Sequence record: DRR723986_4953
DNA length: 42,488 nt
Strand: one strand, 5' to 3'
Shown: positions 1 to 42,488 of the stretch, piece after piece
Layout: each line of letters opens with the position of its first letter
Position numbering within the stretch: position 1 is the stretch's first letter
Translations under genes and position numbers: made by a program
Notes under the pieces: generated by a model
Told to the model about the DNA's origin: nothing
The model's database searches: none
The model's input: only the letters and a program-made list of their open reading frames with translations

Positions 1-1
1 C

Positions 2-730
2 GGCTTCTTCGGCGGCATGGGCGGCTGCGCGATGATTGGCCAGTCCATGATCAATGTGAAATCCGGCGGGCGCACGCGTCTCTCCGGCATCTCGGCGGCG
101 CTGTTCCTGCTGGCCTTTATCCTGGTCGGCTCCAGCCTGATCGAGCAGATCCCGCTCGCGGCGCTCGTGGGCGTCATGTTCATGGTCGTGATCGGCACGT
201 TTGCCTGGAACAGTTTGCGCATCATGACCCGCATCCCGCTGACCGATGCGATCGTTATCGTCCTCGTGACCGGCGTGACGGTGGCCTATGATCTCGCCAC
301 GGCGGTGATCGTCGGCGTGATCGTCTCGGCGCTGGCTTATGCCTGGAACAATGCCCGACGCATTCATGTGATCGAACGCGACAGCGTCCGTACGCCGGGC
401 GCGCATGTTTACGAGATCGAAGGCCCGCTCTTCTTCGGCTCGACTGACAAGTTCGCCGAACTGTTCCACCCGGAGAGCGATCCGGACGTGGTGATTGTGG
501 ACTTCATGCGCTCGCGCGTGGTGGACCAGTCAGCCCTGCAGGCGATCGAGGACCTTGCGGCGAAATATGCGGCACTCGGCAAGACACTGCGCCTGCGCCA
601 CCTGTCCCGTGATTGCCACAAGCTGCTGGCCAAGGCCGGACAGCTGATGGTCGATTCCGACGATGACCCGGATTACGAACTGGCTGTGGACTACTCTGTC
701 CGCACCGGCGTCTTCGGCGGCGGTCACTGA
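2..730 (+). CDS. SulP family inorganic anion transporter, C-terminal part with STAS domain (5' truncated by window)
   Basis: GGCAMIGQSMIN..SGGRTRLSG SulP motif, hydrophobic helices, then STAS-like EGPLFFGS and VDQSA. Confidence 0.92.
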   Translation, partial: GFFGGMGGCAMIGQSMINVKSGGRTRLSGISAALFLLAFILVGSSLIEQIPLAALVGVMFMVVIGTFAWNSLRIMTRIPLTDAIVIVLVTGVTVAYDLATAVIVGVIVSALAYAWNNARRIHVIERDSVRTPGAHVYEIEGPLFFGSTDKFAELFHPESDPDVVIVDFMRSRVVDQSALQAIEDLAAKYAALGKTLRLRHLSRDCHKLLAKAGQLMVDSDDDPDYELAVDYSVRTGVFGGGH

Positions 731-829
731 CGCTCCACAGGCGTCTCCAGTTCAGGGACTGACGCGGGCGGCCTTAAGGCTGTATTCTTGCGCGAGAGAA
801 TCACTCCCGCCAAGAAAGGCCTGATCATC

Positions 830-1126
830 ATGGCAAATCCTCCCGTCGGCTCGAAGGCCAACCCGTCCCAGTTCGACGTGATCGACAAGCTGGGGGCGGA
901 TGAGCCGTATTTCGTGATCCGCGCGCATGACCCGCTGTCCTCGGCGCTGGTGGAGCTGCATGCCTATATTGGCGCAGGCCAGTCCGGCGCGGCGCACAAC
1001 AAGCTGGCCGAAATCATGGCGTTGACGGCTGCCAAGCCGCCGCGCCCGGCCTCCAGCCCGAAATACCGCGAAACCTTTGCGATCTCGCTCGCCATGGAGC
1101 AGTGGCGCGAAACGCACAAGGAATAG
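830..1126 (+). CDS. Hypothetical 98-aa protein (DEPYFVIRAHD motif)
   Basis: ATG at 830 after AAAGG; typical codon usage; 3 nt from the next gene. Confidence 0.8.
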   Translation: MANPPVGSKANPSQFDVIDKLGADEPYFVIRAHDPLSSALVELHAYIGAGQSGAAHNKLAEIMALTAAKPPRPASSPKYRETFAISLAMEQWRETHKE

Positions 1127-1129
1127 GGG

Positions 1130-1720
1130 ATGGACCTGCGGGCCGATGAATTGTCGGACCGGCACGTCACCCTCGAGCCATTCGATGTGGCCCGGGACGG
1201 TGGAGACCTGCGGACCATGGCCGAAACGCTCGGGGAGCGGATCGAGACGTGGCCCTATTATAATCCGCCATCGGATTGGGTGGGTGCCTGGCTCGCAAAT
1301 ATCAAGGCGCGCATGGAAGACGGCAAACTGATCCCGTTCCGCGTGTCGCGTCCGGACGGGCGGTTTGCCGGTATCTCCACCTATATCAATCCCGACGCCA
1401 TTTCACGCAACGTCGAAATCGGCATGACGATGTATTCGGCAGACGCTCAGGGAACGGAGGTGAACCCCGCCGCCAAGCGCCTGTTGTTGGGGCACGCGTT
1501 CGAGCAGGGTGCCGTGCGCGTGCAATTCAATATCGATTTGCGCAACACGCGGTCTCAGGCAGCCGTGAGAAAACTGGGCGGTGTGCAGGAAGGCATCCTG
1601 CGGGACAACCGTATCCTGCCGAACGGCGTCTTGCGCTCCACCGTCGTCTTCTCCATTCTCTCAGGCGAATGGCCGGCCGTGAAAGCGGGGCTCGATGCGC
1701 GGCTGGCGGCGTTCGAATAG
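1130..1720 (+). CDS. GNAT family N-acetyltransferase (RimJ/RimL-like)
   Basis: VEIG..QGTEVNPAAKRLLLGHAFE..RVQFNIDLRNTRSQAAVRKLG..EGILR. Confidence 0.92.
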   Translation: MDLRADELSDRHVTLEPFDVARDGGDLRTMAETLGERIETWPYYNPPSDWVGAWLANIKARMEDGKLIPFRVSRPDGRFAGISTYINPDAISRNVEIGMTMYSADAQGTEVNPAAKRLLLGHAFEQGAVRVQFNIDLRNTRSQAAVRKLGGVQEGILRDNRILPNGVLRSTVVFSILSGEWPAVKAGLDARLAAFE

Positions 1721-1729
1721 GGGCAGGTG

Positions 1730-1924
1730 ATGAGCGAGCCGGTCAATCTGAACAAGTTCCGCAAGGCGAAAGCGAAGGCCGATAAGGAACAGAAGGCGAA
1801 GGAAAACCGCGCCAGGTTCGGCCGCACGAAATCGCAAAAGCAGTTGGACAAGGCCCGCGCTGACAAGCTGTCGAAGCTCACCGAAGGCCATCGCCTGAAA
1901 GACACGCCCGAGGCGGATGGTTAA
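1730..1924 (+). CDS. DUF4169 family protein
   Basis: VNLNKFRKAKAK..AKENRARFGRTK signature. Confidence 0.88.
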   Translation: MSEPVNLNKFRKAKAKADKEQKAKENRARFGRTKSQKQLDKARADKLSKLTEGHRLKDTPEADG

Positions 1925-1994
1925 TTCTGCCTGAAGCCGCGGCCCGCACCTTGCAGCACTTCCGGAAAAGCTGTTCCAATCCGGGAGGACCCAA

Positions 1995-2120
1995 ATGGCT
2001 GGGATCGCAAAGAAACTCGTCTTCTGTGCCGCATCGTTCAGTGCCGGCATCGCCTGGGGCCTGATCGCGGAAGCTGCGGAATATCAGGGCTCTCTGACGC
2101 ACCTGCTGCTCGGCCAGTAG
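1995..2120 (+). CDS. 41-aa putative membrane peptide (not in ORF track)
   Basis: GGGAGG at 1983-1988, ATG 1995, TAG 2118-2120; MAGIAKKLVFCAASFSAGIAWGLIAEAAEYQGSLTHLLLGQ; fills the intergenic gap. Confidence 0.6.
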   Translation: MAGIAKKLVFCAASFSAGIAWGLIAEAAEYQGSLTHLLLGQ

Positions 2121-2123
2121 GCC

Positions 2124-3170
2124 TCAGCTCCCCACTTCGTCTTCTTCTGCCATGGGCCAGTCAGGCTCGTGGGTGACACTGTCCAGGAATGTGTCATCCA
2201 TCCGGCGGCCTGAGACGCGCTCCAGCGCATCGAAAATCGGACGCGCCTTCTTGTCTTTCAGGAGGGGGATGCGGCTCGCCAGTTCGGCGGCGCGGGCATA
2301 GCGCAGTTGGGCGGTTTCCATGTCGCCGCGTGCTTCGGCGCAGGCGCCGAGATTGTGCAGCACAGCCGGGGCGTCCGGCCATTCGCGGCCAAGCTCATCC
2401 CATTGCGCACAGGCGCCGAGCATCTCACCGCGTTTGGTGGCTTTCACGGCGGCCTCAAAGCGCGGATCGTTCTGCTCTTCGGGGACCAGGCCTTCGGTCA
2501 TGATCTCGGCACGGATGGTTGCGTCATAGGGCGCGATGTCGGTTCGGAACCGGCGGACGGCTTCCACGGTGGCGTCCGCGATCATGCCATAGGGGGCATC
2601 GCGCGGATCGTAGCTTGAGCGGACAGGATCCTGCCAGGTGCCCAGCTCTCGCCCGTCATCCTCATACTCCCTTATGTCGACACAGGATTCCTGATTGGCA
2701 CCGCCGCCCTGGCTGTGGGTGAAGACCATGCGGCCTGTGTCAGCATCGATCAGGCGGGCCGTGACGATGACTTCCACGGTCTCCTCGGTACATTCCGTTT
2801 CGACGATGGCGCGGTGCTCGCAATCGAACAGGCCGTCATATTCGACGCATTTGCGTTTGCGCTCGAAACGCGTTTCGCCTTCCCAATTGTCGATGTCGAC
2901 CTCGCCTTCATAGACGCCTTGCGGCCGGCCGGACCCGTCGACGCCGAACCAGTAAGCGCCATCCAGGACAACCTCCTCCAGCATGCGGGCGAATTCTTCC
3001 TCCGCAACATTTCCGGCGGGCCCGCCGAACTGGCCCACCTGGACGTCGCGATATGTCGCCGCCTCAGGAAAGGTTGGCACCATGCGGGCGCGGTAGTCGT
3101 AACCGGGCGTGGTGCAGGCGGCCATCAGGGGCAGGGCCAGCAGCAGGCAGGCAGAGAAGAGACGACGCAT
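2124..3170 (-). CDS. Cys-rich lipoprotein with C-terminal TPR-like motif
   Basis: Lipobox MAAC; AVLHNLGACAEARGDMETAQLRYARA TPR pattern. Confidence 0.8.
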   Translation of the reverse strand: MRRLFSACLLLALPLMAACTTPGYDYRARMVPTFPEAATYRDVQVGQFGGPAGNVAEEEFARMLEEVVLDGAYWFGVDGSGRPQGVYEGEVDIDNWEGETRFERKRKCVEYDGLFDCEHRAIVETECTEETVEVIVTARLIDADTGRMVFTHSQGGGANQESCVDIREYEDDGRELGTWQDPVRSSYDPRDAPYGMIADATVEAVRRFRTDIAPYDATIRAEIMTEGLVPEEQNDPRFEAAVKATKRGEMLGACAQWDELGREWPDAPAVLHNLGACAEARGDMETAQLRYARAAELASRIPLLKDKKARPIFDALERVSGRRMDDTFLDSVTHEPDWPMAEEDEVGS

Positions 3171-3346
3171 GCGATTCGATCCTAAAAAGAACGGGCCTTG
3201 AAATAACGGGACAATTCCTGCCGCTTTGGACTGAACCTCAGATTAACATTGCGGCAATCGAGCGAGAAACCCGGTTGTGGGAGAATTCCTGCTGGCGGCA
3301 GCACAAAGGCGGACCAATATCAACCTGCCCGATAAAGGAGACCTCA

Positions 3347-3835
3347 ATGACCCGACACCTCGCTGAGCTGAACGTGGGCCGGCTGTTGGCGCCGACAGAC
3401 GACCCGCGTGTGGCGGAGTTCATGAATGCGCTGGACTTGGTCAATGGCATGGGCAAGCGCATGCCGGGCTTTGTCTGGATGATGGAAGGTTCGGGGGAGC
3501 CGGGCACCGGGAACACCGAGGCGAAGATCGGCGGCGACCCCCAGTTTGTTTCCAACCTGACGGTGTGGGATTCGGTCGAGAGGCTGGAGAATTTCGTCTG
3601 GAACACGGTGCATCGTCAGTTCTACGAGCGCCGCGAGCAATGGTTCGAAGTCCTGGGCAGCATGCACTTTGTCATGTGGTGGATCGAGCCGGGCCACCAG
3701 CCGACGCTGGACGAAGCGCTGGAACGGCTGGACCTGCTGAACCGGATCGGGGATTCAGAAGACGCGTTTGGCTGGTCCTACCTTAAGGAGGCACGCCTGT
3801 GGCGCTCCCGTGGGTGCCGCGGGGATGTGGCCTGA
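3347..3835 (+). CDS. DUF3291 domain protein
   Basis: AAGGAG SD, ATG 3347; HLAELNVGRL..PGFVW..NLTVWDSVE.L..FVW..H..FY.RR..WF..VMWWI..GH.P. Confidence 0.9.
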   Translation: MTRHLAELNVGRLLAPTDDPRVAEFMNALDLVNGMGKRMPGFVWMMEGSGEPGTGNTEAKIGGDPQFVSNLTVWDSVERLENFVWNTVHRQFYERREQWFEVLGSMHFVMWWIEPGHQPTLDEALERLDLLNRIGDSEDAFGWSYLKEARLWRSRGCRGDVA

Positions 3836-3962
3836 ACCCAAAAGCGTACACTGTTAACATCAGCTCATGCGACCCTTTACGTCCGCCACCCACCGCGCTG
3901 CTTGACGGGGGCGCCATCCGCCTCCAACTGTCCTGCAGTCCTGCTGAGGAGGCCGTAGCCCA

Positions 3963-5069
3963 ATGACAAGTCCGCTGTTCACCCCGTTCAAACTGAAAAA
4001 CATGGAACTACCCAATCGGGTGGTCATGGCACCGATGACCCGGTCGAAATCTCCGGGCGGCGTGCCGGGGGAGAATGTCGCGGACTATTATGCCCGCCGG
4101 GCCGCGTCCGATGTCGGCCTGATCGTCACCGAAGGCACCACGGTGCGCCGGGGCGGGGCTTCCAACGATCCGAATGTGCCGAACCTCTACAAGGCCGACG
4201 CGCTGGCCGGCTGGAAGAATGTCGTCGAAAAAGTGCACGCCAATCACGGCAAGATCGCGCCGCAGATCTGGCACCAGGGCATGATGCGCAAGCCCGGATC
4301 GGGCCCGGAGCCGGACGCCCCGACCGATGGCCCGTCGGGCGTGACCCATACCGGCAAGCAAGTGCTGCCGGAACCGACAACGGCGGAAGTCGATGACATG
4401 GTCATGGCCTTTGCCGAGGCAGCAGCAGACGCGCAAAAGGTCGGTTTCGACTGTATCGAGCTGCACGGCGCGCATGGCTATCTGATCGACGAATTCTTCT
4501 GGGACGTGATGAACAAACGGTCCGACCGTTATGGCGGCTCGCTGGCGGAACGGGCGACCTTCGCCGCCGACATCATCCGCGAAGTGCGCAAGAAGATCGG
4601 CCCGGACATGGCGATCATCCTGCGGTATTCGCAGTGGAAACAGCAGGAATATACCGCGCGTCTCGCGACCACGCCGCAGGCACTGGAAGAGTTCCTGAAA
4701 GTTTTCGTCGATGCCGGCGTCGACTGCCTGCACGTTTCCCAGCGCCGCTACTGGGAGCCGGAATTCCCGGAAATCGACGGCGAGAATGGCCTCAACGGCG
4801 CTGGCTGGGCGAAGAAACTGACCGGCCTGCCGGTGATTACGGTTGGTTCTGTGGGCCTGTCGGGTGACTTCATCGGTGCGTTCCAGGGCCAGGGTTCCGG
4901 CCAGCGTTCGCTGGAGGACCTTGAAGAGCGCCTGTCTCGCGGCGAGTTCGATCTCGTCGCTGTTGGCCGGGCGCTGCTGCAGGATCCACACTGGGCGACC
5001 AAGGTGAAAGAAGGCCGCATCAGCGAGATCAGTGACTATGACGCAGCGGCACTGGCGACTCTCTACTAA
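3963..5069 (+). CDS. NADH:flavin oxidoreductase (Old Yellow Enzyme family)
   Basis: NRVVMAPMTR, GFDCIELHGAHGYLI, RSDRYGGS, FDLVAVGRALL. Confidence 0.95.
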   Translation: MTSPLFTPFKLKNMELPNRVVMAPMTRSKSPGGVPGENVADYYARRAASDVGLIVTEGTTVRRGGASNDPNVPNLYKADALAGWKNVVEKVHANHGKIAPQIWHQGMMRKPGSGPEPDAPTDGPSGVTHTGKQVLPEPTTAEVDDMVMAFAEAAADAQKVGFDCIELHGAHGYLIDEFFWDVMNKRSDRYGGSLAERATFAADIIREVRKKIGPDMAIILRYSQWKQQEYTARLATTPQALEEFLKVFVDAGVDCLHVSQRRYWEPEFPEIDGENGLNGAGWAKKLTGLPVITVGSVGLSGDFIGAFQGQGSGQRSLEDLEERLSRGEFDLVAVGRALLQDPHWATKVKEGRISEISDYDAAALATLY

Positions 5070-5310
5070 AAAGAGAAATTAATCTTGCCGTGAGCGGGAA
5101 ATTGTGGCTTCCTGGCGTTGCAGCATTCGGACGCCCCGGCCTTCTGTCGGGCATAAATTCCGGGCGTGGCGAAGAAGGCTGGGTGGGGCATTCTGTGCCT
5201 GGGAATGAATCCGCTGGCTGAGCCGCGCTTATTGGAGTGATGCCTGACTGAGGGGGCTGAGCGCCCGGAGTCTCCCTCGGGACGCGCATCACACCCGCGT
5301 CCCTTCTTTG

Positions 5311-5363
5311 GCCCCGCCACCGGCGCGCTACTCACTCTCGCGCGACCATGGCGGGGCATTTTT
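5311..5363 (+). terminator. GC-rich stem-loop followed by a T-tract; likely intrinsic terminator
   Basis: GCCCCGCCA (5311-5319) pairs with TGGCGGGGC (5349-5357), then ATTTTT. Confidence 0.6.
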
Positions 5364-5374
5364 ATGCATGACGC

Positions 5375-5881
5375 CTAGTCGGCGGAGTCTTCGCCGTCCC
5401 AGTAGTCGACTTCGCTTTCCTGCCGGCCGACATAGCGGAACATCCGCGCGCGCTTGCCAGGCAGGCGGGTGGTGGCGAGGAATTTGCCGCTGTCCGGATA
5501 TTCGCAGATCTCGGTGTCGGCCTTGCTGGAAATTGCGACGTATTTCAGCGGGATGCTGCCGGTGTTCGTCAGCTTGTGGGCATGGGCGGGGCCGCCTCGC
5601 GGGGCGCCGAGCACATCGCCTGCCTGAACGGCATGTCTGCCCGGCCCGAAGCGATAGGTGCCTTCGCCTTCCAGGATGACGAACATCTCGTCCTCGGCGT
5701 GGTGGTTATGGAAAGGGCAGGCGGACTTGCCCGGCGGCACGATGCACAGCGCCGCGCCGAGCTGAGTGAGCTCCAGCCTGTCGGAAATGTCGGCATCGAG
5801 GGATTCATAGTGTTCGCCGTGCTCGAACGGTTCGAGCGGCAACTCACCCAGCCGCGCAACGGGGTTCAGTTTCTCTGTCAT
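5375..5881 (-). CDS. Cupin domain protein
   Basis: CPFHNHHAEDEMFVILEGEG..AHKLTNTG cupin motifs; YPDSGK, DYWDGE. Confidence 0.92.
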   Translation of the reverse strand: MTEKLNPVARLGELPLEPFEHGEHYESLDADISDRLELTQLGAALCIVPPGKSACPFHNHHAEDEMFVILEGEGTYRFGPGRHAVQAGDVLGAPRGGPAHAHKLTNTGSIPLKYVAISSKADTEICEYPDSGKFLATTRLPGKRARMFRYVGRQESEVDYWDGEDSAD

Positions 5882-6426
5882 GCGCGATCATACGCCTCCC
5901 TTAGCCAGGCCTTCAGCTCGTCATCGATGTCTGCGGCGCCTGCAAGCTTTACCTTGTGGGTGCACATACTTCCGGGCTTTTCCTCCACCAGCCGGTCTGT
6001 ACCAGGCATGCCTTTCAGGTTGATGCCAAGATCAATCCGCGTTTTCGCAGCGGCGGTTATGACCGCGAAATTCTTTGACCGGCGCAGGGTGACATTGGTT
6101 TTCCTGGGCGAAACGTCGACATCCTTGCCCAGTCCGGCACAGAATGCGGTCAGGGCATCACAGATAGGACGGAGCGTTTCCTTGCCTTCGTATTGCGCTG
6201 TGACGAGATCATCTGCGGACGCGACTGGGCCGCCCTTGGCTTCATGGCAAATCATGTTGGCGTAGCCATGGCCGACGCCCTGATCTTTAAGTAGCTTCAC
6301 CTGTTCGCCATGCTTCTCCAGTCCGCTAGCCTTCACGATGGCGATCCATTGTTCCAGCGTCTTGCCAGTCTTTTCCGGCAGGTTTGCCTTCATCGATTCC
6401 AGCATCTGTTCCGGTGTCTTCGCCAT
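5878..6426 (-). CDS. DUF4287/DUF5655 domain protein
   Basis: NLPEKTGKTLEQW..GHGYAN N-terminus; THKVKL..DIDDELKAWLREAY C-terminus; 4-nt overlap with cupin. Confidence 0.85.
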   Translation of the reverse strand: MAKTPEQMLESMKANLPEKTGKTLEQWIAIVKASGLEKHGEQVKLLKDQGVGHGYANMICHEAKGGPVASADDLVTAQYEGKETLRPICDALTAFCAGLGKDVDVSPRKTNVTLRRSKNFAVITAAAKTRIDLGINLKGMPGTDRLVEEKPGSMCTHKVKLAGAADIDDELKAWLREAYDRA

Positions 6427-6444
6427 TCCATCCTCCCTTTGCGA

Positions 6445-6993
6445 TTATACGTAGCGGCCGAAGGGCCAGTGCTCGATCCGCGTGCTGGCCGGCGCCATCA
6501 GGCTGAAGACGGGTGCCATCATGACAGCCATCCGACCACTGAACAGAGGCTTGCCTGTTTCCGCGATCGATTTCAGGTTTTCCGCGATGAATTTCGCACC
6601 GGGCCCCATGGACTTTTCGGTCTTCGTACCGAAAGGCACATTCTCGGTGATCAGGGAAAACTCGGTTCCGCCATCCACTTCCTTCAGGTCGTAGATCACC
6701 GTGACCGGCGTGTCAGGATACTGGGTGAATTTCATTGTGTGCGCGTAGCGGTGGGGCGGGGAAAATTCGAGTACCTCGCCGACCACCGTCGCATACTTCC
6801 GGTTCTTCGTGACCATGCGCAACGGACGGCCGACTTTCAGGCCATCCTCAGTGTCACAGACGGCGCCGAAGATGAAAGGCAGCACTTCGTCTGTCTTCAC
6901 CAATGTGTCCCACACGATGCGGATGGGCGCATTGATGTGCAGCTTGTAGACCGAGCGGGGCGCGGTCGCGGGCGTTTCGGCGGGGTCTGTCAT
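6445..6993 (-). CDS. SRPBCC/AHSA1 domain protein
   Basis: INAPIRIVWDTL..GEVLEFSPPHR..GGTEFSL; ATG 6993 overlaps the ArsR stop (ATGA). Confidence 0.88.
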   Translation of the reverse strand: MTDPAETPATAPRSVYKLHINAPIRIVWDTLVKTDEVLPFIFGAVCDTEDGLKVGRPLRMVTKNRKYATVVGEVLEFSPPHRYAHTMKFTQYPDTPVTVIYDLKEVDGGTEFSLITENVPFGTKTEKSMGPGAKFIAENLKSIAETGKPLFSGRMAVMMAPVFSLMAPASTRIEHWPFGRYV

Positions 6994-7334
6994 TCGCTGT
7001 CTTCCTCTTGTGCCTGTTCTTTCCGGGCGGCGGCTTCGGCCGCATATTTCAGTTGCGTCACGCGGCTGGCAAACTGGCTGGTAAAACCGCCGAGCCAACG
7101 GTCCTGAATCATCTGCAGCGGGGCCGCGTTCAGCCACAGGCGGCGTAGGCGTCCGTCTTTCTCGCTGACGATCAGACCAGCCTGCTCAAGAACGGTCAGA
7201 TGATTCATCACGGCGATCCGGCTGACATCGAAATGCTTCGCAAGCTTCCCCACGGGACAGCCGGGCGTGTCCCTGAGAATGTCGAGGATCTGCCGCCGGC
7301 TCTCATGAGCGAGCGCATGAAAAATGTCAGACAT
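6990..7334 (-). CDS. ArsR/SmtB family transcriptional regulator (start 7334 or 7352)
   Basis: IFHALAHESRRQILDIL..SRIAVMNHLTVLEQAGLI..KDGR. Confidence 0.93.
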   Translation of the reverse strand: MSDIFHALAHESRRQILDILRDTPGCPVGKLAKHFDVSRIAVMNHLTVLEQAGLIVSEKDGRLRRLWLNAAPLQMIQDRWLGGFTSQFASRVTQLKYAAEAAARKEQAQEEDSE

Positions 7335-7344
7335 GTCCCGATCA

Positions 7345-7370
7345 GTAATCATGTAATTACATGATTACAT
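7345..7370. promoter_or_regulatory. Probable ArsR autoregulatory operator
   Basis: Perfect 24-bp palindrome GTAATCATGTAA|TTACATGATTAC (7345-7368) overlapping ATGTAAT-N6-ATTACAT (7351-7370) at the gene start. Confidence 0.75.
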
Positions 7371-7439
7371 AAACCGGCAAGAGTCAACAGCAATCTCTTG
7401 TGGCAACGGAAGGGGGGGCTTCCTGTCCGCCAGAAAGGG

Positions 7440-7760
7440 TCAATAAGGGGCTGGTTTTATGGTGATGACCTGAGTGTCTGCGGACAGCATCCGGTCGTAT
7501 TCCATCAGCAGCTTACGCTCGTCTTCGGTTGGGTCAGGTTTGGCGCGAAGCGCATCGGCGCGTTCCTGCAAAAAATGCTGGGCAGCTTGTGCCAGCTCAG
7601 GGTCTCCTCCTGCGCAGGCCAGATTGCCGTCGTCCAGAACCATGCAGGCACTCTCAGGAATGCGATCGGCACGATTGTCTTCGGTTTTCGGAGTAGCTGC
7701 CCAGACGGCTTGCGGCAGGCAATAGAGACCAGCCAGCAAAAGACATACGAAAAGTTTCAT
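7440..7760 (-). CDS. Hypothetical exported protein
   Basis: AAAGGA SD; signal peptide MKLFVCLLLAGLYCLPQAVWA; two Cys in mature part. Confidence 0.65.
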   Translation of the reverse strand: MKLFVCLLLAGLYCLPQAVWAATPKTEDNRADRIPESACMVLDDGNLACAGGDPELAQAAQHFLQERADALRAKPDPTEDERKLLMEYDRMLSADTQVITIKPAPY

Positions 7761-7887
7761 TTGCGGCCATCCTTTCTATCTTAAGGAGTAGATCAGGTTT
7801 TCAGCCGATCCGCAACTGCGAGGATTTGCTGCCTGTCGTTCTGCCTCAAGCCCTGCCCATCCGGACAATCCCTGTTATATGTTCCTG

Positions 7888-10221
7888 ATGAGTTCCAATC
7901 CGAATCGTCCCTCGATCAGCCAGATGGCTGCGCCGCGCCCGCCTGTCCCGCAGGGAGATGCGTCATACCTGAATGGCCTCAATCCCGAACAGCGTGAAGC
8001 GGTGATGACGACCGAAGGCCCGCTGCTGGTGCTGGCCGGGGCGGGCACGGGCAAGACCCGCGTGCTGACCGCCCGGCTTGCGCACATCATCGCCTCCCGG
8101 CTTGCCTGGCCGTCGCAGACGCTGACCGTGACCTTCACGAACAAGGCCGCGCGGGAGATGCGTGAGCGGGCCCTGCGCCTGATCGGCGATGCAGGGGAAG
8201 GGCTTCGCTGGCTCGGCACATTCCACTCGATCAGCGCGCAGATCCTGCGCCAGCATGCCGAACTCGTCGGGCTGAAATCAAGCTTCACCATTCTGGATAC
8301 GGATGACCAGGTGCGCCTGTGCAAGCAGATCATCGTGGCCGAGGATATCGATCCGAAGCGCTGGACACCGCGCTTCCTGGCCGGCCTGATCGATGGCTGG
8401 AAGAACCGGGCCCTGACGCCGGAGCGCGTGCCTGCCGACGAGGCGTTCCAGTTTGCCGACGGCAAGGGCATCAAATGCTACGAGATCTACCAGGCGCGCC
8501 TGAAAGTTCTGAACGCCTGCGATTTCGGTGACCTGCTGATCCACAACATCACGATCTTCCAGCAGAACCCGGACCTCTTGAAGGATTTCCAGTCGAAGTT
8601 CCGCTACATCCTCGTGGACGAGTACCAGGACACGAACGTCGCCCAATACCTCTGGCTGCGCCTGCTGGCACAGGGCTCGCAGAACATCTGCTGTGTGGGC
8701 GACGACGACCAGTCCATCTACGGATGGCGCGGGGCGGAGGTAGATAACATCCTGCGCTTCGAGAAGGATTTTCCGGGCGCGAAAGTGATCCGGCTGGAGC
8801 GGAATTACCGCTCCACGAAACACATCCTCGCCGCAGCCTCATCCGTGATCGCTCACAATCGCGGCCGCCTTGGCAAGACGCTCTATGTCGGTGACGATAA
8901 TGCGATCGAGAACATCGATGCCGACAAGGTGAAAGTGCGCGGCCTGTGGGATGGGGAAGCCGAGAGCCGCCTCATCGCCGATGACATCGAAAGCTGGGTC
9001 CGCGCTGGCGGGAAGCATGACGATTGCGCGGTTCTGGTACGCGCCTCGTGGCAGATGCGGGCGTTTGAGGAACGCTTCATCCTGCTGGGTATTCCTTACC
9101 GTGTGATCGGCGGCCCGCGCTTCTTCGAGCGCGCCGAGATCCGCGACGCGATGGCGTATCTGCGCCTGATCCGGTCGCCGGATGACGATCTTGCCTTTGA
9201 ACGTGTGGTGAATCAGCCGAAGCGCGGCATCGGCAATACGACGCTGGCCAAGCTGCAGGCCTATGCGCGCGCCGACGGGCGCAGCCTGTTCGTGCTGACG
9301 CCGATGGTGCTGCAGACCGATGAAGTAAAAGGCGCGGCCAAGCGCGGCCTCAACCAATTCATTGACCAGATCAATATGTGGCGCGACCGGCTCAACAATG
9401 GCATGCCGCATACGGAGCTTGCCGAGGTGATCCTCGAAGAGTCCGGCTATACCGACATGCTGCAGAAGGACCGTAGTCCACAGGCGCAGACGCGGCTGGA
9501 CAACCTCAAGGAACTGGTCCGTGCCATGGGCGAGTTCGATACGCTGGCAGGCTTTCTCGAACATGTGGAACTGGTCATGGATGCCTCCACCGGCGGGGCA
9601 GACGAAGATCAGGTCCAGATCCTGACGCTGCACGCCGCCAAGGGCCTCGAATGGCCGGTCGTCTTCCTGCCGGGCTGGGAGGAGGAAGTGTTCCCCTCGC
9701 GCCGCAGCCTGGACGAGAGCGGCCTCAAGGGCCTCGAGGAGGAGCGCCGGCTGGCCTATGTGGGCATCACCCGTGCGCGCGAGCGCGCCTACATTTCCTT
9801 CGTCGCCAACCGGCAGATCTATGGTCGCTGGCAAAGCGTGATGCCATCACGCTTTGTCGACGAGCTGCCGCACGAGAATGTCGAAGTGATCTCTGAAACC
9901 GGTTATTCCGGCATGCCGGGCGGGGAGGATGCGTTCAGCGGCTCTATCGAAGATCTCGGCGAGCGCAGCGACTATTCCAGCCCGGGCTGGAAGCGCCTGA
10001 AGGAAAACGCGGGCAAGCATCCGGGCACGGGCGCCCCGCGCGATGCGTCGAACCTCACCGCCACCAGCGGCGGACCGGAAACCTTCCGGAAGGGCCAGCG
10101 CGTCTTCCACGACAAGTTCGGCTATGGCCGCGTTGCCTTCAGTGAAGGCAACAAGCTGACCGTCGATTTCGAAAAGTCCGGCCGCAAGAAAGTCATCTCG
10201 ACCTTCGTCTCTCAAGCCTGA
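7888..10221 (+). CDS. uvrD: ATP-dependent DNA helicase UvrD/PcrA
   Basis: AGAGTGKT, TFTNKAA, LVDEYQD, VGDDDQSIYGWRGA, LERNYRS, TLHAAKGLE, EERRLAYVGITRA; C-terminal RVFHDKFGYG. Confidence 0.97.
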   Translation: MSSNPNRPSISQMAAPRPPVPQGDASYLNGLNPEQREAVMTTEGPLLVLAGAGTGKTRVLTARLAHIIASRLAWPSQTLTVTFTNKAAREMRERALRLIGDAGEGLRWLGTFHSISAQILRQHAELVGLKSSFTILDTDDQVRLCKQIIVAEDIDPKRWTPRFLAGLIDGWKNRALTPERVPADEAFQFADGKGIKCYEIYQARLKVLNACDFGDLLIHNITIFQQNPDLLKDFQSKFRYILVDEYQDTNVAQYLWLRLLAQGSQNICCVGDDDQSIYGWRGAEVDNILRFEKDFPGAKVIRLERNYRSTKHILAAASSVIAHNRGRLGKTLYVGDDNAIENIDADKVKVRGLWDGEAESRLIADDIESWVRAGGKHDDCAVLVRASWQMRAFEERFILLGIPYRVIGGPRFFERAEIRDAMAYLRLIRSPDDDLAFERVVNQPKRGIGNTTLAKLQAYARADGRSLFVLTPMVLQTDEVKGAAKRGLNQFIDQINMWRDRLNNGMPHTELAEVILEESGYTDMLQKDRSPQAQTRLDNLKELVRAMGEFDTLAGFLEHVELVMDASTGGADEDQVQILTLHAAKGLEWPVVFLPGWEEEVFPSRRSLDESGLKGLEEERRLAYVGITRARERAYISFVANRQIYGRWQSVMPSRFVDELPHENVEVISETGYSGMPGGEDAFSGSIEDLGERSDYSSPGWKRLKENAGKHPGTGAPRDASNLTATSGGPETFRKGQRVFHDKFGYGRVAFSEGNKLTVDFEKSGRKKVISTFVSQA

Positions 10222-10234
10222 TCTCAAGTGGAGG

Positions 10235-10309
10235 GCAGCGCCGGGCGGCCTGTCAGGGGAGGACCAGGCGGGGCGTCAGGGAGGGAACGCGTGGCGTGCC
10301 CGGCGCTGC
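10235..10309 (-). ncRNA. Candidate structured small RNA with two CCUCCC loops
   Basis: 12-bp closing stem enclosing two hairpins with loops UCCCUCCCUG and GUCCUCCCCUGA; intergenic. Confidence 0.5.
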
Positions 10310-10384
10310 AGCTCCTGTTTGGCATGGCTGGGCCGAACGCGTGCCGAATGCCGCGTTCATGTTCCGCTCAGCTTGTGAGGCAGC

Positions 10385-13300
10385 CTACTCCGCCGCCGGC
10401 AGGGCGCTGTCCCGCTTTTCGTCGGACTTGTCATTGGCCGGTTCGCCATTTTGCAGGAGCCGCACTTCGTCTGCCGGGCGCTGGCCGCGAACGCGGGCCG
10501 CGATCCGGCGGATCATGTTGCCCGTTCGGTGCGGCACGAGCAGCCAGACCGGCGTGACCAGCAGGATCATGATGGTCGAGAAGGCGAGACCGAACACGAC
10601 CGCCGTGGCCAGCTGAACCCACCATTCGGCTTCCGAGCCGCCGAAATTGATGGCGCCCTCGCCGAAATTCACGCTCATCTCGAACACCATCGGCAGCAGG
10701 CCGCAGATGGTTGTGCCGGTGGTCAGCAGGATGGGACGGATCCGCTGGGCGGCCGTCGCAATGGCGGCTTCCTCCGGGCTGCGGCCATCCTTGCGGAGGC
10801 GATTGTAGGTGTCGATCAGAACGATGTTGTTGTTCACCACGATGCCCGCGAGCGCAACGATCCCGGTACCGATCATCAGGATCGACATGTAGGGCAGCAC
10901 CAGCTGAATACCGACCAGCACGCCCGAGGTCGAGATGATCACGGCGGACAGGGTCAGCACGACCTGCCAGAAATTGTTGAACTCCCAGAGCAGGATCACG
11001 GCCATCATGAACAGGGCGGCCATGGCGGCCCCGCCGAAGAAGGCATTGGCTTCCTTGGTGTCCTCATCAGCGCCTTCAAAGCGCACTTCGACGTCGGAGC
11101 TGAAGCCCGCCTGAGCGATCCAGTCGCGCACTTCCTGCACGATCGCGGCGCCGGCGCCCTGCTCCCTTGCATTGCCGCGGACATAGTAGACGCGCTTGCC
11201 GTCGAGGCGTTCGATCTGGCTGACGCGCGGAGCAGGCACACGGTCGACAAACAGGTTCAGCGGCACATTGCCGTTCGGTGTGGAGACACGCAGCGTGTCG
11301 ATGGCCGAGGCGCTGCGGCTGTCCTTCGGGAAACGCACGCGAATGTCGACTTCGTCATCGGCATCGTCCGGCCGGTAGCGGCCCACGAGGATACCATTTG
11401 TCACCAGCTGCACGGCTGCGCCGATCTGGGCGACGTCCAGGCCGTACTTGCCGGCTTCGGCCCGGTCCACTTCGAGACGATACTCAATGCCGGGCAGGGG
11501 ACGCGTATCGTCAAGCTCGCGAAGATCGCCGCGGTTTTCGACATAGGTCCGCAGGCGTGCCGTTGCATCGTCGAGGGCGGCCTGGTTGTCGGACAGCAGG
11601 GCGATCTGCAGGTCCTTGCCTGCCGGCGGGCCCTGTTCACGCGCCTGGATCTGGAAGCGCAGCCCCGGGACCTGCTGGAGGCGCTCACGTACGGCTTCCA
11701 GCGTCTTGCGGCCATCATGTGTGCCGTCTGCCGTTGCAAGGTCCAGCAACAAGCGTCCGATCGTGTCGAGCGGTTGGTCGTTGGCACCGTCGAAGCTGAC
11801 CCCGCCGCTGCCGCCGGAAGAGCCCGAGCGGGACGAGATGGATTCGACGCCATCGATATCGGCAACCGCGAGTTCGGCGCGTTTGACCAGTTCCTTCTCT
11901 TCTTCGGCCGACAGGGCACCCTGCGCCTGAACGAAGACGAAAGCCTGTTCCGGTTCGATATCGAGGAAGAATTCGGAGCGGTGCGGCGTGGAGCCGAACC
12001 ACATGAAAATAAAGATTACGGAGCCGATGGCGACGCCGGTCACCATCCATGGACGGGCGATCAGGGATTTGACGATACGCACGTAAGAGCCGAGCCAGCC
12101 GGTGGCTTGTCCCGGGTCCGCGTCTGCGGCGAGGGCCGCGAGGTCTGCGTCAGTGCCTTCAGGGCGTGCGCCGATGACCGAACCCAGCACCGGCAGGAAG
12201 ATCAGCGCCATGACGAGTGACGCGGTCAGAACGCAGATCAGCGTCAGCGGCAGATAGGCCATGAACTTGCCGGGCATGGAGTTCCAGAACAGGAACGGCA
12301 CAAAGGCGGCGAGCGTTGTCAGCGTGGACGAGACAACGGGCCAGAACATCCGCTTGCCGGCCATGGCATAGGCGTCCTTGCGCTCCAGGCCTTCGGCCAT
12401 TTTCCGGTCGGCATATTCGGTCACGACGATGGCGCCGTCGACGAGGATACCCACGGCGATCACCATGCCGAACATGACCATCATGTTGATCGTGAACCCG
12501 AACGTGCCGAGCAGCAGGAAGGCCATCACGAAAGAGGCCGGGATCGAGATGCCGACCAGCAGCGCAGAGCGCCAGCCAAGCGCGGCGACGACGATGATCA
12601 TCACGAGCAGCACGGCGGTCACGATGGAGCTTTGCAGCTGGCCGAGCTGGTTGCCGATCTCTTCGGACGTGTCAGAGGTGACCGTCGCCCGAACCGTGGC
12701 AGGCCAGTTGGCCTGTTCCTCGGCAATCGTCTGTCGGACAAAATTGGCGGTATCCAGGACGTTTGCGCCAGAGCGCTTCACCACTTCGATCAGCATGGCC
12801 GGCTTGCCGTTGAAGGTCGCAAAGCCCGTTGCGTCCTTGTAGGTGCGGCGGATTTCGGCAACGTCCTGCAGTCTGACGACCGCATTTTCCGTGCGCTTGA
12901 TGGGCAGATTCAGCGCGTCCTGGGCCGTGCGGATCAGGCCCGGGACCTTGACGGCAAAACTGCCGTCACCGGTGTCGATCTCACCTGCCGGCACCAGCTG
13001 GTTGTTCGAGGAAACGACGTTGTAAATCTCCTGATAGGAGATGTTGTAGGTTTCCAGCATCGCCGGATCGATGACGATCTCCAGCACATCCTCGCGCTGG
13101 CCCTGAATGCGGGCTTCGAGGATACCGGCATTGCGCTCCAGCTTGTCCTGCAGCTTCTCGGCGATGTCATTGAGACCGCGCACCGGTGCTTCGCCATAGA
13201 GGTTCACCACCATGACCGGGAATTGCGAGGCGTTGAATTCCTGGATCACCGGCTCGCGCGCGTCCTGCGGGAAGAAGCGCTTGGCGAGATCCACCTTGTC

Positions 13301-13630
13301 TTTCACGTCCAGCACAGCCTGATCGACATCGACGTCGATTTCGAACTCCAGCAGCAGCGTGCCTGCGCCTTCGGAGCCGTAACCGTTGAAGGTTTTCAGG
13401 CCTTCGATGGACTGGATTTCCTGTTCGATCGGGCGCACCAGAAGGCGTTCGGCGTCTTCCGGCGTCACGCCTGCCAGCGGCACGGTGATCACGACAAACG
13501 GGATCGGGATGTCCGGGTCGGCTTCCTTGGGAAGCTTGGCATAGGTCACGGCGCCCGCGATGACTGCGCAGATCAGGATGGCGAGCACCATACGTGCCCG
13601 CCCGATGGCGCCGTCAACGATACTCGTCAT
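10385..13630 (-). CDS. RND efflux transporter permease (AcrB/AcrD/AcrF family)
   Basis: 1081 aa, duplicated TM/periplasmic architecture; GILVDGAIVVTE, RIRPILLT. Confidence 0.96.
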   Translation of the reverse strand: MTSIVDGAIGRARMVLAILICAVIAGAVTYAKLPKEADPDIPIPFVVITVPLAGVTPEDAERLLVRPIEQEIQSIEGLKTFNGYGSEGAGTLLLEFEIDVDVDQAVLDVKDKVDLAKRFFPQDAREPVIQEFNASQFPVMVVNLYGEAPVRGLNDIAEKLQDKLERNAGILEARIQGQREDVLEIVIDPAMLETYNISYQEIYNVVSSNNQLVPAGEIDTGDGSFAVKVPGLIRTAQDALNLPIKRTENAVVRLQDVAEIRRTYKDATGFATFNGKPAMLIEVVKRSGANVLDTANFVRQTIAEEQANWPATVRATVTSDTSEEIGNQLGQLQSSIVTAVLLVMIIVVAALGWRSALLVGISIPASFVMAFLLLGTFGFTINMMVMFGMVIAVGILVDGAIVVTEYADRKMAEGLERKDAYAMAGKRMFWPVVSSTLTTLAAFVPFLFWNSMPGKFMAYLPLTLICVLTASLVMALIFLPVLGSVIGARPEGTDADLAALAADADPGQATGWLGSYVRIVKSLIARPWMVTGVAIGSVIFIFMWFGSTPHRSEFFLDIEPEQAFVFVQAQGALSAEEEKELVKRAELAVADIDGVESISSRSGSSGGSGGVSFDGANDQPLDTIGRLLLDLATADGTHDGRKTLEAVRERLQQVPGLRFQIQAREQGPPAGKDLQIALLSDNQAALDDATARLRTYVENRGDLRELDDTRPLPGIEYRLEVDRAEAGKYGLDVAQIGAAVQLVTNGILVGRYRPDDADDEVDIRVRFPKDSRSASAIDTLRVSTPNGNVPLNLFVDRVPAPRVSQIERLDGKRVYYVRGNAREQGAGAAIVQEVRDWIAQAGFSSDVEVRFEGADEDTKEANAFFGGAAMAALFMMAVILLWEFNNFWQVVLTLSAVIISTSGVLVGIQLVLPYMSILMIGTGIVALAGIVVNNNIVLIDTYNRLRKDGRSPEEAAIATAAQRIRPILLTTGTTICGLLPMVFEMSVNFGEGAINFGGSEAEWWVQLATAVVFGLAFSTIMILLVTPVWLLVPHRTGNMIRRIAARVRGQRPADEVRLLQNGEPANDKSDEKRDSALPAAE

Positions 13631-14703
13631 GGCTGGGCTCCGCTGGCGGGCACCGGGTCGACTTGGGCGCCTTCGGACAGATAGTCCTGGCCCAGCGAGA
13701 TGACATTTGCCTGATCGGGTAGGCCCGTAACCCAGGCGCCATTTGGTGTTTCATCAATCACAGCGACAGGCGCGAAGCGGACAGTGTCTGTGTCGTCGAC
13801 ATAGCGCACGCCCAATTGTCCGGCATCTGACAGGGTGAGCAGGCCAGCGGATATCTTCGTTGCCTGAACATCCCCAACCGGAATGACCAGTTGCGACGTC
13901 ACCCCGGCCGCCACAATGGCGTCACCTGTCTCGAGCTTGGCTTCGACCAGGAAAGTCCGCGTTGTACCGGACGCCGTCCGCGCGACGTAGCGCAGTGTTG
14001 CCGGGAAACGGCGGCCATCGGCCAGGAGCGTTTCGCCGGTCATGCCGACTTCCAGCTTGCCTGCCTCGGCTTCGGAAACCTGCACGGATACGATCACCGG
14101 ATCCATGTCGACCAGCACGCCGCAGGCCTGACCGGGCGACAGGAAATCACCTGCCTCCGCGAGACGTGTTTCGAAAATGCCGTCGAACGGCGCGCGGATC
14201 TGCGTCTTGCCGAGTTCGACTTTCGCGGCGTTGAGCGCGGCTTCGGCTGCATCCAGTTGCGCTTTGGCAGCGGTTGCCTGGTTGGCTGGGCCGAGGCCTT
14301 TCTCGGCGAGGCTGGCGGCGGCTTCATAGCTGACTTCAGCAGAAGCGCGCTGGGCCTTGGCTTCTTCAACGCGGGCCGCACGCGCTTCCACGTCGAGGCC
14401 GCAGAGCAGGGTGCCGGCTTTCACGAAGCTGCCTTCGCGGGCCGGAGTCGAGATGACTGTGCCCGTCGTTCCGGCTTTTACTGTGACGCTCTTGTCCGGC
14501 TCTGTTCGGCCTTTGGCATTGATCCGCATCATGTGCGGTTCGGCGCTCAGCGCTTCAATCACGGCAGACGGCACCTCATCGGTGCGCTCGGCCACGGGTT
14601 CTTCCTTGTGAGACGAAATACTTCCGCGCATCACGCTGCGCAGCCCGAAATAGGCCACGATGACGACAAGGATCGTTGCGGCGATGATAGTCGAACGGTT
14701 CAC
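13627..14703 (-). CDS. RND periplasmic adaptor (MFP)
   Basis: GTG start 14703; N-terminal TM; IRAPFDG, TRTFLVE; 4-nt overlap with the permease. Confidence 0.93.
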   Translation of the reverse strand: MNRSTIIAATILVVIVAYFGLRSVMRGSISSHKEEPVAERTDEVPSAVIEALSAEPHMMRINAKGRTEPDKSVTVKAGTTGTVISTPAREGSFVKAGTLLCGLDVEARAARVEEAKAQRASAEVSYEAAASLAEKGLGPANQATAAKAQLDAAEAALNAAKVELGKTQIRAPFDGIFETRLAEAGDFLSPGQACGVLVDMDPVIVSVQVSEAEAGKLEVGMTGETLLADGRRFPATLRYVARTASGTTRTFLVEAKLETGDAIVAAGVTSQLVIPVGDVQATKISAGLLTLSDAGQLGVRYVDDTDTVRFAPVAVIDETPNGAWVTGLPDQANVISLGQDYLSEGAQVDPVPASGAQP

Positions 14704-14888
14704 GTCTGGATGTCCTTCCCGCGGACGAATAGCAAATATAGGGCGGCAGGTCGCATGATGAACCGCCGCAGGCAAATTTCCTTAACACCCCCCATATTGC
14801 CATACGGCAAACAGACGGGATCAGTTTACCAACAGGCGGCAAGCGTTGGTTAATCTCTAACGTAGGGAAACTGGAAATCCGTCGCGGA

Positions 14889-15878
14889 TTAAATCCAGCG
14901 TTGCCAACGCAATAGGACCAGCGTGGCAATTGCCGATATAGCGAGCGCCACGACAAGCGTGATAAAGGCTGCTGGACTGCCAGACCCCGGAATCCCGCCC
15001 AGATTGACGCCAAAAAGTCCGGTCACAAAACTGATTGGGAGGAAAACGGCCGACAGGATTGCCAGCACAAACAGGCGTTGATTGGTTTCTTCGGTACTTT
15101 TCTGGATCGCTTCCTCATACAGGACGGTGGATCGTTCCCGGATGTTTTCTACCAGTTCCGTGAGCCGCGTGATCCGGTCTGCGGATTCGCGCAGGAAGAG
15201 CAGGTCCTGTTCGCTGAACAGGCCGGACTGTGCGCCATCCCGCACCAGTGTACTCAACGCTTCGCGTTGCGGCATGATGTGGCGGCGCACCTGCAGGACC
15301 CGCCGCCGGAAATCCGGCAATACGGACCGGTCGATATGTGTTTTCGGGTCCAGCAGTTCGCCTTCGTATCGGTCGGCTTCGTCGTCGAAATCGTCCAGCA
15401 CGGTTTCCATACGGTCGGTCAGCCGGTCGGCTATGCCAGCGACCAGCGCGCCGGTGGAGGTGTCTATCTCTCCCGCCTCGACCAGCTTGCGGACGTCGGT
15501 GGCCGAGCGCACCGGTCGGGCACGCAGGGTGATCAAAACGTCCTCAGCGGCCCACATACGCAAGGTGACGAGGTCTTCGACATCTGCCCCTTCATTGAGG
15601 TTGGGGCCGCGCAGGTTGATCAGGTAGCCGCGCCCGTGGCGCGCGGCACGCGGACGCGTCTCTTCCTGCAGCAGCGCCTGCACGGTCACGCGATCCAGGC
15701 CACTCTTGCGGTAGAGCCAGCCCTGCGCCTGAGCGGATTGCCGGTCGAGGTGGAGCCAGATGCGCTTGTACTTCGCATGCCCGCTCTCCAGAACCTCATC
15801 CCAGGTCAGGGGCGTGTGGTGCCCGGCCTCGTCAAAACCGAAGCCGAAAATCATCGGTTCATTGTTGCCGGGCTCCAC
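14889..15878 (-). CDS. zntB: CorA-family zinc transporter, ZntB-like
   Basis: WLHLD, EETRPR, FLPISFVTGLFGVNLGGIPG (GVN variant of GMN), two C-terminal TMs. Confidence 0.85.
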   Translation of the reverse strand: MEPGNNEPMIFGFGFDEAGHHTPLTWDEVLESGHAKYKRIWLHLDRQSAQAQGWLYRKSGLDRVTVQALLQEETRPRAARHGRGYLINLRGPNLNEGADVEDLVTLRMWAAEDVLITLRARPVRSATDVRKLVEAGEIDTSTGALVAGIADRLTDRMETVLDDFDDEADRYEGELLDPKTHIDRSVLPDFRRRVLQVRRHIMPQREALSTLVRDGAQSGLFSEQDLLFLRESADRITRLTELVENIRERSTVLYEEAIQKSTEETNQRLFVLAILSAVFLPISFVTGLFGVNLGGIPGSGSPAAFITLVVALAISAIATLVLLRWQRWI

Positions 15879-15890
15879 CGCAGTCTCCCT

Positions 15891-17429
15891 TTAGAAAGCT
15901 GATACCGGAGGAACTTTGCCGGCCCACGGACGGGCCTGCTCCAGTTCCAGTGCCAGTTCAAAGAGGAGCTGGTCGTCACCGCGCTTGCCGGAGAACATGG
16001 CGCCGACGGGCAGGCCGCTATCGGTCCAGGCGAGTGGTACGCTCATGGAGGCAGCCCCCGACACGTTCATCGGTGCTGTAAACGCCGCGAAGGTGATGAT
16101 CCGATCATACAGGATTTCATAGTCGACCGTCGGGGCCTGTTCGCCGAGTTTGACGGCCGGGCTGCCGGTTGTCGGTGTCAGCAAGACGTCGATGTCGGAG
16201 AAACCGCTATCGTACACGGACTCGAAATTCTTCAGCCAGGCGACGGTTGCGTCCATCTCGTCCTGGCGCGACAGGAACATGTTGGTCAGGCCGAGTGTCC
16301 AGGGCTCGACAATATCCGGGCCGACCGGCTTGCCGGAAAAGTCACTCGCCTGCTGGGCGAATTCAGCCGCCCCGGCCGCCCAGTAGAGCAGGAAGTGATC
16401 GATGAACTCCGTGCCGGAAAAGGGCGGCTTCCACGCAACCACTTCGTGGCCGAGATCGGTGCAGAGTTTGGCAACGTCTTCCAACGCAGCCTTCGTCTCC
16501 GGCGCGACCGGCGTGCCGGCAGGGGCATCGGTCGTGAAGCCGATCTTGAGGCGGCGGCCAACGGGGGTCAGGTCTGCAGCGAGCGGTGCATAAGTGCCGT
16601 CATTGGTCTGCGTGTCGCGGAAGAGGTTGATCGAGTCGCGCACGGAAATCGTGACGGCATGCTGGACCGAAATGTCTACCGGCGGGGCTTCGGGGCCGTG
16701 CGCCGGGAGCTGTCCGCGGGACGGCTTCAGGCCAAACACACCGCAGGTGCTGGCCGGGATACGGATCGAGCCGCCGCCATCGCTGGCATGGGCAAACGGC
16801 ACGACGCGCGCGGCAACAAGCGCCGCTGCGCCGCCGGAAGACCCACCGACGATACGCGTCGTATCCCACGGATTGCAGGTCTCTCCGGTCACCAAAGCCT
16901 CAGAGGACGCCATCAGGCCCATTTCCGGGGAGGTGGACTTGCCGAGTACGACCACGCCTTCAGCGCGCCACTTGGCGGGAAGGGGGTCATCCTTGCCGGG
17001 GTTGTAGCCCTTGAACGCCCGGCTGCCATACCAGGTTTCGGCGCCATTCCAGTTGTGCAGGTCCTTGATATAGGTCGGGACGCCCTGGAACGGACCGGCC
17101 GGTGTGTGACCCGCATCAGCGCGGGCCGTATCGAAGATCTCGGTCACAACGGCATTGAGCTTGTCATTGACGGCATTGGTGCGGGTGATGGCGGCATTGA
17201 CTTCAGCCAGCGAGGTCGTTTTGCCGCTGGCAATGCGCGCGGCCATTTCCGTGCCGTCGATCCAGCCAGCCGGTACGGACGAGGTGGGGGCGACAGGCGC
17301 AGCGGCCGGTGTTGCTGCGGTGCCGACAGCGGCTTCCGGTGCCGTCTGGGTGCCTGTCTGGCCGCAGGCGGCCAGTGCGCCCATCGCGGCTCCGCCAAGC
17401 AAGACGCCCCGTCTCGTGATCCGTGCCAT
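15891..17429 (-). CDS. Amidase signature family enzyme with Tat/lipoprotein signal
   Basis: ITRRGVL..LAAC; GVPTYIKDL, GGSSGG, SDGGGSIRIPA. Confidence 0.93.
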   Translation of the reverse strand: MARITRRGVLLGGAAMGALAACGQTGTQTAPEAAVGTAATPAAAPVAPTSSVPAGWIDGTEMAARIASGKTTSLAEVNAAITRTNAVNDKLNAVVTEIFDTARADAGHTPAGPFQGVPTYIKDLHNWNGAETWYGSRAFKGYNPGKDDPLPAKWRAEGVVVLGKSTSPEMGLMASSEALVTGETCNPWDTTRIVGGSSGGAAALVAARVVPFAHASDGGGSIRIPASTCGVFGLKPSRGQLPAHGPEAPPVDISVQHAVTISVRDSINLFRDTQTNDGTYAPLAADLTPVGRRLKIGFTTDAPAGTPVAPETKAALEDVAKLCTDLGHEVVAWKPPFSGTEFIDHFLLYWAAGAAEFAQQASDFSGKPVGPDIVEPWTLGLTNMFLSRQDEMDATVAWLKNFESVYDSGFSDIDVLLTPTTGSPAVKLGEQAPTVDYEILYDRIITFAAFTAPMNVSGAASMSVPLAWTDSGLPVGAMFSGKRGDDQLLFELALELEQARPWAGKVPPVSAF

Positions 17430-17510
17430 GTGTTTCGCTCCGATTCTGTTTTTTGCTTTATGGGCGGGCAAGGTGTAACGGAGCGCTCCGCAGCGCAAGA
17501 GGAGAGGGAG

Positions 17511-18398
17511 ATGACGACAGGATCCCCCGCCGCCGAAGTCGACGTCACCGAAGCTTTGGTCCGCAAGCTGCTGCGGGCGCAACACGCAGACCTCGCTGAT
17601 CTGCCCCTCGAATTCGCCGGGGAGGGGTGGGACAATGTGATGGTGCGCCTGGGGGAGGATCTCGTCCTGCGCCTGCCGCGCCGCAGTGTCGCCGACCAGC
17701 TCTTGCGCAATGAACAGCGCTGGCTGCCAGAGCTTGCCCCGCTTCTTCCGCGGCCTGTTCCGGTTCCGCTTCGAACAGGCCGGCCGCAGGATGAATACCC
17801 TTATGCGTGGAGCGTGTTGCACTGGATCGAGGGGGAGACGGCAGACCTGACGCCGCCTGATGCATCAGAAGCGCCCATCCTCGCGCACTTTCTGAAAGCC
17901 CTGCACCAGCTTGCCCCCGACGAGGCGCCGGACAGCGATGTGCGCGGTTGCCCGCTCAGCAACAAGCGGGAGGATACCGAGCGCCGCATGGCGGTGCTCG
18001 CAGCAGAAACGGACGCGATCACGCCAGCAATCCGGCGGGCATGGGACGCGGGGCTGGCGGCGTCGACAGACCTGCCGCGTCTCTGGGTGGCGGGCGACGT
18101 GCACGCACGGAACGTCCTTGTACAGAACGGGAAGTTCGCCGCTTTCATCGATTGGGGAGATCTCTGTGCCGGTGATCCGGCAAGCGACCTCGCCTCAGTC
18201 TGGGGCTTGTTTGAATCTGCGGATGCCCGACGCACGGCCATCGACACCTATGGCATGAGCGATGCGACACTGGCCCGGGCGCGCGGCTGGGCCGTCTTCT
18301 ATGGGGTCATCCTGCTGGAGACGGGCCGGCACGACCATCCCCGCCATGCGAAGATGGGCGCCGACACGCTCCGCAGATTGAGCGCGGACCTTACTTGA
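17511..18398 (+). CDS. Aminoglycoside phosphotransferase family kinase
   Basis: GEGWDN..RLGEDLVLRLPR, GDVHARNVLV, IDWGD, GDPASDL; GGAG SD. Confidence 0.9.
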   Translation: MTTGSPAAEVDVTEALVRKLLRAQHADLADLPLEFAGEGWDNVMVRLGEDLVLRLPRRSVADQLLRNEQRWLPELAPLLPRPVPVPLRTGRPQDEYPYAWSVLHWIEGETADLTPPDASEAPILAHFLKALHQLAPDEAPDSDVRGCPLSNKREDTERRMAVLAAETDAITPAIRRAWDAGLAASTDLPRLWVAGDVHARNVLVQNGKFAAFIDWGDLCAGDPASDLASVWGLFESADARRTAIDTYGMSDATLARARGWAVFYGVILLETGRHDHPRHAKMGADTLRRLSADLT

Positions 18399-19056
18399 TC
18401 ACGCCGCAGGCAACGCGGGCACCAGCCCCGCCGATCGGCTGGGTCATGTGGTCGTCTTCGCCTTCATGGATGATGATGGCTGAGCCGTCATCGGCAACAA
18501 GGGCGCCCAGCGTATCCAGAGTGGTAAAGGCTTCATAGCCGGCCGAGCCGTCCGCGGCCGCCCAGATGTTCGGCAGGTCGCCATTCTCCGGCCCTTTCGG
18601 GTTCAGCAGGCCGTGTCCGCCTTCCATTTTGCCGACATGGCCGCCGGACATCTTGTACATGCCCACATCCGAGCAATCGCCTGTGGCGTGGAGGTGAATG
18701 CCGTGCCAGCCGGGGGCGAGGCTGCCAGGGGCCAGTTCGAGGCGGATCATCAGGCCGTTCGGACCGTCGAGCAGGTTCGCAGACCCGATACTCTGGCCTT
18801 CGAGGCCAATCATGTCGGCCGTTCCACGGGCCATGGTCGGGAAGACGCCGTCGGCCGGGCCCGGCATGTCGGGCATCATGCCCTCGTGGTCCATCATGCC
18901 CTCATGGTCCATCATTTCCATCGGCATGGCGGGTGCGGCGTCTTCTTTGGCTGCGGGAGGAGTCTCGCTACCGGCTTCCTGCGGTGTTGCCTGGGCGACG
19001 CTCGCGCAGGCGCCGAGGGCGATGGCGGATCCGAGAAGGGCAATGCGGCTGATCAT
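18391..19056 (-). CDS. sodC: Cu/Zn superoxide dismutase family lipoprotein
   Basis: Lipobox LGAC; HGIHLH, GGH, GDLPN, IIIH, GARVACGVI. Confidence 0.9.
   Translation of the reverse strand: MISRIALLGSAIALGACASVAQATPQEAGSETPPAAKEDAAPAMPMEMMDHEGMMDHEGMMPDMPGPADGVFPTMARGTADMIGLEGQSIGSANLLDGPNGLMIRLELAPGSLAPGWHGIHLHATGDCSDVGMYKMSGGHVGKMEGGHGLLNPKGPENGDLPNIWAAADGSAGYEAFTTLDTLGALVADDGSAIIIHEGEDDHMTQPIGGAGARVACGVIK
18874..18915. repeat. 18-bp tandem repeat (2.3 copies) encoding MMDHEG
   Basis: CATCATGCCCTCGTGGTC CATCATGCCCTCATGGTC CATCAT. Confidence 0.9.
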
Positions 19057-19123
19057 GGGGAGTCTCCTGTTTACGGGTCTCTGCTATAGCATGCTTCAAA
19101 CGTGTGTCGGGAAGACCTGTTCC

Positions 19124-19855
19124 ATGAAAGATCGTGCAGATCGCCTGCTGGTAACACTTGGCCTGTTCGAAAGCCGCGCCAGTGCCCGCGCAGCCATCGA
19201 AGCAGGCCTTGTCCGCGTGGATGGTGTGCAGGTCACAAAGCCTGCGCAGGACATTTCAGCCGGTTCCGTGATCGAGGCGGACCCGGCCCACCCTTATGTC
19301 TCACGTGGCGGACTGAAACTGGCGCACGGGCTGGAGGCCTTCGGCATCGACCCGTCTGGGCGCTTGTGCCTCGACATCGGCGCCTCGACCGGTGGATTTA
19401 CCGAAGTGCTTCTTCTGAACGGAGCAAGCCATATCACCGCCGTCGATGTCGGACGCGGCCAGTTGCACCCGCGTATTGCGGGAGACACGCGTGTCACCAA
19501 TTACGAGGCGACCGACGCGCGCAGCCTGACAGCGCAGATGCTGCCGGAAGCACTCACACTGCTCGTCTGCGATGCCAGTTTCATCTCGCTCGAAAAGCTG
19601 CTGGAAGTGCCGCTGTCGCTCGCCGCGCCGGGGGCGGATTTCGTCGGCCTGTTCAAGCCGCAATTCCAGGTCGGCCGGGATCATGTGGGCAAGGGCGGCA
19701 TCGTCACGGACATTGCGGCCGCCGATGCCGCGGCAGAGCGGTTTGAAGTCTGGATGAAAGAAAAAGGCTGGCCCATCCATGCCTGGACGGCCAGCCCGAT
19801 TTCTGGCGGCGACGGCAATGCCGAGCGCCTGTTTCATGCGGTGAAGACTCAGTAG
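19124..19855 (+). CDS. tlyA: TlyA family rRNA methyltransferase
   Basis: RADRLLV..SRASA S4 domain; YVSRGGLKL, LDIGASTGGFT, DASFISL, KPQF. Confidence 0.94.
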   Translation: MKDRADRLLVTLGLFESRASARAAIEAGLVRVDGVQVTKPAQDISAGSVIEADPAHPYVSRGGLKLAHGLEAFGIDPSGRLCLDIGASTGGFTEVLLLNGASHITAVDVGRGQLHPRIAGDTRVTNYEATDARSLTAQMLPEALTLLVCDASFISLEKLLEVPLSLAAPGADFVGLFKPQFQVGRDHVGKGGIVTDIAAADAAAERFEVWMKEKGWPIHAWTASPISGGDGNAERLFHAVKTQ

Positions 19856-20610
19856 CCGCCGTAGAGCTCGTCCTCGTCGATGATTTCCCATTCGCCATTA
19901 TAGCCTTCGCGGCAGGCCGTGGCCGGGTCGCGGATCACCTGGCCGTCCGGCAGCGTCACTTCTCGCCAGACGGTGCGGCATTCCTCAGGTTGAGGGGCCG
20001 GCGCCGACGCGCGCGGCGCAGGGGTTTCCGGATAGCTCGGATAAGAAGAGGGGTAGCTTGCCGGTGCGGGCGCTGTCGCGCGCGGATGCGTGCGCAGGTC
20101 CTGCGGCCTGCCATAGAGGCCTTCCGTGGTTTGCGGGATCGAGCCGCCGGAATATTCCGATGCGATATAGGGATAGGCGCCATAGTCGGCGCGGTAGCTG
20201 CCGCCATTGGGCGTGGCCACCTGGCACGGCGTAGCATTGGAGGAGGCCATCGCATTCCCGGCCATGCCGCCGACAATGGCGCCAAGAAGCGCGCCGGCGA
20301 CGACTTCGCCGTCATTGTTGCCCTTGTCCCAATAACCGCGGTGACCATGACGACCGTAGCGGCCACGTCGGTCGTAGCGATTATAGTTCCAGCGGCTGTC
20401 ATTATCGCCGACATTGTTGCCGATCGCGCCGCCCGCCGCTGCGCCAACGATTGCGCCGATCACCGTGCCGGCGGTCTTGTTGTCGCGGTTCTGGCTTTCG
20501 CAGGCCGAATTGTAAGGCGTGCCGTAGCCATAGGCCTGCGCCGACGCCGCGAGGGGGGCGGCGGTGATGGCCGCCAGGGCGATTCCGCCGATCAGAAGAG
20601 ACTTCACCAT
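19849..20610 (-). CDS. Exported glycine-zipper protein
   Basis: AAGGAG SD; signal peptide; GTVIGAIVGAAAGGAIG and GALLGAIVGGMAG; Cys pairs. Confidence 0.82.
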   Translation of the reverse strand: MVKSLLIGGIALAAITAAPLAASAQAYGYGTPYNSACESQNRDNKTAGTVIGAIVGAAAGGAIGNNVGDNDSRWNYNRYDRRGRYGRHGHRGYWDKGNNDGEVVAGALLGAIVGGMAGNAMASSNATPCQVATPNGGSYRADYGAYPYIASEYSGGSIPQTTEGLYGRPQDLRTHPRATAPAPASYPSSYPSYPETPAPRASAPAPQPEECRTVWREVTLPDGQVIRDPATACREGYNGEWEIIDEDELYGGY

Positions 20611-20729
20611 CTCATATTCTCCTTTTCCAGTGGCCGCAGGACCACCAGTCTGAGAGCCACACTGGCAAAGCCAACCTGAACCGGACCTGAAGGCTGGACG
20701 CGCGCCAGTCGTGGCCACATATTCAGGGC

Positions 20730-21803
20730 ATGGGATTGTTCGACCGTGCCGCCCTTGCAGCAGGACGCGCCCGTTACGCGGCGGCGCAGGGCATGCGCTC
20801 GGCCTGGTATGCGGCGCAGATGCGGGCGGCAAAGTCGCGCACGACCGGCTTTTACCGGCCGGATGATCCGGATTTCGCTCCGACACGCGGCAAGCCGGAC
20901 ATGGCGCGGTTGCGCAAGGCCTATTTCGACCTCTTCCTGCAGGACCGGCGAAATGTGGAGGCGGGGCTCTATCCCGCGCCGCGCGATGTGAGTATCGCAC
21001 AGCTTCCCAATGCGTTGAAATCCGCCCGCGCGTTTCAGGCCGATGTCGAAGCGGTCGAGCGCCGCCGGCAGGAACGCAACGGCACGGAAGTGCAGGCGGC
21101 GCTGCCGGAAGGCTCCAATCGCTATCCCGAATACTACCGCCAGAATTTCCACTATCAGTCCGGCGGCTGGTTCAGCGATGACAGTGCAGAGCTTTATGAC
21201 ACGCAGGTCGAGGCGCTGTTCACCGGTACGGCGGAGGCGATGCGCCGCGCAGCGCTGGCCGAGATTGCGCGCGAACTGAAAGGCCGGGACCAGCGAGGCG
21301 TTTCACTGCTGGACGTGGCCTGTGGCAATGGCCGTTTCCTGAAGACGGCGATGAATATCTGGCCGCGCCTGCAGGCGGCAGGACTTGATCTGTCCCCGAA
21401 CTATACGGACGCTGCTCGCAAGCGTCTCGCGCCCTGGCCCCAGGTGGAGGTGTTCCATGAGGCGGCAGAGGCCATGCCGCTGCCCGATGCCTCGCGCGAC
21501 ATCATCGTCTCCATCTTCCTGTTCCATGAGCTTCCGCCGGAAGTGCGCGCGCTGGTGCTGGCGGAGGTCTTCCGTGTACTGAAGCCTGGCGGCCTGTTCG
21601 TGCTGGCGGACAGTGTGCAGTTCGGCGATCATGAGGGTATCGACGGCGTGCTGGAGTATTTCCCGCACGGCTTCCATGAGCCTTACTATAATTCGTACCT
21701 TGCCTGGAATCTTGATTCTGCCGTCGCCGGGCAGGGGTTCCTGAAAGAGCGCGAAACGCTGGCCTTCCTGACAAAAGTCACTACCTGGCGGCGCCCGCTG
21801 TAA
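20730..21803 (+). CDS. Class I SAM-dependent methyltransferase
   Basis: YYRQNFHYQSGG; LLDVACGNG; FLFHELP; RVLKPGG. Confidence 0.92.
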   Translation: MGLFDRAALAAGRARYAAAQGMRSAWYAAQMRAAKSRTTGFYRPDDPDFAPTRGKPDMARLRKAYFDLFLQDRRNVEAGLYPAPRDVSIAQLPNALKSARAFQADVEAVERRRQERNGTEVQAALPEGSNRYPEYYRQNFHYQSGGWFSDDSAELYDTQVEALFTGTAEAMRRAALAEIARELKGRDQRGVSLLDVACGNGRFLKTAMNIWPRLQAAGLDLSPNYTDAARKRLAPWPQVEVFHEAAEAMPLPDASRDIIVSIFLFHELPPEVRALVLAEVFRVLKPGGLFVLADSVQFGDHEGIDGVLEYFPHGFHEPYYNSYLAWNLDSAVAGQGFLKERETLAFLTKVTTWRRPL

Positions 21804-21907
21804 TTCCTGAAAGCCCAATAGACGCAGTAGATCCCGGCCCTTTTCGGTTGGGTTGTCCTGAATCGTGATTTGCGCCGAACACGGAATGACACTATTCTAT
21901 TACTGTT

Positions 21908-21936
21908 GTTACGGAAAAGTGACAGAAAAATAGAGG
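21908..21936 (-). promoter_or_regulatory. Pho-box-like 11-bp-period repeats with downstream TAGAAT
   Basis: Minus strand CCTCTAT-TTTT-CTGTCAC-TTTT-CCGTAAC; TAGAAT at 21899-21894. Confidence 0.45.
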
Positions 21937-21965
21937 TTCCCCACGACACACCGAGGTATCGCGCC

Positions 21966-22142
21966 ATGAGCGTTCTTGACCATTCTTCCCGCGATGCCGC
22001 GCCTTCCCAGCGCGGCGCTTTCGACTCCGGCCGTTGGCCATCCAGCCTTGTGAAATCAGCGTTGCTGATATTCGCTGCAATTCTTGGCACAGCGCTCGCC
22101 ATTGCGCTGGACCCGATCGTGAACATTTTTGCTGAAGGCTGA
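21966..22142 (+). CDS. 58-aa hypothetical protein with one C-terminal TM helix
   Basis: GAGG upstream of ATG 21966; ALLIFAAILGTALAIAL. Confidence 0.6.
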   Translation: MSVLDHSSRDAAPSQRGAFDSGRWPSSLVKSALLIFAAILGTALAIALDPIVNIFAEG

Positions 22143-22159
22143 GGCCTCAACCCTTTTCC

Positions 22160-23215
22160 CTAGAAAACCGGTAGCCGCCCCGTGCCGAGGAACGGCATGG
22201 CGAAGGCAAGCGCGATGGAGATGATGAGGCCGAAGAAGGCGCGCGCGGCATCGCCTGTCACGTCGCGCACCGCTTCGCCCTTGTCGCGCAGACCGGCAAT
22301 GTAGGAGATCGCAAGCTCCCGTCCGGCCAGAAGGCCCAGAAACACCCAGGTCGTGCTCATCGGCACGTTGTTGATCTCCTTGAAGAACAAGAGGACCAGC
22401 GCATAGATCAGGTCCACCACGGTGGCGGCCCGCACATCGATCGTGTTCACCTTGCGCTCCACGATGCGCTGGATCTGGCCGCCTTTGGTGGCGAAGATGT
22501 AGCCTTGGATCAAGACGAGCAAGGCTGTGCCGAGGAGAACCGCAACCGGGCCAAAACTGACCGCGGTCTCTCCGTCCGCCATGGTGACGTGCCGGGGCAG
22601 GTAGATGAAGATATTGGCCAGATCCTGCATCAGCCATTGCGACCAGAGGAAAGCGGTCGTGATCCACTGGAAGATCACCCAGTATGGCCAGGGGAGCTCT
22701 TCGCGCGTGTGAAACACCCAGCGTTCGAACGTGTGGGAAATCACAACCCAGATCAGAATGCCGACGCCGAAGGCCACGATGTAGCCCATGGCAGATTTAA
22801 CCAGCATACTGGTCAGCACACCACTGGTTGCCGCTCCGCCTGATAGCGCGAAAAGTGTCAGCACAAGGAAGGTCGTGGAAACCGGAATCCCAAAGCGCGT
22901 GACCACCAGAAGGATCAGCGGTGGCAATGCGTGCCACCATTGAATGCCGGGTTGCAGCACCCCGCTGCGATTGCCTTCACCCGGTAGCACACTCAGCTTG
23001 TCAAGGCGCTCATAGGCGATATCCCCGGCGCCGTGGAAATAACCATAGGCAATCGTGGCGACCATGACGCCGGATGCGAAGCCCCACAATGCCCACCAGG
23101 GCAAGCGCTTGTTGGAAGAGATGAACGTGCCGAGCGTCTGGATCGAGTCATTCGCCACAACAGCATAGGCGGCCAGCATAAAGCCCAGCACGCCGAAAAT
23201 TTCCAAGCTACCCAT
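22160..23215 (-). CDS. Multi-pass membrane protein, PiT (phosphate transporter)-like
   Basis: ANDSIQT and QDLAN repeats plus PVSTT/PMSTT resemble the twin PiT signatures (GANDVAN, PVSTT). Confidence 0.7.
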   Translation of the reverse strand: MGSLEIFGVLGFMLAAYAVVANDSIQTLGTFISSNKRLPWWALWGFASGVMVATIAYGYFHGAGDIAYERLDKLSVLPGEGNRSGVLQPGIQWWHALPPLILLVVTRFGIPVSTTFLVLTLFALSGGAATSGVLTSMLVKSAMGYIVAFGVGILIWVVISHTFERWVFHTREELPWPYWVIFQWITTAFLWSQWLMQDLANIFIYLPRHVTMADGETAVSFGPVAVLLGTALLVLIQGYIFATKGGQIQRIVERKVNTIDVRAATVVDLIYALVLLFFKEINNVPMSTTWVFLGLLAGRELAISYIAGLRDKGEAVRDVTGDAARAFFGLIISIALAFAMPFLGTGRLPVF

Positions 23216-23309
23216 AGTCCGCCCAGTTTCCGTCCGGTATCCTGTCAGCCCCGTACTGATGGTTACTGCTTGGTTAGCAGGTGCAGCAGCCGGTGCCGAT
23301 AGAAGCTTT

Positions 23310-23327
23310 GTGAATTAAACGTGACAG
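23310..23327 (-). promoter_or_regulatory. Putative Pho box upstream of the PiT-like gene
   Basis: Minus strand CTGTCAC-GTTT-AATTCAC, ~95 bp before the ATG. Confidence 0.5.
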
Positions 23328-23529
23328 CATGGTGGCGGCGTTGCGGCGTAGGGGCGGGCAAGATGTTTTGCCACTCAAATTTCAGTAAATTACCTAGGTT
23401 TCACAAAGTGTTGTGACGCCGCCACAGGCGGATCACAGCATCTGAAGATGGTGTTTCCGTAAGCTTCTTTCCGGCTGAAACGGGCCTAGTTCATGCCCAC
23501 GCAATCTTGCGGACATAGGAGTAAAAACC

Positions 23530-24027
23530 ATGAAACTTGCACTCGCTTCGCTCGCCGCCATCGCTGTTGTGGCGCCCGCCTTCGCTGAAGGAAACATCGA
23601 ACTCGGTGCCGGCTACTCGCACTTCGACGCCGACGGTGCGAACCTCGACGCACTCACCGCACGCGGCACCTATTTCTTCAACCCGCATGTCGGCGTGGAA
23701 GGGGAAGCCTCGATTGGTATCGGCGATGACCAGGTTGGCGCTGCCAATGTGGAACTCGACAATTCGCTGGCAGCCTTCGGTGTCGTCCAGATGCCGGTCG
23801 CCGAACGCGTCGACCTGTTCGCCCGCGCCGGTTACGCCAGCAATGACTACAATGTCGATGTCCCGGGCCTCGGCAGTGCATCCGGCAGCGACGATGGCTT
23901 TGCTTACGGCGTCGGCGGCAAGGTCTATCTGAACGACCGCTTCGGCGTGCGCGCAGACGTCACCCGCTATGAGGGCGACGACACCGATGCCGACGTGATC
24001 GCCATTGGCGGCATCATGAAATTCTAG
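23530..24027 (+). CDS. Outer-membrane beta-barrel (porin family) protein
   Basis: AGGAG SD; signal peptide ending AFA; alternating beta-strand pattern; C-terminal Phe. Confidence 0.9.
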   Translation: MKLALASLAAIAVVAPAFAEGNIELGAGYSHFDADGANLDALTARGTYFFNPHVGVEGEASIGIGDDQVGAANVELDNSLAAFGVVQMPVAERVDLFARAGYASNDYNVDVPGLGSASGSDDGFAYGVGGKVYLNDRFGVRADVTRYEGDDTDADVIAIGGIMKF

Positions 24028-24056
24028 GCTTCCCACCTCTCCAACGGGAATACACT

Positions 24057-24089
24057 GTCCCCGGTGCTGCGGCGCCGGGGACTTTTTTT
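24057..24089 (+). terminator. Rho-independent terminator
   Basis: GTCCCCGGTGC-TGCG-GCGCCGGGGAC followed by T7. Confidence 0.88.
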
Positions 24090-24097
24090 GGGGGAGA

Positions 24098-25201
24098 TCA
24101 GTTTCCGGTCTGGCCGCGGTGGCGCAGTTTCTGGTCGGCCAGCACGCAGGCCATCATGGCCTCGGCCACCGGCACAGCACGGATACCGACGCACGGGTCG
24201 TGGCGGCCCTTGGTGCGCACATCCACATTCTCGCCGTCGCGCGTGACGGACCGGACTTCGTTCAGGATGGAAGAGGTGGGCTTGATGGCGATGCGGACGA
24301 TCAAATCCTGGCCGGTGGAGATGCCACCCGCCACGCCGCCATTATTGTTCGACAGGAAGAGGGGACCGTCATTGCCCGCGCGCATCTGGTCGGCATTCTC
24401 TTCGCCGGAGAGGGATGCTGCGCCAAAGCCTGCGCCGACCTCAACGCCTTTCACGGCATTGATGCTCATCATCGCGCCGGCGAGTTCCCCGTCCAGCTTG
24501 CCATAGATGGGCGCGCCCCAGCCGGCGGGGACGCCGCTGGCCTGCACTTCCACGATGGCGCCGGTGGAGCTGCCCGCTTTGCGGGTGGCGTCCAGGAAGT
24601 CTTCCCATTTGGGGACCATGTCCGCGTCAGGGCACCAGAAGGGATTGTCCTCGACGATGTCCCAGTTCCAGTTCTCGCGGTTGATCGCATGCGGGCCGAT
24701 CTGGACCACGGCGCCGCGGATCACGATGCCGTCGCCCAGCGCGCGGCGGGCCACAGCGCCGGCGGCAACGCGCGCAGCGGTTTCGCGGGCAGAGGAGCGT
24801 CCGCCGCCGCGATAGTCGCGCACGCCATATTTGGCATCATAGGGATAGTCGGCATGGCCGGGCCGGTAGCGGTCGCGGATCTCGCTATAATCCTTGGAAC
24901 GCTGGTCGGTGTTCTCGATCATCAGCGAGATGGGCGTGCCGGTCGTGACCGGGCCGCCGAATTCTTCAAGTGTCCGGTCGTCTTCGAAGACGCCGGAGAG
25001 AATCTTCACCGCATCCGGCTCCTGGCGCTGCGTAACGAAGCGCGAGGTGCCGGGGCGGCGTTTGTCCAGGAATTGCTGGATGAAGGCTTCATCCAGCGGC
25101 AGGCCGGGCGGGCAGCCATCGACCACACATCCGAGGGCCGGCCCGTGGCTTTCGCCCCAGGTCGTTACACGGAAGAGGTGGCCGAACGTGTTGTGAGACA
25201 T
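24098..25201 (-). CDS. aroC: Chorismate synthase
   Basis: [32 protein letters not shown]. Confidence 0.98.
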
Positions 25202-25227
25202 GGCTGCCCTTGAAGGCCGTTCGCCGC

Positions 25228-26208
25228 TTAGCTGAACAGGTGTTCGACGGCGGCGCGTTCTTCACGCAGTTCGGCGTCGGTGGCATCCATCTTGGCGCGC
25301 GAGAAGTCGTTGATCTGGAGGCCCTGCACGATCTCGTATTTGCCGTCCTTGCAGGTGCACGGATAGCCGTAGATCACGCCCGGTTCGATGCCGTAGGAGC
25401 CGTCCGACGGAATGCCCATGGACACCCATTCGCCTTCCGGCGTGCCGAGGGCCCAGCTGCGCATGTGGTCGATGGCGGCCGAGGCAGCCGAAGCGGCAGA
25501 GGAGGCGCCACGCGCCTTGATGATGGCCGCGCCGCGCTGCTGCACGTCCGGTATGAAGGTGTCGGTGTACCAGACATCGTCGACCATCGGCTTGGCGGCT
25601 GCGCCTTTGACGGTGGCGTGGTGGATGTCCGGATACTGGGTGGCCGAGTGGTTGCCCCAGATGATGACGTTCTTGATGTCGGTGTTGTGCGTGCCGGTCT
25701 TCTCAGCCAGCTGGCTCATCGCACGGTTATGGTCGAGGCGGACCATGGCGGTGAAGCATTTCGGATCGAGGTCCGGTGCGTTCTGCTGGGCGATGAGGGC
25801 GTTGGTGTTCGCCGGGTTGCCGACAACGAGCACTTTAACATCGCGCGAGGCATGATCATTGATGGCCTTGCCCTGCGGGCCGAAGATGCCGCCGTTTGCG
25901 GACAGGAGGTCCTTGCGCTCCATACCCTGCTTGCGCGGCATGGCGCCGACGAGGAGGCAGAAGTCGGCGTCCTTGAAGGCAACGTTCGGATCGTCGGTGG
26001 CCACGATGTTGTTCAGCAGCGGGAAGGCGCAGTCTTTCAGCTCCATGATCACGCCTTCAAGCGCGCCGAGGGCCGGGGTTATTTCGAGCAGCTGCAGGTC
26101 GACCGGCTGGTCCGGTCCAAGCATGTCGCCGGCGGCGATGCGGAAGAGGAGGGCGTAGCCGATCTGGCCAGCGGCACCAGTGACGGAAACTTTGACAGGC
26201 TGTTTCAC
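25228..26208 (-). CDS. mdh: Malate dehydrogenase (cytosolic-like, MDH type 2)
   Basis: GTG 26208; [52 protein letters not shown]. Confidence 0.96.
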
Positions 26209-26323
26209 GAGGGAGGGTCCTTCTTGCAGAGCTGAATTCTGTGGCCTCCACATGGCGAATTTGTCGCCGGAGGGCAAGCCGTGCTGCGCGGATGCCGCAG
26301 GTTAACCGCCTGATCAGCCGCGA

Positions 26324-26842
26324 TTATTCCGCTTCGACCGGCGGATAATACCAGATCCGGCGGATCGCCCCCTCACCGGTGACCTGATAGACGGTCAGGC
26401 GCTGCTGCACATCAGGCATGCCGTCCGGCCCGTTGCGGCGGCTGGTTTCGATGGCGGTGACATAGTCGTCCAGCTGGCTCCAGCCGGTCAGTTCCAGCAC
26501 CGGCGTGTCCTCATCTTCGATATGTTCCAGCCAGTGGGAGACGATGACCCAGTAGCCTTCGGAGACCATATCCGTGCCGGAGGCGGTCACTTCCATGATC
26601 TGGATACCGGGATGCAGGAGGCTTTCCATCCGGTCGACGTCGCGCGCATTGAACGCGCCGGTATATTGCTCGACGACCGACAGCGGGTCGATCTCGACCA
26701 TCGACCCGTCCACAGGCTCTCCGAAGGGGGCATTGATGACTGGCTGCGCCATTGCGGCGCCCAAGGCGGTGATCGGGGCGGTGATCGGGGCGACCCCTGA
26801 GGCGGTCAGCGCCAGCAAGGCGGCAAGGATCAGTTTCTGCAT
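26324..26842 (-). CDS. Exported NTF2/SnoaL-like protein
   Basis: Signal peptide; VVEQYTGAFNARDVDRM..LHP..IRRIWY; 12-bp tandem duplication (PITA x2) at 26765-26788. Confidence 0.78.
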   Translation of the reverse strand: MQKLILAALLALTASGVAPITAPITALGAAMAQPVINAPFGEPVDGSMVEIDPLSVVEQYTGAFNARDVDRMESLLHPGIQIMEVTASGTDMVSEGYWVIVSHWLEHIEDEDTPVLELTGWSQLDDYVTAIETSRRNGPDGMPDVQQRLTVYQVTGEGAIRRIWYYPPVEAE

Positions 26843-26973
26843 GGCGGCGGACTCCCTCTATGCTTTCCCCCCTTGCGTATACGGGGATCGCCGGAGTGTC
26901 ACCTTAGCGCGGTTCCTCTAACCGGCAGGCACGCCTATATTGGTGAATTCAGGATCTGACCCCAGAGGGCCCC

Positions 26974-27645
26974 ATGACGAAACAGCCGTCCGACACGATC
27001 ATACCGCCCAGCCCGAGCGCTGCAGACTATGCGACAGACCCGATGGGCAAGCCGCTAATTCCGAACGCGGCCGACCCGTTCGACCTGTTCAATGACTGGA
27101 TGGCTGAAGCGCGCGTCAAGGAACTGAACGACTCCAATGCCATGTCGCTCGCCACGGTCGACGCAGATGGCATGCCGGATGTGCGCATTGTCCTGCTGAA
27201 GGAGGTCACGCCGGCGGGCTTCGTTTTCTTCACCAATCTCGAAAGTTCCAAAGGCCAGCAGCTGAAGTCGAACCCGGTGGCGGCGCTTGGTTTCCACTGG
27301 AAAAGCCTGCGCCGTCAGGTCCGCGTCCGTGGCACGGTCGAACGGGTCACCGATGCCGAAGCGGATGAATATTTCGCCACCCGCGCCGCCCAGAGCCGGA
27401 TCAGCGCCATCGCGTCCGACCAGTCGCGCCCGTTGCCCGACCGCTCCGTTTTCGAACAGCGCATTGCCGAGTTGTCCGAAATCTATGGCGATGGACCCGA
27501 CATTCCGCGCCCGAAATTCTGGGGCGGCTTCCGCCTGACGCCGGTCGAGATAGAGTTCTGGCAGGACCAGGCCTTCCGTTCGCACGACCGGTTGCGGTTT
27601 ACGCGCAAGGGCGATGCCTGGGAGACCGGGCGGCTCTATCCTTAA
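26974..27645 (+). CDS. pdxH: Pyridoxamine 5'-phosphate oxidase
   Basis: NAMSLAT, RIVLLK, FFTNLESSKG, RQVRVRG, EFWQDQAFRSHDR, RLYP. Confidence 0.97.
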   Translation: MTKQPSDTIIPPSPSAADYATDPMGKPLIPNAADPFDLFNDWMAEARVKELNDSNAMSLATVDADGMPDVRIVLLKEVTPAGFVFFTNLESSKGQQLKSNPVAALGFHWKSLRRQVRVRGTVERVTDAEADEYFATRAAQSRISAIASDQSRPLPDRSVFEQRIAELSEIYGDGPDIPRPKFWGGFRLTPVEIEFWQDQAFRSHDRLRFTRKGDAWETGRLYP

Positions 27646-28067
27646 TTCGAAGACGCAGGCCGTTCGGCGAGCGGCAGAAGTCGTGAATCCTCAACCGCTG
27701 CCGTGCGGTGGCCGAGGATCTTCATATAGTCCGGATCCTGCTCGAAGCCGAAGAAAGTTTCCATGTCCTTCTGGCGCACCAGAAGGGCAAGGTCCCAGCG
27801 TTCGTCTTCCGGGCCGATCAGCCAGCTGCCGCCTTCTGCCAGGAAATCCAGCCGTCCGCCGCTTTTCTGAAGATCGGGCAGCGTATGCTGGATTTAGAGA
27901 TCATACGCCGCCCGGCCGCTGACGGGGCTTTCCGGCGCAAGGTCCGGAAAGCCTGAATAATCAGCCACTGTCCGCAAGCGGATCAGGTTCAGCATGATGA
28001 CATTCCCGGTCAGCCCCCGCATCACGAAGCGCTGGCCGAGTTCCTGCGTCGGAGCAAGATAAGCCAT
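27642..28067 (-). pseudogene. DUF1330-family gene with in-frame TAA at codon 58
   Basis: Manual translation MAYLAPTQ..MLNLIRLR..SGRAAYDL*IQHTLP..LIGPEDERWDLALLVRQ..HRTAAVEDSRLLPL; stop at 27894-27896; ATG coupled to the upstream TGA. Confidence 0.85.
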
Positions 28068-28519
28068 CAGACCAGCCCGATGGAGGTACGTTCCACCACG
28101 AGGTGGGGCACACCATCGCTGGTCTTCGCGAACGACACCCCGGCCGAGGAAATGGTCATAGTGATCCGTTGGCGGAAGTTGGAAAAGCTCTCGAACTCCA
28201 CCACATCGACAGGTTCGTCGAATTCCAGCGTGACTTCGAAGGCCGTGCCGCCCGCCATTTCGCGGACGGCCAGAACCCGGCCGTCAAAGGCCTGCTTCAG
28301 GTAACGGCCCGCCACCTGGTCGCCGACCTGCAGCACGACTTCCGGCATGTTCGACAGGCGGGCCGAGGCCGTGTTCCAGTCGCGATAGCCAAGCTCCTTC
28401 GCAACGCATTCCAGCGCCTCGGAATGAGAGATGGGCGTTCCGGCTGCCGCCAGTTCCGTCCGCAATTCACGCGCTCGGGCCTTTGCCTGGTCGCGATTTG
28501 AGATCGATAGATAAGACAT
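28067..28519 (-). CDS. Glyoxalase-superfamily (Glyoxalase_8-type N-terminal domain) protein
   Basis: AKARARELR..ISHSEALECVAKELGYRDWNT; C-terminal GDQVAGRYL..FDEPVDVVEFESFSNFRQR. Confidence 0.85.
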   Translation of the reverse strand: MSYLSISNRDQAKARARELRTELAAAGTPISHSEALECVAKELGYRDWNTASARLSNMPEVVLQVGDQVAGRYLKQAFDGRVLAVREMAGGTAFEVTLEFDEPVDVVEFESFSNFRQRITMTISSAGVSFAKTSDGVPHLVVERTSIGLV

Positions 28520-28685
28520 CGGAATCATCCTTGTCCGGGCAGTCACTTATCAGCGGGGCTCGCCTTGCCGCGGGACTGCCGGATGGACCGGTGTTCCGTC
28601 TTTGCGTGTCGCGGCGCCTCTGCGCCGGGGGATCTTCACCGTAAGACAAACGTCTTGCGAGCGGCAGGCGTCCCAGAGCCTGCGC
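28520..28685 (-). ncRNA. Candidate structured 5' leader RNA
   Basis: Five stems within ~160 nt between a TTGACG promoter and the start codon (see findings). Confidence 0.55.
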
Positions 28686-28687
28686 GT

Positions 28688-28716
28688 CACATAATCTCTC
28701 GGCGGTCCTGCGTCAA
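28688..28716 (-). promoter_or_regulatory. Sigma70-type promoter candidate
   Basis: TTGACG-N17-TATGTG on minus strand. Confidence 0.5.
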
Positions 28717-28802
28717 TCGTTGCCAACACGAGCGGCTTCGGGCACCTATTGGCAGTTGACGTGGCAATTCCTGACTGCGTCTCGCATCCATCAGGGGTAT
28801 CC

Positions 28803-29180
28803 ATGAAACGCGGTTTGCAGGTTTTTCTCGGCGTCTTCTCACTCATTCCGGTTATCTTTGCCTTGCTCGGCTTCCTGGCCGGGGCAGGGCGTCTGTCGCC
28901 CGAAGGCGTCGCCGTCGATCTCGACAATCAGTACCGGTACTTTTCCGGTATGTACCTTGTCGTCGCCTTCCTGCTCTGGTCGATCATTCCGGCTATCGAA
29001 AAGCACGGCCGCACGCTGTTCCTGATCAGCGCGGCGATCTTCATCGGCGGCCTTGGACGCGTCGTGTCCTACATGACGATGGGTGCGCCCTCTCAGGACC
29101 TGATGGTCGGCATGGGCATCGAACTGGTCGTGCCGGTGCTCTTCGTGGTCTGGCAGCGCGCCGTGGCGGCGAAGGCCTAG
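28803..29180 (+). CDS. DUF4345 family membrane protein
   Basis: LDNQYRYFSG, IFIGGLGRVVS..G.P; four TMs. Confidence 0.85.
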   Translation: MKRGLQVFLGVFSLIPVIFALLGFLAGAGRLSPEGVAVDLDNQYRYFSGMYLVVAFLLWSIIPAIEKHGRTLFLISAAIFIGGLGRVVSYMTMGAPSQDLMVGMGIELVVPVLFVVWQRAVAAKA

Positions 29181-30115
29181 CGCCCGCAGGCTTCCCGTCC
29201 CACATCATCGGCGGTGATCAGGTCTGCCACGCGATAAGGCTCGTCCGTTGCCAGCAGGACGAGCCCGTCGGCGGCGAGCGCGTCGTATTCGCTGGCATCG
29301 CCGTCGGCGAGGTAGACATCGTCCAGACGGTCGCCCGGGCGGCCCAGCGTGCCGAAAGCCGGCTCAACGCCGACTTTCATAAGCCTTTCCCAGGCATAGG
29401 GCTTCGGTTCGTCAACACCGGTCCAGCCGATCAGGCGGGTGCGGTCGACGCCCCGCGCTTCGAGCTTGGCGACATCGCGGTCGCCATAGGCGGTGGCAGT
29501 CATCATGAGATCCGGATCGATGGCGGCGATCTCGGCCGCCTGGTCATCATTGTAGGAGATGAAGATCACATTCTCTGCCGCGTCCGCCGCTTTCACCGCG
29601 GCGGCGATGTTGCGGAAACTGGTGGTCGGTTTCCTGTCCAGCTCCAGCACGGCGCCGGTCTGCTTTGCCCAGAGAAGGGCGTCGGTCAGTTTCGGCGGGT
29701 GGAAGCCTGTCCGCCGCCCGTCATTGTCCTCCAGCTCCAGCCCGCTCATCGTGTCCCAGTCGGTGTCTGAGACATAGCCGCTGCCGGTCGTCGTACGGTT
29801 CAGCCGGTCGTCATGCATCAGGGTCAGCACGCCGTCGCGCGTTTCGGCGATGTCGATCTCGAACACGCGGATGCCCTTGTCGAAGCCATGCTGGAATGTC
29901 TCGATCGCATTCTCGGGGAAGCCTGCGTCCGGCCCGCCACGATGCGCGGCAATAGCCATCCCCTTATTCGCGCGCAGGCAGTCAAAATATTCCGGCAAAG
30001 GAAGGACGGTGGAGGAAATCCTTGCGGTCTCTCCTCCGGCTTCCTGAGGGCTCGTCTGAGCTGCGCCGCAGGCCGTCAGGGCCAGCGACAACACGGAAAA
30101 TGCAAAAGTTTTCAT
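29177..30115 (-). CDS. Glycerophosphodiester phosphodiesterase family lipoprotein
   Basis: Lipobox LTAC; AHRGG, PENAI, EIDI..TRDG..LMHD..L.RTT, TDEP. Confidence 0.93.
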   Translation of the reverse strand: MKTFAFSVLSLALTACGAAQTSPQEAGGETARISSTVLPLPEYFDCLRANKGMAIAAHRGGPDAGFPENAIETFQHGFDKGIRVFEIDIAETRDGVLTLMHDDRLNRTTTGSGYVSDTDWDTMSGLELEDNDGRRTGFHPPKLTDALLWAKQTGAVLELDRKPTTSFRNIAAAVKAADAAENVIFISYNDDQAAEIAAIDPDLMMTATAYGDRDVAKLEARGVDRTRLIGWTGVDEPKPYAWERLMKVGVEPAFGTLGRPGDRLDDVYLADGDASEYDALAADGLVLLATDEPYRVADLITADDVGREACGR

Positions 30116-30169
30116 GGTGCGACCCTCATTTCCTTGCCTCGCGTCACCGGCGCGAATACACACACTTCG

Positions 30170-30187
30170 GTTACAGGACAATGACGC
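30170..30187 (-). promoter_or_regulatory. Putative Pho box upstream of GDPD
   Basis: Minus strand GCGTCAT-TGTC-CTGTAAC, ~55 bp before the ATG. Confidence 0.5.
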
Positions 30188-30216
30188 CGCGGCAGGCGCG
30201 AAAAGGAGGACACCGC

Positions 30217-31842
30217 ATGAAAGGTCTGATGCAGGACTGGCAGCTCACAACAAACAAGATTCTTGAGCACGCCAAACGGGTCAACCCGACCCGTGAGATC
30301 GTCACGCGCCGCGTGGAAGGAAACATTGAGCGCATCACCTATGGCGACCTGTTCGACATGTCGAAACAGGTGTCGACCGCGCTGAAGGATGAAGGCATCG
30401 GCCTCGGCGACCGCGTTGCCACGCTCGGCTGGAACTCGGAACGCCACATGGCGTCCTGGTATGGCGCGATGGGCATCGGCGCCGTGCTGCACACGGTGAA
30501 CCCGCGCCTCCATCCGGAGCAGATCGCCTGGATCATCAACCATGCCGAAGACAAGGTTCTGATCTTCGACAAGACGTTCCTGCCCATTGTTGAGGCCATC
30601 AAGGACACGATCCCGACGGTGAAGTCCTTCGTCATCTATGCCGGCGCCGACACGATGCCGGAGAACACGCTGGGTGCTGTGCCGTTCGACATCTGGATCG
30701 ATGGCCGTTCCACCAATATTCGCTGGGGCGACTTCCCCGAAGATACCGCCTGCGGCCTCTGCTATACGTCCGGCACGACGGGCGACCCGAAAGGCGTGCT
30801 CTATTCGCACCGTTCCAATGTCCTGCACACGATGATCACGATGCAGCGCGATGCCATCGGCATGGGCGCAAACGATGTCGTGCTGCCGGTTGTGCCGATG
30901 TTCCACGCCAATGCCTGGGGCCTGACCTTCAGCTGCCCGGCGACCGGTGCCAACATGGTCATGCCCGGCGCGCAGATGGACGGCGCCTCGATCTACGAAC
31001 TGCTCGACACGGAGAAAGTGACCATCACCGCTGCTGTGCCGACTGTCTGGCTGATGCTCCTGACGCATCTCCAGCAGAACGACCTGAAACTGCCGCACCT
31101 GCAGAAGGTGATCATTGGCGGTTCGGCCGTGCCGGAGAAGATCCTGCGCGCCTTCGAGGAAGACTATGAAGTCGACGTCGTCCATGCCTGGGGCATGACC
31201 GAAACCTCGCCGCTCGGCACGCTGGGCACACTGCCGCCGCACATGGTGGACGCCGACATCGACACCCGCATGAAGCAGAAGCTGAAACAGGGCCGTCCGC
31301 CCTTCGGCGTCGAGCTGAAGATCGAGGACGACGAAGGCAATGAGCTCGCCTGGGATGGCCAGACCTCCGGCCGTCTCCTTGTGCGCGGCGCCGCCATTGC
31401 AGGTGCCTACTTCAAGGGTGCCGGCGGCAATGTGCTGGACGAGGAAGGCTATTTCGACACCGGTGACGTCGCCAATATGGACCAGTATGGCACGATGCAG
31501 ATCACCGACCGCGCCAAGGACGTTATCAAGTCCGGCGGGGAGTGGATCTCCTCCATCGACATCGAGAACATCGCGGTCGGCCATCCGAAAGTGGCAAACG
31601 CTGCCGCCATCGGCATCTACCACCCGAAATGGGATGAGCGTCCGCTCCTGATCATCCAGCCGGTCGAAGGAGAAAATCCGACCAAGGAGGAAATCTTCGC
31701 GGCGCTGGAAGGCAAGATCGCCAAATGGTGGACGCCTGATGATATCGCCTTTGTTGACGACATTCCATTGGGCGCCACGGGCAAGATCAACAAGCTGGCC
31801 CTGCGAAAGACGTTTGAAGACTACAAGCTTCCAACGGCTTGA
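30217..31842 (+). CDS. Acyl-CoA ligase (long-chain fatty acid/DmdB-like)
   Basis: [53 protein letters not shown]. Confidence 0.95.
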
Positions 31843-31847
31843 ACGTC

Positions 31848-32621
31848 ATGGATCTCGGCCTCACAGATAAAGTGGTCTTTGTCGCTGGCGCCAGCCGCGG
31901 TATCGGCCTTGGGATTGTCGAAGCACTTCTTGCCGAAGGCGCGAAGGTCGCCATGGCGGCACGCGGGGAGGAGGCGCTGGAAGCCCAGCGTGCTCGCCTC
32001 GCCGCCCAATATGGCGAGCACAAGGTCTGGGCCCGGGCAGGGGATCTGCGCGACAGCCGCACCATCGACGAAATGGTCGAGGCGATCGAGCATGAGTTCG
32101 ATCCGCTTTGGGGGTCTGTCGCCAATGTCGGCCTGCACCCATGCCCGCCGGGCTATGAAGTGGACGATGAGACCTGGACGGCCGGCCTGCAGCAGAACCT
32201 CGACAGCGCCTTCCGCCTTGCTCGCTCAAGCCTGAGAAAGATGGAGCCGCGCGGGGAGGGTTCGATCCTGATGATTTCTTCGATTGCGGGCCTCGGCGCG
32301 CTTGGTACGCCGGTCACTTATGGCACGTCGAAAGCGGCGATGAACCATCTCGCCAAGGAGCTGGCCCGCGTGGCGGGTCCGTCCAGTGTGCGCGTGAATG
32401 CGATTGCGCCGGGCAACATCATCTTCCCGGGCGGGGACTGGGAAGAGCGCTCCACCGGTCCGCGCGGCGATGCGTGGACCCGCTGGATCCGCCGCGAAGT
32501 GCCGCTGCAGCGCTTTGGCCGGCCGGACGAGATCGGCTCTGCCGCCGCCTATTTGCTGAGCCCACTCGCCAGTTTCATCACCGGCGCCATCCTGCCGGTG
32601 GATGGCGGCCAGACAAAGTAG
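31848..32621 (+). CDS. SDR family oxidoreductase
   Basis: [31 protein letters not shown]. Confidence 0.94.
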
Positions 32622-32639
32622 CGAATTGCGGATTCGGCT

Positions 32640-33056
32640 TCAGCCCTCGTCGGTCACGTGGATCGACGGGTCCGGCTCCTGGATGCTCATCAGGTAGCTC
32701 AGCAAGAGGTCCGTGCTTTTCGGGCCGAACTGGAATTGCGGCATGTCCGGATGGCCGACCTTCAGGCCGTCGCGAAAGTCCTCGGCCAGCGCATCGCCGT
32801 CATAATCGGCAAGAATATATCGCAGCGCCGGGGCGTCGGTACGGTGTGGATCTTCCTTGTCGATGCCGTGGCAATCCGCGCATTGGGACGAGGCGATCTG
32901 GCGGCCGAGCTCGACTTCCTCGGCGACGGGCAGGCCGGTCAGGCCCAGATTCTCCTCTGCCGTCACTTCGGCGATTTCCGCTTCATACGGCGAGGTTTGC
33001 ACGCAGCCCATCAGGGGCAGGGACAGCGGAACAAGGGCATAGATCAGGCGGCGCAT
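32640..33056 (-). CDS. Monoheme cytochrome c lipoprotein
   Basis: Lipobox LMGC; CADCH; GHPDMP; AAGGAG SD. Confidence 0.9.
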   Translation of the reverse strand: MRRLIYALVPLSLPLMGCVQTSPYEAEIAEVTAEENLGLTGLPVAEEVELGRQIASSQCADCHGIDKEDPHRTDAPALRYILADYDGDALAEDFRDGLKVGHPDMPQFQFGPKSTDLLLSYLMSIQEPDPSIHVTDEG

Positions 33057-33166
33057 GGCGCTCTCCTTTACCGGACAAGGATCCATGATCGCGCGATGCG
33101 ACGCCGAACGCAATTCGTGAATATTACGGATATCACCCGGTTGGTGTTCCAGCCGGGCGAATCCGG

Positions 33167-33523
33167 TCAGCCGTCTGCGGGCTCAGGCTCCTGAATGCTC
33201 TTCAGATAGGTCAGCAGCACGTCGGCGCCCAGCGGTCCGAAATGGAATTGCGGCATGTCCGGGTGGCCGACCTTCAGACCTTCCTCGAACGACTCGTGCA
33301 GCGTGTCGGCATCGTAATTGTTGAGCACATAGCGCAGGGCCGGCGTATCGGCGCGCAGGGCGTCCTGCTGGTCGAGGCCGTGGCAGTTGGCGCAGACGGC
33401 AGAGGCAACGCCGCGGCCTTCGTCGATCTGCTGGGACAGCGGTGCCTTCTGGGATTCGCGGATTTCCATCGCTTCGCACCCGGCGAGTGCAAGCGGAATG
33501 AGAATGATACTCAGTTTACGCAT
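33167..33523 (-). CDS. Monoheme cytochrome c lipoprotein (paralog)
   Basis: GGAGG SD; lipobox LAGC; CANCH; GHPDMP. Confidence 0.9.
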   Translation of the reverse strand: MRKLSIILIPLALAGCEAMEIRESQKAPLSQQIDEGRGVASAVCANCHGLDQQDALRADTPALRYVLNNYDADTLHESFEEGLKVGHPDMPQFHFGPLGADVLLTYLKSIQEPEPADG

Positions 33524-33715
33524 TATGATACCTCCCGTTAAATATGGCCGCAGTGTCTCAGAGAAACGCCCTTCCGGCAATTCAGGAGATTTACGGGCCG
33601 GGGACAGAGTTGGTCCAATCCCGATGAGCTTGGCGAAATATGTCCGACAGACATGATTGGAAGAAAGTTGCTGAGTGCACTGGCTTGATGCGTTCATTCC
33701 GTATCGCTGGATACG

Positions 33716-35035
33716 TCATGTGGACGTTTTGAGCCTGCCTGCAATTCTCAGAGCGTTCTCCTCAATGAGGCTTGCGGCCTGTTCGACATAACCCCTGGTA
33801 CAGCCTTGCTGATCTGCAACGCCTCTTGTCACGGCGACACGGTGCACAACGATTGCATCTGCGATTTGCTGCACTCGGTTGCGTACATCGGACGGGCGAT
33901 ATCCGATGGCTTCCGCAATGGTGTCCCAGTGGCGAGCTGCAATATTGCCTGGTTTGCGCTTTTTCAGGGCAATGTTCTGAGCAAAGAATTGCACGACTCG
34001 CGGCCAGGGAAGGACGGTTGAGACGTCGTAGAGGGGCGCGAGGCACGGACCTTTGCCGACAGGCAGCAACAAGGAATAGTTCTTGGCGTGTGCGTCAGTG
34101 TTCGCGACGAGAATATTGAAGATGAGCTGATCAAACAGCTCCAGCGCATCGGTCGGCTGTAGTCTGTTTCCGGTCCTGAGCAGGGTTGTAATACCTGGTC
34201 CAGCCAGTGTGCCGCGTTCATACTTCCGTCCGGGTGGCACACTGTTGGCCTGTGCGAAGTCTTCCTGATGAATCCGCTGCAGAGAGCCCGTCCGGCCAAT
34301 GCGACGATCATACCGCAGAGCGCAAATTGCCTTACGGGTGCCTGCGGACAAAATGTTGACCTCAGCGGCGTTAATGCCAATCGCTGCGGCAAGTGACAGG
34401 CAATAGGCCTCGTTCTCAACAATACCTGGCAGGATCGGATTGTCTGGTTTCAGAATGATGGTTGATGGCGCACCATGCCGGGGGACAGCGAGCACATCAC
34501 CCTTCTGCGGCAGTCGCAAGACGGGGTTGCCAGCAGAATCCAGTACGGCAAGTGCAGACTTCTTCTGGCCGCCGGCGAGCGACAGACGAACCCCTTCTTC
34601 GCCAACCAAAAGCGGACGCTCAGCAAGGTCTTCAAAGTGACGCGCAAGCGCTGCCTGCGGATCGTCTGTTTCGTAAAGCTCGGTAAGGGGTGTGTAGGTC
34701 CAGAGCGTACGATCGCACGGGGCACCAAATGACAGTGCCCCGGCAGTATCTCCTCCGATCTCCTCAAGAATCGCTATCGTGTCAGAGCGATCGAGGCCCA
34801 GCGATCGGGTGAGGATCGTGAGCTGGTCTTCCTCTGGAAGGAGATTGGCCAGCCAGGGTGAGGTGACCTCGGAAGGGTAAACCCTGTCGTCAAGAGGCAG
34901 CGTCACGGAGATCGGGAAGGCACCATCGGTTGCCAGCCAGTTTTCAGTATAAGCAAAACCAGGTGCACCGTCCTCACTGACCATCACATTGCCAATCTGC
35001 AGGTCGTCAAACCAGACCGGGAGCGATTCGATCAC
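33716..35035 (-). CDS. hipA: HipA family Ser/Thr kinase toxin
   Basis: HipA N-terminal ISVTLPL..NLLPE; SLAGGQKK, ILKP, NE, QEDF.Q, DAHAKNYS, LAPLYD. Confidence 0.95.
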   Translation of the reverse strand: MIESLPVWFDDLQIGNVMVSEDGAPGFAYTENWLATDGAFPISVTLPLDDRVYPSEVTSPWLANLLPEEDQLTILTRSLGLDRSDTIAILEEIGGDTAGALSFGAPCDRTLWTYTPLTELYETDDPQAALARHFEDLAERPLLVGEEGVRLSLAGGQKKSALAVLDSAGNPVLRLPQKGDVLAVPRHGAPSTIILKPDNPILPGIVENEAYCLSLAAAIGINAAEVNILSAGTRKAICALRYDRRIGRTGSLQRIHQEDFAQANSVPPGRKYERGTLAGPGITTLLRTGNRLQPTDALELFDQLIFNILVANTDAHAKNYSLLLPVGKGPCLAPLYDVSTVLPWPRVVQFFAQNIALKKRKPGNIAARHWDTIAEAIGYRPSDVRNRVQQIADAIVVHRVAVTRGVADQQGCTRGYVEQAASLIEENALRIAGRLKTST

Positions 35036-35331
35036 CTGTAGTCCCCAAGGTCGTAGCCGCGTCCGATGCGTGGCTCGTTCTTTTGCAGAGGAGCTTCCCT
35101 GTGCTCGAGCAGGTGATTTGCGGGAATGCGCAGGGCGTTTGCGATCCGGTAGAGACTTGTAATGCGCAGGTCCCGTTTTCCTGTTTCGATCAAAGAGAGA
35201 GCAGGAGCGCTGATGCCAGACAGCAGAGCCAATTCATGCAGGCTGAGCCCGCTCGTTTCACGGAATTCACGAATTCTTGCGCCCATCTGGGTCAGTTGTG
35301 CCCGTTCCGGATTCTTTGCCACTACGGTCAT
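35032..35331 (-). CDS. XRE-family HTH antitoxin (HipB-like); start 35331 or GTG 35322
   Basis: RIREFRETSGLSLHELALLSGISAPALSLIETGKR; 4-nt overlap with hipA. Confidence 0.88.
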   Translation of the reverse strand: MTVVAKNPERAQLTQMGARIREFRETSGLSLHELALLSGISAPALSLIETGKRDLRITSLYRIANALRIPANHLLEHREAPLQKNEPRIGRGYDLGDYR

Positions 35332-35334
35332 CCT

Positions 35335-35452
35335 TTTACTGATTTCGATAAAATTAGCGGATAGTAGTCTCTTCCTCAAGAAATTTTACTGAATTGTATA
35401 AAAATAGGAGACATTCGGGCATTGGGCATCCTTATTTACTGAATTCAGTAAA
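35335..35452. promoter_or_regulatory. Three 18-bp palindromic sites at 50-bp period; probable antitoxin operators
   Basis: TTTACTGATTTCGATAAA (35335), TTTACTGAATTGTATAAA (35385), TTTACTGAATTCAGTAAA (35435, perfect palindrome). Confidence 0.75.
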
Positions 35453-35650
35453 ACGCCTGTCCTCGTCGTGATCTTCAACAAGGTCTGCTCCCCTGCGCCT
35501 GCCATTGATAGTCGGGAGCATGATTGGCGCGTTGCCCTCGTTTCCGGGTCAAATCAGGCCCACCCAGCTCACGCAGTTTTGATCCAGATAGGGCGACAAG
35601 GCCGTATAGGCGCTGTATGCCTCGGCAGACCAACAGGGAGAGGGAAGCCC

Positions 35651-36517
35651 ATGTCAGATGTTTCGCAGAATGGGGGCTGGCGCGGTCGGTTTTCGGCTTT
35701 TGCGCTCGCTTTCGCGATTTTCGGAGTCTTGTGGTTCTTCATCGCCGCGGGCGGCACAAAGCTCGGCCTCTGGGACTGGCGGATTGGCTTTGGGACGCTG
35801 ACTATGGGCTGGGGCCCGAAAATCGTCATGGCGGCGCTCGCGGTCTCCATGATCGCCATCATCGTTTCGCTGATCATGGCGCCGCGCAAACGGCCCTTCA
35901 TCCTGGCCCTGGCAGCCCTGCTTGTGTCCGGTCTTTCCATGGGACGCCTGTTTGCTGCTGGCGAGAACGCCAAGCGCTTGCCGCCGCTGCACGACATCCA
36001 GACCGACTGGACAAACCCGATCATGCCGACCCCGGCGCTGCTGTCGGCCCGCGCTTCGACCGGCGCCTATAACGAAATCGAGGAAGCCCCCGTCATTGCC
36101 GAAGGTGCCAAAGGCAACTGGCCGGGCATGGAAGGGCGCCTTGTTTCTGAAGTGCAGGAACAGGCTGAGTTCGACCCGGAGCGCCAGAAGAAGGAAGTCT
36201 CTGCGCCTTATCCGCACCTTGAAACCGTGATCCTGCCATCTGTGCCCTTCGACATGGCCTACCAGGCTGCTCTGGAGACGGTGAACGCGAATGGCTGGAC
36301 CATCGTTACGGCAGAGCCTGAAGAAGGCCGGATCGAAGCAACGGACACGACCTTCTGGTTCGAGTTCAAGGATGATGTGATGATCCGCGTAATGCCGGAA
36401 GGCGAGGGCGGCTCGCGTGTGGATGTCCGCTCGGTCAGCCGCGTTGGCCTGTCGGATCTGGGCGCGAACGCCAAGCGCGTGAAGCTGTTCCTCGAAGATT
36501 TCGAAGCGCGGCTCTAG
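35651..36517 (+). CDS. DUF1499 domain membrane protein
   Basis: Three N-terminal TMs; PPLHDIQTD, GRIEATDTTFWFEFKDDV.IR, VDVRSVSRVGLSDLGANAKR. Confidence 0.92.
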   Translation: MSDVSQNGGWRGRFSAFALAFAIFGVLWFFIAAGGTKLGLWDWRIGFGTLTMGWGPKIVMAALAVSMIAIIVSLIMAPRKRPFILALAALLVSGLSMGRLFAAGENAKRLPPLHDIQTDWTNPIMPTPALLSARASTGAYNEIEEAPVIAEGAKGNWPGMEGRLVSEVQEQAEFDPERQKKEVSAPYPHLETVILPSVPFDMAYQAALETVNANGWTIVTAEPEEGRIEATDTTFWFEFKDDVMIRVMPEGEGGSRVDVRSVSRVGLSDLGANAKRVKLFLEDFEARL

Positions 36518-36527
36518 CGGCAGGCGC

Positions 36528-37385
36528 TCAGCGCCCTTCATTCAGGAAGGCGATGATCGCCTCAGGCAAGGCCGGGTCGCCCACGGCGGAAACGTGGGTG
36601 CCGGTGAGCTGCTTGTATCGCGCGCCGGGAATGATCTCCGCAAGCGCCTCGCCGGACCTATTGTCCGTATCCTGATCGCCGGTAATGACGAGGACCGGCA
36701 GGTCGAACGTCTCCAGCAGGTCGCGCCCGGTATAGAGCCGGGCAGAGAGCGCGCCGAGATAGCCTTCCAGCGTGCCGCCCGTGGCTTTCGCCCGCGCGAG
36801 GATGGCTTTTGCGCCGGGTGTGTCCTCTCCCCGTATCGCGGCTTCGATGGCCGCCCGGAACCCGTCATTGCGGCTCGAATTGGTTTCGTCTGCCACGGAG
36901 TCTCCGACCCCGCCCAGGACAATCCGGCCGCTGGACCGGGACAGGAGTTCGTACCGCAGCGCGCTGATCGCACCCATGGAATAGCCGACCACGGCATAGG
37001 GCTCAGCCTTGAGGTGTTTCATCAGGGCAATCTGGTCGCGGGCAACCGCGTCTCGCGGCCAGCTGGCAGAATCGTCCGGCACCGGCGAGGCGCCATGGCC
37101 GCGCATATCCGGCGCGATGACGCGATAGCCTGCGTCTGCAATTTTCTTCGCAATGCCGGGCTGAACCCAGTTCGTGTCCGCATTCGCCGTGAAGCCGTGC
37201 AGCAGCAGGACCACAGGCCCATCGCCAAGTTCAAGATAGGAGATGGGGGTGGCGTCAAACGACTGGAAGGTGCGGGTCTCTGGGGCGGTCATGGCGATCT
37301 CCTCTGGCGGGGAGGCACACGCGGCGGGCGCACCCACCAGCGCAAGGCTGAGCATGACAGCGCTCATGGCTGTTTTCCGGCGCAT
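36528..37385 (-). CDS. Exported alpha/beta hydrolase
   Basis: Signal peptide; LLHGF, APDMRGHGAS, GYSMG, GDQD, GTH; GGAGG SD. Confidence 0.92.
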   Translation of the reverse strand: MRRKTAMSAVMLSLALVGAPAACASPPEEIAMTAPETRTFQSFDATPISYLELGDGPVVLLLHGFTANADTNWVQPGIAKKIADAGYRVIAPDMRGHGASPVPDDSASWPRDAVARDQIALMKHLKAEPYAVVGYSMGAISALRYELLSRSSGRIVLGGVGDSVADETNSSRNDGFRAAIEAAIRGEDTPGAKAILARAKATGGTLEGYLGALSARLYTGRDLLETFDLPVLVITGDQDTDNRSGEALAEIIPGARYKQLTGTHVSAVGDPALPEAIIAFLNEGR

Positions 37386-37441
37386 GGATTGTCCTCCCGA
37401 TGCCGGGAGTGTGCCGGGCCTGTTCTCAACAGGCAAGCCGG

Positions 37442-38353
37442 TTAGCGGTCTTTCGGGTCCAGCGCGTCGCGCAGTCCGTCGCCAATGAAGTTCAGGCAGA
37501 GCAGGGTGACGGCCATCGTCCCAGCCGGGGCGAGCAGCATCCAGGGCTTCTCTTCCATCCGCGCCGCGCCGTCGGAAATCAGCACGCCGAGCGAGGTCAG
37601 CGGTTCGTTCACGCCGAGACCGAGGAAGGAAAGGAAGCTCTCTGCCAGGATCACGACCGGGATGGTCAGGGTCACGTAAACGGCCACAGGGCCGATCACG
37701 TTCGGCAGGATGTGACGCAGAATGATCGCGCGGCGGCTGACACCGGCGGCACGTGCCGCTTCGATGAATTCCTTGCCCTTGATGGCGAGGGTCTGGCCGC
37801 GAACGATCCGTGCCATGGTCAGCCATTCGATTGCGCCGATGGCCGCAAAGATCAGGAAAATGTTCCGCTCGAACACGGTCAGCAGCAGGATGACGAAGAA
37901 GATGAAGGGCAGGGCGTAGAGCACGTCCACGATGCGCATCATGAAATTGTCGACCCGGCCGCCGAGATAGCCGGCGGTCGCGCCCCAGGTGACGCCAATG
38001 ACGAGGCTGACAGCGGTCGCGACAATGCCGACCATGAGCGAGATGCGCAGGCCGATCATCAGGCGGGCCATCAGGTCGCGTCCCTGCAGGTCCGTGCCGA
38101 GGATGTGCATGTTCTCGAAAGTCGGGGCAATCGCCCGTGCGCCTGAAATCGTGCGATAGTCGTGTACCCAGACCATCGGGCCGAAGACCGCGATGATAAC
38201 CAGCACGCCCAGCACCCACATGGAAGCCACAGCGGCCTTGTTGTGGAAGAGGCGCGCGCGGGCGTCGTCCCAGAGGGAGCGACCGCCGGCGATGGCCTGG
38301 TTCACAGGTTCCACGCGGCCGGTGGGATCGAGAAGCGGATCAGCCTGGCTCAT
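37442..38353 (-). CDS. oppC: Oligopeptide ABC transporter permease OppC
   Basis: LGTDLQGRD, ARIVRGQ, EFIEAARAAG, FLSFLGLG, GDGLRDALDPK. Confidence 0.93.
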   Translation of the reverse strand: MSQADPLLDPTGRVEPVNQAIAGGRSLWDDARARLFHNKAAVASMWVLGVLVIIAVFGPMVWVHDYRTISGARAIAPTFENMHILGTDLQGRDLMARLMIGLRISLMVGIVATAVSLVIGVTWGATAGYLGGRVDNFMMRIVDVLYALPFIFFVILLLTVFERNIFLIFAAIGAIEWLTMARIVRGQTLAIKGKEFIEAARAAGVSRRAIILRHILPNVIGPVAVYVTLTIPVVILAESFLSFLGLGVNEPLTSLGVLISDGAARMEEKPWMLLAPAGTMAVTLLCLNFIGDGLRDALDPKDR

Positions 38354-39324
38354 CAGTCGTACTTCACTTTCGGATCGAGCACCGCGTAGAGGATGTCGGC
38401 GACGAGGTTCAGGAGCACGATCAGGCCGGCGTAAACGATGATCGCGCCCATCACGAGCGTATAGTCGCGGTTCAAGGCGCCATTGACGAAGTAGGAGCCG
38501 AGCCCCGGCAGGCCGAACACTTTCTCGATCACGACCGAACCGGTCATGACCCGCGCCATGGCCGGGCCGGCATAGGAGATCAGTGGCAGCAGCGCAGCAG
38601 GCAGCGCGTGGCGGGCAATCACCTGACGCTCTGACAGGCCCTTGGAGCGGGCGGTGCGGATATGGTTGGAGCGCATCGTCTCGATGATCGAGGCCCGCAT
38701 CAGGCGGGAGATGATGGCGATCTGCGGCAAGGCCAGCGTGATGACCGGCAGGGTCATGTTGTGCCAGTTCATGCCGATATTGGGGTAGGTGCCGAGGCCG
38801 CCCACGGCAAATATGCCGGCGCCAAGGGCAAAAATCAGGATCAGGATCGGCCCGGTCACAAAGGTCGGGATGGATATCCCGAACATCGCAAGGCCCATGA
38901 CGCCATAATCTGCCGAGGAGTTTTGCCTGAGCCCCGCAAATACGCCCAGCAAAGTGCCAAGTGTTATGCCGAGGATCATCGCCAGAGAGCCAATCGCGAG
39001 AGAAATCGGCAGGCCGTCAGCGATCAGGTCATTCACGCTCTTGCCGAGCGTTTTGTAGGAGGGGCCGAAATCGCCCTGAAGGACGCCGCCGACATAGTCG
39101 AAATACTGCTCGTGCAATGGCTTGTCGAAGCCGAATTTGGCGGCGATGGCCTTCTCGGTGGCCGCTGGCAGCTTGCGTTCCCCGTCAAATGGCCCACCCG
39201 GCGCCGCACGCATCATCAGGAAGGCCATGGTGATGATGGCCAGCATGGTGGGAATGGCGATCAGCAGGCGGCGGGCAGTGTAGCCCCATGGGATCCGGCT
39301 GAGGGCGCGCTGCAGGGTGGACAA
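38353..39324 (-). CDS. oppB: Oligopeptide ABC transporter permease OppB
   Basis: APGGPFD, GDFGPS, RTARSKGL, IEKVFGLPGLG, RDY, DILYAVLDPKV. Confidence 0.93.
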   Translation of the reverse strand: MSTLQRALSRIPWGYTARRLLIAIPTMLAIITMAFLMMRAAPGGPFDGERKLPAATEKAIAAKFGFDKPLHEQYFDYVGGVLQGDFGPSYKTLGKSVNDLIADGLPISLAIGSLAMILGITLGTLLGVFAGLRQNSSADYGVMGLAMFGISIPTFVTGPILILIFALGAGIFAVGGLGTYPNIGMNWHNMTLPVITLALPQIAIISRLMRASIIETMRSNHIRTARSKGLSERQVIARHALPAALLPLISYAGPAMARVMTGSVVIEKVFGLPGLGSYFVNGALNRDYTLVMGAIIVYAGLIVLLNLVADILYAVLDPKVKYD

Positions 39325-39456
39325 GGGTGAATTTCCGTCGTTGTTGCAGGGCCATAGCGAAAAGGTGCTCCGCCAAAACCTTGGCAGAACGGATATCCTT
39401 CCTTAGCTAGGTATCCGAATCGATCAAGACCGTCTCAACAGACAGGACCCTCCCAA

Positions 39457-39867
39457 ATGGCTGATATCCGCCGCGTAACCGACGCATTTGCCGTTGCTCC
39501 GCAAATTTCCGAGAAAGACGTTGAGGAAATCGCGGCAGCCGGTTTCAAGACCATCATCGCCAACCGGCCGGACGGGGAAGGCGGCATCGAACAGCCGCGC
39601 ATGGGGCCAATCCGGGCAAAGGCCGAAGCGCTTGGGCTGACCTTCGTCGCGCTGCCGTTTTCTGGCGCTCCGACACCTGAAATCGTTGAGCGTATGGGCG
39701 GAATCCTGAATGAAGCCCCCCAGCCTGTCCTGGCTTATTGCCGCACCGGAACGCGCTGTATCACCGCCTGGGCGCTCACCCATGCGGGGCAGGGCACCGG
39801 GCAGGAAATCGTCGACGCTGCTGCAGGTGCGGGCTACGATCTTTCCAGTATCGAATCACTGCTCTAA
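39457..39867 (+). CDS. TIGR01244 family sulfurtransferase (Blh N-terminal-like)
   Basis: PQI, GFKTIIANRPDGE, LAYCRTGTR. Confidence 0.92.
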   Translation: MADIRRVTDAFAVAPQISEKDVEEIAAAGFKTIIANRPDGEGGIEQPRMGPIRAKAEALGLTFVALPFSGAPTPEIVERMGGILNEAPQPVLAYCRTGTRCITAWALTHAGQGTGQEIVDAAAGAGYDLSSIESLL

Positions 39868-40001
39868 GGGCAGTTCCGTATGGCCGGCGATCACAAATGC
39901 GCCGCAATAAGTGTGTTGTCAGTGAGCTGGCGGCGTGCGAGGCAGGAAACCGGCCGCGAACCGTGTTGTGATACATTGTTCGCCAGTCAGGAGAGTACGG
40001 A

Positions 40002-40940
40002 ATGACAGACCGGTTGTGGCTGACCGATTTCAAGTACGATGACGGCGCGATGCTGGTGAAGAAAACCGGCGCCCGCATTCCGCTCTCTTTGTCGCTGATC
40101 AACGACGTTTTCACCTGGCTGGCATTCTACGGCGCGGCACAATCCTGGCGCATCTGGCGCCGGATCGAGGGCCACAAGCGCCCGACCATAGCGTTCTACC
40201 CGGACAAGCCGCGCCCCTGGTATTTTATTTGGCCTGTGATGCACGTTGCCGGTGCCAAGCTGATCGACGATGTCACCAAGGCAGACATTGTCATGCAGTT
40301 CGACGATTGCACCGAAACGAACAACAAGCTGCCGAACGTCAAGGAAGGCGCACGCCTCGTCAATTTTGAATGCCATGATGTGTCGAAGTCAAAGGTCGGC
40401 GTCGCCTTCGAAAAGGCCGCGGGTTATTCGCTGGCGGTTGATCCGACAACCTATACAGGCCGGATGGTGGAAAAATCCGAACTGAACGCCGCCCATGACG
40501 GGCGGGTTCTGGAGGGGCCGCTGGATGAGGCGTTGCCCGGCAAGTGTTATCAGATCCTCGTCGACAATGAGATTGAAGGCGGCCTGGTGGAAGACCTCCG
40601 CTGCTGTCTCGTCAATGGGTCTCCGGTTGTTACTTTCCGCAAGCGCCGGCCGCTTGAGCGGCGCTTCGCAAACGAGAATGCAGAGGTGCTGCTCGACGAT
40701 CCTCGCAATTGTTACACGGCGGATGAAATCACCGTGATCGAACGCTTTGCGAAGGAAATGGGACTGGACTGGGGCGGCATTGATTGTCTACGTGATCGCA
40801 ACAGCGGACGACTCTATATCGTCGATGCGAACAAGACCGACATGGGCCCGCCGGTTGCGCTGAAGCTTGGTTCCAAGCTGAGAGCGACACGCCGTATGGC
40901 GCAGGCCTTTGGGACACGGTTCGCGCCGAAACGGCGATAG
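40002..40940 (+). CDS. Hypothetical protein with ATP-grasp-like C-terminus
   Basis: AGGAG SD; DVSK, VEKSELNAAHDG, YQ..VDN, DLR, GLDWGGID.LRD..G.LYIVDAN. Confidence 0.75.
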   Translation: MTDRLWLTDFKYDDGAMLVKKTGARIPLSLSLINDVFTWLAFYGAAQSWRIWRRIEGHKRPTIAFYPDKPRPWYFIWPVMHVAGAKLIDDVTKADIVMQFDDCTETNNKLPNVKEGARLVNFECHDVSKSKVGVAFEKAAGYSLAVDPTTYTGRMVEKSELNAAHDGRVLEGPLDEALPGKCYQILVDNEIEGGLVEDLRCCLVNGSPVVTFRKRRPLERRFANENAEVLLDDPRNCYTADEITVIERFAKEMGLDWGGIDCLRDRNSGRLYIVDANKTDMGPPVALKLGSKLRATRRMAQAFGTRFAPKRR

Positions 40941-40975
40941 GATATGTCTGCAGGCTGAATATCGAGAGACTGCAC

Positions 40976-41887
40976 ATGGCCATCCCTTACATCAAGGAAA
41001 TCGAATTCGAATACGGCGTCGTCCAGCAGATGACCCCGCTGATCCGCCGTGTGATTGCGAACAATCCCGGCCCGTTCACCTATGTCGGCACGGGTGTCTA
41101 CATTATCGGCCATGGCGAAGTCGCTGTCATCGATCCGGGACCGGAGCAGCCGGAGCATTTTGAAGCGCTGAAAAAGGCGCTGGAAGGTGAGACTGTCACC
41201 CACGTCCTGGTCAGCCATGGCCATTCCGATCATTCGCCGCTGGCCCAGCCGCTGGCCGAATGGGCGGGCTGCAAGACCTATGCGAAGAATTGCGGTGTGC
41301 CGACGGCCAAGGGCGAGCTGGGCAGTGCAGATGATCTCGGCTTCATGCCGGATGTGAAGGTCGGCGACGGCGATGTCATCTCAGGTCCGGGCTGGACGCT
41401 GGACGTCATCGAGACCCCCGGTCACACCTGCAACCATCTCTGCTTCGGCCTGCGCGAAGAGAATGCCTGCCTGTCGGGCGATCATATCATGGGCTGGTCC
41501 ACCACAGTCGTCGCGCCGCCGGATGGCGATATGGGCGACTATATGCGCAGCCTTGAGAAGATCCGTGCGATGAAGTTCGATGCGCTCTACCCGACGCATG
41601 GCGACCCGGTGAAGGGCAAGGATTTCGTCGAGCACTTTATCACTGAATATGCCGAGCACCGCCGCGAGCGCGAACGGGCGATCCTGTACCATCTTTCGGA
41701 AGGGGAGAACCTGATCCCCGAGATGGTGAAAGAGATGTACAAGGACGTCGACAAGCGCCTCCATCCGGCCGCCGCCATGTCGGTGCTGGGCCACATGATC
41801 GAGCTGGTGAAGACCGGCCGCGTGACCACGCCGGACGAAAAGCCGACCGTGCGATCCCACTTCGAGCTGGTGCGTTCTGCGGCCTGA
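40976..41887 (+). CDS. MBL-fold metallo-hydrolase (LACTB2-like)
   Basis: NPGPFT..GT, IDPGP, SHGHSDH, TPGH, GDHIMGWST, PTHG. Confidence 0.93.
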   Translation: MAIPYIKEIEFEYGVVQQMTPLIRRVIANNPGPFTYVGTGVYIIGHGEVAVIDPGPEQPEHFEALKKALEGETVTHVLVSHGHSDHSPLAQPLAEWAGCKTYAKNCGVPTAKGELGSADDLGFMPDVKVGDGDVISGPGWTLDVIETPGHTCNHLCFGLREENACLSGDHIMGWSTTVVAPPDGDMGDYMRSLEKIRAMKFDALYPTHGDPVKGKDFVEHFITEYAEHRRERERAILYHLSEGENLIPEMVKEMYKDVDKRLHPAAAMSVLGHMIELVKTGRVTTPDEKPTVRSHFELVRSAA

Positions 41888-41893
41888 TCCTGC

Positions 41894-42488
41894 TTAACGC
41901 ACGCTGAGGCCGATCCGCCTTCCTGCCGAAAGATAATTTGCGGCGGCCACGATGGAATCCGCGTCGATCATGAAGTGCCTGTAGAGGTCATCGATCGTGC
42001 CGGTCTGCCCGAAATGCTCGACGCCGAGCGGCGCCGTCCGGTGACCCATCACCGAACCGATCCAGGCAAGCGTTGCGGGGTGGCCATCGGTTACCGTGAT
42101 CAGCGTCGCATCGCGCGGAACATCCCCCATCAAACGCTCGATCTGGCTCGTTGCCTCCCGGTGGCCACGGGCGCGGGCCCGGCGGGCCGCGGTCCAGCCG
42201 GAGTTCAACCGGTCGGCTGAGGTGATGGCGAGCACACCGATGTCGCGCCGGTCGTTTCCGATGCGGCCTGCGGCCTCAATGGCTTCCGGGGCAACACAGC
42301 CCTGATAGGCGATGACGACTTCGCAGTTCGGGCCGGGTTCGCGCAGCCAGTAGGCGCCGTCAACGACACCTTGGCGGAAGGCCTGATCGTCCCGCGCCTT
42401 CAGGCCCAGCTGTTCCAGCGGCCGCGTGGTCAGGCGCAGATAGACAGAGCCGCCGGTTTCGTCGCGCAGCCAGGTGCGTTCGTCCGGA
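41894..42488 (-). CDS. Transketolase-like/pyruvate dehydrogenase E1 (AceE-like), C-terminal part (5' truncated by window)
   Basis: PDERTWLRDETGGSVYLRLTTR, GAYW, TSADRL, DGHPATL, LGVEHFGQTGTIDDLY. Confidence 0.88.
   Translation of the reverse strand, partial: PDERTWLRDETGGSVYLRLTTRPLEQLGLKARDDQAFRQGVVDGAYWLREPGPNCEVVIAYQGCVAPEAIEAAGRIGNDRRDIGVLAITSADRLNSGWTAARRARARGHREATSQIERLMGDVPRDATLITVTDGHPATLAWIGSVMGHRTAPLGVEHFGQTGTIDDLYRHFMIDADSIVAAANYLSAGRRIGLSVR

Follow-up and report, generated by a model that had tools for sequence, protein, structure and literature searches.

The question raised by this locus is whether the long untranslated stretch in front of a small gene of the Glyoxalase_8 family is a genuine regulatory RNA and, if so, what it responds to and which genes it controls. 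The window, by which we mean the whole stretch of DNA analysed here, comprises 42,488 nucleotides of sequence record DRR723986_4953, and the leader lies on its minus strand between a promoter and the start codon of the gene. The original prediction held that the leader is a conserved cis-regulator, either a riboswitch or an autoregulatory site, or else an RNA bound by the encoded protein; its conservation, covariation and fixed position support an element of this kind. The relevant features are listed below, with the promoter elements, ribosome site and start codon read directly from the sequence.

28711-28716, minus strand: -35 element TTGACG (TTGAC invariant in an eight-sequence alignment)
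28688-28693, minus strand: -10 element TATGTG, 17 nt from the -35 element (TATG invariant)
28664-28683, minus strand: P1 hairpin, GCAGGC (28683-28678), loop UCUGGGAC (28677-28670), GCCUGC (28669-28664)
28657-28662, minus strand: PK2 5' strand GCUCGC, with a near-invariant GCC 5' of it; partner at 28563-28558
28643-28656, minus strand: P2 hairpin, AAGAC (28656-28652), GUUU, GUCUU (28647-28643)
28635-28640, minus strand: invariant unpaired block GGUGAA (71 distinct sequences)
28629-28632, minus strand: PK1 3' strand UCCC; its partner, the PK1 5' strand, is GGGA (28674-28671) in the P1 loop
28612-28627, minus strand: P3 hairpin CGGCGC-AGAG-GCGCCG (strands 28627-28622 and 28617-28612), a lineage-specific linker insert
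28520-28598, minus strand: 3' arm, holding candidate P4, P5, P6, the PK2 3' strand and the ribosome site
28598-28585 with 28536-28520, minus strand: candidate basal helix P4, from RNAalifold only, enclosing AAGGA
28580-28574 (GGCAGUC) with 28544-28538 (GACUGCC), minus strand: P5, from sequence and permutation test
28571-28568 (GCGG) with 28556-28553 (CCGC), minus strand: P6, from paired columns and double changes
28563-28558, minus strand: PK2 3' strand, loop CAAG plus GCGAGC, pairing with GCUCGC (28662-28657)
28532-28528, minus strand: ribosome site AAGGA
28519, minus strand: start codon ATG
28067-28519, minus strand: regulated gene, 150-residue protein, PF20066 (Glyoxalase_8)
27642-28067, minus strand: second gene of the operon in Hyphomonas, DUF1330-like, its start overlapping the preceding stop (ATGA)

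The promoter, which had been described as TTGACG-N17-TATGTG, is present as stated, and its distance from the motif is held nearly constant among relatives: in 38 of 44 leaders a TTGA[CT] sequence precedes the PK2 5' strand by 52-56 nt, most often by 54. This fixed spacing would place the transcription start at about 28681 ± 2, at the foot of P1 and, as had been predicted, far from the ATG. A simple sigma-70 consensus scan did not call a promoter at the leader. Among four sets of metatranscriptome contigs, 28000-28470 is covered in three runs and 28646-28795 in one run, and no contig bridges the leader; this, and the failure to find a terminator after the motif, were both counted against a riboswitch. 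An open frame overlapping the leader (28550-28927) was rejected as coding sequence, as alignment indels of 1, 2, 4 and 5 nt keep no reading frame.

Folded on its own, the leader barely beats its shuffled versions (z -1.76; 7 of 200 shuffles equally good), and it is by the comparison of relatives, not by single-sequence folding, that the fold is judged to be more than chance. Among eight Hyphomonadaceae leaders, compensatory changes occur in P1, P2 and P3, those in P1 being exchanges of AU with GC and of CG with UA. Across 71 sequences P1 strands form 4.60 bp with their own partners against 4.17±0.10 bp with permuted ones, and P2 strands 4.40 against 2.90±0.11 bp, values reached in 0 of 10000 permutations in each case. 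The same holds for P5 (6.93 against 5.24±0.14 bp; 0/10000), while in P6 87-90% of cells are paired, with double changes, in the sets of 44 and 71 sequences. P1, P3 and P5 are thus borne out as originally drawn. P2 stands in part: its inner hairpin is well supported, whereas the outer three of the eight pairs once assigned to it are in fact the PK2 5' strand and the start of GGUGAA. This hairpin is missing from four leaders with short spacers, and the compensatory changes in P3 are confined to the Hyphomonadaceae, with P3 absent or different in other clades; both are variable hairpins.

The fold further contains two pseudoknots, both overlooked in the original prediction. In PK1 the loop of P1 pairs with the bases just after GGUGAA. 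An alignment-free test on the first set gave 5.03 bp with own partners against 3.42±0.14 bp with permuted ones (0/10000), the larger set of 71 sequences gave 4.83 against 3.31±0.11 bp (0/10000), and more than 20 distinct complementary sequence pairs were observed. PK2 is formed by the hexamer GCUCGC, which follows P1, and the apical loop of the distal P5-P6 arm. All cells of this helix (100%) are paired in 44 sequences and likewise in 71 distinct sequences, where double changes occur at five of the six pairs and one-sided changes number just two, both to G-U; the model that made the alignment did not contain PK2. The covariation score of PK2 and P6 is 0.348, compared with 0.163±0.011 for shuffles (0/500), and when the partners are shifted by 1-3 columns the paired fraction falls to 24-43% of cells. 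Three unpaired blocks, GCC, GGUGAA and GGCAAY, are also conserved, with GGUGAA kept at 95-100% per position over the 71 distinct sequences. The original statement that GCCUGCCGCUC..GGUGAAG-like blocks precede this gene family in other bacteria was correct.

In the eight-sequence alignment the leader is conserved far better than the promoter-distal spacer, and its 3' half is nearly invariant in Hyphomonas relatives. A model built from eight sequences (R1) recovers the motif before PF20066 genes in 16 of the 18 first sources, and with its successor (R2) 76 sources gave 72 matches at E<=0.001; in a sample of 401 alphaproteobacterial genomes all 28 full-length PF20066 loci carry the motif. One locus (L051) was found at 53.9 bits by a model trained without it, and loci of Microbulbifer and Sinorhizobium score 78 and 57.3 bits, respectively. 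The motif thus spans the Alpha- and Gammaproteobacteria, including S. meliloti and one gammaproteobacterium (Microbulbifer), so that the conservation and covariation looked for upstream of homologs are both found. It occurs once, or at most twice, per genome, always directly between promoter and start codon and on the sense strand. Weak R2 matches (L063-L067 and L069; 22-32 bits) were judged false, being inside open frames, partial or devoid of PK2 complementarity, and two weak matches in the window (18400-18452 and 22920-22951) were treated in the same way.

A match to a known Rfam family was also sought. Rfam 15 covariance models gave no match at the gathering score over the whole window, and at E<=10 over 28400-28900 there was nothing on the leader, the sole row being a 12-nt SAM-SAH match on the plus strand at 28868-28879, outside it. 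Searches of ten diverse loci at E<=1 found nothing at the motif, nor did searches of the S. meliloti and Microbulbifer loci. The literature yielded nothing on 'Glyoxalase_8' or 'PF20066'. A 2026 preprint mentions another leader, one that precedes glyoxalase, monooxygenase and NmrA genes, and the word 'efflux' does not occur in it; the cluster tables of that preprint may still hold the present motif. As far as sequence comparison can tell, the leader is a conserved RNA family absent from the RNA family catalogue.

The gene behind the leader codes for a full-length member of PF20066 (198 bits against a cut-off of 23.7, E 9e-59, residues 6-143). An AlphaFold2 model (pLDDT 82.9) confirms the predicted combination of a helical N-domain and a β-rich C-domain: three helices (residues 9-25, 32-43 and 48-56) are followed by a five-stranded small barrel at residues 68-144, and the best fold matches of the model are Tudor, chromo and KOW domains (Z 5-7.1), with nothing at E<=0.001 in Foldseek. 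The C-domain accordingly models as a Tudor/SH3-like barrel with no evident VOC fold, the absence of a family from the fold list excluding none. NCBIfam, PADLOC and the PDB, searched by sequence and by profile, returned no match for the window protein or its relatives, and a protein atlas search returned solely PF20066 clusters. Relatives from PF19581 (Glyoxalase_7) that lie behind the same RNA do have a genuine VOC-type domain; the window protein shares only their N-domain, has a Tudor/SH3-like C-domain and does not match PF00903, and the name 'glyoxalase' says little about its function. The DUF1330-like gene that follows is broken in the window by an in-frame TAA at 27894-27896.

Contextual analysis shows that the motif is not tied to 'glyoxalase' genes in particular: its partners are genes of any kind that encode the N-terminal three-helix domain and, additionally, genes for MATE pumps. 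Nearly all instances in genomes head genes sharing this small N-domain, which occurs in at least five architectures, joined to a Tudor-like barrel, Glyoxalase_7, a jelly roll, a ClpX zinc finger or Clp_N. Similarly, 61 of 72 usable metagenome instances head N-domain genes, 10 head MATE genes and one is unclassified. MATE genes come first behind the motif in five genomic units (L051, L068, L095, L096 and L109), three of which (L068, L095 and L096) are led by the motif with no N-domain gene behind it; N-domain proteins are encoded elsewhere in those genomes, and in the case of L068 (G001) the MATE gene and the Glyoxalase_8 gene are on different contigs. The motif is therefore found in the 5' leaders (with predicted starts) of non-homologous genes of related function in separate transcription units. 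Every genome with an accepted motif also encodes an N-domain protein. PF20066 gave no match in 14 control genomes, and E. coli is an example of a host devoid of N-domain genes. Conversely, proteins consisting of the C-domain only (G140 and G292) lack the motif, and it was undetected in four of seven genomes with N-domain-only PF20066 matches (G030, G094, G256 and G260).

Taken together, these observations are best accounted for by a new riboswitch-like regulator of translation, a proposal for which we consider the arguments about evenly balanced. The segment 28520-28683 would be an mRNA 5' leader that forms, from the 5' end of the transcript, an aptamer-like RNA of ~140 nt with the pseudoknots PK1 and PK2. 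Its most likely mode of action is the direct recognition of a small molecule, by which it may govern translation initiation of the downstream genes through the ribosome site, located at the foot of the 3' arm or slightly past it. The regulon would comprise MATE efflux pumps and small proteins that join the three-helix N-domain to varied binding modules, such as the Tudor-like barrel, VOC/Glyoxalase_7, the jelly roll and Clp N-domains. Given this combination of pumps and binding-module proteins, the signal is probably a toxic or stress-related compound.

The expression platform of such a regulator was sought around the ribosome site. The original prediction had envisaged two exclusive folds, in which a hairpin CCGG-UCCAU-CCGG (28591-28579) competes with P5 and its CAUCC pairs with GGAUG at the ribosome site. 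The hairpin is present in the window and is not conserved (it is missing in L007), and the CAUCC:GGAUG pairing is likewise lost in L002 (CACCC), L003 (CAGCC) and L004. The candidate basal helix P4 predicted by RNAalifold shows no double changes and gains no support from the permutation test, and the ensemble computed for the window's leader has the ribosome site paired to downstream bases at 0.47 and to P4 at 0.01. On average, the ribosome-site window is paired at 0.64, mostly to the segment 5' of P5 (0.28 + 0.12), a pairing matched in 590 of 10000 permutations and thus devoid of signal when set beside a P1-loop control (635/10000); pairing with the PK1 3' strand gives 1240 of 10000 against the same control, again no signal. 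The idea that this strand acts as an anti-ribosome-site strand was dropped because the PK1 sequences of L035 (UUCCGG) and L038 (AUCCGG) have no complement at the ribosome site. The results for P4 and for ribosome-site pairing were counted against the riboswitch reading.

The main alternative, on balance unlikely, is that the leader is a protein-binding operator, with the N-domain binding its own mRNA leader in autoregulation and the MATE leaders in trans, and with the C-terminal modules as sensors; the arrangement would reproduce, on the level of RNA, the pairing of a TetR-type repressor with its pump. A precedent is found in ribosomal proteins S4, S15 and L20, each of which binds a pseudoknotted leader of its own mRNA. 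The gene associations fit well, in that the motif tracks the N-domain whichever module follows, is present at all full-length PF20066 loci of the class sample and in no genome lacking an N-domain gene, and is absent from the C-domain-only proteins. The same associations also yield objections: MATE-only units have no N-domain gene, and the operator would therefore have to act in trans, while the motif goes undetected beside the N-domain genes of the four genomes named above. Moreover, counting residues gives the window protein's N-domain almost no net charge (8 K/R against 7 D/E), the searches turned up no RNA-binding family, solved relative or fold match, and unpaired nucleotides kept so strictly over two proteobacterial classes appear more typical of metabolite aptamers. 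A specific form of this idea, which we regard as doubtful, is that the three-helix domain of ~55 residues is a new RNA-binding output domain and that these proteins are one-component translational regulators, in which the C-terminal module (VOC, jelly roll, Tudor-like barrel, ClpX zinc finger or Clp_N) would read the signal and the protein would act on its own and the MATE leaders.

It is rather improbable that the motif is another kind of structured RNA, namely a self-cleaving ribozyme, a thermometer or ion sensor, an mRNA-stability element or a trans-acting small RNA derived from the 5' UTR. Small ribozymes also show double-pseudoknot topology, and both the low copy number and a ribosome-site pairing that finds support neither in covariation nor in the window's own ensemble would agree with this; no Rfam ribozyme or thermometer family matches, however, and the invariable sense-strand placement between promoter and start codon and the narrow, functionally coherent gene set speak against it. 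That the stems are chance products of a GC-rich spacer, with conservation owed to the promoter or close kinship, draws on the modest single-sequence score and the almost unchanged 3' half among Hyphomonas relatives, and has a negligible probability, being refuted by the compensatory changes that all helices show in 71 distinct sequences drawn from two classes and from metagenomes, by the permutation tests on the 44- and 71-sequence sets, and by the scores of the untrained-on L051 and of the Microbulbifer and Sinorhizobium loci.

If the leader is a riboswitch, it would represent a new class that is common among soil and marine Proteobacteria, with the model organism Sinorhizobium meliloti among its carriers, and that acts on efflux pumps and a group of uncharacterised binding proteins; its ligand would explain what these proteins and pumps defend against. 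If the N-domain instead binds RNA, it would define a new family of regulators that bind RNA and carry exchangeable sensor modules. On either reading the RNA provides a handle on the PF20066 and PF19581 proteins, to which no function has been assigned. The compact double-pseudoknot fold is also a worthwhile target for structure determination, and its pseudoknots are open to testing by compensatory mutation.

Among known systems, the guanidine-IV riboswitch (mepA motif) and other toxin-responsive riboswitches switch on efflux pumps. The present RNA resembles them in being a structured 5' leader before MATE-family genes and, in its putative logic, in sensing a harmful small molecule and controlling a pump and a detoxifying or binding protein. 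It differs in its size of ~140 nt, its two pseudoknots, its lack of an Rfam 15 match or a terminator stem, and in that most copies head N-domain genes rather than pumps. SAM-II and preQ1-II/III are H-type pseudoknot riboswitches that act on translation, and they share with our motif the pairing of a hairpin loop with a downstream strand, a ribosome site near the 3' end of the aptamer and the absence of a terminator; unlike them, it has a second, long-range pseudoknot through which the 5' domain is connected with the separate P5-P6 arm, its ribosome site lies outside the covarying aptamer helices, and no Rfam family matches it. The leaders of the S4 alpha operon, S15 and L20 likewise present a complex fold before the gene of one protein domain, and translational control is plausible. 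In contrast to those systems, however, no RNA binding is known for the protein in question, the motif stands before MATE genes apart from N-domain genes as well, and it has been kept over two proteobacterial classes with its unpaired blocks invariant.

The gene of interest encodes a full-length PF20066 'Glyoxalase_8' protein (profile match, E 9e-59), and 283 nt separate it from a divergent DUF4345 gene that starts with the ATG at 28803. The relevant features are as follows:

28067-28519, minus strand: PF20066 gene
28520-28683, minus strand: leader, a conserved RNA with two pseudoknots, PK1 and PK2
28662-28657 with 28563-28558, minus strand: PK2, GCUCGC with GCGAGC, an exact complement of six bases
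27642-28067, minus strand: DUF1330-like gene, its ATG overlapping the PF20066 stop codon
28719-28768, minus strand: inverted repeat adjoining the -35 element, comprising ATTGCCA (28768-28762), TGGCAAC (28725-28719) and a third copy, TGCCAAT (28754-28748)

The promoter hexamers, stems and ribosome-site complementarity of the original prediction are all present in the sequence at their proposed positions. Considered in isolation, these elements of the window are weak evidence. The fold of the 181-nt leader has a z of -1.76, with 7 of 200 shuffles equally good, and a consensus scan called neither a promoter nor a terminator in it. Rfam 15 gave no match at the gathering score in the whole window, and none at E<=10 in the leader. 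An in-frame TAA interrupts the DUF1330-like gene at 27894-27896, where the compared locus L001 has TAT; the gene's frame is otherwise intact, with 92% identity over 135 aa, and either a nonsense mutation or an error in sequencing accounts for the TAA. The inverted repeat, kept in the window and in L001-L005 and not in L006 or L007, may be an operator common to the PF20066 unit and the divergent DUF4345 gene.

A search using one genome per species recovered 17 loci encoding relatives, extending from Hyphomonas, at 96% identity, as far as Bauldia, Ahrensia, Mangrovicoccus and Polycladidibacter. Among the eight closest loci, conservation is much stronger from the -35 element through to the ATG than in the spacer 5' of the -35, and a conserved reading frame within the leader is ruled out because the alignment indels measure 1, 2, 4 and 5 nt. 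RNAalifold detects both-sided changes at six pairs in these eight leaders, within the helices P1, P2 and P3. Of 18 sources searched with the covariance model built from them (R1), 16 have a match directly 5' of the gene; the exceptions are L016, truncated within the gene, and L017, whose motif was recovered with a later model. The suspected conservation of the leader 5' of homologous genes, with covariation, is borne out.

The two pseudoknots, overlooked in the original prediction, were recognized from distant matches to the motif. PK2 pairs the six bases 3' of P1 with a six-base segment of the apical loop that caps the inner hairpin P6, and its strands vary in concert (GCCCGC/GCGGGC, GCUUGC/GCAAGC, GCUCAC/GUGAGC, GCCCGU/ACGGGC, GCCUGC/GCAGGC, GUCCGC/GCGGAC). 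When 44 leaders are aligned with MAFFT, all 264 PK2 cells (100%) are paired; five of the six pairs have double changes and none has a one-sided change. These pseudoknot counts are of sequences and not of independent evolutionary events. The first leader set was gathered with anchors that included the exact PK2 complement, and all leaders with the other anchors had that complement too. A 72-row alignment (71 distinct rows), built by a model holding only P6 and not PK2 as pairs, again has PK2 paired in all counted cells, with 31 double-change cells and two G-U cells. The covariation score of PK2 and P6 together is 0.348 against 0.163±0.011 in shuffles (none of 500 reaches it), and when the partners are shifted by 1-3 columns, the paired share of cells falls to 24-43%.

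PK1 joins the P1 loop to the 4-7 bases 3' of an invariant GGUGAA; since its register shifts by one base between lineages, it was tested without an alignment, by comparing the longest Watson-Crick duplex between each loop and its own post-GGUGAA segment with that of permuted partners. The mean duplex was 5.03 bp against 3.42±0.14 bp in 40 combinations, and 4.83 bp against 3.31±0.11 bp in a larger set of 66, with 0 of 10000 permutations reaching the observed value in each. In the same test own partners exceeded permuted ones for P1 (4.60 vs 4.17±0.10), P2 (4.40 vs 2.90±0.11) and P5 (6.93 vs 5.24±0.14). The near-invariant unpaired blocks are GCC 5' of PK2, GGUGAA, and GGCAA in P6.

In 38 of the 44 leaders TTGA[CT] lies 52-56 nt 5' of PK2 (mode 54), with a -10-like hexamer about 17 nt further 3'. 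Because of this set spacing, transcription probably starts at the foot of P1, near 28681 in the window. Contigs from metatranscriptomes map to the coding region and to the promoter side, and none bridges the leader.

Among 401 genomes sampled from the class, 38 have PF20066 matches, which yield 28 full-length loci; the motif lies directly 5' of the gene in 27, and in the other (G235) it is followed by a MATE gene and then the PF20066 gene. A broader model, R2, found credible matches in only 11 of 151 genomes, all with PF20066; five weaker matches were judged to look false. Second copies, found in this and a 31-genome search, head lone MATE genes in G001 (H. jannaschiana, on a different contig), G269 and G004, the G001 and G004 genes being MatE by Pfam. 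The H. jannaschiana copy (L068, 1501-1642) lies 146 nt downstream of a tRNA gene (1282-1355). Other copies head fusions of the PF20066 N-terminal three-helix domain (N-domain) to a Glyoxalase_7 VOC domain. At E<=1e-4 the motif is absent from four genomes whose PF20066 matches span the N-domain only, and from two having only the C-domain, the barrel that follows it in the window protein. A phylum-wide sample has PF20066 in 37 of 401 genomes, and of 26 new loci 24 have an R2 match next to the gene (22 at E<1e-4); architectures behind the motif include the N-domain with Glyoxalase_7, with a ClpX zinc finger or with an unknown 180-residue module, and the order motif-MATE-PF20066.

An exact-pattern scan of metagenome contigs, which fixed the commonest PK2 variant and used crude gene calls, returned at least 120 stretches; the 80 loci among the matches listed hold 81 instances, nine lacking space for a gene. 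Among these listed matches, the 72 usable instances precede 61 N-domain genes (21 of a Tudor-like type, 16 with the unknown module, 16 with Glyoxalase_7, and eight cut or of different types, one Clp_N fusion included), 10 MATE genes and one unclassified gene. One contig (L199) carries two tandem units of motif plus N-domain and jelly-roll gene, at 5536-5620 and 6426-6508. In L118 (1495-2154) a ClpX-type zinc finger (PF06689) is joined to the N-domain, and in L192 (6021-6650) its fusion partner is Clp_N (PF02861); both genes stand behind the motif, and these architectures hint at a possible connection with Clp unfoldases.

In named records the motif occurs in Alphaproteobacteria and a gammaproteobacterium: a Microbulbifer plasmid matches at 78 bits and Sinorhizobium meliloti at 57.3 bits, and neither locus has an Rfam match. 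In S. meliloti Ak57 (L243, CP090106.1) the motif at 1263-1400 heads LZK74_31545, annotated 'hypothetical protein'. This model organism has transcription-start maps that can bear on the 5' end of the RNA.

The model of the window protein (pLDDT 82.9) agrees with the proposed helical N-domain and beta-rich C-domain, having helices at 9-25, 32-43 and 48-56 and then a five-stranded barrel. Foldseek gave no match at E<=0.001, and an all-against-representatives search returned Tudor, chromo, KOW and EF-P-type barrels at Z 5-7.1, a range usual for small barrels that makes the Tudor likeness a lead only. Among these, PcrA and UvrD1 have Tudor domains that bind RNA polymerase; they align to residues 60-146 of the window protein (model madeda2f13a21) at Z 5.9-6.2 and an rmsd of 1.7 A, sharing 24-25% identity across 52-53 residues. 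As the C-domain matches such barrels, it is the N-domain, common to this protein and to genuine VOC proteins, that underlies the 'glyoxalase' label. In the 240-residue relatives, the predicted structure of the unknown module is a CBM-like jelly roll (best match 4d0q, E 8.3e-9). NCBIfam, PADLOC and solved structures provided no relative.

We consider it an even call that the leader directly senses a small molecule and thereby would control translation initiation. Sensing is favored because the leader has the marks of an aptamer, namely several helices in a compact fold that two pseudoknots lock in place, unpaired nucleotides that do not vary, a probable site at the mRNA start, and independent copies before non-homologous genes with a common theme. 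Since the regulated genes are MATE pumps and VOC-type binders, their identity suggests that the compound may be harmful. Binding of the RNA by the N-domain itself, making its proteins autoregulators that also control pumps, is the main alternative, though a rather unlikely one: it would account for one small domain recurring behind most usable metagenome instances whatever its fusion partner, and for every motif-bearing genome also having the N-domain, but MATE-only units and N-domain genes without the motif exist, and the charge of the N-domain is near-neutral.

As to how a sensing leader might act on translation, predicted ensembles of 41 leaders have the ribosome-site window paired at 0.64 on average, mostly with the segment 5' of P5 (0.28) or P5/P6 itself (0.12). 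The main pairing agrees with an RNAalifold helix (28598-28585 with 28536-28520) that has no double changes. The window's own ensemble favors downstream pairing of the site, and permutation tests of ribosome-site pairing gave no support.

Guanidine-IV is an efflux-controlling riboswitch. We take the nearest known systems to be riboswitches of this kind, pseudoknot riboswitches acting on translation, and pseudoknotted ribosomal-protein leaders; the leader RNA differs from all three in having no match to them by model. A literature search, which covered text passages of a 2026 preprint, found no description of it; that preprint presents a catalogue of millions of intergenic clusters, and the 'glyoxalase' leader described in those passages differs from the RNA studied here. 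We regard the leader RNA as forming a class of its own, and a new one, among elements of an established kind.
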